Assembly (NCBI GenBank): GCA_963696535.1
Contig: CAVOKP010000015.1
Location: 46,525-110,524 of the forward strand
Source: an uncultured Bacteroidales bacterium
GTDB taxonomy: Bacteria > Bacteroidota > Bacteroidia > Bacteroidales > VadinHA17
Reading direction: 5' to 3'
DNA: 64,000 bases
Each line of letters starts with the position of its first letter. Within the stretch, counting starts at the first letter, position 1. The translations under genes and the position numbers were made by a program. Below the pieces are notes generated by a model. The model did not search any database. It was not told where the DNA came from and saw only the letters and a program-made list of their open reading frames with translations. This document shows positions 1 through 64,000 of the stretch, one piece after another.

Positions 1-1140
1 AAGCGATTTGGTTTCTGGTCCTACAAGACGGGAGCCGGATTCTTCATACTGTCAAGGATTCTCGGAGCATCACTCCGCATGTTCCTCGTGATCAATGTCC
101 TTCAGATCTTCGTGTTCGATGCCTGGAATGTTCCTTTCTGGGTCAACGTGCTTATTTTCATATGTCTTATAATTCTTTACACCTTAAAAGGAGGGATCAG
201 AACCATTGTATGGACGGATACGTTGCAGACGACATTCATGCTGCTGGCAGTCATCCTTTCGGTGGTCTATATCAGCAGGGAACTGGGATCACCTGTGTTC
301 AGGCTGGCCAGGACAGTTCTCGACAGTTCAGTATCGACAATGTTCATAACAGACTGGCATAATGAGAGGTTTTTCCTGAAGCAGTTTTTGAGCGGAATGT
401 TCATCACTATTTCAATGACTGGTCTTGACCAGGAGATGATGCAGAAAAACCTCAGCTGCCGTAACCTCAGGGAAGCTCAGAAAAACATGTTCACTTTCAG
501 CGGTATAATAATATTTGTGAATTTTTTGTTTCTTGTACTGGGCGCCTTCCTTCTTATTTATGCACAAACCAAAAATGTAACCGTAGCAATGACTGACGAT
601 CTTTTCCCTACGATAGCTTTCAACTATCTCGGGCCGGTTGCAGGAATTGTATTTCTGATAGGCCTTATTTCAGCTGCCTTTCCAAGTGCCGACGGAGCCC
701 TGACATCGCTCACAACAAGCGTAAGCATTGATTTCCTCGGTCTTGAGAAAAGGGACGGAATGGCTGAAAAGAGGAAAACCAATACAAGATATGCCGTTCA
801 CATATCAATTGCAATAATTTTCTTTATCAGCATCCTTATTTTTAAATCATTGAACGACAGGGCAATCATCGATAAACTGTTTACGATTGCAGGTTATACT
901 TACGGTCCGCTTCTTGGCCTGTTCACTTTCGGACTATTTACAAGAAGGCAGGTAAATGACAGGATCACTCCCTTTGTTGCAATCCTTTCGCCGGTGGTTT
1001 GTTATTTTTTGAGCACTTATTCCGAAGAGCTGTTCAATGGGTACAAGTTCGGGTTTGAGCTGCTGCTGCTCAACGGCTTACTGACTTTTACCGGATTGCT
1101 TTTATTCAGCCATAAGCCTGCAGATTTCAAAAGGATGTAA
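1..1140 (+). CDS. Sodium:solute symporter (SSS) family transporter, 5'-truncated by the window edge
   Basis: Frame is open from base 1 (KRFGFWSYKTGAG...). Multi-TM protein with SSS motifs YTLKGGIRTIVWTDTLQT, GLDQEMMQK and ISAAFPSADGALTSLTTS. Confidence 0.9.
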   Translation, partial: KRFGFWSYKTGAGFFILSRILGASLRMFLVINVLQIFVFDAWNVPFWVNVLIFICLIILYTLKGGIRTIVWTDTLQTTFMLLAVILSVVYISRELGSPVFRLARTVLDSSVSTMFITDWHNERFFLKQFLSGMFITISMTGLDQEMMQKNLSCRNLREAQKNMFTFSGIIIFVNFLFLVLGAFLLIYAQTKNVTVAMTDDLFPTIAFNYLGPVAGIVFLIGLISAAFPSADGALTSLTTSVSIDFLGLEKRDGMAEKRKTNTRYAVHISIAIIFFISILIFKSLNDRAIIDKLFTIAGYTYGPLLGLFTFGLFTRRQVNDRITPFVAILSPVVCYFLSTYSEELFNGYKFGFELLLLNGLLTFTGLLLFSHKPADFKRM

Positions 1141-1223
1141 TTACAATGTAATTACATGCATTTTACTGCAGAAATCGTTGGTGGCGCGGATCTGTGATCC
1201 GTGACCCTGGCTAACGGTACCCG

Positions 1224-1958
1224 TTAAAGACCTGTACCGGTAGTTTGTTCTGAGGATTCATCAGTTTCCTCTTCAACAGTTTTCGGTTTTGTAATTACGG
1301 TTTTAATTTTATAGGGGATGTTCCAGGTAAGGAAATAGCTTATTCCGGCCGTGGTCCTTCGTCCTCCGTTTCCATATCCGGGGAAATAGATGGGCCTCAG
1401 GTCTTTTCCTCCTCCTCCCGATATAAGCAGTTTAAGCCGAATGGTCCATCCGATGCTGAAATTACGGAATATCTCGGTTTTAACGCCCGGAGCCACCTCA
1501 ATAAAATGGCCCATGGCCTTTTTTGAGGGCAGCGAGGATGTGACGGTCCCCCAGTAATTTTCGTGCTGGAACCTGGATGTTGCCGAATTAAACAGGCTGA
1601 CTCCATACCGCAATCCGATGCCTGCCCAGTACTTGCCCTGGGATACTTCGGGCTTCAGCAGATTTATATCTGCTCCAAACCGTGTAAAAGCTCCCTTGCT
1701 TGTATAATCGTAATTGTACTGGGAGTATTTGTAGTTCAGGTATCCGGCTTCAACAACCCAGGCAATCTTTTCGCTTTTGTCGAATGAAATGTAACCCTCG
1801 AGATTTAGATTATTTTTATCGGAGAGGTATATTCCCGGACCCGCGACATCGATTCCGGTCCTGATCTTCAATGGGAAGAGGATGGTATCCTGAGCAGACA
1901 GGCCGGATGCCCGGAGGAACAGAACAAGGCTAAAAAAATATGCGGATATTCTCCTCAT
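1224..1958 (-). CDS. DUF6048-like outer-membrane beta-barrel protein
   Basis: Signal peptide, alternating amphipathic beta-strands and a C-terminal 'PIYFPGYG' motif. Overlaps the upstream lipoprotein gene, a pairing typical of DUF6452/DUF6048 in Bacteroidota. Confidence 0.65.
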   Translation of the reverse strand: MRRISAYFFSLVLFLRASGLSAQDTILFPLKIRTGIDVAGPGIYLSDKNNLNLEGYISFDKSEKIAWVVEAGYLNYKYSQYNYDYTSKGAFTRFGADINLLKPEVSQGKYWAGIGLRYGVSLFNSATSRFQHENYWGTVTSSLPSKKAMGHFIEVAPGVKTEIFRNFSIGWTIRLKLLISGGGGKDLRPIYFPGYGNGGRRTTAGISYFLTWNIPYKIKTVITKPKTVEEETDESSEQTTGTGL

Positions 1959-2391
1959 TTGCCGTAGTTATGTTGTTTGAACTCCTGTAGATGTAAAAGA
2001 TGTCTTTTGCACTGTGAAATGTGTCGAGTTTGTGATAAAATGTATATCCGCACTCTTTAGAGATAAGGTGGGGATAGCTTGAGTAAATGAATTGTATCGT
2101 ATCGGTAATGCCGTTTATCCTGATAATGAATTCAGAGGTATCATTTGATGCATCGAGGGGCAGCAGGGCAGGCTGAACACGTGGTTCCCTATCGTAAATT
2201 TTATCCGTTTTTCCCACTCCGGTAACCGTTAGACTGTCCGGTGTCTTTTTTTCCTTTGTGGAGTTGCTGTAAAAAGTTGCTTTCAGGTATGCATTGGTTT
2301 CTTCAAAGCATGCTTCCGGCGCGCAGGAAATAAGCAACAAGGAAAATCCTGCGGCAACCATGGCGAACAAAGAGAAACCCGCTTTCTTCAT
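1930..2391 (-). CDS. DUF6452-like lipoprotein
   Basis: Start moved to MKKAGF (ATG 2391). Lipobox LLISC and motif 'HLISKECGY'. TAnnTTTG box at 2416-2423 (minus strand) supports this start. Confidence 0.65.
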   Translation of the reverse strand: MKKAGFSLFAMVAAGFSLLLISCAPEACFEETNAYLKATFYSNSTKEKKTPDSLTVTGVGKTDKIYDREPRVQPALLPLDASNDTSEFIIRINGITDTIQFIYSSYPHLISKECGYTFYHKLDTFHSAKDIFYIYRSSNNITTANEENIRIFF

Positions 2392-2447
2392 AAGAGAGTG
2401 AAAGTTCCAAAAGTACAAAAATAAACGTGTAATATGTCCGGATGGCA

Positions 2448-5093
2448 TCAAACCATCCTCCGGACATAATCCCCGGCCTTTTTTATCGCAGCCGGAATTC
2501 CATCAGGATTTTTACCACCGGCAGATGCAACAGATGGCTGGCCCCCGCCGCCCCCGGCGATCTCTCCGGATATCTCCCTTATTATGGCTGCAGCATTTAT
2601 ATTCTTTTCTTTCACAAGGTTGTCGCTGACCATTACGAGCATATTTGCTTTTCCGTCAATGGCAGCTCCCACGACAAGCACTGTGTCGCCGGAGGAGTTC
2701 CGAAGCCCTGATGCGATATTTTTAAGCACGTCAGCCGAATCGCAATCGATTATGCCTGAGATAAACCTTAATCCTTTTATATCAACTGCTTTTGTTTCAA
2801 GTTCCCTGAGCATGGCTGAAGCAGACTGAGCCTCAAATTTTTCGATGCTTTTTCTAAGGGCAGTGTTCTCGGCCAGAAGCTTTTCAACACTGTCCGTTAT
2901 GTTTCCGGTGCTTTTCAGAAGGGCTGCAACATTATCGGCAGATTCAATTTTCCCATTTATGTATTCTTCTGCCCTGGCAGCCGTAACTGCTTCAATCCTT
3001 CTTATCCCGGCAGCAATTCCTCCCTCCGAGACTATTTTGATTAGCCCGATGGCTCCTGAATTTCCTACATGGATTCCGCCGCACAATTCTATCGAATCTC
3101 CGAATTTCACAACCCTTACGATATCGCCGTACTTCTCGCCGAAGAGGGCCATTGCACCCATTGCCTGTGCCTCTTTCATTGATATCCCTTCAGTTACCTC
3201 GATAACGCAGTTTTCCCTTACCATCCGGTTTGCAATCCCTTCAACTCTCCTTAATTCTTCCTTTGTAAGCCTTGTGAAATGGCTGAAATCGAACCTCAGA
3301 CGGTCAGGGGTGACGAGTGAACCTTTTTGCTCGATATGTTTTCCGAGTACCGACCTCAATGCAAAATGCAGGAGGTGGGTTGCAGTATGGTTGTTTGCGG
3401 TCATTTTCCTCTTTTCAAGATCCACAACCGCGCGGAATCCCGCATCCGGTTCTGTTATGGTACCACTGCTCAGATGGATGATGGCATTGTTTTCCTTAAC
3501 AGTATCGGTGATTTCTATTTTCTCCCGTCCGGATATCAGGAATCCAGTATCTCCGACCTGGCCGCCCGACTCGGCATAGAAAGGCGTTCTGTCAAGCACT
3601 ATCTGAAGGCTCTCCTTTCCCCTGGTTTTTATTGTGCGGTACTTAAGGATGAGTACGTCATCTTCCGTCAGGGTATAGCCTGTAAACAGGGTCTCCCCGG
3701 CTTCCCTGACAATTGTCCAGTCGCCGGCTTCAACGGTTGCGTCCTCCCTCGACCGGCTCTTCTGGGTCTTCATCTCGTCAGCGAAGCCGTCAAGATCCGT
3801 GGTCATGCCATTCTCTTTCAGTATCAACTGGGTAAGGTCGACAGGGAATCCAAAAGTATCATACAGCTCAAAAGCTGATTTGCCCGGAAGGATATTACTA
3901 CCCTCTTTCCGGAGCTCTTCTATCTTTTTTTCTATAAGCTTCAGTCCCTTGCCGAGGGTTTTCAGGAAAGCTGTCTCCTCGTCGAGGATAACTTTTGCAA
4001 TGTGATCTTTGCTCTTGCTGAGCTCAGGGTATGCATTTCCCATTTCCAGGGCAAGTACAGGCACGAGCATGTGCAGGAAAGGTTCCTCAATCGAGAGGTT
4101 GTTATAACCGTACCTAACAGCCCGGCGCAAGATCCTCCTGATGACATATCCGGCCTTGTTGTTCGATGGCAACTGTCCGTCAGCAATTGAGAAGGCAATG
4201 GCTCTGATGTGGTCGGCTATTACCCTGAGGGCAACGTCCCAGTTTTCATTGACGCCGTACTTTTTGCCGGTAATTTCGGAAACCTTGTTTATAATCGATT
4301 GAAAGATATCAGTGTCATAATTTGATTTTTTCCCCTGGACGACCATGCATAGCCTTTCAAATCCCATACCGGTGTCGACATGTCTGGAAGGAAGCTGCTT
4401 GAGGGTACCGTTTGAAAGCCTGTTATACTGGATGAAGACCAGGTTCCAGATCTCAATTACCCCGGGGTGTCCCTTGTTTACGAGCTCCCGTCCGGGAATC
4501 CTTTCCCTTTCCGGATCATCCCTGATATCGACATGTATCTCTGAACAAGGGCCGCAGGGCCCGGTTTCGCCCATCTCCCAGAAGTTATCCTTTTTCGATC
4601 CCTCAAGGATCCTTCCGCCTGGATCCCTGTAACATTCCTTCCAGTATTCCAATGATTCATTGTCGCGGGGAACATTCTCTTCAGCGGAACCCTCAAAAAT
4701 TGTCGAATAGAGCCTATCCTCCGGAATGCCAAGTTTCTGAACCAGGAATTCCCATGCCCAGCCAATGGCCTCTTTTTTGAAATAATCGCCAAACGACCAG
4801 TTGCCGAGCATCTCGAACATGGTATGATGGTACGTGTCGTGTCCTACTTCCTCCAAATCGTTATGCTTGCCCGAAACCCGAAGGCATTTTTGCGAATTTG
4901 CTATTCTTCTGTTCACAGGAAGCTGGTTCCCAAGAAAAATATCCTTGAATTGATTCATACCGGCGTTTGTGAACATGAGAGTAGGGTCGTTCTTTATAAC
5001 CATCGGGGCAGAAGGGACTATGAGGTGCTCTTTCGACTGGAAAAAGTCAAAAAACAGCTTTCTGAGCTCGTGGGATTTTAGTGTAAATAACAT
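2448..5093 (-). CDS. alaS: Alanine--tRNA ligase
   Basis: DPTLMFTNAGMNQFK, HHTMFEMLGNWSFGDYFK, editing motifs HTATH and ELCGGIH, C-terminal GGGGG. Likely start MLFTLK at 5093. Confidence 0.98.
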   Translation of the reverse strand: MLFTLKSHELRKLFFDFFQSKEHLIVPSAPMVIKNDPTLMFTNAGMNQFKDIFLGNQLPVNRRIANSQKCLRVSGKHNDLEEVGHDTYHHTMFEMLGNWSFGDYFKKEAIGWAWEFLVQKLGIPEDRLYSTIFEGSAEENVPRDNESLEYWKECYRDPGGRILEGSKKDNFWEMGETGPCGPCSEIHVDIRDDPERERIPGRELVNKGHPGVIEIWNLVFIQYNRLSNGTLKQLPSRHVDTGMGFERLCMVVQGKKSNYDTDIFQSIINKVSEITGKKYGVNENWDVALRVIADHIRAIAFSIADGQLPSNNKAGYVIRRILRRAVRYGYNNLSIEEPFLHMLVPVLALEMGNAYPELSKSKDHIAKVILDEETAFLKTLGKGLKLIEKKIEELRKEGSNILPGKSAFELYDTFGFPVDLTQLILKENGMTTDLDGFADEMKTQKSRSREDATVEAGDWTIVREAGETLFTGYTLTEDDVLILKYRTIKTRGKESLQIVLDRTPFYAESGGQVGDTGFLISGREKIEITDTVKENNAIIHLSSGTITEPDAGFRAVVDLEKRKMTANNHTATHLLHFALRSVLGKHIEQKGSLVTPDRLRFDFSHFTRLTKEELRRVEGIANRMVRENCVIEVTEGISMKEAQAMGAMALFGEKYGDIVRVVKFGDSIELCGGIHVGNSGAIGLIKIVSEGGIAAGIRRIEAVTAARAEEYINGKIESADNVAALLKSTGNITDSVEKLLAENTALRKSIEKFEAQSASAMLRELETKAVDIKGLRFISGIIDCDSADVLKNIASGLRNSSGDTVLVVGAAIDGKANMLVMVSDNLVKEKNINAAAIIREISGEIAGGGGGQPSVASAGGKNPDGIPAAIKKAGDYVRRMV

Positions 5094-5124
5094 ATTAATG
5101 CACAATAAGTGACTCAAATTATAG

Positions 5125-5155
5125 TTTGTAAAATTAATTTAATTGTTTAGATTTG
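5125..5155 (+). promoter_or_regulatory. Bacteroidota primary-sigma promoter (-33 TTTG / -7 TAnnTTTG) for the M23 genes
   Basis: TTTG 5125-5128, 19-nt spacer, TAGATTTG 5148-5155. Confidence 0.7.
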
Positions 5156-5186
5156 TCAATCTCAGCATAAAAAACCAGGGCAGTAG

Positions 5187-6149
5187 ATGTTCACCCGCAA
5201 ATATTTTCTTGATCCATCAGATCTGCAGTATAAACAAGTAAGGTTGCCATGGAAAAACAGGCTCATTCGTTTTGCCTTGTGGACAGTGGCTGCAATAGTT
5301 GTTACAATTGTTTATTCGTCTGTTTTCAACAGCATGGTCGGTTCCCCCAAGGAACATGCACTGAGCCGGGAAATTGAGAACCTGAAGCTAAGGTACTCGA
5401 TTATGGAAATAAGTATCGATAACGCACTCAAATCCCTTGATGATCTTGAGCTTTCAGACGGAAACCGTTACCGGCCCGTCCTCGACATGGATTCCATACC
5501 CGTATCAATAAGAAATATGGGAACGGGAGGTGTTGCAAGGTATGAGGAGCTCGATGGTTACGACAATACGGCGCTGATGCTGACCGACCGGAAAAAAGTG
5601 GATGAAATAAAAAACAGGGCCACAATACAGCTCGAGTCATTTAAGGCGATTGAAGAAAAGAAGAATGAGTGGAAGCGCGAAATGGAATATCTGCCTATGA
5701 TAAGCCCCGTCAATGTAATCTACAGGCTGGGCGACGGGATGAAGTTCAGGGAAAAGCACCCGGTACTTGGCACGCCGCAATGGCATCACGGTCAGGATTT
5801 CAGCACTCCGCACGGAACAGAGGTCTTCGCAACAGGTGCAGGGAAGGTTATTGAAGCCGGATGGAACGGTGGTCTTGGGAATTGTATTGTTATTGACCAT
5901 GGATACGGTTACCGGTCGACTTACGGCCATCTGAGCATCATAAGGGTTTCGGTGGGTCTGAATATAAAGAGGGGCGATCTGATAGGGCTGAGCGGCAGCA
6001 CAGGTACATCAACAGGCCCTCATCTTCATTACCAGATAGATCTTTTTGGCCAGTACAAGAATCCCCTCTATTATTTCAACAATGATCTTACTGAAGATGA
6101 GTACTTTGATATGATTCAAACCCTCACCTCGCAATCAAAATTCAGATAG
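5187..6149 (+). CDS. M23 family metallopeptidase (paralog 1)
   Basis: N-terminal TM plus coiled coil, then HHGQD, YGHLS and STGPHLHY (HxxxD / HxH zinc motifs). Confidence 0.92.
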   Translation: MFTRKYFLDPSDLQYKQVRLPWKNRLIRFALWTVAAIVVTIVYSSVFNSMVGSPKEHALSREIENLKLRYSIMEISIDNALKSLDDLELSDGNRYRPVLDMDSIPVSIRNMGTGGVARYEELDGYDNTALMLTDRKKVDEIKNRATIQLESFKAIEEKKNEWKREMEYLPMISPVNVIYRLGDGMKFREKHPVLGTPQWHHGQDFSTPHGTEVFATGAGKVIEAGWNGGLGNCIVIDHGYGYRSTYGHLSIIRVSVGLNIKRGDLIGLSGSTGTSTGPHLHYQIDLFGQYKNPLYYFNNDLTEDEYFDMIQTLTSQSKFR

Positions 6150-6239
6150 GGGATATCCAGTGTTTCACTCTCGTGCCTTCTGATCCAAATCATCAGGCTG
6201 ATTTCATTTGTATATTGAAATATTTATCTTTGCTGTCTG

Positions 6240-7211
6240 ATGAAGCACTCGAAGTACAAATTCAATCCCGAATCACTAAGCTTTGACAAGATTCGGCTGG
6301 GGGCAAGGTCAATTTTGCTCAGATCCCTTGCTTTTTTAATCGGATCAGTTATTGTTGCCGTTGTATTTAATTTTCTTTTCGGTTTGTTTTTTGATACCCC
6401 GAAGGAAAAAGCCCTGAAAAGGGAAATAGAACAGCTTTCCCTTCAGTATAGTCTGATACACAGGGAAATGGGGAGTCTTGAAAAGGTAATTCAGCACCTT
6501 CAGGAAACAGACGATAATCTTTACAGGACCATTTTCGGAGCAGAGCCCATTATGGCGACCCAACGGCAGGCCGGAATCGGAGGTGTCAGCAGGTTCAGTG
6601 ACATGGAAGGACTCAATAATTCAAAACTCGTAATAGAAACAGCAAAGAAGCTTGATGCAATAAAGAAAAAGGTATACGTCCAGTCAAAATCGTTCGATGA
6701 GCTCATATTACTTGCCAGGGAGAAGGAAGAGATGCTCAGGTCAATACCGGCAATAATGCCGGTCTCAACCAGGGACCTTACAAGGATTGCTTCGGGATTC
6801 GGTTTAAGGATACACCCTTACTATAAAATAAGCAAATTTCATGCGGGAATGGATTTTACTGCACCGCTCAGTACTGAAATCTATGCAACGGGCGACGGTA
6901 CAATTGAATCGGTCTCCTCGGGCAAAAGAGGAATGGGTAACTATATAATTGTCAATCATGGGTTCGGCTACTCATCAACCTATGCGCATCTAGAAAGTTT
7001 CAATGTCAAGCAGGGACAGAAGGTTCACAGGGGAGATGTTATTGGATTTGTCGGCAATACAGGAATGTCAATAGCGCCGCATCTTCACTACGAAATCAGG
7101 CTCAACGGAGAGAATGTCGATCCGGTGAACTATTTCTTCAACGACCTTTCCCCGGCCGAATATGAAACTATGATAGAGATTGCCTCCAAAACCGGCCAGT
7201 CATTTGACTAA
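6240..7211 (+). CDS. M23 family metallopeptidase (paralog 2)
   Basis: Same architecture as paralog 1; FHAGMD, YAHL, APHLHYE. Own TATCTTTG box at 6225-6232. Confidence 0.93.
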   Translation: MKHSKYKFNPESLSFDKIRLGARSILLRSLAFLIGSVIVAVVFNFLFGLFFDTPKEKALKREIEQLSLQYSLIHREMGSLEKVIQHLQETDDNLYRTIFGAEPIMATQRQAGIGGVSRFSDMEGLNNSKLVIETAKKLDAIKKKVYVQSKSFDELILLAREKEEMLRSIPAIMPVSTRDLTRIASGFGLRIHPYYKISKFHAGMDFTAPLSTEIYATGDGTIESVSSGKRGMGNYIIVNHGFGYSSTYAHLESFNVKQGQKVHRGDVIGFVGNTGMSIAPHLHYEIRLNGENVDPVNYFFNDLSPAEYETMIEIASKTGQSFD

Positions 7212-7224
7212 TATTAAAAGAACC

Positions 7225-7560
7225 ATGCCTTACAAGGAAAAGAAAATAGAAAAGCTCTATTATTCTATCGGGGAAGTCTCAAAAATGCTTGATGTGCCTG
7301 TTTCAACCGTAAGGTTCTGGGAAAATGAATTCGACATACTGAAGCCCATGAAAAACAAAAAGGGCAACAGGATGTTTACCGCTACCGATGTGAAAAACCT
7401 GATGATCATTCACCGGCTACTGAAGGAGGAAGGGATGACAATGGCCGGAGCGAAGAAAAAGCTTGCCGGGAAATGGGATGAAGCTGATCATGTCTTTGAA
7501 ATCAATGAATCGCTTCAGAAGATAAAGAGCCTTCTTATTGACTTAAGAGACAATATTTAG
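7225..7560 (+). CDS. MerR-family HTH transcriptional regulator (short, no obvious effector domain)
   Basis: KLYYSIGEVS...TVRFWE...KKGNRMF. Start MPYKEK at 7225. Confidence 0.9.
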   Translation: MPYKEKKIEKLYYSIGEVSKMLDVPVSTVRFWENEFDILKPMKNKKGNRMFTATDVKNLMIIHRLLKEEGMTMAGAKKKLAGKWDEADHVFEINESLQKIKSLLIDLRDNI

Positions 7561-7561
7561 A

Positions 7562-8656
7562 ATGAAACTTTCAGACCTTTGTTCCTGGCTGGATTCAGCT
7601 GTTCCCCTCTCTTTCCAGGAGGGATATGATAATTCAGGACTTCAGGTCGGGCAGCCAGGCAAGGAAGTCACTTCCGGGCTTCTGACTCTTGACGTTACGG
7701 ACGACGTAATTGATGAAGCCATTCACTATGGATGCGACATTGTAATTTCCCATCATCCATTAATATTCAGTGGCATAAAGAAGGTCAATGATCAGCATCC
7801 TGCAGGCAGGATACTGGTTAAGGCAATCAAAAGTGATATTGCCGTCTATTCCTCCCATACGAATCTGGATATGTTGAATGACGGGGTCAGCAGGAAAATG
7901 GCCCTTAAGCTCGGGTTGCGGAACGTTAAGGTCCTCCAGCCATTGAATAACAGGCTTCTAAAGCTTGTAACCTTCGTCCCGGAGGATCATCTTGGCAAGG
8001 TAAGGGAAGCCGTTTTCAATGCAGGAGCCGGATTTATAGGAAATTATGACCGTTGCGGATTCACTGTCTCAGGAACAGGGAGCTTCAGGGCAGGAGAAGG
8101 GACAAATCCCTTTGCCGGGGAGAAGGGAAAGATGCACCTGGAGAAAGAGGCAAGGTTTGAAACAGTTTTCTTTTCACATCTCAGAGAAAAAATTATTGAT
8201 GCCCTTCTCGGTTCTCATCCCTATGAGGAAGTTGCATATGATCTTTATCAGCTTCAGAATGACAATATCGATTTCGGCCTTGGCTGTACCGGTGAACTTG
8301 AAGAACCCCTGAGCGAGAAAGGTTTTCTTGATCTTGTTTCGTCGGTGTTCAATGCATTTGGGACACGTTATTCAGCACTCACCGGCAGGATGATCCGGAA
8401 GGTTGCCCTTTGCGGCGGTGCGGGGGCATCACTTCTGAACAAGGCTCTCTCGGCAAAGGCAGATGCCTTTGTCACTGGCGACATTAAATATCACACATGG
8501 TTTGAAGCAGATAAGAGGATATTGCTGGCGGATTGCGGACATTTCGAAACTGAAAAATTCTCAACAGAAATTTTATACGATCTTATTATCAAAAAATTCC
8601 CTAAATTTGCACTCCGGTTTTCAGAAACAAATACCAATCCGATAAATTACCTGTAA
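7562..8656 (+). CDS. Nif3-like dinuclear metal center hexameric protein (DUF34) with PII-like insertion
   Basis: DNSGLQVG, SHHPLIF, HTNLD, HPYEEVAYD, GHFETE. Confidence 0.93.
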   Translation: MKLSDLCSWLDSAVPLSFQEGYDNSGLQVGQPGKEVTSGLLTLDVTDDVIDEAIHYGCDIVISHHPLIFSGIKKVNDQHPAGRILVKAIKSDIAVYSSHTNLDMLNDGVSRKMALKLGLRNVKVLQPLNNRLLKLVTFVPEDHLGKVREAVFNAGAGFIGNYDRCGFTVSGTGSFRAGEGTNPFAGEKGKMHLEKEARFETVFFSHLREKIIDALLGSHPYEEVAYDLYQLQNDNIDFGLGCTGELEEPLSEKGFLDLVSSVFNAFGTRYSALTGRMIRKVALCGGAGASLLNKALSAKADAFVTGDIKYHTWFEADKRILLADCGHFETEKFSTEILYDLIIKKFPKFALRFSETNTNPINYL

Positions 8657-8657
8657 A

Positions 8658-9422
8658 ATGGAAAAAGTAAAAACACATGAAGCTGAGATATCCGTAGAGG
8701 AGAGGCTTAGGGCGTTGTACGGACTTCAGCTGGTGGATTCAGAAATAGATAAGATCAAGACTCTGAGGGGAGAACTGCCGCTTGAGGTTCAGGACCTTGA
8801 GGATGAGATAGCAGGACTCGAAACCAGGCTGGGAAATCTCCGCGAAGAGGTTGTGAGTCTCGAAAAGGCAGTATCAAAGAAGAACATTGAAATCTCCGAG
8901 GCAGAATCGCTTATTAAGAAATATGAGGAACAGCAGAAGAATGTAAGAAACAACCGTGAGTTCGATTCTCTTTCAAAGGAGATTGAATTCCAGAATCTTG
9001 AGATTGAGCTTTACAACAAGAAAATAAAGGAGTTTTCAATCCTTATAGAAGAGAAAAATCTCGTAATTGCTGAATCGGAAGCAACATTTGCCGACCGCAC
9101 GTCGGACCTTGAAAACAAGAAGACGGAACTCGACGAAATAATATCAGACACACAGAAGGAAGAAGAGGGGTTATACAAGAAGTCAGAAAAGATCCAGTCG
9201 GTGATTGAGGAGAGGCTTCTGACTGCCTATAAAAGGATCAGGTCGAATGCAAGGAACGGGTTGGCCGTCGTCCCGGTTCAGAGGGATGCATGCGGCGGAT
9301 GCTTTAACCAGATACCTCCGCAGCGCCAGCTTGACATCAGATCGCGGAAGAAGATTATAGTGTGCGAATACTGCGGCCGAATACTTGTTGATGATGAGAT
9401 TATCAAGGAGAGTCATCTTTAG
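8658..9422 (+). CDS. Coiled-coil protein with C4-type zinc ribbon (DUF164/CT398-like)
   Basis: Long coiled coil followed by CGGC...CEYCGRIL; usual neighbour of Nif3 genes. Confidence 0.9.
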   Translation: MEKVKTHEAEISVEERLRALYGLQLVDSEIDKIKTLRGELPLEVQDLEDEIAGLETRLGNLREEVVSLEKAVSKKNIEISEAESLIKKYEEQQKNVRNNREFDSLSKEIEFQNLEIELYNKKIKEFSILIEEKNLVIAESEATFADRTSDLENKKTELDEIISDTQKEEEGLYKKSEKIQSVIEERLLTAYKRIRSNARNGLAVVPVQRDACGGCFNQIPPQRQLDIRSRKKIIVCEYCGRILVDDEIIKESHL

Positions 9423-9446
9423 GAAATAGTTGGCAACGAAATTATG

Positions 9447-9470
9447 GCCACCCCTGAAGGGTGGCTTTTT
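9447..9470 (+). terminator. Intrinsic terminator after the zinc-ribbon gene
   Basis: GCCACCC-CTGAA-GGGTGGC followed by TTTTT. Confidence 0.8.
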
Positions 9471-9509
9471 GTTTCTTAACTTTGTTTCAATCAATCACAC
9501 CAGAGAAAT

Positions 9510-11558
9510 ATGACCACAGCTGATTTTAAAAAAATGATATCAGAGGGTATTCCGGATACTTTACCTGATCCCAAACCATACGATACCAGCCTGAATCACG
9601 CCCCAAAAAGAAAGGACATTCTGAACCTGCAGGAAAAGAAGCTGGCAATAAAGAATGCACTTCGCTATTTCCCTGTCCCTTATCACGGGATACTTGCCGG
9701 TGAATTTGCAGGTGAGCTTCATGATACAGGTAGGATCTACATGTACAGGTTCCGTCCGGATTATAAGATTAAAGCCCGTCATATTGATGATTTCCCCCAC
9801 CGTTCATTGCATGCAGCGGCAATAATGCTGATGATCTCAAACAACCTCGATGAGCAGGTAGCCCAGCACCCCCATGAACTGATCACTTACGGAGGCAACG
9901 GGGCCGTATTCCAGAACTGGGCCCAGTACCGCCTGACTATGAAATACCTGTCGGAAATGTCGGATGAACAAACCCTTGTCGTAAATTCCGGTCATCCACT
10001 CGGCCTTTTCCCTTCCCACAGGGATGCTCCCCGGCTTGTGGTGACCAATGGCATGGTAATACCAAATTATTCCTCGCAGGATCACTGGGAGAGATTTAAT
10101 GCGCTTGGCGTTTCGCAATACGGACAGATGACTGCAGGTTCGTACATGTATATCGGCCCTCAGGGTATTGTCCATGGCACAACAATAACAATTCTCAATG
10201 CATGCCGCAGGATTGAAAGGGATAAAGATCATGACGGGATCAAGTTGTTCGTTTCATCCGGTCTCGGGGGCATGTCAGGTGCCCAGCCTAAAGCTGCCCG
10301 GATTGCAGGGGTGATTTCGGTGATTGCAGAGATTAATCCGAAAGCTGTCGGAACCAGGTTTTCCCAGGGATGGATTGATGAGGTGATTTCAGACATGGAT
10401 AAGCTTATTTCCAGAGTCGATAAGGCCAGAAATGAGAAAAGGGCAGTTTCCATTGCATTCAACGGCAATATTGTGGATGTATGGGAACACTTCGCTGACA
10501 TTAATATTAAGGTGGATATTGGTTCGGACCAGACAAGCCTTCATAATCCCTGGGCAGGCGGTTATTACCCTGCAGGGATATCCTTCGGCGAATCAAACCG
10601 GATGATCTCCTCTGATCCCGAACGGTTCAAAGAGCTCGTAAGGGAATCGTTGAGAAGACAGGTCAGGGCTATTAACCGGCATTCTGTAATGGGAACCTAT
10701 TTCTTCGATTACGGGAATGCATTTCTTCTGGAGGCATCGAGGGCAGGAGCCGATATTCTGAATCCGGCGGGTGAGTTCAGGTATCAGTCATATGTTGAGG
10801 ACATCATGGGCCCGATGTGCTTTGATTATGGTTTCGGCCCATTCAGGTGGGTTTGCTGTTCAAATGATCCGTCGGATCTGGAAAAGACAGACAGGATAGC
10901 CCTGGAAACCCTTGAAAGAATAATGAGTCATTCCCCTCAGCAGATCAAACTGCAAATGTCCGACAATATACACTGGATAAGGGAGGCTGCAGGGAACAAT
11001 CTGGTCGTTGGTTCGCAGGCCAGGATCCTTTATGCCGATGCTGAGGGAAGGGCAGCAATAGCCGCGGCATTCAATTCCGCAATCGGAAAAGGTATTATTT
11101 CCGCACCAGTTGTTATTGGCAGGGATCACCACGATGTTTCGGGAACTGATTCCCCTTTCAGGGAGACTTCGGATATAAGGGATGGTTCAAAATTCACCGC
11201 CGATATGGCAGTCCAGAATGTTATTGGCGATTCCTTCCGCGGCGCAACGTGGGTTTCATTGCATAACGGAGGCGGGGTTGGATGGGGAGAGGTGATAAAT
11301 GGAGGTTTCGGGATGGTTCTTGACGGAACGGAAGATGCGGGAAAAAAGTTAAGGATGATGCTTCACTGGGATGTCGCCAACGGCATTGCAAGGAGGAGCT
11401 GGGGAAGGAATGAGGGGGCTATGTTCACACTGCAAAGGGAAATGGAGAGAACCCCCGGACTGAAAGTTACAGTTCCTTATGTTGCTGATGACAAGCTTAT
11501 TGAGAAAATCTTAAAAACTTACACAACTTGTCCCGATAGATCGGGACAAGTTGTGTAA
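9510..11558 (+). CDS. hutU: Urocanate hydratase (long, about 680 aa type)
   Basis: YGQMTAGSYMYIGPQGIVHGT, GLGGMSGAQP, SDQTSLHNP, GRDHHDVSGTDSPFRET, HNGGGVGWG. TAACTTTG box at 9477-9484. Confidence 0.96.
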   Translation: MTTADFKKMISEGIPDTLPDPKPYDTSLNHAPKRKDILNLQEKKLAIKNALRYFPVPYHGILAGEFAGELHDTGRIYMYRFRPDYKIKARHIDDFPHRSLHAAAIMLMISNNLDEQVAQHPHELITYGGNGAVFQNWAQYRLTMKYLSEMSDEQTLVVNSGHPLGLFPSHRDAPRLVVTNGMVIPNYSSQDHWERFNALGVSQYGQMTAGSYMYIGPQGIVHGTTITILNACRRIERDKDHDGIKLFVSSGLGGMSGAQPKAARIAGVISVIAEINPKAVGTRFSQGWIDEVISDMDKLISRVDKARNEKRAVSIAFNGNIVDVWEHFADINIKVDIGSDQTSLHNPWAGGYYPAGISFGESNRMISSDPERFKELVRESLRRQVRAINRHSVMGTYFFDYGNAFLLEASRAGADILNPAGEFRYQSYVEDIMGPMCFDYGFGPFRWVCCSNDPSDLEKTDRIALETLERIMSHSPQQIKLQMSDNIHWIREAAGNNLVVGSQARILYADAEGRAAIAAAFNSAIGKGIISAPVVIGRDHHDVSGTDSPFRETSDIRDGSKFTADMAVQNVIGDSFRGATWVSLHNGGGVGWGEVINGGFGMVLDGTEDAGKKLRMMLHWDVANGIARRSWGRNEGAMFTLQREMERTPGLKVTVPYVADDKLIEKILKTYTTCPDRSGQVV

Positions 11559-11564
11559 GTTTTT
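11513..11564. repeat. Perfect 25-bp inverted repeat at the convergent hutU/ispF junction (probable bidirectional terminator)
   Basis: AAAAACTTACACAACTTGTCCCGAT-AG-ATCGGGACAAGTTGTGTAAGTTTTT, with A/T tracts at both ends. Confidence 0.85.
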
Positions 11565-12043
11565 TATTTCTTTTCAATCATAACAATTGCTAATGCCACA
11601 ATACCTTCCTCCCTGCCGGTGAAGCCAAGCTTTTCAGTGGTAGTGGCTTTTACGGAAATATCTTCGGGATCGGTTTTGAGGATGGCTGAAATGACATCCC
11701 TCATTTCCGGTATAAATGCAGCAATCTTTGGTTTTTCAAGGCATACAGTGCAGTCGACATTTACAACAGAATACCCTTTTTCACTGATCAATCCAAAAGT
11801 CCTTTGGAGGAGTATCTTGCTGTCGATCTTGCTGAACTCAGGATCGGAATCCGGGAAATGAAAGCCGATATCCCTTAATCCTGCTGCTCCGAGAAGGGCA
11901 TCGCAAACAGCATGAAGCAGTACATCTCCGTCGGAGTATGCTAAACAACCACGTTCAGAAGGGATTTTTACTCCTCCGAGCCATAAATCAAGACCTGGTT
12001 CAAGACGGTGAAAATCAATGCCCTGGCCTATTTTGGAATTCAT
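11564..12043 (-). CDS. ispF: 2-C-methyl-D-erythritol 2,4-cyclodiphosphate synthase
   Basis: IGQGIDFH, SDGDVLLHAVCDALLGA, DIGFHFPD, KATTTEKLGFTGREEG. Follows porV as in other Bacteroidota. Confidence 0.96.
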   Translation of the reverse strand: MNSKIGQGIDFHRLEPGLDLWLGGVKIPSERGCLAYSDGDVLLHAVCDALLGAAGLRDIGFHFPDSDPEFSKIDSKILLQRTFGLISEKGYSVVNVDCTVCLEKPKIAAFIPEMRDVISAILKTDPEDISVKATTTEKLGFTGREEGIVALAIVMIEKK

Positions 12044-12048
12044 TCTGA

Positions 12049-13200
12049 TTAATTTCCGTTACTCTGTAATGCATTAATATCGAATGCAAGCGAGAAACGG
12101 AGTGTTCTTGCGAGAGGATGATTTGAGACAGTGGGCATCAGGTATGAGAAATCGATTGTGAAACCCTTGAATTTGAAACCTGCCCCTGCGGTGAAGTATT
12201 TTCTGTTGCCTTTGCTTGCATTTTCATGGAAGTATCCGGCCCTCAGGGCAAACTGGTTGTTATACCAGTATTCCAGGCCGATGGAAGATGTGATCTCACG
12301 GATCTCTTCCTTGAAACCATCAGGAGCATCATAGAATGACTGGAATATTGCGATGGGAACAGATACATCCGGGTCTTTCCCGTCAACAATCTCCCCGTCG
12401 TTATTATAGACAGGAGGAGTAGGCACGAGAAGCTTGTTGAAATCAATTGCGAGTGAAAGCTTGTTGAACTCGTCGAGTTCAATTGTTCCTGATCCTCCAA
12501 GACGCATGTTCATAGGAATAAAATCAGATGTCTGTCTGTCGGAATAGCTCATCTTGGATCCGATATTCGAGAAATTCAATCCGAAGGCCAGTTCACCGTC
12601 TTTGCTGAACATTGTAACATCCTTATGGTAATATCCTGAGATGTCAGCAGCAAAAGATATCCCGGGCTGTGTGGCTTCATTTCCTGAATAAGATCCGCCA
12701 GTAAGGTTTGAATAAATGAACCTGAAAGCTATTCCTCCCGAAAAGTTTTCGGCAAAAATCCTGGAATAACCCAGATCAAATCCCAGCTCATTCGGTTTGA
12801 AATCGCGTTCATGATCTCCAAATTCATTTGTGAAGGGAACAACTCCAAGCGAGGAATACAAAAGGCTTGCGCTTGCAACCTGCTTATTGTCGATCCTGTA
12901 AAAACCTGTCAGATATGCAATATTTATATCGGGGACAAGATTCCTTAACCATGGTGAATATGAGATTCCCACACCTGCTTTACCATCAATGAAGGCATAT
13001 TTTGCTGCATTCCAGTGCTGACTGTATACGTCGGGTTTTGTTGCAACGCCGACGTCACCCATTGCTCCGGACCTTGAATCGGGTGCTATTGTAAGGAAGG
13101 GAACCACTGTCTGAATTGCGTTCAGTTCCTGTGAATAGAGTCTGACAGTTCCGGCAAAAAGTAATAAGAATAATATAGCTGGAGTAATTTTTCTCTTCAT
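12049..13200 (-). CDS. porV: Type IX secretion system outer membrane shuttle PorV
   Basis: VPFLTIAPDSRSGAMGD, YSPWLRNLV, LRAGYFHE..KGNRKY, HPLARTLRFSL. Sits between porU and ispF; TATATTTG box at 13227-13234 (minus strand). Confidence 0.93.
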   Translation of the reverse strand: MKRKITPAILFLLLFAGTVRLYSQELNAIQTVVPFLTIAPDSRSGAMGDVGVATKPDVYSQHWNAAKYAFIDGKAGVGISYSPWLRNLVPDINIAYLTGFYRIDNKQVASASLLYSSLGVVPFTNEFGDHERDFKPNELGFDLGYSRIFAENFSGGIAFRFIYSNLTGGSYSGNEATQPGISFAADISGYYHKDVTMFSKDGELAFGLNFSNIGSKMSYSDRQTSDFIPMNMRLGGSGTIELDEFNKLSLAIDFNKLLVPTPPVYNNDGEIVDGKDPDVSVPIAIFQSFYDAPDGFKEEIREITSSIGLEYWYNNQFALRAGYFHENASKGNRKYFTAGAGFKFKGFTIDFSYLMPTVSNHPLARTLRFSLAFDINALQSNGN

Positions 13201-13267
13201 ACTGATTTTTCTCTTTTAAGATTTTGCAAATATAAAACAAAAATTCCGGCGACTTATTGTGTGACTG

Positions 13268-16200
13268 TCAATAAATGATCATTCTGCCTGAAATAGTGGA
13301 TGTTTCGCCGTTTTCCGCAGTGATTTTAAGCATATAGGGATAGATGCCCTTTCCTGCCCTGCTGCCTCCTGATGAGCATCCATCCCATTCGACCGGAGAA
13401 AGGCGGAACCCGGTGGCAGCTTCAGTGGTACTTATAATCCTGATAACAGCACCGGTAACATTGAATATTGTTATGTTTATTTCGAGCATTTCTCCGGGTC
13501 TGTTATGTTCGGTACTTATCCTGGTATCAAGGGTAAATGGGTTGGGAAAATTCAAAAGGTTTCTCAGGATTAATTTCCCGTCTGATTTGACGAAAAAGGA
13601 AATTGTCTTCTCACTTGAATTATTAAAGTTATCCCAGGCTTTCAAGGTGATTGTGTGACTCCCCGGATCAAGGCCTGAAAGGTCATAAATTATACTTCCG
13701 CTGGTATAGCTTCCAAAGTTGTTTTCGAAATAATTGTTGAGGATAATGGAGGCTGAAGGGTTGCCGTCGATCCAGCATTTAATATCATGTCCGATTCCGC
13801 TTCCGGCACTGTTTATACCTCCCTTGTCGCTGATCAGTGCAAGAAGTTTTGGATTGGGGCCGGTCATTCCTCCGCTCCTGAAAAGTGTATCATTGAGGTA
13901 AAGTCTGATTTCGGGTCCTTCTTTGTCGGGTGTGTTAATACTGCTGAATCCTCCGGTAACCAATCCGGAGTAAATACCGTTAATATCTCCGGAATCATTG
14001 AAGGCATAATAACTTATTCTTGCCTTTCCGGGCGAATAATCGATATCCCTTGGAACCATGAATGTGAACCTGAACTTTCCGTTTTCTGCCAATGTTTTTC
14101 CTCTGAAAAGGACGACATTCTGGAGCTCAAAATCCATCTTCTGTCCACCATCGTTGGCAAGGGTTCGGATTTGGGACGGTTTTCCGAAGACCACCGGGGC
14201 TACAGTGCCGTTGAAATCAACTGCCGGATTGCCATTGTTGTCTTCAATGTGTCCTGCTACTGTAAACAACGACAATGCCTTAAGCGTGTCGGTGCTTTCT
14301 CCGGCAGGCACATTGTTTATGGAGTCTGTTACAACATTCCCGTTAAATGGCCAGGAGAGTCTCACCGCAGGATCTCCGAGCAGAAGGAAATTACGCTTGT
14401 TGGTATTGTCACCCGACATGTTTTTGGCTATTCTGATTATATCTCCGAGGCGAAGTGAATTCCCTTCCGCATTGCGGCTAAAGGCAGCCTGAAAGATATT
14501 CCTGTTAAGAGTGTAATTGGGTGCTGAATATACAAGCCTTGTCGTCGACATAAGTGCAATCGCACCACCCCCGGGGCTGAGCAGGATCTTTTCTCCCGAC
14601 GAGGTCTTTCCTGATATCAAGCCTGTTGCGTCGTTTTTTGTGATATCATCAAACCTGCTGAACTCACAGGTTGCGGTAATAAAAAGGGGGAGTTTTTCCA
14701 GGTTTTGCCACTTATCAATATCCTCCGGAGTGATCACCCTTTCATGTGCAAGGCTTGACTCATTGCCATGCCCTACATAATTGAAAACAAGTGTTCCTGA
14801 ATTAATCCGGTCGTTTATGGCCCTGGTGACGTCAGGATAAAACTGGCCTGTAGGGGCCGTTACCTGGTTGTATGCATCAAAATATATCTTGTCAATGTTC
14901 ACCCAGGGAGCAATTTCCTCAGCTATGCCCGCGAGACCCTCAGCATCCGACATATGCGTATTCCCGTCCTCATCATCTGCTGTAATGCATATAAGATTCT
15001 TCCAGTCTCCCCGGTTTGATAAACTCAGGTAATTTTCAATTTTCGAAACAGCAATCCGTGCTTCAGTAGTATCCGAGACAGGGATCCTGCCAATACCAAG
15101 ATCCTCCGTGCCTGATTCCTCACCTTCCCCTTCATCAAGCAGACCGAAAAAATCATCGGAAGTAAACGAGGAGATGAATACGTTTGAATTCCGTGTCTGC
15201 CAGGTCGGTACATAATTTGTATTTCCCGGAGGCGGTGTTTTGTTATCAAATGACCCGTCACCAAACAGAAGGAGGTACCTGAGGGGATGATTGGTCCCTT
15301 TCTGACGGGAATACTTCATTCTCAGAAAATTTCGAATTGCTACGATATCCGGAATTCCCCCCGAAAACTCATTGTAAATCTGACCGGGGGTGGTTACAAG
15401 TGAAACAAGGCCGCTGTTCGACCGATGCACCCCGGCCAGCCTTTCAGCATATTGACGGAACTGCGGATGGGTGACAATTATCATATCAGCCGGAGCCGAG
15501 GAGTGAAGATCCTGATTTGCCAGTGATACTGAATTAATTACCGGTGCCCGGGCATTGGCGGGAAGAAAGGCGATGAAAGTCTTCAGGGTATCGGTTGCCC
15601 TCATGAAAGTAATATTTTCATCCGATCTGTCATACCTGATCGTTTCCGGATTAAAAGGGTCGGTAACGTCCCAGATCTGAGTTCCCGCAGCAGAACCTTT
15701 TATTGTGAACTCCGCAACCCTTCCAGTTCCAGCCGATCTTGAGTCGGTGTATTGCTCAAAGATGCCGGTAAACTTATTCTGTTTCCTTGCATGCAAAGTC
15801 ATATAATCGATCCATCCCTTTGCTGATATTTCGCCGCCATTTAAGAAAGATATTTTATAGACGGGTTCTGGTGAAGCGGGTATTGCTTCGCCTTTGACCT
15901 GCACAGCCTGGGCATAGGTTCCTGTTGTGGATGCCAGGTTAATTCCGGGCACCGGAACGGTTGTGAGAACAGACCCATTCTCAATTATTCTGAAAGAGGT
16001 TGAAGCAGTGGCCCGGGCAAGAACCTTAATTGAGTACCTTATCTTTTCTGCAGGGACAAGATCCTTAATCCCGGAATTAACTTCAATATCTTTTAAAGAG
16101 CCTGCTGGCTGGTACCACTCCCTGCCAGAGTGGAGAATGTTGTCGGATTCCAGCTCATGTATATGCAACGCGTCAGAAGAGGTTGAAAAATAATTAGCCT

Positions 16201-16690
16201 GCATTAAGGATTCATCTGCCGGACCGATCCTTTTACCCTGTAAGGGTCCGGAAGTTATAAAATAGAAAGCAGTGTCGGAATAATTGTGTCTCACATGGCT
16301 GAATTCGCCGGTTTCATTGTCAAAAATCCATCTGTTTGTCCCTTTGCCATAAAACAGGAGATAGTCTCCTTCATTGAAAACCCCATCAGCACCGGTAAAG
16401 GTATAAATGGCAATTTCCATTAGGTCGTCAGGAAATGATGCATCGTTATAGTATGAAAGCTGACCCGCGTTATTGCCAAAAATCATTGGATTTGATGGAT
16501 ACTCCAGCCCAATCTGTTTCAGCCTTGAATAGTAAATCCTGTAGATGTTATCTTCAGTCAATGCTATTTTAAACCATTTTCCGGCTGAAAGAACCGAGGA
16601 TGGCGCATAATCCTGAGCAATCCCGCTGAGGTCCGGGTTCAGCAGGGAAATTAAAGATGCAAAGCAAGCTATTTGAACCTGTTTCAACAT
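13268..16690 (-). CDS. porU: Type IX secretion system sortase PorU (peptidase C25)
   Basis: SVLSAGKWFKI, IYNEFSGGIPD, YLLLFGDGSFD, catalytic NYVGHG...TATCEFSRFD, LLGDPA, C-terminal CTD (NFPNPF). TATCTTTG box at 16700-16707 (minus strand). Confidence 0.94.
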   Translation of the reverse strand: MLKQVQIACFASLISLLNPDLSGIAQDYAPSSVLSAGKWFKIALTEDNIYRIYYSRLKQIGLEYPSNPMIFGNNAGQLSYYNDASFPDDLMEIAIYTFTGADGVFNEGDYLLFYGKGTNRWIFDNETGEFSHVRHNYSDTAFYFITSGPLQGKRIGPADESLMQANYFSTSSDALHIHELESDNILHSGREWYQPAGSLKDIEVNSGIKDLVPAEKIRYSIKVLARATASTSFRIIENGSVLTTVPVPGINLASTTGTYAQAVQVKGEAIPASPEPVYKISFLNGGEISAKGWIDYMTLHARKQNKFTGIFEQYTDSRSAGTGRVAEFTIKGSAAGTQIWDVTDPFNPETIRYDRSDENITFMRATDTLKTFIAFLPANARAPVINSVSLANQDLHSSAPADMIIVTHPQFRQYAERLAGVHRSNSGLVSLVTTPGQIYNEFSGGIPDIVAIRNFLRMKYSRQKGTNHPLRYLLLFGDGSFDNKTPPPGNTNYVPTWQTRNSNVFISSFTSDDFFGLLDEGEGEESGTEDLGIGRIPVSDTTEARIAVSKIENYLSLSNRGDWKNLICITADDEDGNTHMSDAEGLAGIAEEIAPWVNIDKIYFDAYNQVTAPTGQFYPDVTRAINDRINSGTLVFNYVGHGNESSLAHERVITPEDIDKWQNLEKLPLFITATCEFSRFDDITKNDATGLISGKTSSGEKILLSPGGGAIALMSTTRLVYSAPNYTLNRNIFQAAFSRNAEGNSLRLGDIIRIAKNMSGDNTNKRNFLLLGDPAVRLSWPFNGNVVTDSINNVPAGESTDTLKALSLFTVAGHIEDNNGNPAVDFNGTVAPVVFGKPSQIRTLANDGGQKMDFELQNVVLFRGKTLAENGKFRFTFMVPRDIDYSPGKARISYYAFNDSGDINGIYSGLVTGGFSSINTPDKEGPEIRLYLNDTLFRSGGMTGPNPKLLALISDKGGINSAGSGIGHDIKCWIDGNPSASIILNNYFENNFGSYTSGSIIYDLSGLDPGSHTITLKAWDNFNNSSEKTISFFVKSDGKLILRNLLNFPNPFTLDTRISTEHNRPGEMLEINITIFNVTGAVIRIISTTEAATGFRLSPVEWDGCSSGGSRAGKGIYPYMLKITAENGETSTISGRMIIY

Positions 16691-16807
16691 TATTCAGGGC
16701 AAAGATAGAAATGTAGTTCAGGTTTTTAGTTTATTTTGCGGGCATAAAATAGTTTTGAATGAAATTTCGACTAGTGGCTTTCCGTTGATATAAAAGTATA
16801 TTGAGAT

Positions 16808-17776
16808 ATGAAAAAAAAGCCGAGTCTGATCGTAATCCTGCCATTTATTTTGTCTGGTGCATTATTTTGCCAGGAGGCTGATTATGGACCAGGTTACCAG
16901 ACCATGATCGTCAGCAATCCGGCGTTTGCCGGAAGCAGTCTTGATGGCACGCTGCGGCTTTCATATCTTAATTTCTATCCCGGGAACAATTTTAATTTCC
17001 ATTCGGTTTTTCTTTCATATGACTCCTATTTTGAAATCCTGCACGGAGGAGCAGGTTTCTTCCTTTCAAACGATTATACCGGGGGAATAGTGAATGATTT
17101 AAGAGGAGGCCTGTCGTATTCATATTTTTTGCAGGCAGGCAGGGATCTTTATATTAATGCCGGACTCTCCGCTTCGTTTTTCAACCGGGGTTTTAATTTC
17201 AGCGGGGCTGTTTTTCCCGATCAGATTGATCCCATGGGCGTAGTTTCGCTGCCAACCTCCGAACTGGTATCCAATGAGAACAGGATGGTGTTTGATGCCG
17301 GAACAGGTTTTATGTTCATTTATAAGAATCTGTCGGGAGGATTCGGTCTGACCCACCTTACCCAGCCTGATCTTTACGGAACAGGATCCTCAGATGGGAG
17401 GCTGAAACGAAAATACCTTGTTCACATGATGGCGGATTTTGATCTTAAACGAGGCAGCGACCTTAAAATAACACCCCTTGCTTCATTTGAATTACAGGGA
17501 AAGTACCTCTGCACCTCAGCTGGGGCCATTCTCGCAAGTAATTATTTGTCATTAAATACTTTGATACTGGCTGATAACAACGGCAAAATTGATGTTCTGG
17601 CAGGTTTTTCCCTTAGGCGGGAAAAGCTCGGATTGTACTATAATTATCAGTTTAACCTGAGATCGGACAATTCCGTGATACCATTTTCCGTTATGCATCA
17701 GACAGGCCTGACTTTCAGTTTAGATTATGTTGAAAAAAGAAATAAAGTCAGGACAATAAATGTACCTTATATGTAG
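16808..17776 (+). CDS. PorP/SprF family T9SS membrane protein
   Basis: NPAFAG motif near the N-terminus, 'HLTQPD', beta-barrel pattern; lies between porU and gldJ. Confidence 0.8.
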   Translation: MKKKPSLIVILPFILSGALFCQEADYGPGYQTMIVSNPAFAGSSLDGTLRLSYLNFYPGNNFNFHSVFLSYDSYFEILHGGAGFFLSNDYTGGIVNDLRGGLSYSYFLQAGRDLYINAGLSASFFNRGFNFSGAVFPDQIDPMGVVSLPTSELVSNENRMVFDAGTGFMFIYKNLSGGFGLTHLTQPDLYGTGSSDGRLKRKYLVHMMADFDLKRGSDLKITPLASFELQGKYLCTSAGAILASNYLSLNTLILADNNGKIDVLAGFSLRREKLGLYYNYQFNLRSDNSVIPFSVMHQTGLTFSLDYVEKRNKVRTINVPYM

Positions 17777-17855
17777 TTATATTTGGTGTCCAAAAAATCT
17801 TTTCGGAAAATAGCAAGATGTATTAATTCACAAATGCCAATAAAATTAAGGAGTT

Positions 17856-19340
17856 ATGTATAGATTCAGAACCTTGTCGGTTATATTTATTGCTGCACTG
17901 ATTCTCTTTTCATGCAAGGGCAGCAAAAAGGGGGATAACGTTTCATCCACTACCGGGTGGAGGTATAATGACCCTGACAATGGAGGATTTGAAGTTGCGA
18001 TAGGAGCGGAACAAAAGACTGGTCCAGGCCTTGTGCTGATTGAGGGAGGTCGTTTTACAATGGGCCGTGTGGAACAGGATGTGATGTTTGACTGGAACAA
18101 TATTCCCAGGACAGTAACAGTATCCTCGTTTTACATGGATGAGACGGAAGTGAGGAACGTTGATTATCGCGAATACCTGTTCTGGATTAAAAGGGTGCAC
18201 AAGGATTATCCCGAGGTTTTCAGAAGGGCTTTGCCCGACACGCTTGTCTGGAGAAGTCCGATGGGATTTAATGATCCGTATGTCCAGTACTATTTCAGGC
18301 ACCCTTCTTACAATAATTATCCCGTTGTTGGTGTAAGCTGGGTCAAGGCAAATGATTACTGCCTCTGGAGAACTGACAGGGTAAATGAACAGCTGCTTAT
18401 TGATGAAGGGGAACTGAATCCCGATCCGAACCAGCTGAATGAGAAGAACTTTAATACTGAAGCCTATCTGGCCGGACAATATGAAGGTGTTGTGAATCAG
18501 CTTCGCGAAAGCCTTAATCCCAATCAGACCGAAAGACGTACAAATTTCGAGGATGGTTTGCTTTTGCCTGCTTACAGACTTCCGACAGAAGCAGAATGGG
18601 AATTTGCTGCATATGCGCTCCGGGGCAATACATTCGAAGAACGGGTTTATGAAAGAAGAATATATCCATGGGATGGTCACAATGTCAGGAATTCTGCAAA
18701 AAAATCGAGAGGTGAAATGATGGCCAATTTTGTCCGTGGCAGGGGAGATATGATGGGAGTTGCAGGCAGCCTGAATGACAACGGGAGCATAACAACCGAT
18801 GTTAAATCTTACTGGCCAAATGATTATGGTCTTTACTGCATGGCAGGCAACGTGAATGAGTGGGTTCAGGACGTTTACCGTCCCCTTTCCTCACAGGATG
18901 TCGACGGTTTCAACCCATACCGGGGAAACGTTTTCACCGATCTCAAGAGAGATGCAAACGGTCAGATTATTAGCAAAGACAAGCTCGGGCGTCTTATCAT
19001 CGATACCGTCAAGGATACTGATGTTGCAAACAGGTACAATTACCAGAAGGGCGATTACAGGAACTACCGGGATGGAGATATTTCATCATCTATTGTCGGC
19101 GGCGCAGACTGGAACATTGATGACGGAAAGCAGGGCTCATCGAGAATGTACGTTCAGGAAGAAAAGGATTTCTTCACCCTCATTAATGATAATGCAAGAG
19201 TATATAAGGGCGGATCATGGAGGGACAGGGCCTACTGGCTCAATCCATCCACAAGAAGGTTCCTTGATCAGGAAAGCTGCCGTGATGATATAGGATTCAG
19301 GTGTGCAATGATCAGGGTGGGAAGCCCGTCAGGATTTTAG
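17856..19340 (+). CDS. gldJ: Gliding motility/T9SS lipoprotein GldJ (FGE-sulfatase fold)
   Basis: Lipobox LFSC, SSTTGWRYND, FYMDETEV, ALPDTLVW, YRLPTEAEWEFAA, MAGNVNEWV, IGFRCAM. porU/gldJ/murF synteny; TATATTTG box at 17778-17785. Confidence 0.88.
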   Translation: MYRFRTLSVIFIAALILFSCKGSKKGDNVSSTTGWRYNDPDNGGFEVAIGAEQKTGPGLVLIEGGRFTMGRVEQDVMFDWNNIPRTVTVSSFYMDETEVRNVDYREYLFWIKRVHKDYPEVFRRALPDTLVWRSPMGFNDPYVQYYFRHPSYNNYPVVGVSWVKANDYCLWRTDRVNEQLLIDEGELNPDPNQLNEKNFNTEAYLAGQYEGVVNQLRESLNPNQTERRTNFEDGLLLPAYRLPTEAEWEFAAYALRGNTFEERVYERRIYPWDGHNVRNSAKKSRGEMMANFVRGRGDMMGVAGSLNDNGSITTDVKSYWPNDYGLYCMAGNVNEWVQDVYRPLSSQDVDGFNPYRGNVFTDLKRDANGQIISKDKLGRLIIDTVKDTDVANRYNYQKGDYRNYRDGDISSSIVGGADWNIDDGKQGSSRMYVQEEKDFFTLINDNARVYKGGSWRDRAYWLNPSTRRFLDQESCRDDIGFRCAMIRVGSPSGF

Positions 19341-19365
19341 TGTAATAAAATAATTTTATCTATCT

Positions 19366-19401
19366 TGCCTCATTATGCATCCATAATGAGGCATTTTTTT
19401 T
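19366..19401 (+). terminator. Intrinsic terminator after gldJ
   Basis: TGCCTCATTATG-CATC-CATAATGAGGCA followed by T8. Confidence 0.85.
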
Positions 19402-19406
19402 AACAT

Positions 19407-20702
19407 ATGAAAACAGAACAGCTCTACAGGATATTCAGGGAAGAATCCTCAGGGGTATCAACGGATACACGGACCGTGAAAAAAGGCCAGTTATTCTTTG
19501 CCCTCTGGGGCCAGAACTTCAACGGGAACAAGTATGCCAAGGAGGCTCTTGACAAAGGCGCTTCGTATGCCGTGATTGATGATCCGGTTTACGAGACCGA
19601 AAAAACGGTCCTGGTTGACGATTGTCTTCTCGAACTTCAGGGCCTGGCCCTTCATCACCGTAAAATGTTAAAGGTACCGGTTCTGGCGATCACCGGTACC
19701 AATGGCAAGACTACCACCAGGGAACTGATTGCTGCAATATTGTCAACAAAACTTAAGATCCACAGCACCAGAGGGAACCTTAACAATGAGATCGGATTGC
19801 CGCTTACAATCCTGTCGGCGCCGGAGGATACGGAAATGATGATCCTCGAGATGGGGGCAAACCACATTGGAGAGATCAGGGCATTGTGCAATGTTGCCAG
19901 GCCCGATTATGGAATAATAACAAACATTGGCACAGCCCATCTTGAAGGTTTCGGATCTTTCGAAGGAGTCCTTAAAGCTAAAACCGAGCTTTATGAACAT
20001 CTAAGGAAAGTAAACGGTGTAGCAATTTATAATGATAAGAATCCATTCCTGACCGAGAAAATTTACAGGCTGGTCAACAGGGGTGTTCCATATTCAAATC
20101 CGACAGGAGTTGAACTATCTGTCGAAGCCCTGCCTTCAGAAATGAATCTGGGAGTAAGAGTTAAATATCAGCACAGGATCCACGAAATTCAGACGGGCCT
20201 TTTCGGTGCATATAACCTTGAGAATGTCAAGGCAGCAATAGCAGCCGGATTGTTTCTCGGGGTGGAAATAGGGGAGATAGCAGAAGCAATTGGCAAATAT
20301 CAACCCGGGAACAACAGATCGCAGATAAAGACAACCCAGAACAACACCCTTGTTTGCGACTCATATAATGCAAATCCGACAAGCATGATGGAGGCCATAA
20401 AATCATTTTCTGAACTCAAAACCAGCAGAAAAGTACTGATCCTTGGTGACATGCTTGAGCTTGGTGATAAAAGCGAGGAGGAACATCTGAAGCTTCTTGA
20501 AACCATAAGGCCGCTGAAACCTGAAAAGGTTCTGCTGGTGGGGACTACCTTTCAAAAGGTTTCTGAGGGATCTGATATAAGATCATTTGAGAATGTTGAA
20601 AGGCTGAGGGATTATCTTAAGGCTGAACCGCTGAAGGGTGCCTGCATTCTTATCAAGGGATCGAGAGGCATGACCCTTGAAAAGGCATATGACCTTCTTT
20701 AG
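19407..20702 (+). CDS. murF: UDP-N-acetylmuramoyl-tripeptide--D-alanyl-D-alanine ligase
   Basis: STDTR, ITGTNGKTTT, NLNNEIGLP, EMGANH, DSYNANPTSM, LGDMLELG, IKGSRG. Confidence 0.97.
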   Translation: MKTEQLYRIFREESSGVSTDTRTVKKGQLFFALWGQNFNGNKYAKEALDKGASYAVIDDPVYETEKTVLVDDCLLELQGLALHHRKMLKVPVLAITGTNGKTTTRELIAAILSTKLKIHSTRGNLNNEIGLPLTILSAPEDTEMMILEMGANHIGEIRALCNVARPDYGIITNIGTAHLEGFGSFEGVLKAKTELYEHLRKVNGVAIYNDKNPFLTEKIYRLVNRGVPYSNPTGVELSVEALPSEMNLGVRVKYQHRIHEIQTGLFGAYNLENVKAAIAAGLFLGVEIGEIAEAIGKYQPGNNRSQIKTTQNNTLVCDSYNANPTSMMEAIKSFSELKTSRKVLILGDMLELGDKSEEEHLKLLETIRPLKPEKVLLVGTTFQKVSEGSDIRSFENVERLRDYLKAEPLKGACILIKGSRGMTLEKAYDLL

Positions 20703-21880
20703 TCATTATTCTGATTGACAGCAGCCTGTTCCGGTTCAAATTTAATATTGACAAGAAGCACTTCCGGCCTGCTGCCCGACCGGACCCTTGGGCCCCAGAG
20801 GCCGAATCCTGAAGAGACTATGTAATGAGTGTTTCCTCTTGTTTTATGACCGTAACTCAATTCATACAATTTTGAAGTAAGGTGGTTCAATGGCCACATT
20901 TGCCCGTTGTGGGTGTGGCCTGAAAGCTGAAGATCAATTCCGTTAGTTTCGGCCTCTCCAAGATCGGTCGGCTGATGATCAAGAAGTATAATTGGTTTTG
21001 AATGATCGGCCCCGGTCAGGATTTCAGATAACGATTTCCGCTCCCTGCCATAGAACCTTTTGGAGTCCCTGTCGAGCCTGCCGGCAATTTGTACCCCTCC
21101 CTCTATTTTTACAACCTCATCCTTCAGAATCCTTATTCCCTTGCTTTCGATATACGGGATTGTGCGACCTGCGCCGCCTATGAATTCATGATTCCCGGTA
21201 ATTGCATACAACCCGTCGCTGCATTTGGGACAGGTGAAATACTGTAAAAGGTCGCCACGCATTACAGGGCCAATCTCACCATCCACAATATCCCCGAGAA
21301 GAAAGACAACTTCAGGTTCAAGCTTCCTGAGTATTTCCGAGAGCTTTTTAATGCTTCTCTTCCTGATTATGCTCCCCAGATGGATATCCGATACTGCGCC
21401 TATCCTGAGCTCCTTCACGTTGCCTGCCGACTTTCTGATGGTGATATTATAGGTTGTCACCTTTGGCACTATTGCGTTGAGAAAACCGCCCGCAATCAAA
21501 AGGAAAGAGATTACGAGTGTAAAAATGTAGGACCATTTTTTGAAGAAGATGAGATTCTGCCGGTCAATAATCCCCACTAACCGGAGAACCAAAGCTATTA
21601 TATCTGAAAGAAAAAGGAAGATGAATCCATAAAGCATGAATGCCATCCAGAATCCTCCAATTACATTTAGAACATCGGATAATAGCGAGGAATGTCTCGA
21701 TTCAAGTATCTTTCCAAATATAAAGGTTGATGCGAGAATAATAAAGATCAGCAGGTAAAGGATTTTGTTATTATGGAAGGCAGGTATAGCGGTATACCCC
21801 CTGGAATAAATGTAAATGTTTGCCAGAGAGTAAATTGTAAGTACAACTCCAAAAAAAACAACTAATTGGTACGTTTTCAT
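20699..21880 (-). CDS. Membrane-anchored calcineurin-like metallophosphoesterase (YkuE-like)
   Basis: N-terminal TMs; SDIHLG, GDIVD, GNHE, LDHQP, SGHTHNGQ. Likely start MKTYQL at 21880. Confidence 0.9.
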   Translation of the reverse strand: MKTYQLVVFFGVVLTIYSLANIYIYSRGYTAIPAFHNNKILYLLIFIILASTFIFGKILESRHSSLLSDVLNVIGGFWMAFMLYGFIFLFLSDIIALVLRLVGIIDRQNLIFFKKWSYIFTLVISFLLIAGGFLNAIVPKVTTYNITIRKSAGNVKELRIGAVSDIHLGSIIRKRSIKKLSEILRKLEPEVVFLLGDIVDGEIGPVMRGDLLQYFTCPKCSDGLYAITGNHEFIGGAGRTIPYIESKGIRILKDEVVKIEGGVQIAGRLDRDSKRFYGRERKSLSEILTGADHSKPIILLDHQPTDLGEAETNGIDLQLSGHTHNGQMWPLNHLTSKLYELSYGHKTRGNTHYIVSSGFGLWGPRVRSGSRPEVLLVNIKFEPEQAAVNQNND

Positions 21881-21890
21881 TAAATCGGTT

Positions 21891-22914
21891 TCAGACGTTA
21901 AGACTGGTAAAGGTTTTCTTCCCCTTGATATAAAACCTGAAAACAATGCTCTTGTTCAAAATAAGGCCTTCGCTTATATTTATTGACAGGTTTTTTACCG
22001 ATCTCCTCCCGGCCTTAAGGACCTCCAGATGCCTGTAATAGTCAATGTGGGCTTTCCAGACAGACCTGGCATTTCCGGGCCTCCCTTTCAAAAGAAACAT
22101 GATCGCTGCAACTCCGTCGAGGAGTTTCCTTATGAAGATGGTCCCATGCAACTTGTTATCGGGGAGGTTTTTATAAAGGAGATACAGGTTATTCCGGAAG
22201 TTCAGGTATGTTTTAAGGGTTGATTCATAAGGTAGTACTCCTCCCCCGGCATGAAATACAGTCGATCCGGGGATATATGAGATCCTGAATCCCGAGAGAT
22301 GGAATCTCCAGCAAAGGTCAACTTCCTCCATGTGAGCAAAGAAATTACCGTCGAATCCGCCGCATTTCACCCAGGCTTCCGACCTGACCGTCATGCATGC
22401 TCCTGATGCCCAGAATATATCGGTTTCGTCATCATACTGACCGTTATCCTTTTCGACGTGTTCAAAAATCCGGCCCCTGCAGAATGTATATCCGAATTTA
22501 TCGATAAAACCTCCTGCAGCGCCGGCATATTCAAAATGATCCCTTTTCAGGTAAGATCTTATTTTTGGCTGGCAAGCTGCTACATCCGGATTCTGATCAA
22601 GATGCTTTATCATAGGATCAAGCCAGCCTTTGGTTACCTCCGCATCAGAGTTCAGAAGTACGAAGTACCTTGCATCTATCTCTTTGAGGGCAAGATTATA
22701 ACCCTCCGCAAATCCATGATTTCTTTCGAACCTGATGGTCCTGACATCACTGAAGTTCTGTTCAACCCAGTCTGCCGAGCCATCAGTTGACCCGTTGTCT
22801 GCCAGATATAATGCTGGTGTCAGGACTCTTTGAAAACATGACAGCCGTCTCCAGAAATTTCTGCAGCCAGCCAATACAATTCCAGTTAAGGATAACAACG
22901 GCAGTTTTAATCAT
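21891..22914 (-). CDS. Glycosyltransferase family 2 (one frameshift near 22810)
   Basis: The true N-terminus MIKTAVVILNWN (ATG 22914, overlapping the upstream stop) is in a different frame from ADNGSTDGS...GFAEGYN...LLNSD...EEVDLCWR. One extra base near 22810 joins them. Confidence 0.85.
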
Positions 22915-23794
22915 TTGATGGCTCCTTTTGATATTTCCATCTCCGGTGGGTCCAAAGCCAGTATTCCGGTTTGCGGATGATCATTTCCTCCAGCCGCTTT
23001 ACATGCGTGTCGGTCACCATGTATTTTGGCAGGTCTTTCGTACTTTCGAACAGCAGTTCAATTGTAAGGCTGTAATATCCGCGCTTTACCTTCTGAATAT
23101 CAAAGAATACAACCGCCATATCATATTTCGCTGCAATTTTCTCAAGTCCAAGGAAAACCGGAGTCTCCTGGTTCAGAAAATCAGTATAATATTCGATAAG
23201 GGTCCTGGCAGGCGTCTGGTCGGTAATGAAGCCGTACATTCCCCTGATATTTTTGTTTCTGTTTTCGATGATTTTTCTGACAATAAGTTGCATTGGGGCC
23301 AGTTCTCCGTTATTTTGGGTCCGGATGTCATTTATGAACTTATTGAGCATTTTGTTCTGAAGCGGCTTGTATATTCCAACGCACCTGTACTTCGTATAAA
23401 GCGGAATACAAGTCGACAACCATTCCCAGTTGCAGTAATGGCTGAAAACTACGGCAACATCCCGTCCTGAATTGTACAAATCTTCGATCACCCGGGGATT
23501 TGTTACAGTCATTCTTTTCGTGAGCTGTTCCCTGCTCATATGAGTAAGCTTAAGTGTTTCTATAAAAATATCTGCCAGATGCCTGTAAAAATTTCTTTCA
23601 ATTTGTGCAATCTCTGCTGCGGATTTTTTCGGAAAAGATTTTGCGAGATTTTTCGCAACGATTTTTCTCCTGTATGAGGGGAAGTAGTATAAAGAAAGAA
23701 ACAAAATATGGGAGAACAAATAAAGGATTCTCAGGGGCAATAAGGTAATTACCCAGTTAATCACGTAAAGAATATAGTATCCGGCGGTGCCCAT
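22907..23794 (-). CDS. Lipid A-type lysophospholipid acyltransferase (LpxL/HtrB family)
   Basis: HYCNWE (HxxxE/D), FITDQ, FLNQETP, PEYWLWTHRRWK. Confidence 0.9.
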   Translation of the reverse strand: MGTAGYYILYVINWVITLLPLRILYLFSHILFLSLYYFPSYRRKIVAKNLAKSFPKKSAAEIAQIERNFYRHLADIFIETLKLTHMSREQLTKRMTVTNPRVIEDLYNSGRDVAVVFSHYCNWEWLSTCIPLYTKYRCVGIYKPLQNKMLNKFINDIRTQNNGELAPMQLIVRKIIENRNKNIRGMYGFITDQTPARTLIEYYTDFLNQETPVFLGLEKIAAKYDMAVVFFDIQKVKRGYYSLTIELLFESTKDLPKYMVTDTHVKRLEEMIIRKPEYWLWTHRRWKYQKEPSND

Positions 23795-23798
23795 TGAG

Positions 23799-24605
23799 TT
23801 ATTTTGGCCTGGTATTCATGAATTTCCCGACAATTTCAATCAGTTCATCATAAATAAGCGCGTTGGAAGCTACCGTTTCGTCACCCGACACTCCTTCCAT
23901 ATTTCCGGAGAAGTCGCTGAACCTGCCTCCTGCTTCCCTCACAATCAGCATTCCTGCTGCAACATCCCACGGCTTCAGGTCATACTCAAAGAAGAGGTCA
24001 AATCTTCCGCAAGCTACGTATGCAAGATCGATTGAGGCTGATCCCAGCCTCCTGAGGCCGTGTGTATTTTTTACAAGATGCGAAAGAAGGTTCATATAAG
24101 GATCGAGCCTGTCAAAAAGATTATAGGGAAATCCTGTTGCTGCAAGTGCGCCGGATAGTTTTGAGGTTCGTGATACCTGTATTCTTTTTCCATTAAGCCA
24201 TGCTCCTCCGTCCTTCCATGCCGTGAATGTCTCAGTACCACTTGCTTCATGGACCACTCCGGCAATAACCTCATTGCCTTCCATCAATCCGATACTTACG
24301 GCATATGGATGAACGCCATGCAGGAAATTTGTTGTTCCGTCGAGGGGGTCGATAACCCAGTTGTATTTGACTCCTTTCTTTACTGAAGTCCCCTCTTCGG
24401 CTATAAATCCGGCTTCGGGGATCAATGGTGCAAGTTTTTCTATCAGCATTTTCTCGGATCCCTTGTCGACATAGGTCACGAAGTTGTTCAGGCCTTTGGT
24501 TTCCGTATCATCAATATCAAACACCAAAGATTCATTTCTTATAAATTCCCCGGCCAACCTGGCGGCAGATTCAATTTCGGCGCATAATGCTTTAAGATCT
24601 CTCAT
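23799..24605 (-). CDS. suhB: Inositol monophosphatase family protein (SuhB-like)
   Basis: AEE, WVIDPLDGTTNF, RRLGSA, WDVAAG. Confidence 0.9.
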   Translation of the reverse strand: MRDLKALCAEIESAARLAGEFIRNESLVFDIDDTETKGLNNFVTYVDKGSEKMLIEKLAPLIPEAGFIAEEGTSVKKGVKYNWVIDPLDGTTNFLHGVHPYAVSIGLMEGNEVIAGVVHEASGTETFTAWKDGGAWLNGKRIQVSRTSKLSGALAATGFPYNLFDRLDPYMNLLSHLVKNTHGLRRLGSASIDLAYVACGRFDLFFEYDLKPWDVAAGMLIVREAGGRFSDFSGNMEGVSGDETVASNALIYDELIEIVGKFMNTRPK

Positions 24606-24608
24606 GTT

Positions 24609-25913
24609 TCAGTCAATTAATTCGGCACTAAGTCTGCCCGATCCGGAAATCCCGGTAATCCTTGCCTTCTTTATTGTTCCAGCCAGACTGTTTTTCCATG
24701 GATATTCTGTCTTCAGATAGTTCCCGGTGAAGCCGGTAATCACTCCGTCAATCCTGTTGTGCTCAAAAAGGATATCAGCTGTCTGGCCGATATTTTTTTT
24801 GCAGAACTCACCATGTTTATTCTCAGAAAGGTTTATCAGCCTTCTGCTTCTGTTTTCCCTTATCCTGAAAGGTACTTTTCCGGGAATTTTCTCAGCTGGA
24901 GTGCCCGGCCTTTCAGAAAAGTTGAAAACGTGCAGATAGGAAAGCGGCATATCATTCAGAAAACTGAATGTATCTTCAAAATCAGTCTCCGTTTCACCCG
25001 GAAAACCTGTAATTACATCTGCCCCAATACCTGCCAGGGGAATTTTGTTTATTATAAAACTGATCCTTTCTTCAAATTTATCCCGCCGGTATCTCCTTCT
25101 CATAAGCCCGAGAATTTTATCGGAGCCGCTTTGGAGAGGTATGTGAAAATGGGGAAGAATCTTTTTCGTTTCAGCTGCAAGACATATTATTTCATCAGTA
25201 AGAAGATTGGGTTCGATCGATGAGATCCTGAATCTTTCAATCCCATTCACTTTTACAAGTTCCTTAAGGAGGGACGTAAAATTATCTCCTGTCGATTTTC
25301 CGAAATCACCTATGTTGACTCCTGTTATTACTATCTCCTTTACGCCCGTACCTGCAATTTTCGAGGCCTCTTCAATTAGCGAACTGATATCCTGATTCCG
25401 GCTTCTTCCCCTGGCCATGGGGATTGTACAGTAAGAACATTTATAATCACATCCGTCCTGCACTTTCAGGAACGACCGCGTCCTGCCGCCAACTGAATAT
25501 GACGGTTGGAACGCGCCTGGCGAAGTCAGGTCACATGAATGGATTTCAGCATTATCCCTTTTTATTGGTTTCTCTAGAAAGGCTGCGACATCAAACTTTT
25601 CATTAGTTCCAAGAACGATATCCACCCCGGGAATTGAGGAAATTTCGTCAGGATTGAGCTGGGCATAGCATCCTACTACTGCAATTAATGCCTCAGGTGA
25701 GTGGTTAATGCATTTTTTTATCAACTGCCGGCATTTCCTGTCGGCAGTATCGGTAACCGTACACGTATTGATTATATAAATATCGGCTTTGGCGCCCGGA
25801 CTGACTTTTTCAAACTGACCGTCAGGCAACGACCTCGAAATTGTTGATGTTTCAGCAAAATTCAATTTGCATCCAAGAGTAAGAAATGCTACCTTTTTCC
25901 TGGCTGTTTCCAT
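24609..25913 (-). CDS. mtaB: tRNA t6A37 methylthiotransferase
   Basis: TLGCKLNFAE, INTCTVT, radical SAM motif GCDYKCSYC, HFHIPLQSG, C-terminal TRAM-like region. Confidence 0.94.
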   Translation of the reverse strand: METARKKVAFLTLGCKLNFAETSTISRSLPDGQFEKVSPGAKADIYIINTCTVTDTADRKCRQLIKKCINHSPEALIAVVGCYAQLNPDEISSIPGVDIVLGTNEKFDVAAFLEKPIKRDNAEIHSCDLTSPGAFQPSYSVGGRTRSFLKVQDGCDYKCSYCTIPMARGRSRNQDISSLIEEASKIAGTGVKEIVITGVNIGDFGKSTGDNFTSLLKELVKVNGIERFRISSIEPNLLTDEIICLAAETKKILPHFHIPLQSGSDKILGLMRRRYRRDKFEERISFIINKIPLAGIGADVITGFPGETETDFEDTFSFLNDMPLSYLHVFNFSERPGTPAEKIPGKVPFRIRENRSRRLINLSENKHGEFCKKNIGQTADILFEHNRIDGVITGFTGNYLKTEYPWKNSLAGTIKKARITGISGSGRLSAELID

Positions 25914-25963
25914 TAATGGTGACTCATTGTTTTAGCGGGAGCTAAGAGAATAACTGCATCAGT

Positions 25964-26665
25964 TTATTTCCGGTTCGCCTGTGGAAGCTTTGTCAGGAAT
26001 ACATTTCTGAATTCAATATCCTTGCCTTCGCTCTGGAGGCAGATGTGTCCCTTTGTATCTGATATGCCTGTGGCTTTGTTCTGAAGGGTTCCGTTGACAA
26101 TCACTTCAATTGTATTGGACTTGCAAATCACTTCCATTGAATTCCACTCACCTACAGGCTTTTCAGATGATGCACCTATTTTGGCAACTACTCTGGAGTT
26201 ATTCTTCATCTCATTCATTTTTGCTCCGTTCATGCAGACAAAATCGCCGGCATTGCCTGACTTAAGCTGGCATTCAAAGCATTTCAGCCAGATTGTATCA
26301 GGAAGCTGGGCGTGGATAAAAACGCCGCTGTTGGATGCTTCACCGGGATAACGCCACTCCACATGAAGTGTATATTCAGAATAAACATCTTTGGTTCTCA
26401 TATAACCGAATGGATCTCCCTTGATATGCACAACCCCGTCCCTGACTGTAAAGACGGTCGAGGGATCGACGGCCGGGTCTTTAAGATGGAATACCCAGTT
26501 TGACAGATTTTTCCCGTTGAACAGCTGGATATTATTTGTTATCCCGGCCCTACGGCTCTGTTTGATCCTTGAGTTTTTCTCCCTTGTTTGACCATAAATT
26601 TCAGCCGATGCCCCGATCAGGATTATCAGGGAGAGGAATAATAGTTGTAGCGTCTTTGTTTTCAT
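25964..26665 (-). CDS. DUF1080 (3-keto-disaccharide hydrolase-like) secreted protein
   Basis: Signal peptide; LFNGKNLSNW, NSGV, GEWN, GHICLQSEG, IEFRNV. Confidence 0.88.
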   Translation of the reverse strand: MKTKTLQLLFLSLIILIGASAEIYGQTREKNSRIKQSRRAGITNNIQLFNGKNLSNWVFHLKDPAVDPSTVFTVRDGVVHIKGDPFGYMRTKDVYSEYTLHVEWRYPGEASNSGVFIHAQLPDTIWLKCFECQLKSGNAGDFVCMNGAKMNEMKNNSRVVAKIGASSEKPVGEWNSMEVICKSNTIEVIVNGTLQNKATGISDTKGHICLQSEGKDIEFRNVFLTKLPQANRK

Positions 26666-26718
26666 AGATTTATTTATTATTAGTATAATTAATCCATTCA
26701 GTTTAGATCACAATTTCA

Positions 26719-28053
26719 CTAAAGTAATTTACTGGCCAGTTCAGCCAGGAAGCTCCGCTCACCCTTGACAAGGTTGACATGTGCGAAAATATCCTGATCC
26801 TTCATTTTGTCTGAAAGATAGCTTAATCCGTTCGATGCAGTATCAAGGTATGGTGAATCTATCTGCTCAATATCGCCGGTGAATACCATTTTTGTACCTT
26901 CACCTGCCCTTGTTATGATCGTCTTGATTTCATGAGGTGTAAGATTCTGGGCCTCATCGACAATGAAGAAGATACTTGAAAGGCTCCGACCCCTTATGTA
27001 TGCCAGGGGAGTGATTACAAGCTTTTCTTCTTTCATCATTTCATTTATCCTCAGGAATTCAGGGCTCTGATGACTGAATTTGTGCTTAATGACTGTAAGG
27101 TTATCATACAATGGAGTCATGTACGGATCCATTTTTTCCTTTACGTCACCGGGAAGGAATCCAAGATCACGGTTTGCCAGGGGAACTATTGGCCTTGCCA
27201 GGAATATCTGCTTGTATCTTTTATATTGCTGGAGAGCTGCTGCCAGGGCAAGCAGCGTTTTTCCCGTTCCGGCCTTTCCTGTCAGTGAAACCAGCTGTAT
27301 GTCAGGATTTGAAAGAGCATCGAGTGCAAAAGTCTGCTCAGCATTTCTGGGATCAATTCCATATGTTGTCTGCTTTATTACCCTGTTAAGCAGCTTGTTT
27401 ACCGGACTATAATGAGCAAGTGCACTGGCACCGCTGTTTTTCATAATAAAGAACTGGTGGCCTTTTGTTTCAGGGTCAATTTTGAATTCACTGGCCTGGA
27501 CTCCCTCCGGAACCTCATAAAGCTTACTTATCAGGGTATGATCAACGCCTTCGAGAACCTGTATTCCCTTGTAAAGATCATCAATATTTGCAACCTTATC
27601 GTTCTGATAATCCTGAGCCATAATCCCAAGCGATTTTGCCTTCATCCTCAGGTTTATGTCCTTCGAAATGAGGACAACAGTCTTGTCCTTGTTTGTGGAG
27701 CATACATAATCGGCGATCGCAAGGATACGGTGGTCGGGGGTTCTTTCAGCAAATGACTGGCTTACCTTTTCTGAAAAGTCACGACCGGTTTCTATGTGAA
27801 GGTTACCCAGGTTTTCCCCCAGAGGTATATTTGCTGTAAGGAGCATATCTCCTGAAAGCCTGTCGAGTTCACGGGTAAATTCCCTGGCATGAAAATTTAT
27901 TATGTCGTTGCCTCTCTTGAATTTGTCCAGCTCCTCGAGGACCACTATAGGAATAATAACATCATTTTCCTCGAAATTATAAATGCATTTGTAATCGTGC
28001 AGTAAAACATTTGTATCAATTATGAAAAGTTTTTTATTGTGTCTTTTCTTCAT
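26719..28053 (-). CDS. PhoH2-type protein (PIN domain plus PhoH ATPase)
   Basis: IDTNVLLHD, EELD, SKDINLR (PIN); GKAGTGKT, LGFLPGD, IRGRS, DEAQN, GDIEQID (PhoH). Likely start MKKRHN at 28053. Confidence 0.92.
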   Translation of the reverse strand: MKKRHNKKLFIIDTNVLLHDYKCIYNFEENDVIIPIVVLEELDKFKRGNDIINFHAREFTRELDRLSGDMLLTANIPLGENLGNLHIETGRDFSEKVSQSFAERTPDHRILAIADYVCSTNKDKTVVLISKDINLRMKAKSLGIMAQDYQNDKVANIDDLYKGIQVLEGVDHTLISKLYEVPEGVQASEFKIDPETKGHQFFIMKNSGASALAHYSPVNKLLNRVIKQTTYGIDPRNAEQTFALDALSNPDIQLVSLTGKAGTGKTLLALAAALQQYKRYKQIFLARPIVPLANRDLGFLPGDVKEKMDPYMTPLYDNLTVIKHKFSHQSPEFLRINEMMKEEKLVITPLAYIRGRSLSSIFFIVDEAQNLTPHEIKTIITRAGEGTKMVFTGDIEQIDSPYLDTASNGLSYLSDKMKDQDIFAHVNLVKGERSFLAELASKLL

Positions 28054-28208
28054 AGTTAAGTAATTTGTAATCAATAAGCTGTATTTATCATTCCTGATCA
28101 GCCGGCAACCCGCGAAATTAATTAAAATAAAGAATAAATTGCTGCATGTGTTGAAAGTATGTTAATTTGTAAATGCCAGGGGTGCCTGAATCTATAATAC
28201 AGGGGTAG

Positions 28209-29519
28209 ATGAATTATCAACAAACTCTTGATTTTATGTACAGCCAGCTGCCAGCCTATCACAGGATCGGGAAAGCAGCCTATAAGAATGATCTTGAAAA
28301 CAGCATTGCTCTTGATGATTATCTCGGAAAACCTCATCAGTCGTTCCGGACCATTCATATTGCAGGCACCAACGGCAAAGGGTCACTCTCGCACATGATT
28401 GCATCGGTGCTTATGGAAGCCGGCTTTAAAACCGGACTTTACACATCGCCTCACCTAAAGGATTTCAGGGAAAGGATCAGAGTGGATGGCAGAATGATAC
28501 TAAAAAGCGCTGTGACCGAATTTATCCGGAAGCATTCCGCTTTCCTCTCAGCTCTGAAACCTTCTTTTTTCGAAATGACTGTTGGTATGGCATTCGATTA
28601 TTTTGAAAGGTCCGGGGTTGATTTCGCCGTGATCGAAACGGGCCTCGGCGGGCGGCTCGATTCGACAAACATTATAAGTCCGTCGCTTTCAGTGATAACA
28701 AATATTGGTCATGATCACTTTGACCTCCTGGGAAACACGCTTGAAAAGGTAGCATGGGAGAAAGCAGGTATAATCAAGAATGGCGTTCCTGCAGTGATAA
28801 GCGAAACACAGGAGGAGACCAGGAAGGTATTCCTTGAAAAAGCAGCGCAGACAAGGTCAGAGATATACTTTGCCGACCAGAATTTCTCATGCAGACTTGA
28901 AGAAATAAATTACAATACAGGGAAACGGCAATTTTCAATAACAGAAAATTCCTCCGGAAAATTATATACCGGAGTAACCAATCTGGGGGGAGACTATCAG
29001 GCGATGAACATACAGGCGCTGTTTCAGGTTTTCAATGTGATGAAGGGGATTATCCCTGTTGAGGATCAATATATCCTGGATGGGATCATGAGGGTAAAAG
29101 CCAACACCAGGCTCATGGGCCGCTGGCAGATACTTGGAAGGAGGCCTCTTGTTATATGCGATACCGGCCATAATAAAGAAGGCCTCACTTATGTGCTTGG
29201 TCAGATTGCCAGGATAAACAAGAAGAAACTCCATATCGTGCTGGGATTTGTCAGTGACAAGGACAGGGATGAGCTCCTGCCTCTGTTTCCGGTTTCAGCC
29301 GGTTATTATTTCACCAGGGCGTCAGTTCCCAGGGCACTCGATGAAAAGGTGCTTATGGCAGAATCTGCCCGGTGGAATCTTAAGGGAACCTGCTATCCTG
29401 ATGTGAAATCAGCACTCGTTTCCGCATTGTCACGCGCATCGGACGAGGATTTGATTTTCATCGGAGGAAGCACTTTCATCGTTGCTGATGCACTGAAATC
29501 TCATACATTTAAGAAATAA
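28209..29519 (+). CDS. folC: Bifunctional folylpolyglutamate synthase/dihydrofolate synthase
   Basis: HIAGTNGKGS, YTSPHL, ETGLGGRLDSTN, EKAGIIK, GRWQ, DTGHN. Confidence 0.96.
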   Translation: MNYQQTLDFMYSQLPAYHRIGKAAYKNDLENSIALDDYLGKPHQSFRTIHIAGTNGKGSLSHMIASVLMEAGFKTGLYTSPHLKDFRERIRVDGRMILKSAVTEFIRKHSAFLSALKPSFFEMTVGMAFDYFERSGVDFAVIETGLGGRLDSTNIISPSLSVITNIGHDHFDLLGNTLEKVAWEKAGIIKNGVPAVISETQEETRKVFLEKAAQTRSEIYFADQNFSCRLEEINYNTGKRQFSITENSSGKLYTGVTNLGGDYQAMNIQALFQVFNVMKGIIPVEDQYILDGIMRVKANTRLMGRWQILGRRPLVICDTGHNKEGLTYVLGQIARINKKKLHIVLGFVSDKDRDELLPLFPVSAGYYFTRASVPRALDEKVLMAESARWNLKGTCYPDVKSALVSALSRASDEDLIFIGGSTFIVADALKSHTFKK

Positions 29520-29557
29520 AATTATCAGGAAGTGACCGTTGTAAACAAAATTATATT

Positions 29558-31360
29558 ATGATGAAAAGAATATTATTCTCTTCCCTGCTATTGTTGGTTA
29601 TTGTAACAGCCTCCGCACAGGAGGAAAAGAAAATCATACTCCTCCACACCAATGACCTTCATTCCCGTTTGAATGGGTTTGCACCCGAATCAGATTATTC
29701 TCCTTACCTGACAGGCAATGACAGGACAAAAGGGGGATTTGCACGGATAGCAGCAATTATTAAAAAGGAAAAGGAAGAGAATCAGGGATTAACTCTGACG
29801 GTCGATGCGGGCGATTTTTTAATGGGAACTCTTTTTCAGTCGCTTGAGGTAAAAACCGGATTTCAGCTCGGATTGATGCAAAAGATGGGATATGATCTCG
29901 TCTGCCTGGGTAATCATGAATTTGATTTTGGAACTGTAAAACTTGCAGAAATTATCAACCGGGCCGGGGAGGACGGGACCATACCACCGATTTTGTCAGG
30001 CAATGCCGTTTTCAGCAGCAGCGACCCGGGTGATGACGGGCTTGAAAAACTCTTTTCTGCCGGAACGATCAGCCGGAAACTTGTTATCAAAAAGGAAGGA
30101 CTGACTATTGGCTTCTTTTCCCTTCTCGGAATAAATGCGGCTGATGTTGCCCCTCTTTCCAGGCCGGTTAAGTTCTCAAAGCAGGTCTCTTTTGCAAGGA
30201 GTATGGTTAAGGAATTGAGGAATGAGAATTGTGACATCATTATTTGTGTTTCCCATTCTGGTGTTGCCATGGGTAAAGATGGCAAATGGACCGGCGAGGA
30301 TGTTAAACTCGCAGAAACGGTAAAAGGCATCGATGTCATTATAAGCGGGCATACTCATACAAAACTTGATAAACCACTTGTTGTTAATGGGGTACCTGTA
30401 ATACAGGCGGGAGAGAACGGGCAATATGTCGGACGTATGGCATTAACCTGGTCTGAAGGAAAGATCAGGTTGGATGATTACACTCTGATCGCAGTTGATG
30501 ACAATATCATGGGTGATGCAAAAACAGGAAAGCTTATTGAAGGGCAGCAGGACCTGGTTACAAAGGAGATTCTGGCGCCCTTGGGGATAAGTTATTCTGA
30601 TCCGGTTGCTGAAACCGGCTTCCAGCTTGAATGCAATGTCAACGGAGACTTTGCGGGCAGCAATCTTGGTCCGCTGGTCGCAGACGCAATTCAGTATTAT
30701 GTCAATAAACATTCTGCAGAGGGAACTGATGTCAGCATGGTTGCTGCCGGTGTTATCAGGGATCGATTTGTCCCTGGTATACTTTCTGCCCCTGAAATAT
30801 TCAATGTGATGTCGCTTGGATCAGGTTCTGACAATATTCCGGGTTATCCGCTCGCCCGTCTTTATGTAACAGGTAAAGAGCTGAAAAATATCCTTGAAAT
30901 CCTTCAGGTGGCTTATAAATCTTCGCCCGACAATTATTGTTACTATTCCGGGTTAAGGGTTGAATATGATCCCGGCAAAGGGTTGCTGAAAAAGATAAGC
31001 AGGATCGAAATTTGCAATGCCGAAGGGAGTGTCAGCATGGTTGATCTTTCGAAAAAGAATAAAACTCTCTATTCAATAACAGCAAATTCCTATATGCTGG
31101 AGTTTATAGGCATAATCAAAAAAATGAGTTTCGGGCTTATAAATGTGGTGCCGAAAGATGCCTCGGGGAATCCCGTTGAAGATATGAAAAGCGCCATTAT
31201 AGACATGAACGGAGCTGCAACCGGTATTCAGGAAGGCAAGGAGTGGCTTGCCCTTCTTGAATTCATTGGTTCAATGAAGGATACCAGTGGCAACAATATT
31301 CCGGATATTGACACCAGGTATTCCGTTCCAGTTCAGACATTTTTCAAGGTTAAGAAATAA
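29558..31360 (+). CDS. Secreted bifunctional metallophosphatase/5'-nucleotidase
   Basis: Signal peptide; HTNDLHS, DAGD, GNHEFD, SHSG, GHTH; C-terminal 5'-nucleotidase domain. Confidence 0.9.
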   Translation: MMKRILFSSLLLLVIVTASAQEEKKIILLHTNDLHSRLNGFAPESDYSPYLTGNDRTKGGFARIAAIIKKEKEENQGLTLTVDAGDFLMGTLFQSLEVKTGFQLGLMQKMGYDLVCLGNHEFDFGTVKLAEIINRAGEDGTIPPILSGNAVFSSSDPGDDGLEKLFSAGTISRKLVIKKEGLTIGFFSLLGINAADVAPLSRPVKFSKQVSFARSMVKELRNENCDIIICVSHSGVAMGKDGKWTGEDVKLAETVKGIDVIISGHTHTKLDKPLVVNGVPVIQAGENGQYVGRMALTWSEGKIRLDDYTLIAVDDNIMGDAKTGKLIEGQQDLVTKEILAPLGISYSDPVAETGFQLECNVNGDFAGSNLGPLVADAIQYYVNKHSAEGTDVSMVAAGVIRDRFVPGILSAPEIFNVMSLGSGSDNIPGYPLARLYVTGKELKNILEILQVAYKSSPDNYCYYSGLRVEYDPGKGLLKKISRIEICNAEGSVSMVDLSKKNKTLYSITANSYMLEFIGIIKKMSFGLINVVPKDASGNPVEDMKSAIIDMNGAATGIQEGKEWLALLEFIGSMKDTSGNNIPDIDTRYSVPVQTFFKVKK

Positions 31361-31409
31361 TAATTCCGATGCAGAAAGACGGTATTCAATTGCTCCGTAT
31401 ACTTCATCC

Positions 31410-33044
31410 TTACCATTTGCTGAAAGGATTGTCCACGACTAGTCTTGTTTTTCTGTTGGCGACGGTAAATCCTATTTCATAAACAGCTTTGGTGATAAGC
31501 TCCATTTTCACAAAATCCAGTTTGCCGGCAGTATCTTCCGGCTTATGATAATCCGAATGCAACCCTGTCGTAAAGAAAAGTACCGGGATATCCTTTTTTA
31601 CAAAATTATAATGGTCACTTCTTGAAAATAGCTGCAGAGGATGGCTTCTCCCGCTCAGGCTATAATCCATGTCAATCTCTGATTTCCTGTCAACCTCCTC
31701 TGCGATTGCGAGAAGTTCCTTGCTCTGATTGCCGGTAATAACGAATACTCCGTTTTTTCCTGTCATTGGAGTCTCATCGGTGGTATCGGCCACTCCCTTA
31801 ACCCGCCCGATCATATCAATATTCAGGTCAGCCACGGTCTTTTCCAGAGGGAAAAGCGGATCATTGACATAGGATTGAGAACCAAAAAGTCCAATTTCCT
31901 CACCCGTTACCCAAAGGAAAAGGATCGACCTCAGGGGCTTTTTTGGAAGACTCTGGAATGCCTGGGCAATTTCGAGCATGGCGGCGCATCCCGATGCATT
32001 ATCGTCCGCACCCGGATGGATCTGACCTCCTGCCATTCCAACATGATCGGCATGCCCGGAAAATATTACAATTTCCTTCCTGAGCTGAGGATCGCTTCCT
32101 TCTATCCAGGCTGCAACATTGTGGAGTATCACTTCTTCAGTCTTTGAAACTTCCGTAATTTTTAATCTCTTCCCCGGAATAATGAACGATTGGGACTTCA
32201 GGTTTGCATCAATGTTTTTCTGGAGCTCCTCAAGTGTATGCCCTGTTCCTTTCAGCAACTCATCTGCAACCGTCCTGTGGACAAAAATAATCCTGGGCAT
32301 GGCCGGCAAATCGAATACCAGCGGTTTGGATCCTTTCAGGTACTTGCTTGACCCAAGCTGGCTTGCAATTCCGGGATACTGCTGTTCAATCGACAAAAAC
32401 CCGGATTTGGGATCTGATACAATCAGGATTGCTTTTGCCTTTGAGAACAGCAGTCCGGTAAGCTTCGCCTGGATGCTCATAAAAGATGACCATATTGGTT
32501 CTTCGAAAAGGTACCGTGTTCCATCGGCTGAGAGAGGAGATCTGTTCATCAGCATCAGGATCTTGCCTTCAGGAGTTATATTTTCCAGATCGTTATATTT
32601 GTATTTGTCCGACTTGATTCCATACCCTGCAAATACAACTTCTCCTTCGATTTCAAAATCACCTGCACCTTCAGGGAAAAGCTGGATCATTGGTTCCGTC
32701 ACCTGTACAGAATCCCTGTCTGATCCGAATATTTTTATTGAAGATTTTCCGGAATCAATGGATTTCTTTATTATAGTGTAGGGCTGAAGGTAATTGTTCC
32801 CGTTTGCAGGCTTAAGGCCCAGAAGTTTTGCCTGGGAGCTTATGTAATTAACCGCAATATCAAGTTCTGATTCCCCATTTGACCTTCCTTTCATGGAGGG
32901 CGACGAAAGGAACGAGACATATGTCTCAAGATCTCCGGAATTAATTTTGTTCTTGCTGCTTTCACTCCTTTGAGAAAATGAACTATATGGAATAAATGCC
33001 ATCAGGATGGCAATGCTAAGGTTTATTATTTTTTGTGTTGTCAT
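31410..33044 (-). CDS. M28 family aminopeptidase with PA domain
   Basis: GHADHVG, GADDNASG, GEEIGLFGS, NIDMIG, RSDHY, DYHKPED; PA insert (VVFAGYG). Confidence 0.9.
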   Translation of the reverse strand: MTTQKIINLSIAILMAFIPYSSFSQRSESSKNKINSGDLETYVSFLSSPSMKGRSNGESELDIAVNYISSQAKLLGLKPANGNNYLQPYTIIKKSIDSGKSSIKIFGSDRDSVQVTEPMIQLFPEGAGDFEIEGEVVFAGYGIKSDKYKYNDLENITPEGKILMLMNRSPLSADGTRYLFEEPIWSSFMSIQAKLTGLLFSKAKAILIVSDPKSGFLSIEQQYPGIASQLGSSKYLKGSKPLVFDLPAMPRIIFVHRTVADELLKGTGHTLEELQKNIDANLKSQSFIIPGKRLKITEVSKTEEVILHNVAAWIEGSDPQLRKEIVIFSGHADHVGMAGGQIHPGADDNASGCAAMLEIAQAFQSLPKKPLRSILFLWVTGEEIGLFGSQSYVNDPLFPLEKTVADLNIDMIGRVKGVADTTDETPMTGKNGVFVITGNQSKELLAIAEEVDRKSEIDMDYSLSGRSHPLQLFSRSDHYNFVKKDIPVLFFTTGLHSDYHKPEDTAGKLDFVKMELITKAVYEIGFTVANRKTRLVVDNPFSKW

Positions 33045-33203
33045 AGATTTATTTTTGAATTTTGACGTTAAATGTAAAAAGATTTTCCGGATAACTCTGA
33101 AATCAATAAGGCATGGCGGAGAAGTGGCCTAATATTGTTACTGCAAATTTAAGTCGGTGGAAGCAATGAATAATTTTTTAGCTTTGCAGATTATTCTTAA
33201 TAT

Positions 33204-34160
33204 ATGACAACGAGCCTGTTATTCTGGATAGTTTTCGGTATCATAATAATCACTGTGCTCGCTATCGACCTGGGGGTCCTTAACAGGAGAGCTCACAAAA
33301 TAGAATTAAAGGAGGCTCTCACCTGGAGCGGAGTCTGGATTTCACTCGCCCTGCTCTTTAATGTTTTTGTCTATTTTCAGTTAGGAAAAGTCAAGGCGCT
33401 TGAATTTCTCACCGCTTATGTCATTGAGTATTCCCTGAGCGTCGATAATATATTCGTTTTTATCCTGATCTTCTCATTTTTCTCGGTCAAGCCACAGTAT
33501 CAGCACAAGGTCCTGTTCTGGGGAATCCTGGGAGCATTGATAATGAGGGCAATATTTATTTTTGCCGGGGTAGCCCTGATTAACAGGTTCCACTGGATCG
33601 TAATTATTTTTGGAGGATTCCTTTTGATTTCAGGTATTAAGATGCTTTTTCAGAAGGAGGAAGTTACTGTTGAACCTGAAAAAAATGGACTGGTAAGGCT
33701 TTTCAGAAGATTCCTTCCTGTTTCAGACAACCTTCATGGAGACGCTCTTTTTATAAGGCAGGACAGAAAACTTTATGCCACTCCTTTGTTTCTTGTCTTG
33801 CTGGTAATCGAATCAACGGATCTGATCTTTGCAGTCGACAGCATTCCGGCAGTACTTGCTATCAGCAAGGATACATTTATAGTTTTTACATCAAACATCT
33901 TCGCAATACTGGGATTGCGATCCCTCTATTTTGCTGTTTCCGGAGTTATGGGATTATTCCGATACCTGAAAGTGGGACTGGCAATAGTTCTTTCATTTGT
34001 CGGATTGAAAATGCTTGCATCCTATTTCCATATTGAAATACCCATCTTATTTTCCCTGGGAACAATCATATCGATACTTCTTGTTTCAATATTAGCCTCG
34101 TTGATTATAAAAAAGAAGGAGTCCCTGCCTGAACTTATAAAGCGGGACGACTTCCAGTGA
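33204..34160 (+). CDS. TerC/Alx family membrane protein
   Basis: EYSLSVDNIFVF, QHKVLFWGILGALIMR, DLIFAVDSIPA, SNIFAILGLRSLYF. TAGCTTTG box at 33179-33186. Confidence 0.93.
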   Translation: MTTSLLFWIVFGIIIITVLAIDLGVLNRRAHKIELKEALTWSGVWISLALLFNVFVYFQLGKVKALEFLTAYVIEYSLSVDNIFVFILIFSFFSVKPQYQHKVLFWGILGALIMRAIFIFAGVALINRFHWIVIIFGGFLLISGIKMLFQKEEVTVEPEKNGLVRLFRRFLPVSDNLHGDALFIRQDRKLYATPLFLVLLVIESTDLIFAVDSIPAVLAISKDTFIVFTSNIFAILGLRSLYFAVSGVMGLFRYLKVGLAIVLSFVGLKMLASYFHIEIPILFSLGTIISILLVSILASLIIKKKESLPELIKRDDFQ

Positions 34161-34243
34161 TACCATTGAGTTACTTTATTAGTTTTGAATTAGTGTTTTG
34201 ATTGTGGGTTTAAGCGGATAAAAGATTAAAAAGGCGAACAGGA

Positions 34244-36787
34244 ATGATTTCGCACAGGCAAAGACCAGCCACTCCATGGCTATTGATTGTTCTTTTCATA
34301 ATTGTTTCAGCAAGTAGTATCTTGCTGGGATACTTTTATTATAAAAGCCAGAAAGCCAGGCTCGTGAAGGATAAGAAACTTGAGCTTTCGGCCATTGCTG
34401 ACCTTAAGGTGAGCCAGATTGTCCAATGGCGCAATGAAAGACTGGGGGATGCCATACTTATCGGAGAAAATACTCCTTTCATAAAGCTTTTATACGAATA
34501 TCTTCATAGCAAGGACAATGCAGTACTCAGCCCGGACATTAGGTCAAGCCTTAAGTCGATTACCAGGAGCACCGGTTATAAGAATGTTCTTCTTATTGAT
34601 TCAACGGGTACGGTCAGGGAATTCTATCCTGACCATGATACTCTGATGAGTGATAACCTTAAGCAGATGTTTCCTGATTTGCTTAAGACCGAAACGGGAA
34701 TTCTCACAGATCTTCACAAAACGGGGCAGATAAATTATATCCACCTCGATCTGGTAGTGCCGCTTATCAATCCATGGCGAAAGGATACTTCTGTATTCGG
34801 CCTGCTTGCAATCAGGATCGACCCCAGGGAAGTCCTTTATCCGCTTGTTCAGACCTGGCCGGTTCCTGGTAAAACAACCGAATCACTTCTTGTCAGGCAG
34901 GAGGGTAATGAGATATTGTATCTGAGTGAATTAAGATTCAGGAAAAACTCAGCACTTGAGCTGACAAAATCATTGTCGGATGAAAAGCTCACAGAAGCAA
35001 TGGCAGTCAATGGCCTGGAGGAAACAGCGGATGGAGTGGATTATAAGGGAGCAGCCGTGCTTGCAGCCATGAGAAAGGTTCCGGGATCTCCCTGGTACCT
35101 GGTTGCAAAGGTCAATCAGAGTGAAGTTTTTACTGCACTCAATGACCAGATGACAATGATTGTCATTATAATAATACTCTTCATACTCACTATCGGAATG
35201 TTGCTGGGGATTCTCGAATGGAATGAAAATGCCCGGTTCTACCGCGAAAAATATGAAACAGAACTTGATCACCAGGCACTCGTAAAGCATTTTGACTATA
35301 TTCTGAAATATGCCAATGACATTATATTTCTTACGGACAGGAATTTGACGATAATAGAGGCCAACGACCGGGCATTTGAGGCATATCAGCGCGAACGAAA
35401 TGAGCTTATCGGAATGAGCCTGTCAAAAATAAGGGCTCCCGGAGCCGTCAAGGATCTTGAAAATGAAACCAGGATTCTCGACGAAAAGGGATTTGCAACC
35501 TATGAAACAGTCCATATCAGAAAGGATGGAACCCTTATGCCCCTGGAAATAAGCGCCCGGAAAGTTGAAATTGAAGGCGTAAAATACTTCCAGTCTATTT
35601 GCAGGGATATTACCGAGCGCAAACTTGCAGAGGAGACCGTTAAGGAAAGCGAAGAGCGGTTTCGCAAGATTTTTGAGGAAAGTCCGATAAGTATTGCCAT
35701 GACAGGCAAGGATCTTGCAATCATAAGGGCTAATTCAGCTTTCTGCAAAATGATCGGATACAGGGAAGATGAGTTAAAATCGTTGACAATAAGGAGTTTC
35801 ACTCATCCTGATTATATTGCTGAGGATGATGTCTCTCTCCTTCGCCTGGTTGCTGAAGAGATCCCTGTTTATCATACCGAAAACCAGTATATCCGTAAAG
35901 ATCAGAGCGTCATCTGGGGTTCTGCAACAATAAGTATTATAAGGAACAATAATGATGAGGTTCAGTATTTTCTGGTAATGGTGGAAGATATCACCCTTCG
36001 TAAAAAGGCTGAATCTGAACTTATTGCAGCCAAAGAGAAAGCTGAGGAGAGCGACCGTCTCAAAACGGCATTTCTTCACAATGTCTCTCATGAGATCAGA
36101 ACCCCCATGAATGCTATTATTGGCTTTTCTGCCCTGCTTAATGAACCCGATACCACAGAAGAGGAAAGACATCAGTTCATCGACGTTATTTTTCAGAGCG
36201 GAAGCCAGCTTCTTTCCATTATTAATGATATCGTTGACATAGCAAATATAGAAAGTGGCCAGGTTAAGATGAACTTAAGGGAGATGGACCTTAATGCATC
36301 CCTGAAAAACCTTGCCGAGCAATTCAGTTACAAGAGAAAATCTGATCTCATTTCGATAAACCTTGATCCGGGACTTCCGGATGACAGAGCCACCATAACC
36401 ATTGACGCCACTAAATTGATCCAGATACTTACTAACCTTATCAGTAATGCCACCAAATTCACCAGGGAGGGACGGATTGATTTTGGATATACCCTTAAAG
36501 ACGGTTTTCTTGAATTCTTTGTCACTGACACCGGAATCGGCATACCTCCGGAGCATCATGAGAAAATATTTGAACGGTTCTTCCAGGTAGACAATGTCAT
36601 TTCAAGAAAATTCGGAGGTACGGGTCTTGGTCTCTCGATCTGCAAGGCATATGTGGAGCTTCTCGGGGGCAGGATATGGGTAACCTCGGAGCTTGGGAAA
36701 GGAACTGATTTTCGTTTTACAATACCCTATAATTACCCTGAAAAGACAAAAGGAAAACAGAAGGAGAAAAAGATCCCATTGCTTTAG
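34244..36787 (+). CDS. Membrane sensor histidine kinase (periplasmic sensor, two PAS domains, HisKA, HATPase; no receiver)
   Basis: Two TMs; RDITERK and EDITLRK PAC ends; H-box SHEIRTPMN; NLISNA, DTGIG, GTGLGL. Confidence 0.93.
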   Translation: MISHRQRPATPWLLIVLFIIVSASSILLGYFYYKSQKARLVKDKKLELSAIADLKVSQIVQWRNERLGDAILIGENTPFIKLLYEYLHSKDNAVLSPDIRSSLKSITRSTGYKNVLLIDSTGTVREFYPDHDTLMSDNLKQMFPDLLKTETGILTDLHKTGQINYIHLDLVVPLINPWRKDTSVFGLLAIRIDPREVLYPLVQTWPVPGKTTESLLVRQEGNEILYLSELRFRKNSALELTKSLSDEKLTEAMAVNGLEETADGVDYKGAAVLAAMRKVPGSPWYLVAKVNQSEVFTALNDQMTMIVIIIILFILTIGMLLGILEWNENARFYREKYETELDHQALVKHFDYILKYANDIIFLTDRNLTIIEANDRAFEAYQRERNELIGMSLSKIRAPGAVKDLENETRILDEKGFATYETVHIRKDGTLMPLEISARKVEIEGVKYFQSICRDITERKLAEETVKESEERFRKIFEESPISIAMTGKDLAIIRANSAFCKMIGYREDELKSLTIRSFTHPDYIAEDDVSLLRLVAEEIPVYHTENQYIRKDQSVIWGSATISIIRNNNDEVQYFLVMVEDITLRKKAESELIAAKEKAEESDRLKTAFLHNVSHEIRTPMNAIIGFSALLNEPDTTEEERHQFIDVIFQSGSQLLSIINDIVDIANIESGQVKMNLREMDLNASLKNLAEQFSYKRKSDLISINLDPGLPDDRATITIDATKLIQILTNLISNATKFTREGRIDFGYTLKDGFLEFFVTDTGIGIPPEHHEKIFERFFQVDNVISRKFGGTGLGLSICKAYVELLGGRIWVTSELGKGTDFRFTIPYNYPEKTKGKQKEKKIPLL

Positions 36788-36949
36788 TCATCACTTTCCC
36801 TGAAAAAGTAAGGGAATTGAATGGATGAATGTCTTCTGCATGTCAAAACCAGAAGATATGGGTTGAATCAGGAAATTTTAGTACTTTTATGGTCGGAATC
36901 GGTAAAATAATAATAATTCCGGTCTTCGGTCGTTTCAATATTTTCAAAG

Positions 36950-38503
36950 ATGAAGAAAGTACAGGAGTTTTATATATTCATGATCATAGTTCTGGCAGCC
37001 CTCTCTTTCCAGGGATGCGTGTTTCTGAGGGTGCCCAATGTTTCAACGGCTGAGGTAACATACATCGGGCCCAACAGCGCCATTTCAGGAGGCAATGTGA
37101 TACACGACGGGAATTCCCTTATTCTTGTAAGAGGGGTTTGCTGGAGCACAACAAAATCGCCTGATCTGGAAGATGACCGGACTACCGACGGATATGGCGA
37201 GGGCTTGTTCTCGAGCACCATTACTGGATTGATGCCAAATACCTTGTACTATGTGAGAGCTTATGCAGTGAATGAGGAAGGACCCTCCTACGGGGAACAG
37301 GTTTCATTTACAACAAGCCTTTACGGAGTTCCCGAACTGGCCACTTCACCGGTAACTGGAATCACTCAAACCACTGCTGTTTCGGGCGGTAATATAACTT
37401 TTGACGGAGGTGTTCCGGTTACTGCCAGGGGAGTCTGCTGGAGCAGCTTAAAACCCCTGCCCGATATTTCCGATACAAAAACAACCAACGGATCCGGGGC
37501 CGGATCTTTCACCAGTAACATAACCGGTCTGACCGGTAACACAACATATTATGTTAGGGCTTATGCAACCAATGCCCAGGGAACAGGGTACGGCGCTGCA
37601 GTTCAGTTCAAGACAGGCGCCTTGCTGCCAACAGTGATAACTTCAGTTCCTTCTGCAACATCAACCACAACGGGTACCGGCGGCGGTAATGTTACCTCCG
37701 ACGGAGGATCTGCAGTAACTGCCAGGGGTATCTGCTGGAGCACATCTGCCAATCCTACGATTGCCAACAGCCACACTTCAAACGGAACCGGACCAGGGAT
37801 TTTCACAAGTAATATGACTTCCCTTTCAGCAAATACAACTTACCATGTAAGGGCTTATGCAACCAACGGGACTGGTACATCCTATGGTGCTGACCTGGTA
37901 TTTACAACGGATCCTCTGACCGTGAATGACAACGACGGCAATTCATATGGTGTTATAAGGATCGGAACCCAACTATGGATGCAGGGAAATCTAAAGACTA
38001 CAAAACTCAATGACGGGACAGCCATCCCCTTAACGGAGGGCACTTCTGAATGGAGCAACCTGACAACCAGCAGCTATTGCTGGTATGGAAATAATGCCAC
38101 TTATAAGAATACGTATGGCGCACTGTACAACTGGTATGCCGTCAATACAAGCAAACTTTGTCCTTCAGGCTGGCACGTCGCAAGTGATAATGACTGGCTT
38201 GCCCTCAAGGATTTTCTCGAGGGGGAACTGGTAGCCGGAGGCAAGCTTAAGGAAACCGGAACAACTCACTGGTTATCTCCAAATACTGGGGCCACCGATG
38301 AATTTGATTTTACAGCGCTTCCCGGCGGATGGCGCACTGATGGGGGCTCCTTCCAGAATCTCCGCAGTAATGGATACTGGTGGACCTCAACACTGATTAC
38401 ACCTAATGTCTGGTACCGACATATTCAGAACGACAGCGAAAAACTGTTCAGGGCAACAAACGGACTAAATTTCGGTATGTCGGTAAGATGTATGAAGGAC
38501 TAG
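36950..38503 (+). CDS. FISUMP (Fib_succ_major) domain lipoprotein with 3 FN3-like repeats
   Basis: Lipobox FQGC; three repeats SGGN..DG...RGVCW...YxVRAYA; C-terminal DGNSY..IGTQLWM..NLK, YGALYNW, LCPSGWHV, SVRCMKD. Confidence 0.9.
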   Translation: MKKVQEFYIFMIIVLAALSFQGCVFLRVPNVSTAEVTYIGPNSAISGGNVIHDGNSLILVRGVCWSTTKSPDLEDDRTTDGYGEGLFSSTITGLMPNTLYYVRAYAVNEEGPSYGEQVSFTTSLYGVPELATSPVTGITQTTAVSGGNITFDGGVPVTARGVCWSSLKPLPDISDTKTTNGSGAGSFTSNITGLTGNTTYYVRAYATNAQGTGYGAAVQFKTGALLPTVITSVPSATSTTTGTGGGNVTSDGGSAVTARGICWSTSANPTIANSHTSNGTGPGIFTSNMTSLSANTTYHVRAYATNGTGTSYGADLVFTTDPLTVNDNDGNSYGVIRIGTQLWMQGNLKTTKLNDGTAIPLTEGTSEWSNLTTSSYCWYGNNATYKNTYGALYNWYAVNTSKLCPSGWHVASDNDWLALKDFLEGELVAGGKLKETGTTHWLSPNTGATDEFDFTALPGGWRTDGGSFQNLRSNGYWWTSTLITPNVWYRHIQNDSEKLFRATNGLNFGMSVRCMKD

Positions 38504-38704
38504 TGTTGCAGCTACGCGACTTTATATGTCGGCATATTCCTCATAGACTTCTTCAAACTGTCATCAGCTTTTTGACCGTTAATTAAATCAACCCCTAATT
38601 TGCCATCTATTCTTTATTGATCCTGAATATCCCGGTGAAATTTTTACCAGACACAATTTAAACCGCGGATTTTAGTTTAAACCATTACGTAATTCTATAT
38701 CTAA

Positions 38705-40593
38705 ATGAAAATGAAATCTGGACTTAATGCAGTTATTCTTGTTACTATGTTTATTAGTGGAAGTGGTTCTGCTTACAGGATGCAGGGAAGACCCGGTCGT
38801 TCCTACCCTTACCACAACAGTTGTTTCAAATATTACAAGGAACACGGCCTCCACGGGGGGAAACATAACTGCAAACGGGGGTGCAGATGTGACATCCAGG
38901 GGTGTTTGCTATGGGACTGCATCACTGCCAGAGATTATCAGGTCCTCATACTTCTGACAGTAAAGGAGATGGAAGTTTTGTAAGCAATTTGTCCGGACTG
39001 ACTCCCGGAATAAAGTACTATATCAGAGCTTATGCCACAAATGAAGCGGGTACCGCATACGGCAACGAAATATCTTTTTCAGCATTGCCTTTAACCCTGG
39101 CTGAGCTTACCACTGCTGATGTGACAGGTAATACGGCAGGTACGGCAGTTTCAGGAGGCAATATTACGTCCGACGGAGGATCCGCGGTAACAGTCAGGGG
39201 AATATGCTGGGCTGCCACGGCGGATCCAACCACAGGCAACAGCAAGACAACAAATGGCGGAGGAACAGGGATTTTCACTGCAAATATGACCGGTCTTACG
39301 CCGGGATCATCCTATCATGTAAGAGCCTATGCAACAAACAGCGTTGGGACAGCCTATGGCAATGATGTGCCGTTTACAGCATCACCGGTAACACCTACGC
39401 TGACAACTGCAGCGATTACTTCTCCAACAAGGACAACTGCCGTTTCAGGAGGTGATATAACAACCAACGGTGGAGCAGCAGTCACAGCCGGGGTGTGTGC
39501 TGGAGCACTTCTTCAGGGCCTTTGGCAACGGGTCTCCATACTTCGGACGGAACGGGAAGCGGCACATTTATCAGTAACATTACTGGATTAAGTCCCTCCA
39601 CAACTTATTATGTAAGAGCATATGCCACCAATACTGCTGGCACTTCCTATGGCAACGAACGGTCCTTTACAACCAGCCCGGTCCAGGTCCCATCAGTTAC
39701 AACAGCGGCAGTTACAAATGTCACTTTGATAGCGGCAGTTTCAGGAGGAAGTATTACGGATGATAATGGAGCGGCAGTAATTGAAAAGGGTGTTTGCTGG
39801 AATACAACCGGAACTCCGACAACTTCAGATTTACATACTAACAAACGGAGCTGGAACCGGAAGCTTTTCAAGCAATATGACAGGATTGACTGCCGGAACG
39901 GTTTACTATGTCAGGGCATATGCAAGAAACAGTGCCGGGACAGGTTACGGAAACCAGATAAGGTTTTCCACATCAGCCTCAGATACCGACGGAAATATTT
40001 ATCCTACAGTGGTTATTGGCACACAGCTGTGGATGCAGACCGACCTGAAAACAACCAGGCTTAATGATAACACGCCAATTCCCAATGTCCAGGATAACGG
40101 TTTATGGTCAGCCGCAACATCTCCTGCCTGGTCGTGGTATGGTAATAATGCTTCATACGGTACTACATATGGGATACTTTATAACTGGTATACAGTAGAA
40201 ACGGGTAAATTATGCCCTTCAGGGTGGCATGTGCCAACTGATTCGGAATTCAAGACCCTTGAGATGTATCTTGGGATGACTCAGGGTGAAGCTGATGCTA
40301 CTGGCTTTAGAGGCAGCAATCAGGGAACCCAGTTGAAATTTACTTCGACCTGGACTCCATCAACCGGAACAAATTCTAGCGGATTCAGGGCCCTTGGAGG
40401 AGGATACAGGTTTGGCGGAGACGGATCATTTAACGATTTTGGAGTTGTGTCTTACTGGTGGAGCTCCACTTTGCAGTCGGATGATGCAACAAAAGCCATG
40501 TATCGCCGTTTAGACAGTAATGAGACCGGGGTTTACAGGGGAGGGGTCATAAAGGCAGGTGGAAAATTTGTGAGATGCCTTAAAACCCAATGA
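38705..40593 (+). pseudogene. FISUMP domain lipoprotein with 4 FN3-like repeats, broken by 4 frameshifts (possibly assembly errors)
   Basis: ORF pieces 38705, 38727, 38902, 39495 and 39781 join into one protein (lipobox LTGC ... VRCLKTQ) with single-base shifts near 38761, 38937, 39490 and 39840. Confidence 0.82.
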
Positions 40594-40681
40594 TCAATGA
40601 GTTAAATCATAAATAACTTGAGAGCAAACCATAAATTAATAAAAAACAAACTTAAATTCTAATCACTAATTCATTTTTATT

Positions 40682-42558
40682 ATGAAGAAAATCCTGAATT
40701 TTTATGTTCTTTTATGTTTCCTGGCCGTAGCTGCAGCATTTACAAGCTGCAAGAAAACGGATATTCCCGTTCTGACAACAACTGCCATAAGCAGTATAAC
40801 AACCACTTCTGCATCCACCGGAGGTAATATAACCGATGACGGAGGAGCGGATGTTACAGCACGCGGAGTATGCTGGGGAACAGCAACGAAACCTGAAATC
40901 ACAGGCTCAAAGACAAGCGATGGTAAGGGCACCGGAAGCTTTACAAGCAGTATCACCGGACTGACTCCAAATACCAAATACTACGTCAGAGCCTATGCCA
41001 CAAACAGTGAAGGGACTGCTTATGGCAATGAACAGTCATTCACGACAAATGCTGTCGTCGGGGCAACCGTGACCACTACTGCTCCTTCTGCTTTCACCTC
41101 TACGACTGCTGTTTCCGGAGGCAATATCACCAACGATGGCGGAGCTCCAATTACTGCCCGTGGCGTATGCTGGGGGACTGCGGCCAACCCGGTTGCTACA
41201 GGATCCCATACTACTGACGGCACTGGTACAGGTGTATTTACAAGCAATATCACCGGATTGACCCCCGGACTTAGTTACCATGTACGGGCCTATGCAACAA
41301 ACAGCTTCGGAACTACTTACGGCTCTGATCTGACATTCAGTGCACTGGCAGTGCTTCCTACCGTTACCACCAATACTACTTTTTCTGCAGTCACTCAGAC
41401 TACAGCCACTTCTGGCGGTAATGTAACTTCTGATGGAGGTGCCACAGTAACTGCAAGGGGAGTATGCTGGACATCAGGTACCGCTGATCCTGTCGTAACG
41501 GATAGTCATACCACAGATGGGACCGGACCAGGAACCTTCACCAGTAATATGACAGGTCTGACAGCCAACACAGCCTATAAAGTCAGGGCTTATGCAACAA
41601 ATAGTGTAGGAACTGCCTATGGCGCTGTTGTACCACTCACTACCAGCCCGATCCTGCTGGCAACGGTTACAACTGCCGTTCCGACAGTTGTCACTGCCAC
41701 AGGCGCAATAATAGGTGGTGATATATCAGCCAGCGGCGGCGGGACAATATCAGACGCGTGGGTTTGCTATGGCACTTCTCCGAATCCTGACTATTACGGG
41801 ACACAGTACAACAAATGGTACGGACACGGGTAGCATTCACAAGTACCTTAAGTGCACTGGAAGACGGACACTGAATATTATGTAAGGGCATATGCCAGCA
41901 ATTTTGCAGGAACTGCTTATGGTCACAGGTTCAGCTGCTTACAATGGTTGCTGATATTGAGGGCTATCTGTACAAGACGGTTCTTATTGGTAGTCAGGTC
42001 TGGATGGCTGAAAACCTCAGGACCAAGAAATACAACGACAACAGTGATATTACACTGGTTACAGATGCCACAGCATGGATCGGACTCTCAACAGAGGCAT
42101 ATTGCTGGTATAATAATAATGAAGCCACGAACAAACCTCTCTATGGCGCATTGTACAACTGGTTTGCCGTGAACACTGAAGAACTTTGTCCGACCGGATG
42201 GCATGTTCCTACCGATGGTGAATTCATGATCCTTGAAAGGCAGCTTGGAATGACTGAGGCTCAGACTCTGCTTACCTCATGGCGTGGAACGGATCAGGGC
42301 ACCCAGATGAAAAACAATGCAGGATGGACAACAGGTAACGGGACCAATTCAAGCGGATTTGCAGGTCTTCCTGGCGGTTATCGTTACTATGAGTTAGGGT
42401 CCTTCCAGCATGCAGGCGACATCGGATACTGGTGGACCAGTACGGTTTCAACTTCGGAACGGTCATTCGCCAGACAGCTGGAAAGCTCACGCGAAACCGT
42501 GGAAAGAACACCTGCGGATAACAATGCAGGGAAATCAGTGAGATGTCTTAAAGATTAA
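40682..42558 (+). pseudogene. FISUMP domain lipoprotein with 4 FN3-like repeats, frameshifted in repeat 4 (possibly assembly errors)
   Basis: Lipobox FTSC-KK; pieces 40682, 41852 and 41944 join via shifts near 41789, 41832, 41868 and 41924; ends SVRCLKD. Confidence 0.82.
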
Positions 42559-42580
42559 CTGGTCACATAGCGATAATAAG

Positions 42581-42616
42581 AAGAGGCTGACCCTGAAGGG
42601 CAGCCTCTTTCTTTTT
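42581..42616 (+). terminator. Intrinsic terminator after the third FISUMP gene
   Basis: AAGAGGCTG(A)CCC-TGAA-GGGCAGCCTCTT followed by a T-rich tract. Confidence 0.8.
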
Positions 42617-42636
42617 CAGTATCTGAAGGAAGATAA

Positions 42637-43237
42637 TCAGTCCTTGTAAGAAATATCGATAGACGCCAGATTTCTCTTGTAATCTATTCTCCTGATCTCT
42701 GAATCTCATGTATATCCTTCCCGGAAAGTGCAGATAGTTCTTTCAGGATCCTCTGCTTTTTTGCCGTTTTAAGCAATTCGAGATCCCCATAAATAATCGA
42801 GTAAGTCGTTGTATTGTTTTTAAGAGCAAACTCCTCAAGGATAACTGGCCGATATGATAATTATTATATTGAAGATTATGACCCCCAGCATCGGGAATCC
42901 TACTAAGCTTGAGAGAATTTATGAGGGATATGCCGATCGTGGTAAATATGTACGACATGTCCTTTAAACTGAAATTCCTGGTTCTGAATCTCAGGATGGT
43001 AAAGATTGCAAACAGCCCGACCGCCATCCCAAATTCAATGAAAACCGATTTGAGCATCGAGCTTATGAAGAATACAGTAATACCCAGCATGAAGAAAGTA
43101 AAAAGAAACTTCTCCTTCTTTGAGTACCTGAAATAAATTACTCTTATCAGTACAATCATGAACGCCAGGTTTATAACAAAGCGGAAAAGGATACCAAAAA
43201 AGTCGGGATTGTTCAGATTGAAAAAATTGTCAGGCAT
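42637..43237 (-). pseudogene. DUF4956-like membrane protein, frameshifted in its 3' half
   Basis: GMAVGLFAIFTILRFRT...KDMSYIF motif. The hydrophobic continuation VGFPMLGVIIFNII, then LEEFAL..SIIYGDLELLK and IRRIDYK...ISYKD* (stop 42637) lie in shifted frames. Confidence 0.7.
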
Positions 43238-43438
43238 AGGGGTAGGTTTTAGTTAAGTAAAAATAGGATATTTTATTATAACGAAACCAGAAGTTTAGAA
43301 AAAAAACAGTTCATCAGATTATCTGCCTAGAATTATAAGGGCACCAGTATTCCGGTTTCGTTTCCATTATGGTTAAATCCTGTCCTTTGGCGCAATATCC
43401 ATTAACCATCCGGCGTTTAAACATTAAATACTTACACC

Positions 43439-43630
43439 ATGAAAGCCAGGAGATATAAGAATTCAAAAAACACAAAGTATGTAAGGATTGATAACTCCAC
43501 CTGGATTGAGGCAGACGTGTGGGTTCCCGATGAAGTGGCGAGGATGCAGTTCCTTCAAAAAATGCAGCTGACCAAACCGGGCCTCTTCATGAGTCCCGTG
43601 GTAAATGAAAATCTGATCGCAAGAAGCTGA
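43439..43630 (+). CDS. Small hypothetical protein (63 aa)
   Basis: Stand-alone ORF in an otherwise intergenic gap, with an A-rich leader, a plausible beta-hairpin/helix pattern (KYVRIDNSTWIE...PDEVARMQFLQK) and an ECF-like promoter upstream. Confidence 0.5.
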   Translation: MKARRYKNSKNTKYVRIDNSTWIEADVWVPDEVARMQFLQKMQLTKPGLFMSPVVNENLIARS

Positions 43631-43762
43631 TATACTCCGTCAGCTGTAAAGTAATGCATGAAAGCCCTTTGATAAGGGCTTTTGCAGTAAAATAGATTTT
43701 GCATATTTTTAACTCCGGGGTATGGCGGGAAAAGAAAGTTAATAACATAAACTCTGATAAAG

Positions 43763-44476
43763 ATGAAAATGCACAGAATATATCGGGTTTCTCAGACATT
43801 GTTCCTGCTACTTATAATCATTCAATTAAACGGCTGTAAGAAAGAAGAGCCGATTACCGTAACCGACGTCGATGGAAATATTTACATGGCAGTGGCTATT
43901 GGCAAACACGTATGGATGACTGAGAACCTTAAGACAACAAAGTTTAATGACAATTCCACAATTACAAATGTTACAAGTAATACTACCTGGTCATCCACTA
44001 CCAGACCCGCTTATTCCTGGTTTAAAAATGATACTGTTTACAGAGACCTGTACGGAGGATTTTATAATTATTTTGCAGTCGAATCCGGGAAGCTTTGCCC
44101 GGTTGGCTGGCATGTTCCGACCAATGATGAGTTCAAAGCTCTGGAAAAGAGCCTGGGAATGACACAGGCCGGAGCCGATTCACTTGGGTGGAGGGGAACG
44201 GACCAGGGCAGGAAGTTGAAGAGCAGGACCGGGTGGAACGATAACGGAAATGGAACAAATTCAAGTGGATTTTCAGGACTGGCCGGAGGATACAGGTATG
44301 GCGCCGATGGAAGTTTTAATGACCTGGGAGCTGTTAGTTATTGGTGGACTTCTACCAAAAAGAGTTCAACCCTTGGCCTGTACAGACGGCTGGATCATGA
44401 TCAGATTAAAGTCTATGCCGAAGGTGTCAGGTTACAGGCTGGCAAGTATGTAAGATGCGTAAGGGATTCAATTTGA
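43763..44476 (+). CDS. FISUMP domain lipoprotein without FN3 repeats
   Basis: Lipobox LNGC-KKEE; DVDGNIY..IGKHVWMTENLK, LCPVGWHVP, YVRCVRD. Confidence 0.88.
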   Translation: MKMHRIYRVSQTLFLLLIIIQLNGCKKEEPITVTDVDGNIYMAVAIGKHVWMTENLKTTKFNDNSTITNVTSNTTWSSTTRPAYSWFKNDTVYRDLYGGFYNYFAVESGKLCPVGWHVPTNDEFKALEKSLGMTQAGADSLGWRGTDQGRKLKSRTGWNDNGNGTNSSGFSGLAGGYRYGADGSFNDLGAVSYWWTSTKKSSTLGLYRRLDHDQIKVYAEGVRLQAGKYVRCVRDSI

Positions 44477-44509
44477 CTTTCCTCACTATAGAAAGACACC
44501 TTTTGCCTA

Positions 44510-44548
44510 AAAAAGAATCCGGTCATAAAAGTGGCCGGACTTTCTTTT
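44510..44548. terminator. Bidirectional terminator-like hairpin between the FISUMP gene and tRNA-Val
   Basis: AAAAGAA-TCCGGTCA...TGGCCGGA-CTTTCTTTT. Confidence 0.65.
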
Positions 44549-44549
44549 G

Positions 44550-44624
44550 TGGGCGATGACGGGTTCGAACCGCCGACCCTCTGCTTGTAAGGCAGATGCT
44601 CTGAACCAGCTGAGCTAATCGCCC
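44550..44624 (-). tRNA. tRNA-Val (anticodon TAC); 3' CCA not encoded
   Basis: GGGCGATTAGCTCAGCTGGTTCAGAGCATCTGCCT-TAC-AAGCAGAGGGTCGGCGGTTCGAACCCGTCATCGCCCA folds as a cloverleaf. TATATTTG box at 44644-44651 (minus strand). Confidence 0.97.
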
Positions 44625-44948
44625 CTGATGCCTGAAACGGGTGCAAATATAATCCAGATTTTGTTCTCTGCAAAAAATAGAATGAAATTCATATAGTTTT
44701 ATTCTTTACGATCTTCCCCATCACTTTAATTTCTCAGGTAAACCCGCACTTCTTCTTTAAAATTACTCCTGAAATGTTGAAAAACTGCAAAATTGGAAGG
44801 TACATCTGTATTAGAATTGCATAAATTCACGTTATTATATCGCGAGAAGAATGATCCGTGGTGAAAGTAGGATCATTTTATACGTAATTTGTTTACTTGT
44901 CTATTATACAGACAATTGTATTTTGTAATTAACCTTGAACTGACCTGT

Positions 44949-47900
44949 ATGAAGTCTCTGTTGAGTTTTTACAGACTTATTATATGCATTAACAGGGGAC
45001 AGAAAGTCCTTAAGCCTATGACATTCCTGTATATTTTCATTTTTATGATATCTCCCAATGAATCAGGATTGGCAATGACCATTCGGCCCCCTCTGCTTCC
45101 ACCGGTGGCAATGTGCAGGAATATATCCGTTCAGCTCGGTGCAGGAGGGACAGTCACAATAAGCCCTGCCGATATAAATTCCGGCTCATATGACCCCGAT
45201 GGAACAATTACAAACCTGAGTGTATCCCCAAACACATTCGACTGCTCAAACATAGGATTAAATGATGTTGTACTGACGGTAACGGATAATGATGGGCTGT
45301 CTGCAACATGCAATGCTGTTGTAACCGTTTCCTCCACCCTTGATATAGCCAGTATGATGCTCAGCACCTGTGAGATGTCCCCCACGCTTGCTCTTTTTGA
45401 AGCTGATATTGAAGGCGGCAGTGGCAACTATTCATATACCTGGAAGGGACTCAATCCCTCATCAAAACCATTCATGATAATAATTCCATTACCCCCTTCA
45501 CTCCTGTTCTCAAATACAAGCATCATAAAATCGCCATTCTTCAACAATACGATGGCAGATGGTTACTATGATATTCGTCTTATTGTCACCGATGGAAACG
45601 GGTGCGCTGACTCCTCAGATATATCAATCAACAAGACGGGAGCAATTTTTAATAACCAGACCGTTAAAAAATCCCAGGCTTGTGAAGGGGAAACAATGAC
45701 ATATTCCGTTAACTATAAAGATGACGCAGTATATAGCTGGTCTGTGACCAACGGAACAATTCTTGAAAGTAATCAGGATACAAGCAGGATCAACATAAGA
45801 TGGAATCTGGGTGTGGTTCAGGGAACTATTTCAACAACCATTCGCCAGCCAAATGATCTTTTCTCAGGAGGAATATGCGAATCCACAATAACGGAAACAA
45901 TAACCATCATACCTATTCCTACACCGGCATTCTTAAGTCCCGTGACAAGTACATGCCCCAACTCAATAAATACGTATACCCTGACAGATTCTTACGCTTA
46001 TCAGAACTGGACAGTCACAGGAGGGGTGATAACCGCCGGTGGAAGTACTTCAGATAATTTTGTTTCTGTGAGATGGGGTACCGGCCCGGCAGGTATTGTT
46101 TCAGTTTCAGCCGGAAACAATTCGAATTGTACTGGTGCAGTTCTTATCAGTGTTGCAGTTTCCAACCTTGCAGGCACAATAACTTCGCGGGCCGATATTA
46201 AATGCAATGGTGGCTCTGATGGCTCTGTAACTGTTGCAGCAACTTCCGGAACGGGTCAGCCGCCATATTCCTATTCACTCGATGGCGGAACATTCCAGTC
46301 TTCAGGGACCTTTACCGGGATCCCGATAGGAAACCATATTGTAATGATAAGGGATGCATCCACCTGCACCTTTGATCTGCCTTTTGAAATCAGCCAGCCT
46401 GGTCCGTTGTCAGGTTCAGTAACGGCCCTGACTGATATATCCTGCTATGGTGAGGCAAAAGGATCAGTAACAATTGCCGGTTCAGGAGGAGTGGCTCCAT
46501 ACATGTATCAGCTTGGTGCGGGGACATTCCAGTCCTCGGGAACTTTCGGATCGCTGAATGCCGGCAACTACAGTATAACAGTAAGAGATGCCAACCTTTG
46601 TACCTATATTTTACCGGCTACAATTAAACAGCCATCCTCTGCCCTGGCGGGAACTATTGAAGTTACAAGCGTCAGCTGTTTTGGTGACAATTCAGGCGCC
46701 TGCAATCTGACAGTGACAGGAGGAACCTCACCATATTCATTCCTCTGGAATAACGGAGCAGTTACGGAGGATATAGTGAATGTCTCATCAGGTAACTATT
46801 CCGTTACTGTGACAGATGCGGAGGGATGTAAAATTGTTTTAAATGCCATTGTCAGTCAGCCTGTAGCTGCCCTGGGCGGACTTATCGCATCTCAGTCGAA
46901 TGTAACGGTTTATGGCGGCAGTGATGGAAGCGTGACCGTTTCAGGTGTAGGAGGGACTTCACCCTATGAGTATTCTGTCAACGGTGGCATCTTCCAGTCA
47001 TCCGGTTTATTCGGGTCACTTTCCGCAGGGGTTTACACAATTACATTACGGGATGCAGGAGGCTGCACGAAAGATATTGCTGTGACAATTACCCAGCCAG
47101 TGATACCTTTGACGGCAAATATCAAGGCCCAGGTCAATGTGCCATGCCATGATGGAATCGGAGGAAGTTTCATCGTTGAAGGATGGGGGGGAGTACTGCC
47201 TTATCTTTACTCATTTGAAGGTGGTGATTTCCAGGTTTCTGGATCATACAGTTCACTCAAGGCGGGAACTTATACGATAACTGTAAGGGATGCAGCACTG
47301 AATCTGTATGATATCACAGTAACAATTACGGAACCGGAAGCCCTGAATGTATATGTATCTGGCGAAGATATTCAGTGTTTCGGAGGAAATACAGGCAGTG
47401 TTACATCTTCGGCCTCAGGAGGCACCGCACCTTATACATATTCATGGAACAGTGTGCCGGTACAATTCAATCCTGTTGCCACAGGACTCACTGCCGGCAC
47501 ATATACGGTTATTGTTACGGATGCAGGCGGATGTACGGTTTCAGGTACCGTTACAATCTCACAACCTGCTACAGACATGTCGATTTCAATTTCGCAGGTC
47601 AACGTTATGTGTTCTGGCGGAACTGACGGAAGCGCAACAGCAACGGCACAGGGAGGATTGGCTCCCTATGCTTATACCTGGAACACCGTGCCCGCTCAGA
47701 CTAAAGAGACTGCAACAGATCTTTCAGCAGGGACATACATAATTACTGTAACCGACAGTCACGACTGCATGAAAACCGGGTCGGTAACCATTTCAGAAGC
47801 TCAGCCCATAACAATACAGTCCACTGTTACCCCAACCTCCTGTCCCGATTCGAAGGACGGATCAATAATTCTTTTGATGGCAGGAGGAACAGGTCCCTTT

Positions 47901-48305
47901 AACATACTCTGGTCAGATGGTTTTGCCGGCCAGAACCGTTCAGGATTGACACCCGGTTCTTACACTGCGGTTGTAACTGATCAGCATAATTGCGGAGAGA
48001 CCGTAACCGTTGACCTGGAGTTCACTTTTACATTTGGCTGCCTGGTTATACCACAGGTCATTACACCTAACAATGACGGTTTTAATGATGAATGGAGAAT
48101 CAGGAACATCGATCTGTATCCGGCAGCAGAGATACGTGTGTTCAACAGGTGGGGTAAAATGATTTTCAGCACAAGGAATCCTTCGGATGAACCATGGGAC
48201 GGAACAATAGGAGGTAAGCCTGCTCCGACAGATTCTTACCGTTATATCATTTATCTCAACGATGGTTCAGAACCACGATCAGGAGTGATAAGTGTAATAA
48301 GATGA
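44949..48305 (+). CDS. T9SS type B CTD surface protein with HYR/PKD-like domains and 8 SprB repeats (start uncertain: 44949 or 45018)
   Basis: Repeats xCxGxxxG...GGxxPYxYxW/S...G.Y.(V/I)T(V/L)xD; C-terminal IPQVITPNNDGFNDEW...IFNRWG-like...WDG...Y.Y.I (gliding motility-associated CTD). Confidence 0.88.
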   Translation: MKSLLSFYRLIICINRGQKVLKPMTFLYIFIFMISPNESGLAMTIRPPLLPPVAMCRNISVQLGAGGTVTISPADINSGSYDPDGTITNLSVSPNTFDCSNIGLNDVVLTVTDNDGLSATCNAVVTVSSTLDIASMMLSTCEMSPTLALFEADIEGGSGNYSYTWKGLNPSSKPFMIIIPLPPSLLFSNTSIIKSPFFNNTMADGYYDIRLIVTDGNGCADSSDISINKTGAIFNNQTVKKSQACEGETMTYSVNYKDDAVYSWSVTNGTILESNQDTSRINIRWNLGVVQGTISTTIRQPNDLFSGGICESTITETITIIPIPTPAFLSPVTSTCPNSINTYTLTDSYAYQNWTVTGGVITAGGSTSDNFVSVRWGTGPAGIVSVSAGNNSNCTGAVLISVAVSNLAGTITSRADIKCNGGSDGSVTVAATSGTGQPPYSYSLDGGTFQSSGTFTGIPIGNHIVMIRDASTCTFDLPFEISQPGPLSGSVTALTDISCYGEAKGSVTIAGSGGVAPYMYQLGAGTFQSSGTFGSLNAGNYSITVRDANLCTYILPATIKQPSSALAGTIEVTSVSCFGDNSGACNLTVTGGTSPYSFLWNNGAVTEDIVNVSSGNYSVTVTDAEGCKIVLNAIVSQPVAALGGLIASQSNVTVYGGSDGSVTVSGVGGTSPYEYSVNGGIFQSSGLFGSLSAGVYTITLRDAGGCTKDIAVTITQPVIPLTANIKAQVNVPCHDGIGGSFIVEGWGGVLPYLYSFEGGDFQVSGSYSSLKAGTYTITVRDAALNLYDITVTITEPEALNVYVSGEDIQCFGGNTGSVTSSASGGTAPYTYSWNSVPVQFNPVATGLTAGTYTVIVTDAGGCTVSGTVTISQPATDMSISISQVNVMCSGGTDGSATATAQGGLAPYAYTWNTVPAQTKETATDLSAGTYIITVTDSHDCMKTGSVTISEAQPITIQSTVTPTSCPDSKDGSIILLMAGGTGPFNILWSDGFAGQNRSGLTPGSYTAVVTDQHNCGETVTVDLEFTFTFGCLVIPQVITPNNDGFNDEWRIRNIDLYPAAEIRVFNRWGKMIFSTRNPSDEPWDGTIGGKPAPTDSYRYIIYLNDGSEPRSGVISVIR

Positions 48306-48315
48306 CAAGTGTATA

Positions 48316-49335
48316 ATGTTGAAGATTAATTATATGAACCATTTAAGAAGCGTAATACCGGCTGCTGTTTTATTCCTGGTTTCCGGAATATGCGAAGCAC
48401 AGCAGGTACCAATGTACAGCCAGTATATCATGAATGGTTTCCTGGTCAATCCTTCATACGCCGGCAGGGATGGCTATACTTCCGTCAACCTTACGGTAAG
48501 GGAACAATGGACCGGACTGGCCCAGGCTCCGAGCACATATGCATTGAGCTTTCAGACCAGGATACTGAGGAACAGTTACATTTCAAAGTCAACAACCGTA
48601 AAACGGAAGCTTATAAGACCCACCAAAGGCAGTCAGGTCGGTCTTGGAGGATATGTTTTTAATGACAATAACGGGATAATGCACAGGACAGGAGCCCAGA
48701 TTGCTTATTCATACAACATCCCTATGGGGGAGCCGGATGATGAACTCAGCCGCAACCTTGCATTCGGACTGGCACTTACCGCTTACCAGTATGTTATTAA
48801 TTATGAAGGATTGATATATGATCAGAATGATCCTTACCTGAACAACTATGACAGATCAGTTTTCATTCCTGACTTTAACTTCGGAGTAAGTTATTCGACG
48901 GCAAAATATTACGTAGGATTTGCAATGACAAACCTGCTTAGAGGCTCAGTCAGGTTTTCGGATGACAACGGCAATGGAAGCACTGAGCTTGGCCACTATT
49001 TTCTTACGGGCGGGATCAAGCTGCCCTTATCCGAAAACTGGCTTCTGGAGCCTTCAGCATTTATAAAATCGTCTGACATGCTTTTTAAGGCCCTTCAGTT
49101 AGACATCTCGTCGAGGATCTATTACAAAAACGATTACTGGGCAGGTTTGTCATGGCGCACAGGTGATGCTGTCATAGCCATGCTCGGATTGAAATACGAC
49201 AGATTTTATTTTGCCTATGCATTTGACTTTACATTAACTGATATAAGAAAACAAAGCCTCGGCACACATGAATTTTCTCTCGCTATGAAATTCGGAACAG
49301 GCGCCAGAAGGTACAGATGGTTAAATGCTTATTGA
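48316..49335 (+). CDS. PorP/SprF family T9SS membrane protein (likely cognate of the upstream type B cargo)
   Basis: QQVPMYSQYIMNGFLVNPSYAG, REQWTG...P.T, WAGLSWR, YAFD, GTHE. Confidence 0.92.
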   Translation: MLKINYMNHLRSVIPAAVLFLVSGICEAQQVPMYSQYIMNGFLVNPSYAGRDGYTSVNLTVREQWTGLAQAPSTYALSFQTRILRNSYISKSTTVKRKLIRPTKGSQVGLGGYVFNDNNGIMHRTGAQIAYSYNIPMGEPDDELSRNLAFGLALTAYQYVINYEGLIYDQNDPYLNNYDRSVFIPDFNFGVSYSTAKYYVGFAMTNLLRGSVRFSDDNGNGSTELGHYFLTGGIKLPLSENWLLEPSAFIKSSDMLFKALQLDISSRIYYKNDYWAGLSWRTGDAVIAMLGLKYDRFYFAYAFDFTLTDIRKQSLGTHEFSLAMKFGTGARRYRWLNAY

Positions 49336-50365
49336 AAAGATCAGCCCTAAAACGGCCGGCATCCTCGTGCTGATTTTTCTTTTTGCGCAGTTGGCATACC
49401 CGCAGGAAACCACAGATTCCGTGCCTTTGCGTGTTATGTTCTACAATGTTGAAAATATGTTTGATACTGTCGATGATTCCCTGAAGGATGATAATGAGTT
49501 CCTGCCAGGTGGGATGATGAGATGGAACACAACCAGATATACCAGAAAAATTAATTCCGTTTATAAGACAATCATTGCGGCAGGAGAGTGGAATCCTCCG
49601 GCAATTGTTGGATTATGCGAGGTTGAGAACAGGAAGGTGCTCGAAGATCTGGTCTTTGGTACCTCTCTTTCAAATTCAGGATATGATATTATCCATGCCG
49701 ACTCTCCCGATCCCAGGGGCATTGATGTTTGCATGATATACAGGAAAGACCTTGTCAGGGTAATCGATTATAAATCGTGGTTACCCAGGAACGTAAAAAG
49801 GGAAGAATTTCGTTCAAGAAGTGTCCTTTATGTAAAATGCGCATTCCTTGGTGATACCGTTCACATTATTTTAAATCACTGGCCGTCCAGGAGGGGAGGA
49901 GTGCTGGCCGGGGAGCCGCTGAGGGAGGATATGGCATTTATGCTGAAAGAGGCGGTTGATTCCTTGTCCGATGCTTCCACGGGGGAATTAAAGGCTATAA
50001 TCCTTGGCGATTTCAATTGCACACCAGATGATCCTGTAATAAAATCCCTGCTCGAACCTGTTGCAAATGACGGGGCTCGTTTGATCAACCTTGCTGAAAG
50101 TCAGATTAACAGTGTTTCGGGCACTTACCGTTATATGGGCACATGGGAGACGCTCGACCAGGTCATTGTCTCCCATGCACTTTTGCAGAATGAAAATGGA
50201 TTATACACTGACAAAAGGGATTTCAGGATCTTCATGGCAGAATTTCTTTTGCGTAATGATCCTAAATATCCCGGAATGACTACATGGTCGACATACCGGG
50301 GATATAAGTATCAGGGGGGGATCAGCGATCATCTTCCTGTATTACTCGATCTGCGTTTCAGGTGA
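49325..50365 (+). CDS. Secreted endonuclease/exonuclease/phosphatase family protein
   Basis: FYNVENMFD, GLCEVEN, DPRGIDV, NHWPSRRGG, GDFN, LDQ, SDHLPV. Confidence 0.9.
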   Translation: MLIEKISPKTAGILVLIFLFAQLAYPQETTDSVPLRVMFYNVENMFDTVDDSLKDDNEFLPGGMMRWNTTRYTRKINSVYKTIIAAGEWNPPAIVGLCEVENRKVLEDLVFGTSLSNSGYDIIHADSPDPRGIDVCMIYRKDLVRVIDYKSWLPRNVKREEFRSRSVLYVKCAFLGDTVHIILNHWPSRRGGVLAGEPLREDMAFMLKEAVDSLSDASTGELKAIILGDFNCTPDDPVIKSLLEPVANDGARLINLAESQINSVSGTYRYMGTWETLDQVIVSHALLQNENGLYTDKRDFRIFMAEFLLRNDPKYPGMTTWSTYRGYKYQGGISDHLPVLLDLRFR

Positions 50366-51781
50366 AATTTCATGGACAGTAAGTCCGAGTTCACGCCCTT
50401 TCTCCAGCATAAGTTTCCTGGCGGCTTTGTAATCATTAGGTATTATCCCATCCAGAATTGCTTCCCTTATCGCGTTCTTTATTATCCCTACTTCCTTTCC
50501 GGGTTTGATCATGAAAGTTTTTATTATTTCGCTTCCGTCGACAGGCGGTTTGAAATTCCTGACCGCATCCTTTTCCTCTATTTCCCGAAGTTTGGCTCTT
50601 ACCATTCTGAAGTTCTCAAGGTGCCTGGTCTTTGTAGCTTCGTTCCTGGAGGTAATGTCAGCCTCGCAAAGCATCATAAGGTCATCGGTGTCATCGCCTG
50701 CTTCGAACAGCAGCCTCCTGACAGCCGAATCGGTAACTACCTCCTGCGAAAGTGCGATTGGCCGCAGATGAAGGTCGACCAGCTTTTTAACATATTTCAT
50801 TCTTTCGTTCATTGGGAGCTTGAGCCTCCTGAAAATATCAGGTATCATTTTCCCCCCGATGAATTCGTGTCCATGGAACGACCATCCTGAATCATGATCG
50901 TATTTCTTTGTCACAGGTTTGGCAATATCATGTAAAAGTGCAGCCCAGCGGAGCCAAATATTTGTTGTATTCCTGCTTACATTGTCAAGGACTTTAACAG
51001 AATGGATAAAATTATCCTTATGTGCTTTCCCGTCTTTATTTTCAATCCCTTTAAGATTATCAAGCTCAGGGAAAATGATTTTCAGCAGACCAGACTTTTC
51101 AAGCAGGATAAATCCCCTGGACGGATTATCGCACATTATTATCTTGTTCAGTTCATCTGTTATTCTCTCCTGCGAAACGATTCTTATCCGCTCAGCATTG
51201 GCAGAGATTGAACTGAATGTCCTTTCCTCAATCGTGAAATTCAGCTGTACTGCGAACCTTATTCCTCTCATCATTCTCAGCGGATCATCGGAAAAAGTAC
51301 TATCAGGATCCATAGGAGTCCGGATGATTTTCTCATGAAGGTCATCTATCCCGTTAAACGGATCGAGCATCTCACCGAAGGTCTCCCTGTTCAGGCTGAC
51401 GGCGAGCGCATTAATCGTAAAATCCCTTCTTTTCTGATCATCCTCAAGTGTGCCGGTTTCCACTACCGGTTTCCTTGAACCCCGGTTATAGGATTCTTTT
51501 CTTGCTCCCACAAATTCAATTTCATAATCATTGTATCTGAACATTGCCGTACCGAAATTCTTAAAAACGGATACCTTTATCTCGGGTCCCATTTTTCGGG
51601 CAGCCTTTTTTGCAATGTCAATCCCGCTTCCAACTACAACTATATCAATATCCTTATCCGGATTATCCCTCTTTAGCAGATAATCTCTTACATAACCTCC
51701 GATAAGCCATGCCTTTACGTTTTCCGATGAAACGACATCGGAAAGAAGATCGAAAATCTTGTCATTTAGACATATATGCAT
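50342..51781 (-). CDS. cca: CCA tRNA nucleotidyltransferase with HD domain
   Basis: IGGYVRD, DIDIV, RRDFTINA, DDPLRMMR, LLHDIAKP. TAACTTTG box at 51815-51822 (minus strand). Confidence 0.9.
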   Translation of the reverse strand: MHICLNDKIFDLLSDVVSSENVKAWLIGGYVRDYLLKRDNPDKDIDIVVVGSGIDIAKKAARKMGPEIKVSVFKNFGTAMFRYNDYEIEFVGARKESYNRGSRKPVVETGTLEDDQKRRDFTINALAVSLNRETFGEMLDPFNGIDDLHEKIIRTPMDPDSTFSDDPLRMMRGIRFAVQLNFTIEERTFSSISANAERIRIVSQERITDELNKIIMCDNPSRGFILLEKSGLLKIIFPELDNLKGIENKDGKAHKDNFIHSVKVLDNVSRNTTNIWLRWAALLHDIAKPVTKKYDHDSGWSFHGHEFIGGKMIPDIFRRLKLPMNERMKYVKKLVDLHLRPIALSQEVVTDSAVRRLLFEAGDDTDDLMMLCEADITSRNEATKTRHLENFRMVRAKLREIEEKDAVRNFKPPVDGSEIIKTFMIKPGKEVGIIKNAIREAILDGIIPNDYKAARKLMLEKGRELGLTVHEISPETQIE

Positions 51782-51932
51782 ATGTAGATGTGACAATGTG
51801 TTAATTATTCATGACAAAGTTACAATTAATAACTATTTTTAAAACAAATGCAGTTCCGGTGATTTTCTGGTACAAAGATTGGTATTTGTATTAACTTGAA
51901 CTGCCAATGATTTTAATTTTAAATCAATTATT

Positions 51933-52292
51933 ATGTTAGAGCACTTGACAAAAGAGACTTTTCTCAGCAAGGTATTCAATTTTGAAACCAATAAGGAATG
52001 GAAATTTGAAGGTGACAAGCCATGTGTTATAGATTTTTATGCCGACTGGTGTGGTCCATGTAAAATGGTGGCCCCTATACTGGAGGAACTCGCAAAGGAT
52101 TTTGAAGGGAAGCTTGATATTTACAAGGTAAATACCGAAGATGAGCAGGAACTGGCTGCAGTTTTTGGAATCAGAAGCATTCCTTCAATACTTTTTGTTC
52201 CGGCAACCGGTCAGCCTCAGATGGCAATGGGTGCACTTCCAAAGGATACATTTATCAAGGCATTTAAGGATGTTCTTGGCGTGGAGAAATAA
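51933..52292 (+). CDS. trxA: Thioredoxin
   Basis: DFYADWCGPC, FGIRSIP. Confidence 0.95.
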   Translation: MLEHLTKETFLSKVFNFETNKEWKFEGDKPCVIDFYADWCGPCKMVAPILEELAKDFEGKLDIYKVNTEDEQELAAVFGIRSIPSILFVPATGQPQMAMGALPKDTFIKAFKDVLGVEK

Positions 52293-52373
52293 TATGTTAA
52301 TAAAAAAACTTCACTTTGTTAAAAAAAAAATAGGGAATGAATGAAACATTGCATATCTTTAATACGTTATAAG

Positions 52374-52478
52374 GACAAAAGGTAGTAACCGATTTGGTTA
52401 CATGAGTTTTTTTCATGGATTTAGGTTTAGGGTAGTAAAGTAAAAACCCGCAAAACGCCTGTTTTGCGGGTTTTTTAT
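52374..52478 (+). ncRNA. Candidate small RNA (ECF-type promoter, internal hairpin, intrinsic terminator); 5' end approximate
   Basis: TGAAAC-N17-CGTTAT at 52342-52370; hairpin GTAACC-GATTT-GGTTAC; no coding frame on the + strand; strong terminator at 52442-52476. Confidence 0.45.
52442..52476. terminator. Bidirectional intrinsic terminator (xseB end / + strand transcript)
   Basis: AAAAACCCGCAAAAC-GCCT-GTTTTGCGGGTTTTTT. Confidence 0.88.
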
Positions 52479-52672
52479 TCAAGGTCCTTAAGAATATTGT
52501 TTATATCCTCCTCAGTCGATTTCAGCTTCTTCTGGCACTGCTTTATAAGCTCTGAAGCCTTTTTGACCTCAACGGAGAGCCTGTCGACATCCATATTTCC
52601 ACTTTCAATTTCCTTTAAAATCTTTTCAATCTCATTTACCGCCTGATTGAACGAAAACTCCTTTTTTATCAT
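52475..52672 (-). CDS. xseB: Exodeoxyribonuclease VII small subunit
   Basis: SFNQAVNEIEKIL..IESG...L.KQCQKKL; directly after xseA. Confidence 0.9.
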   Translation of the reverse strand: MIKKEFSFNQAVNEIEKILKEIESGNMDVDRLSVEVKKASELIKQCQKKLKSTEEDINNILKDLE

Positions 52673-52682
52673 ATATTTTGAA

Positions 52683-53915
52683 TTATAATACTTTACTATT
52701 TATCGAACCATCACTGAACCTTGTATCAATAATATCATCCTTCTTAAGGATATTGCTTTCCTTAATGATTTTTCCATTGATCGATGTAATCGTAAAGCCT
52801 CTTTTCAATACGTTTGCCGGGTCAAGTATCTTCAGTGAGTTTTCAAATCCTGCAACCCTGTTGATTAAGAATCCCAGTGAGTTTTTTGAAAGGCTCGTCA
52901 GGATTTCCGTCTTCCGGATTATTGCATTATTGTTTAGCAATATCATGTTCCGAGAAACCGGGATAATCCTTAAACGTGCAGTTTCAATCCGGCTTTTGCC
53001 CTCTTCGATCATATGTCTGGATCTGTAGGCTATTTCACTTCCCAGGTCCGTCAGATGATTTTCTGCACTTATCATGCATTCGATAAGGAAATCGGCCACC
53101 GCAGTTGGTGTTTTCAATGATCTGTGAGCAACAATATCAGTTACAGAAAGATCCTTGTCATGCCCGATGCCTGTAATTACCGGCAATGGGAACTGAGTTA
53201 CATAAAAAGCTACATTGTAATTATCGAACCAGCTTAAATCGGTTTGCGAGCCTCCTCCCCTTATTATTACGGCAAGATCGAATTCACCGGAATGAATTGA
53301 TATTTTTTCCAGTGCTTTTATTATGCCGTTTTCCAGTTCCTTCCCCTGCATCGGTGTCTCAAACAGCGACGTATAAAAAACATAACCAAAACCATTGCCT
53401 TTCAGATGGTTCATGAAATCGGTATAACCGGCAGCACTGGCAGATGAGATTACTGCAATTCTCTGGGGTAGAGTCGGGAATTCAATGTCCCTGTTCATTG
53501 TAATCACGCCTTCCTCCCCGAGCCTTTTAAGGATCTGCTGACGCTTCAGCGCCACCTCGCCGATAGTGAATGCCGGATCAATATCATTTACCACCAGGCT
53601 CAATCCATAGATCTCATGATATTCGATTTTTACCCGGATAAGTACCTTGAGTCCCTCCCGCAGAGATTCTCCTGCCGAGTTCTCAAAAAATGATTTGATG
53701 AACCTGTAACGGCTGTTCCATATTACAGCTCTTACCCGCGATCTAATGATGACCTCATCAGGGTGCTTCTCAACAAGCTCAAGATAGCAATGGCCGTTGT
53801 AGTTCTCCTTTATCTCCGATATTTCGGCTGTTACCCAATACAAATCGGGCAATGCCAGATAAAGTGAATCCTTTATGACCAGCTGCAATTCTGTTAGCGA
53901 AAGTTTTTCTTTCAT
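52683..53915 (-). CDS. xseA: Exodeoxyribonuclease VII large subunit
   Basis: WVTAEISE, GHCYLEL, RIAVISS, IIRGGGS, ITGIGHDKD, TPTAVA, LKRGF. Confidence 0.95.
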   Translation of the reverse strand: MKEKLSLTELQLVIKDSLYLALPDLYWVTAEISEIKENYNGHCYLELVEKHPDEVIIRSRVRAVIWNSRYRFIKSFFENSAGESLREGLKVLIRVKIEYHEIYGLSLVVNDIDPAFTIGEVALKRQQILKRLGEEGVITMNRDIEFPTLPQRIAVISSASAAGYTDFMNHLKGNGFGYVFYTSLFETPMQGKELENGIIKALEKISIHSGEFDLAVIIRGGGSQTDLSWFDNYNVAFYVTQFPLPVITGIGHDKDLSVTDIVAHRSLKTPTAVADFLIECMISAENHLTDLGSEIAYRSRHMIEEGKSRIETARLRIIPVSRNMILLNNNAIIRKTEILTSLSKNSLGFLINRVAGFENSLKILDPANVLKRGFTITSINGKIIKESNILKKDDIIDTRFSDGSINSKVL

Positions 53916-55582
53916 AAACGATTATTGACCCTGACAACCTTATGAGTAAAAGTACCGGAAGGAGTTATTAGCCTTACAAAATAAAAACCCTCACTTAGAT
54001 CGGGCAGATCATCAACGATCAGAATCCGGCTGATAAAATCCTGATAATCTCTTTTCATTACGAGTTTCCCGCTCAGATCATAAATTTCAATCTTTAGTTT
54101 TTCCGGGATCTCAATGAACGTAATTCTGAGTTCGTTATCGAATGGATTCGGGCTTGCAATGGTTGCTTCCCCGGGTACAGGAATATATTTATCCTGCAAA
54201 TGATTTATGATTTCTTCAATATCAGGAATTCCGTAGCCATATAATGAGTCGGGTGTGAGAGACCTGTCTGAGCTGGAGTGGAGGGCTGATATTATTTCAA
54301 AGTTATCAGCCTGGGGCACTGCCTGTAAAATACATGCGCACATCCCGCTGATTACAGGGCATGAAAAGGAGGTCCCGCTCGACCTGCCGACTCCGGAGGC
54401 CAGAACCTGCACAGGCACGCTGACTCCCAGGGATACAACATCAGGTTTTACCCTGCCATCGGATGATGGACCCGAAGACGAGAATGCAGAAATGGTTTCA
54501 AATCCATCGACTGCACCTACGGCCAGCACCGAGTCTCCGTCGGAAGGGGCAATTATGCGGATCCACGTTTTATTCCTTTCATTGCCTGCGCTGTTTATTA
54601 CGAGGATGCCCCTGGAAGCTGCAATATCTGCTGCAAGGGTGATGAAAGTGCTGTTCCCGTCAAGATCTGAAAACTTGTAATCCATTAGTGGATCATCAAA
54701 TGTTGAATATCCGAGGGATGAGGATATAATGTCTGCTCCGATGCTGTCGGCAAATTCAGCCGCAGCTGTCCAGAAATCCTCTTCAACAGGAAACTCAGAT
54801 TCTGTATCCTCACTTCTGAGAAGCCAGTAATCGGCTGCGGTTGCAGTGCCTTCAATAGATTCCGGAATTGATCCTGCCAGCACCGACATAACAGCAGTAC
54901 CATGGTTATGGAAATCATAAACAAATGGTTTATTCTTCACGAAATCAAATGTTCCTTTAATCCCGTTGCGTCGTCTCAGTCCGTCGAGAGATGGAATATT
55001 ATCAGCATTCAGGAAACCTCCGTCGAGAACTGCGATCAGGACTCCCTTACCTGTCAGTCCGGAATTGTGGACTGTCAAACCATTTAGCATTATAAGCGGC
55101 AAATTGAATGGCGGAAAGTCCTCCTGAATCAATTTGAAGCTGAGTTTGTCAATAGTCTGGTTTTTCCCTCCGTCATTTTTCACGATTTTTACGTCACTTA
55201 CAAAAGGCAGGCTGGTAAGGTGGCTTATATCGGCTGTAGTCCCGGTTTTAAAAAGCGCCGTATTCATCCACCGCGAGGTGCAGTGAAGCTTGAAATCAAG
55301 GGATGAAATCTGGTCAAGATACCCTTTCCAGACAGGGATGTCTCTGAAATCCGGAACTGGAATCCCTGATTTTTCACGTCTCCGGACAGCTTTCTCCGAA
55401 AGGAGGTCGGTGGGAGAAAAATCACCGGCATCAACAGCCCCCTTGTCCCTGAAATAAACCCTGTAGAAATAATTGTATGTCCCGTCCTGACAATCTGCTG
55501 AGCCAAACGAATTTATCAGGGAAAGGACAAATATGATAATTCCGGTTTTAAGACTGGCAGGATTAAACGGTACTTTTACCAT
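53912..55582 (-). CDS. S8 subtilisin-like serine peptidase with T9SS type A CTD
   Basis: Catalytic triad IAVLDGG, HGTAV, GTSFSCP; NSAGN; CTD SPNPF...IYDLSGK...G.YFV...K. Confidence 0.92.
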   Translation of the reverse strand: MVKVPFNPASLKTGIIIFVLSLINSFGSADCQDGTYNYFYRVYFRDKGAVDAGDFSPTDLLSEKAVRRREKSGIPVPDFRDIPVWKGYLDQISSLDFKLHCTSRWMNTALFKTGTTADISHLTSLPFVSDVKIVKNDGGKNQTIDKLSFKLIQEDFPPFNLPLIMLNGLTVHNSGLTGKGVLIAVLDGGFLNADNIPSLDGLRRRNGIKGTFDFVKNKPFVYDFHNHGTAVMSVLAGSIPESIEGTATAADYWLLRSEDTESEFPVEEDFWTAAAEFADSIGADIISSSLGYSTFDDPLMDYKFSDLDGNSTFITLAADIAASRGILVINSAGNERNKTWIRIIAPSDGDSVLAVGAVDGFETISAFSSSGPSSDGRVKPDVVSLGVSVPVQVLASGVGRSSGTSFSCPVISGMCACILQAVPQADNFEIISALHSSSDRSLTPDSLYGYGIPDIEEIINHLQDKYIPVPGEATIASPNPFDNELRITFIEIPEKLKIEIYDLSGKLVMKRDYQDFISRILIVDDLPDLSEGFYFVRLITPSGTFTHKVVRVNNRL

Positions 55583-56364
55583 ATTTCACCCGTTTTTTCA
55601 GGATCAGCAATGTTGATTTTGTTCCTCTCCAGCGAGTCTATATATTCAGATTCATAAATATCGATATTGCGGTTGTCGGGGACACCGGCTGTATATTCGG
55701 TCCTGAATCTCTGGTTTCCGTTTTTGGTATAAATGAGCCACAAACCTTCTCTCAGGTTGTCTTTGTATTGTCCGAATATTTCAGGCTTGCCGTTCTCGAA
55801 AAAGGCTTCGAACTTTCCGTTCAGATTCCCATTTGTATAATTCGTTCTGAGGGTTAGTGTTCCGTCAGGATAATATTTCAGGCATTCGCCGTGTTTCAGG
55901 TCATTCCTGTACCAGAGTTTTTCAGCCGGCTTGCCGTCAGGATAATAATTCACCAGCAATCCGTTCCTTTTGTTCCCTGAATATTCCGCCTCGCTTATCA
56001 GAAGATCTTTTTCAGTATAGGAGAAGAAACGCCATTTACCTTCCTTAAGCTGGTTTACATATTTACCGGTTGAAGCGACAATACCGTTAGTGTAATAAAG
56101 GGTTGCCATTGCTTCATTACCGTCACTGTTGAAAATCAGAACCGATTTAATTGCATTGTTCTCGTAATACCTTTTGAATTCACCTGCCGGCTTGTCATTG
56201 GCAAAATATCCGTCGTACATTATATTACCATTCGGATAATTCTTGATCCAGTGACCTTGTTTCCTTCCGTCCTTGTCAGTCTGGTTAATAGTCTGACCTG
56301 ACTGGGATACGCATGGCAAATAGAATACAAGATTAATACATACAGCTAAAATTCTAAGGGTCAT
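55576..56364 (-). CDS. MORN-variant repeat (YwqK-like) secreted protein
   Basis: Signal peptide; INQTDKDGRKQG.W; repeated YY.NG/DG...G.Y.N...G.W units. Confidence 0.82.
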   Translation of the reverse strand: MTLRILAVCINLVFYLPCVSQSGQTINQTDKDGRKQGHWIKNYPNGNIMYDGYFANDKPAGEFKRYYENNAIKSVLIFNSDGNEAMATLYYTNGIVASTGKYVNQLKEGKWRFFSYTEKDLLISEAEYSGNKRNGLLVNYYPDGKPAEKLWYRNDLKHGECLKYYPDGTLTLRTNYTNGNLNGKFEAFFENGKPEIFGQYKDNLREGLWLIYTKNGNQRFRTEYTAGVPDNRNIDIYESEYIDSLERNKINIADPEKTGEIW

Positions 56365-56455
56365 GAATTATGGGCAATAAATATTATGCAAAAGTACAAA
56401 AATATGAGTTACCACAGGTATAAGATGAAAAGTCAGGAGTTATACTACTTGGGAA

Positions 56456-56523
56456 ATCTGCGCAGATCAGCGAAGCGGGGGAATGGATTTATTCTCCCGC
56501 AGATTACGCTGATTTTCGCAGAT
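56456..56523. repeat. Imperfect long hairpin / REP-like element downstream of dnaK
   Basis: ATCTGCG..ATCAGCG..GCGGGGGAAT pairs with ATTCTCCCGC..CGCTGAT..CGCAGAT; CGCAGAT occurs three times on the + strand. Confidence 0.55.
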
Positions 56524-56600
56524 AATAATATCAGGTCGAAAATAAGAATAGAGGATGAAATTGTTTCACCCTCTCTTTGAAAGAATTCTATTAGTACTGG

Positions 56601-58517
56601 TTATTTGACCTCTTCAAAATCAACGTCAGTAACCTCATCATTTCCCTGCTGGGATTTTCCACTGCCAGGTTGTTCCGGTCCCGGCTGTGATGCCGTTGGA
56701 CCCGCATTCTGATTCTGGGCTGTCTTGTACATCTCTTCTGATGCGACCTGCCACACTACGTTTAGTTCGGCAAGGGCTTTGTCAATTGCGGCAACATCCT
56801 GGGATTTATGAGCATCCTTAAGTTTTGAAAGTGCGGTTTCAATTCCGGCTTTCTTGTCTGCAGGTATTTTGTCGCCAAATTCCCGGAGCTGTTTTTCCGT
56901 TGAGAAGATCATGCTGTCGGCGCTGTTTATCTTGTCGACTTTTTCTCTGGCCCTCAGGTCGGACTCGGCATTGGCTTTGGCTTCATCCCTCATCCTTCTT
57001 ATTTCGTCATCGCTAAGTCCTGATGATGCCTCGATCCTTATTCTCTGCTCTTTTCCCGTTCCCCTGTCCTTGGCGGTGACATGCAGTATTCCGTTTGCAT
57101 CTATATCGAAGGTAACCTCGATCTGTGGCACTCCCCTTGGGGCTGGCGGTATGCCGTCGAGATGGAACCGGCCGATGGTCTTATTCCCGGTCGCCATAGG
57201 TCTTTCTCCCTGCAGGACGTGGATCTCAACCGATGGCTGGCTGTCGGCCGCAGTTGTGAAAACCTCTGCCTTCTTTGTCGGAATTGTAGTATTCGATTCA
57301 ATGAGTTTTGTCATAACACCACCCATGGTCTCTATGCCGAGTGAAAGGGGAGTGACGTCCAGAAGCAAAACATCCTTGACCTCTCCTGTAAGAACACCTC
57401 CCTGAATTGCGGCACCAACTGCCACAACCTCATCAGGATTCACTCCTTTTGACGGGGTCTTCCCGAAGAATTTCTCAACAAGCTGCTGTATGGCAGGAAT
57501 ACGGGTTGATCCTCCAACCAGAAGAACTTCATCGATTTCGGATGATTTAAGTCCTGAATCATCCAAAGCTTTCCGGCATGGTTCAACACAAGCCTGGATC
57601 AGCTTATCACAAAGTTTCTCAAATTGTGAGCGGGTAAGGGTTTTAACAAGGTGTTTTGGAATACCATCAACCGGCATTATATATGGAAGATTTATTTCAG
57701 TTGTTGTCGCACTTGAAAGTTCGATCTTTGCCTTTTCAGATGCTTCCTTAAGTCTCTGAAGCGCCATCGGGTCCTTCCTGAGATCGACGCCTTCATCACT
57801 CTTGAATTCTTCGGCAAGCCAGTCAATTATCATCTGGTCGAAATCATCGCCTCCGAGATGGGTATCTCCGTTTGTTGATTTCACTTCAAAAACACCGTCA
57901 CCCAGTTCAAGTATTGAGATATCAAAAGTACCGCCGCCAAGATCGAAAACCGCGATCTTGAGATCCTGAGACTTTTTATCCAATCCATAGGCAAGAGCTG
58001 CTGCGGTTGGTTCATTGATGATTCTTTTGACATTAAGACCGGCAATTTCTCCGGCTTCCTTAGTCGCCTGTCGCTGGGAATCACTGAAGTATGCAGGAAC
58101 GGTAATCACTGCATCTGTAACTTCCTGGCCGAGATAATCTTCAGCTGTCTTCTTCATTTTCTGAAGAATCATTGCGGAAATCTCCTGAGGCGAATATAAC
58201 CTGTTTTCGATTTTTACCCTTGGAGTATTGTTGTCACCTTTTACGACGGTGAATGTAACCCGTTTGATCTCGGTATTTACCTTGTCGAACGTCTCCCCCA
58301 TGAACCGCTTTATTGAATAAACAGTCTTCTGGGAATTGGTAATAGCCTGACGCTTTGCAGGATCACCCACTTTGCGTTCTCCATTCTCAACAAATGCAAC
58401 AATTGAAGGAGTGGTCCTTTTTCCTTCACTGTTAGGGATAACCACAGGTTCATTCCCTTCCATTACTGCGACGCATGAGTTCGTGGTTCCCAGGTCGATT
58501 CCTATTATTTTTCCCAT
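56601..58517 (-). CDS. dnaK: Molecular chaperone DnaK (Hsp70)
   Basis: [39 protein letters not shown]-terminal DVDFEEVK. Confidence 0.99.
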
Positions 58518-58557
58518 TTTATGTTTTTTATGATTTTTCAGTTAATGATCTTCAAAC

Positions 58558-58573
58558 TGCAATGATTATGCCA
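58558..58573 (-). promoter_or_regulatory. Sigma54-type (-24/-12) promoter upstream of dnaK
   Basis: Minus strand reads TGGCA-TAATCA-TTGCA, matching the TGGCA-N6-TTGCW spacing, 41 nt upstream of the ATG. Confidence 0.65.
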
Positions 58574-58741
58574 TAGCCTTAACTGGCCCTTTTTATGAAA
58601 ATTTGGCATTACTTGTTTCCGGCTTGCTGTTTAACGTGACAAAAAGGCATGAATGCCTGCCGGCAGCTGTCAGGGCAAAAAGAACATTAGAGTACCCAAT
58701 ATACTCCGGTACAAATTCGTAGCTTTGTCACCAGGATTAAT

Positions 58742-59566
58742 ATGTTAACTATGCAGGTGTCCAAAACTGTCAGGAGAGTGACCACTCATGTCCTGAATGA
58801 AATGAAACTTAAAGGCGAAAAGATTGCCATGCTTACCGCATATGATTATTCCATGGCAAGAATAGTCGATGAAGCGGAGATTGATGTAATCCTTGTGGGT
58901 GATTCAGCCTCCAATGTTATGGCCGGGTACGATACCACGCTTCCCATTACGCTCGATAACATGATATACCATGCCGCTTCAGTGGTAAGAGGTGTCAGGA
59001 GGGCGCTTGTGGTTGTCGACCTGCCTTTCGGAACATATCAGGGCAATTCAAAGGAGGCATTGGTTTCGGCAATCCGGATAATGAAGGAGACCGGGGCAGC
59101 TGCAGTGAAACTGGAGGGCGGCCAGCAGGTTGCCGAATCGATTGAGAGGATTCTTACTGCAGGGATACCGGTTATGGGCCATCTGGGACTGACGCCCCAG
59201 TCGATCCATAAATTCGGCACCTATGTGGTCAGGGCAAGGGAAGAGGAAGAAGCCAGAAGATTGATGGAAGATGCAAGGATTCTTGAAAAGACAGGTTGTT
59301 TTGCCATTGTTCTTGAAAAGATCCCTGCCAGGCTCGCCGAAGAGGTTACTTCAGCCCTGAAGATACCCGTAATAGGAATTGGGGCCGGCCCTAAAACTGA
59401 CGGTCAGGTTCTTGTCCTTCATGATATGCTGGGAATCACACAGGAATTCTCCCCGCGATTTCTGAGGAGGTACCATAATCTTTATGATGAAATCAAGGGA
59501 GCCGTGCAGACATACATAAGTGATGTCAGGTCCCAGTCGTTCCCAAACGACAAGGAACAATATTAA
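58742..59566 (+). CDS. panB: 3-methyl-2-oxobutanoate hydroxymethyltransferase
   Basis: [50 protein letters not shown] box at 58720-58727. Confidence 0.97.
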
Positions 59567-59576
59567 TTATACTCTG

Positions 59577-60257
59577 ATGGTTGAAGTTTTGTACGAGGAT
59601 AATCACCTTATTGCAGTTTATAAGAAACCATCTGATCTGTCTCAAAGTGACAGGACCGGTGATTCTGCAATTGATTCCGAGGTGAAAAAATACATCGCCG
59701 AAAAATATAAGAAACCGGGTGAGGTTTTCCTGGGAGTCGTCCACAGGCTCGACCGTCCGGTTGGAGGAGTAATGCTTTTTGCCCGGACATCCAAGGCGCT
59801 GCAGCGGATGAATGAAATTTTCCGCACACGTGATGTCAGAAAAACATATCTTGCCATTGTAGGTGAAAGACCTCCTGAAGATGAAGCTGTCGTGACTCAT
59901 TATCTTAAAAAGAATGAGAAGCAGAATAAGACATATGTTTATGATACTGAGGTGAAAGGATCAAAGGAGGCAAGCCTTTCCTACAGGCTGGCAGGCAGAT
60001 CTGAACGTTTCTTCCTTCTCGAAATAGACCTTCATTCCGGAAGGCACCACCAGATAAGGGCCCAGCTGTCAAAGATCGGCTGCCCCATTAAAGGCGACCT
60101 GAAATATGGTTTCCCGCGGTCAAACGAGGACGGAAGCATATGCCTCTTTGCCAGACGGCTTGAATTCACTCATCCGGTCAAAAAGGAGAAAGTTACAATA
60201 ACTGCTCATTTTCCCAGGGGAGACGTGTGGAAGCTATTCCTGAATGTCGGGGTGTAA
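59577..60257 (+). CDS. RluA family pseudouridine synthase
   Basis: VLYEDNH, HRLDRPVGG, GRHHQIRAQL, GDLKYG. Start MVEVLY at 59577. Confidence 0.93.
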   Translation: MVEVLYEDNHLIAVYKKPSDLSQSDRTGDSAIDSEVKKYIAEKYKKPGEVFLGVVHRLDRPVGGVMLFARTSKALQRMNEIFRTRDVRKTYLAIVGERPPEDEAVVTHYLKKNEKQNKTYVYDTEVKGSKEASLSYRLAGRSERFFLLEIDLHSGRHHQIRAQLSKIGCPIKGDLKYGFPRSNEDGSICLFARRLEFTHPVKKEKVTITAHFPRGDVWKLFLNVGV

Positions 60258-60318
60258 AAATAAAATGATCCGGAACTTCCGGACTCCCTCAACAGTACTC
60301 TTCCCGGATTCAAACCGA

Positions 60319-60391
60319 GTTAAAATCAGGTTAATAAGAGTTAAGGAAAAGTTAAATCCTGTTCATCAAACAGTGTAATAACTTAAATTTG
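60319..60391 (+). promoter_or_regulatory. Four phased GTTAA direct repeats plus TAAATTTG -7 box upstream of the two-component operon
   Basis: GTTAA at 60319, 60330, 60340 and 60351; TAAATTTG at 60384-60391. Confidence 0.6.
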
Positions 60392-60395
60392 CGCC

Positions 60396-62024
60396 ATGAG
60401 CAAGAGTAAGTTCATCGGTTTAATATTGATGATGATGCTGTCGATCACAGGGATTATCTGGGTACAGATAGTATGGATCAGAAATGCCCTGGATATCAGG
60501 AATGATATTTTCAACCGGGCGGTTTTTGCAAGCCTTAATGATGCTGCGCACACAATTGAGTCGAACCGGAAAATGAACTTCTTTTTTGATTCACCGATTT
60601 CTTTTAATTCAGGGGGAGGCGATGTTTCTTCATATTTAAGAATTGGAAGCTATTCCTCGACCGATGGAAAGAATTTCAGCTACAGCGTTACCAGCCAGTC
60701 GGTTACAGGAACAGTCGATTCGTCCGGGAATCTCAGGATGAACGAACCTGTTATAACAAGAACTGATACAACATTCTCTCCAGGTCCCGGTTCAGGAAAT
60801 ATTACACTTCCCGAGGAGCGTGGCGATCTGATGATACCAGGAAACAGTCAGCAGATAAGATCCGGACAGGGGCCGGTTCCGGTAAACTCCAGGGATTTTA
60901 TTGACTGGGTCAGGAAAAGGGCAAGCGAGTTCCAGAACATGAGCGACCAGATGATCGCAGAGGTTTACCAGTGGGAAAAGACAATGGACCTTGATATTGA
61001 TGAGGTTAAATTTGCCCTTACCCGGTCATTGCATTTTTCAAGGATTGAGACTCCGTTCGAATTTGCGGTGATAAAAGACGGGAAAGTGCAGGAAGGTACC
61101 TATAAAAAATCAACCAGGAACGATTTCCTGAAAAGTAATTATATGGTTCAGCTGTTCCCCGACAATATGATTCAACAGAATCTTATCCTGTCGGTTATTT
61201 TCCCTGAAAGGGCAAACTATGTTCTCGGATCAATCGCGTGGCTTCTTGGGGGATCGCTGCTCTTTTCCCTGATTATCCTTGCCACATTTGCATTGAGTCT
61301 CTTCTTTATCATCAGGCAGAAAAAGATATCTGAAATGAAGTCAGATTTTCTTAATAACATGACACATGAATTCAAAACCCCGATTGCAACCATATCCCTT
61401 GCTGCAGATACCATAACAAATCCCAAGGTAATAAATGATGAAGCAGGCATCCGGCACTTCATCGGAATGATCAAGAAAGAGAACAGCAGGATGAACAAAA
61501 AAGTTGAAACAATTCTTCAGATAGCTTCTCTTGATAAGAAAGAAATCGATTTCAGGTTTGAGAATGTTTCAATGCATTCGATAATAGAGAGAGCAATTGA
61601 GACGATAGAAATCCAGGTGCACCAGAGGAACGGAACGATCACGCAGCACCTGATGGCACGGGAACCTGTGATTTATGGCGACTTTGAGCATCTTACAAAT
61701 CTCGTCAACAATCTGCTTGACAATGCAATTAAATATTCGCCTGAGTCTCCTGCAATCACTGTTGAGACAAGGAATAACGAAAAAGGATTAATTTTGTCCG
61801 TAGAAGACAAGGGAATCGGAATGACCAAAAGCGTACAGAGCAAAATTTTTGAAAGGTTCTACCGGCAGAGCAGCGGGAACGTGCATGATGTAAAGGGATT
61901 CGGGCTGGGCCTTAATTACGTAAGGGCAATTATTGATGCCCACAGGGGCAATATCACCGTTACCAGTGAACCGGGCAAGGGAAGCAGATTCGATATTTTC
62001 CTGCCTTTCAGCTGGGAAAACTGA
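60396..62024 (+). CDS. Sensor histidine kinase (RprX-like)
   Basis: Two TMs; KSDFLNNMTHEFKTPIATI, NLLDNAIKY, DKGIG, HDVKGFGLGL. Confidence 0.9.
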   Translation: MSKSKFIGLILMMMLSITGIIWVQIVWIRNALDIRNDIFNRAVFASLNDAAHTIESNRKMNFFFDSPISFNSGGGDVSSYLRIGSYSSTDGKNFSYSVTSQSVTGTVDSSGNLRMNEPVITRTDTTFSPGPGSGNITLPEERGDLMIPGNSQQIRSGQGPVPVNSRDFIDWVRKRASEFQNMSDQMIAEVYQWEKTMDLDIDEVKFALTRSLHFSRIETPFEFAVIKDGKVQEGTYKKSTRNDFLKSNYMVQLFPDNMIQQNLILSVIFPERANYVLGSIAWLLGGSLLFSLIILATFALSLFFIIRQKKISEMKSDFLNNMTHEFKTPIATISLAADTITNPKVINDEAGIRHFIGMIKKENSRMNKKVETILQIASLDKKEIDFRFENVSMHSIIERAIETIEIQVHQRNGTITQHLMAREPVIYGDFEHLTNLVNNLLDNAIKYSPESPAITVETRNNEKGLILSVEDKGIGMTKSVQSKIFERFYRQSSGNVHDVKGFGLGLNYVRAIIDAHRGNITVTSEPGKGSRFDIFLPFSWEN

Positions 62025-62031
62025 AAACAAT

Positions 62032-62727
62032 ATGAAATCCGCAAAAATTTTTCTGGTCGAGGATGACCTGAGTTTTGGATCAGTGCTAAAATCATATCTT
62101 GAGCTGAACGACTACCAGGTCGACTGGGTCGACGACGGGAAATATGCCGTAGAACATTTCAGGAAAGGTGCCTTTGATATCTGCATCCTGGATGTTATGC
62201 TTCCCCATGTGGACGGATTTACCATAGCCGGAGAGATTAGAAAGATCAACAACCTGGTCCCGATCATTTTTCTTACTGCCAAGAAACTCAAGGAAGATGT
62301 TCTTAAAGGGTACGGCTCAGGGGGAGATGATTATGTTACTAAGCCGTTTGATACGGATATCCTGCTGGCAAAAATAAGGGCTATACTGTCAAGACGCGAT
62401 TTTCAGTCAGGAACAAAAGATGTTTTCGAGATTGGAAAATTCATTTTCAATGCCAGGCTCAGGACTCTTTCAGACGGAAATGAGGAAAAGAAGCTCTCAC
62501 CAAAAGAGGCTCAATTGCTCGAGCTTCTTGCTGTCAATCCAAATGAGCTGATCAGCAGGGAAATGGCGTTGAAAAAAATCTGGGGCTCTGATGATTACTT
62601 CACTGCCAGAAGCATGGACGTTTATGTCACCAAGCTGAGAAAATTCCTTTCGGAGGACCCGAGGCTGAATATCAAGAACATTCACGGAGCGGGATTCCAG
62701 CTGATTATCAGGGATGATCTGCCCTGA
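62032..62727 (+). CDS. rprY: OmpR-family response regulator (RprY-like)
   Basis: LVEDD, ILDVMLP, FLTAK, DDYVTKPF, IWGSDDYFTARSMDVYVTKLRK, NIHGAGF. Start MKSAK at 62032. Confidence 0.85.
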   Translation: MKSAKIFLVEDDLSFGSVLKSYLELNDYQVDWVDDGKYAVEHFRKGAFDICILDVMLPHVDGFTIAGEIRKINNLVPIIFLTAKKLKEDVLKGYGSGGDDYVTKPFDTDILLAKIRAILSRRDFQSGTKDVFEIGKFIFNARLRTLSDGNEEKKLSPKEAQLLELLAVNPNELISREMALKKIWGSDDYFTARSMDVYVTKLRKFLSEDPRLNIKNIHGAGFQLIIRDDLP

Positions 62728-63205
62728 GGCTTTTACCGCTGAATTGAAGAGGCAGCAAAAGGCCGATTCCTTCAATCACCCTGATACCCGATTTACCTGC
62801 CAGGATAATCCTGATCTGTTTGCCAGTCCTGGATTCCTCCTCGGCAATTACCTGACGGCAATTCCCGCAAGGAGATACGGATTCAGCCGGCAATCCGTCT
62901 GAATTCATTGCTGCAATGGCAATAGCGACTGGTTTATCATGGGGGAAATTTGAGACAGCCCATGCAATAGCGGTCCTTTCTGCACATATGCCTGAAGGAA
63001 ATGCTGCGTTTTCAACATTCGATCCATAAACTATCCTCCCCGATTCAAGTCTTATTGCTGCCCCCACCATGAACCCCGAGTAAGGGGCATAAGCCATCCC
63101 TGCTGATTCTTTTGCAGCATTTACAAGTTCCCGGTCTCCTGTTTCCAGCTCCTCAGGTCCTTCATATTCCAGGTAGGAAAACGTGATATTTTTAGTTATC
63201 GACAT
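62708..63205 (-). CDS. cdd: Cytidine deaminase
   Basis: AYAPYS.F.VGAA, NVENAAFPSGICAER, PCGNCRQ, LLPLQF. TAACTTTG box at 63230-63237 (minus strand). Confidence 0.95.
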   Translation of the reverse strand: MSITKNITFSYLEYEGPEELETGDRELVNAAKESAGMAYAPYSGFMVGAAIRLESGRIVYGSNVENAAFPSGICAERTAIAWAVSNFPHDKPVAIAIAAMNSDGLPAESVSPCGNCRQVIAEEESRTGKQIRIILAGKSGIRVIEGIGLLLPLQFSGKSLRADHP

Positions 63206-63271
63206 AACTCCTTTATAATGTTTGAATTACAAAGTTAATAAAATTACTTTCTTTTTTCTATTTTTGCTGAG

Positions 63272-64000
63272 ATGAAAAAAACATTGGAAAGACGTTCAAG
63301 TTTCTTTATTCTGATACTAATTTTTGCAGGCCTGAACTCATGCAGGGTTTCAAAACCCCTGGTGACGCTTTCTTCCATAAGCGGTTCTGTCGCGAATTAT
63401 ATAACCACCTACAAGGACCTGGCCATTAGTGAAATGAGGAGGACCGGTGTTCCGGCCAGCATCACGCTCGCACAGGGAATGCTTGAATCGGATTACGGCC
63501 GGAGCACCCTCGCCAGGATCGGGAATAATCATTTCGGAATAAAATGCCATAATGGCTGGAACGGTCAGACAATGAGGCAGCATGATGACAGGCGGAACGA
63601 ATGTTTCAGAAAGTACAGAAGGCCCGAAGATTCATTCTATGATCATTCAGATTTTCTGAAGACAGGCTCCCGTTACAGTTTCCTTTTTGATCTGGATCAG
63701 ACGGACTATAAATCATGGGCACGGGGCCTCAGGAAAGCGGGTTATGCTACAAATCCCGACTATGCAAATATGCTTATAAGAAAGATTGAAGAGAATAAGC
63801 TTTATGATTTTGATAAGGGTTTTACAGCCTCCTATTCTGCACCACCGGAAAAGGTTCAGGAAAAGTTGCCGGAAAAGATTCAGGGCAATACCCGGGTTAA
63901 GGGTAGCGGTGAGGTGATCCCGGCTGAGACGAAATCCGGAACCGGCGAAACGGCAAAAGTAAAGCAGGAAACCATAACATTCGGGGATGTGATGGCAAAG
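63272..64000 (+). CDS. GH73 glucosaminidase domain protein (peptidoglycan hydrolase), 3'-truncated by the window edge; absent from the ORF track
   Basis: Hand translation from ATG 63272: MKKTLE...LNSC...GVPASITLAQGMLESDYGRS...NNHFGIKCH...ECFRKY...GYATNPDYA; open to the end of the window. Confidence 0.9.
   Translation, partial: MKKTLERRSSFFILILIFAGLNSCRVSKPLVTLSSISGSVANYITTYKDLAISEMRRTGVPASITLAQGMLESDYGRSTLARIGNNHFGIKCHNGWNGQTMRQHDDRRNECFRKYRRPEDSFYDHSDFLKTGSRYSFLFDLDQTDYKSWARGLRKAGYATNPDYANMLIRKIEENKLYDFDKGFTASYSAPPEKVQEKLPEKIQGNTRVKGSGEVIPAETKSGTGETAKVKQETITFGDVMAK

Follow-up and report, generated by a model that had tools for sequence, protein, structure and literature searches.

The window (the whole stretch of DNA analysed, 64,000 nt) contains a gap between trxA and the convergent gene xseB, in which a promoter-like motif, a hairpin, a nearly invariant block and a terminator follow one another on the + strand. 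The features of the locus are as follows.

51933..52292, + strand: trxA (thioredoxin; Pfam Thioredoxin, 85 bits)
52313..52331, + strand: conserved TTTG plus A-tract, 5' of the -35-like box (alignments, column counts); it may be an UP-like element
52342..52347, + strand: -35-like box TGAAAC (GnAAC), with AAC in 60/60 and the G two bases before AAC in 56/60 distinct sequences
52365..52371, + strand: -10-like box CGTTATA (CGTTnnA), with CGTT and the A three bases after it in 60/60
52377..52478, + strand: predicted sRNA of ~102 nt, with a putative start and an end set by the terminator U run
52385..52401, + strand: 5' leader hairpin GTAACC-GATTT-GGTTAC (fold, and covariation across relatives)
52407..52438, + strand: seed block U7-CAU-GGAUUUAGGUUUAGGGUAGUAA, nearly invariant in 41 distinct genus sequences; the RF04319 seed aligns here
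52414-52416, + strand: CAU (anti-AUG), within the seed block
52417-52432, + strand: deepest conserved core, GGAUUUAGGUUUAGGG, kept in sister genera
52442-52475 (stem; the element extends to 52478), both strands: Rho-independent terminator, with a U run 3' of the stem on each strand
52475..52672, - strand: xseB, the convergent neighbour (Pfam Exonuc_VII_S)
52683-53915, - strand: xseA (Pfam)

No terminator separates the predicted sRNA gene from trxA, in whose 3' region it sits. The start of the RNA was placed from the positions of the boxes and by analogy with the gibS-like loci described below, where the RNA begins 7 nt past the -10 hexamer. The individual elements reported in the preliminary description were recovered: TGAAAC and CGTTAT lie at 52342-52347 and 52365-52370 in the trxA-xseB gap and are separated by a 17-nt spacer, the hairpin is present at its reported position, and the strong terminator consists of the stem followed by a U run. 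The middle segment, described as the reverse complement of a start region, is an exact one over 52406-52435 (...AAATCC-ATG-AAAAAAAC), and the reported lack of a + strand ORF after the boxes agrees with the finding of none of at least 20 aa in 52345-52463. The predicted RNA contains two copies of the word GGUAGUAA, one at the base of the 5' hairpin (52381-52389) and one at the 3' edge of the seed block (52430-52439); the genus conserves both. Elsewhere in the window, a tRNA gene at 44550-44624 (- strand) is the sole Rfam match at the gathering threshold.

A 110-nt query detected the element in 101 of the 120 genomes sampled from the genus (66 of the 74 high-quality ones), nearly always once per genome, and in 4 of the 20 sampled genera of the family (32 of 39, 8 of 16, 1 of 1 and 2 of 5 genomes); the segment, whose lack of conservation was to have counted against an sRNA, is thus conserved. 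A query of the 188-nt gap recovered the locus across the genus and gave no convincing match when 16 further genera of the order were searched. In a scan of one genome per prokaryote species, at least 119 contigs contained the 23-mer core; among the matches listed, nearly all carriers are titled uncultured Bacteroidales or Bacteroidota MAGs, together with some Rikenellaceae and one Gammaproteobacteria. Of 61 distinct loci, 60 retain the order trxA-element-xseB and one, on a truncated contig, does not; trxA lies upstream on the same strand, 112-137 nt ahead of the seed, in 60 of 61. The block UUUUUUCAUGGAUUUAGGUUUAGGGUAGUAA hardly varies among the 41 distinct sequences of the genus, and its flanks are variable. 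The locus is a conserved gene and not a product of chance.

The segment 52375-52478 folds with -31.3 kcal/mol and a z score of -4.1. RNAalifold, applied to a MAFFT alignment, recovered the terminator core alone, and the 5' hairpin was therefore tested with a user-supplied structure. In this test, 88.9% of the cells were paired, all six pairs showed at least one change on both sides, with several G-U wobbles, and the observed covariation values were reached by none of 500 shuffles; a clear 5' hairpin was missing in approximately 8 of 41 per-sequence folds read by eye. The terminators vary in sequence between subgroups, are always present and have many compensatory changes. The covariation check across related trxA-xseB gaps that had been recommended thus revealed compensatory changes in the hairpin and the terminator alike. 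Since the terminator stem has a U run on both strands, it would also end the convergent xseB-xseA transcript. The seed is half open in silico, with a mean paired probability of 0.47 for the block and 0.63 for CAU, whose pairing arises partly from a small CAUGAG/UUCAUG hairpin.

Based on the invariant block, the variable hairpin with compensatory changes, the ever-present and variable terminators and the absence of a conserved ORF on either strand, it is very likely that the locus is an sRNA gene, as had been proposed, and these comparative sequence data also bear on two simpler explanations. The real product would be a small minus-strand protein, MKKTHV..., if the 39-aa frame that starts from ATG in the window, inside a 61-aa TTG ORF, were translated; across the 41 distinct sequences, however, this frame varies from 5 to 36 aa with unrelated tails, ATG is replaced by ACG in one sequence, and the ATG is absent in 11 of 11 sister-genus sequences. 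Since the frame is not conserved, it is not a gene, and we consider the chance of such a protein negligible. It is also very improbable that the gap holds a mere terminator shared by trxA and xseB, with the upstream motifs there by chance: the terminator is indeed bidirectional, but a 30-nt block is nearly invariant and seven promoter positions are invariant in ~100 species, whereas neighbouring non-coding bases vary. A look for RNA runs containing the stretch found none, and in the contigs of three metatranscriptome runs from the same study, only the thioredoxin active-site region was matched, by sequences from other organisms, and none of the matches lay over the sRNA.

The AAC, the CGTT and the A three bases on are the most conserved upstream positions, and the 60 distinct sequences that keep them come from four genera. 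Between AAC and CGTT, 47 sequences have a spacer of 17 nt and 13 have one of 16 nt; the spacer columns agree in just 25-42 of 60. At -35, 34 sequences read GAAAC, 15 GTAAC and 6 GCAAC, and the remaining 5 have other words. Judged by its letters, AAC-N16/17-CGTT is the pattern of ECF-type promoters; in Bacillus subtilis, sigmaW, sigmaX and sigmaM are associated with TGAAAC, TGTAAC and TGCAAC and with CGT-type -10 boxes. A CGT box at -10 is also read as an ECF hallmark in the account of Flavobacterium psychrophilum consulted here (PMC9723704). Two other candidate promoters were ruled out, namely a canonical promoter beside the seed, for which the GATTTG of the hairpin loop is not conserved, and a TAnnTTT(G/A)-like word in the spacer, which is not conserved across the genus.

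The strict pattern TG.AAC[AT][AT]T-N13/14-CGTT.[AT]A occurs once in the bacterium's own 2.65-Mb genome (79% complete), at the sRNA locus, and in a weight-matrix scan of the same genome the sRNA scored 30.2 bits and the next match 17.8. Eleven ECF-size sigma genes are present in this genome, two of which have GTAAC-N16/17-CGTC upstream, a different motif. In five complete relatives, there were 11 non-sRNA pattern matches versus 7 control matches, and none of the 11 preceded a sigma gene. A loose AAC..CGT pattern was linked to the seed no better than a control in five FopS-rich genomes. Neither the own-genome weight matrix, nor the sigma-gene upstream regions, nor the five complete relatives yielded a sigma factor assignment. 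Of the ECF-type promoter claimed in the preliminary description, the invariant boxes and their spacing stand, but these searches matched no sigma factor to it. In some genera the AAC/CGTT motif is partly palindromic, and a dimeric regulator may therefore act there instead. In what was seen of the papers from a full-text literature search, there is no description of an ECF-driven sRNA in Bacteroidota.

A related motif, T(G/T)AACA-N16/17-TGTTWW, is near-palindromic and lies 20-45 nt 5' of several start codons in the own genome; as a loose pattern it gave 30 upstream matches versus 20 for a control. From their N-termini, we take some of its carriers to be ferritin-like (C13:499630), glutathione-peroxidase-like (C9:94921), SufB-like (C20:41974) and a primary sigma factor (C19:147765). 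Some of these carriers look oxidative-stress related by their N-termini, which recalls the description of the PM2 promoter in B. thetaiotaomicron.

The nearest promoter parallel was found at gibS-like loci. A sub-threshold FopS match in a Bacteroides-like genome corresponds to a gibS-like locus, whose RNA of ~150 nt begins with the seed and which has a GH13/CBM48 branching-enzyme gene two genes downstream. The aligned set comprises 16 orthologous loci, called gibS by synteny alone, with 15 distinct upstream sequences (L345 and L349-L363, Bacteroides-like genus g132). In 14 of the 15, GAAC-N16/17-(T/C)GTTWW is followed, after 6 nt, by GTG, at which the RNA starts, and two have CGTT. The spacing from AAC to YGTT equals that of the trxA-xseB locus, whereas the -35 word is GAAC as against GnAAC. 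A gibS-like query gave no matches at E <=1e-6 in the own genome and one other genome of the genus. In B. thetaiotaomicron, gibS is described as driven by a non-canonical promoter, PM2, with boxes at approximately -10 and -30 (PMC7366714). We infer that GAAC-N16/17-(T/C)GTTWW may be this published PM2, whose logo appears in a figure only; the parts consulted of a Segatella preprint and of a 2026 review do not give the PM2 sequence.

The 11 sister-genus sequences, from three genera, show which parts of the element are older. They keep the promoter (GTAAC, GCAAC, GAAAC or GGAAC, then N17-CGTT), the first transcribed bases AGAAGGUA and the core GGGAUUUAGGUUUAGGG, and they have no 5' hairpin. CAU is absent in 11 of 11, with CUG in its place, so that the anti-start triplet belongs to the genus and is not the oldest part. 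The loss of the anti-AUG and the retention of the UUUAGG repeats point to the 5'-UTR motif AACCUAAA, and not the start codon, as the conserved recognition site. As for the earlier suggestion that the RNA covers start codons, the mechanism is described as proven for FopS and GibS in the text consulted (PMC11697453), but coverage of the AUG is not the deepest conserved feature here.

A paralogue is present in the own genome outside the window, at C20:69217-69293 on the + strand (approximately 1501-1577 of L001). It has a related seed, UUUUUCAUAGGUUAGGUUAGUUUUAGGGUUAUC, with UUAGG repeats as well, a conserved leader and a terminator, and a perfect canonical TATCTTTG box lies ~50 nt 5' of the seed. 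This paralogue occurs in 59 of 60 sampled genomes of the genus, in some of them as two or three tandem copies (e.g. L210, L214, L215). With a housekeeping promoter on the paralogue and an alternative one on the trxA-xseB RNA, the lineage would mirror Bacteroides.

The Rfam check of the trxA-xseB gap, recommended at the outset, brought out a known family. In a permissive scan, RF04319 (FopS) matched 52406-52479 end to end, with 32.1 bits (E 0.0044) against a cut-off of 56, and by hand count the seed agrees with the FopS consensus at approximately 23 of 28 aligned positions. Other scores in the genus were 33.8 bits for the paralogue and 40.8 bits for one other genome, all below the cut-off. Of 151 genomes sampled across the order, 22 had an RF04319 match that passed the cut-off, and the number of matches at E <=0.01 went up to 13; the genus was represented in this search by the own genome and one other, neither of which reached the cut-off. 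As a control, 14 well-known genomes were searched, and RF04319 at E <=0.01 matched B. thetaiotaomicron only. Further sub-threshold FopS-like RNAs with architectures of their own were seen in other families of the order (L062-L069); that of L065 has a canonical box ~55 nt upstream, a leader and the seed UAUUUCAUAGGUUUAGGUUUUAGG.

As described in the consulted text of PMC11697453, FopS comprises 14 paralogous sRNAs of 65-70 nt in B. thetaiotaomicron, which have a single-stranded 5' seed, a terminator and a canonical promoter. By pairing beside the start codon, they keep susC-type mRNAs from being translated; the RRM protein RbpB works against them and binds the 5' part of FopS, and FopS-14 is derived from a 3' UTR (PMC11697453). 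GibS (BTnc035) of the same species is described as having an R1 seed that pairs with translation initiation regions (PMC11697453, PMC7366714). Given the FopS-type match, FopS and GibS of Bacteroides already provide known cases of an sRNA that is antisense to translation starts.

Two targets within the window had been suggested, the GH73 gene at 63272 (ATGAAAAAAAC) and porP at 16808 (ATGAAAAAAA). Both matches are real, but they are merely ATG plus A-runs of low complexity. A 17-nt start-region pattern allowing up to 3 mismatches gave 2 matches in the window, one of which is the locus itself, versus 0.69 expected. On the genome scale, the core GGAUUUAGGUUUAGGG is complementary to AACCUAAA, a motif that is enriched at about 18 nt before the start codon: 20 of 2088 predicted genes have AACCTAAA in the 50 nt upstream, at a median position of -18, versus 1.1 expected from its genome-wide frequency (~18-fold). 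It ranks 204th of 34,103 8-mers, the 25 commonest being A/T-rich words or -7 promoter boxes. Carriers include a tuf-like gene (C13:2177), a tpiA-like gene (C9:76919) and two SusC-like genes (C17:31559 and C22:20793), and with tuf- and tpiA-like genes in it the set is not obviously an envelope regulon.

Unconstrained duplex energies had a median of -14.5, and 381 genes scored -18 or better; they were judged too noisy and gave way to in-register scoring, in which CAU is held on AUG. With the real seed in register, 141 genes scored -12 kcal/mol or better and 60 scored -14 or better; 12 shuffled seeds with CAT fixed gave 18-94 and 7-36 genes at these levels, and with internal decoy ATGs the counts were 75 and 30. 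The best energy of any one gene, -23.0, was matched or beaten by 4 of the 12 shuffled seeds (to -27.4) and by decoy ATGs (-24.0). Among 2090 genes, the in-register score puts first a SusC-type receptor of 1026 aa, whose domains are CarbopepD_reg_2, Plug and beta-barrel, and rank 8 is another TonB receptor. The 18 mappable Plug-domain genes score better than the rest (one-sided p = 0.019). In the five closest relatives of the top receptor that were listed (58-87% identity), (A/T)CCTAA(A/T) lies ~10-20 nt before the ATG, as ACCTAAA in three. The SusC-like receptor is the best predicted target, with target statistics that are weak.

Taken together, these results suggest a trans-acting sRNA of ~100 nt, made from its own promoter inside the trxA 3' region and blocking translation in the manner of FopS and GibS, a prediction to which we assign a probability of roughly 0.6 as a whole and in which we infer transcription, start site, acting sigma factor, targets and repression. 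The RNA would end at the terminator shared with the convergent xseB. Its AAC-N16/17-CGTT promoter would be read by an alternative (ECF-like) sigma factor, and with a promoter of this type the RNA would probably be made only on a signal. The middle part, i.e., the U-run, the CAU and the UUUAGG repeats, would pair with the 5' UTR and the start codon of mRNAs carrying AACCUAAA... AUGAAAAAA, the mRNA of a SusC-like TonB-dependent receptor probably among them, and the pairing would block translation initiation, an effect for which FopS and GibS of B. thetaiotaomicron provide experimental evidence. The paralogue elsewhere in the genome would carry its similar seed behind the canonical housekeeping promoter.

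The constant position of trxA leaves room for a different origin of the conserved block, which could be a cis element or a processed product of the trxA mRNA 3' UTR, with AAC and CGTT acting as RNA-level signals or as the site of a regulator. In 60 of 61 loci trxA stands on the same strand and precedes the seed by 112-137 nt, with no terminator between, which would fit such an origin, as would the published derivation of FopS-14 from a 3' UTR and the inverted repeat GTAACAA/TTGTTAC that the boxes form in sister genera. This repeat is not kept in the genus itself, however, and the invariant positions with their 16/17-nt spacing, common to the gibS-like promoters, fit a -35/-10 pair; we therefore regard an exclusively 3'-UTR element as unlikely. 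Because trxA is always upstream without a terminator, an origin by read-through or processing may coexist with the internal promoter or replace it. A second rival concerns the UUAGG(G) repeats, which might titrate an RRM-type RNA-binding protein as a decoy rather than pair with mRNAs. The tandem UUUAGG repeat is the deepest core, kept across genera while the anti-AUG is lost, the paralogue shares UUAGG repeats, the genome encodes an RRM_1 protein, and RbpB is described as binding the 5' part of FopS (PMC11697453). The ~18-fold enrichment of the repeat complement in 5' UTRs, at a fixed distance from the start codon, nevertheless favours RNA-RNA pairing, and in Bacteroides RbpB antagonises the sRNA and is not its object, so that a decoy appears quite improbable.

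A more far-reaching reading of the trans-acting sRNA joins the two lineages, and we offer it as a tentative one that is more doubtful than not. Under it, the trxA-xseB RNA would be the first ECF-sigma-dependent sRNA of Bacteroidota and an ancient sister of GibS, the GibS/FopS superfamily would be paired by promoter, and AACCUAAA would be the primary recognition element. If this is true, one paralogue stands behind an AAC-N16/17-YGTT alternative-sigma promoter and one or more behind a housekeeping promoter, the PM2 of Bacteroides is an ECF-type promoter, and a stress signal throttles the translation of a defined set of mRNAs, including those of SusC-like transporters, via AACCUAAA ~18 nt before the start. 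The occurrence of an alternative-sigma-type promoter with the seed in both lineages provides a testable lead on what reads the PM2 of gibS. FopS and GibS have so far been described in gut Bacteroidaceae only, and the same seed logic now appears, with a different architecture, in a large uncultured environmental lineage of Bacteroidales. The proposed recognition site AACCUAAA would also bear on how sRNAs find their targets in a phylum without Shine-Dalgarno sequences.

In regulatory logic, the RNA may resemble the enterobacterial SigmaE sRNAs RybB, MicA and MicL, in which an ECF sigma factor drives an sRNA that stops outer-membrane proteins from being made; the start of MicL lies within or behind another gene. 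In sequence and structure, by contrast, RybB, MicA and MicL are unrelated to the trxA-xseB RNA. We know of no Hfq in Bacteroidota.

The likeness to FopS is closer. In both, a Rho-independent terminator comes soon after an R1' seed, SusC-type receptors, whose mRNAs are the known targets of FopS, also supply the top prediction here, and a paralogue with a canonical promoter is present in the same genome as the trxA-xseB RNA; the one RRM_1 protein of the own genome belongs to the class of RbpB. On the other hand, true FopS loci have TAnnTTTGCAnnGTG immediately 5' of the seed, where the trxA-xseB locus has a variable hairpin loop, with its boxes ~40 nt upstream. The RNA lacks a TAnnTTTG box at the seed and the GGTTGTC/GACAACC terminator of the family, and its seed follows a leader of ~30 nt, whereas that of FopS lies at the extreme 5' end. 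Copy number differs as well, with 12-15 FopS loci per genome versus 1-2 here (two in the own genome, 79% complete), and so do the carriers, gut Bacteroidaceae in one case and uncultured environmental Bacteroidales in the other. By these sequence features, the trxA-xseB RNA falls outside the FopS family as Rfam defines it; by analogy, it most likely works like FopS and GibS.

GibS shares with the trxA-xseB RNA the character of a trans-acting sRNA with an R1-type seed (UUUUUCAU...). It is longer (~145 nt) and has a single-stranded 5' end (1-38), two central hairpins and a second seed (R2), and its first seed lies at the very 5' end of an RNA encoded next to the glycogen operon. The trxA-xseB RNA, in contrast, is ~102 nt long, has a 5' hairpin before the seed and no central hairpins, and is encoded between trxA and xseB. 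In promoter logic, as far as the sequence patterns of the two loci can be compared, GibS is its closest parallel.
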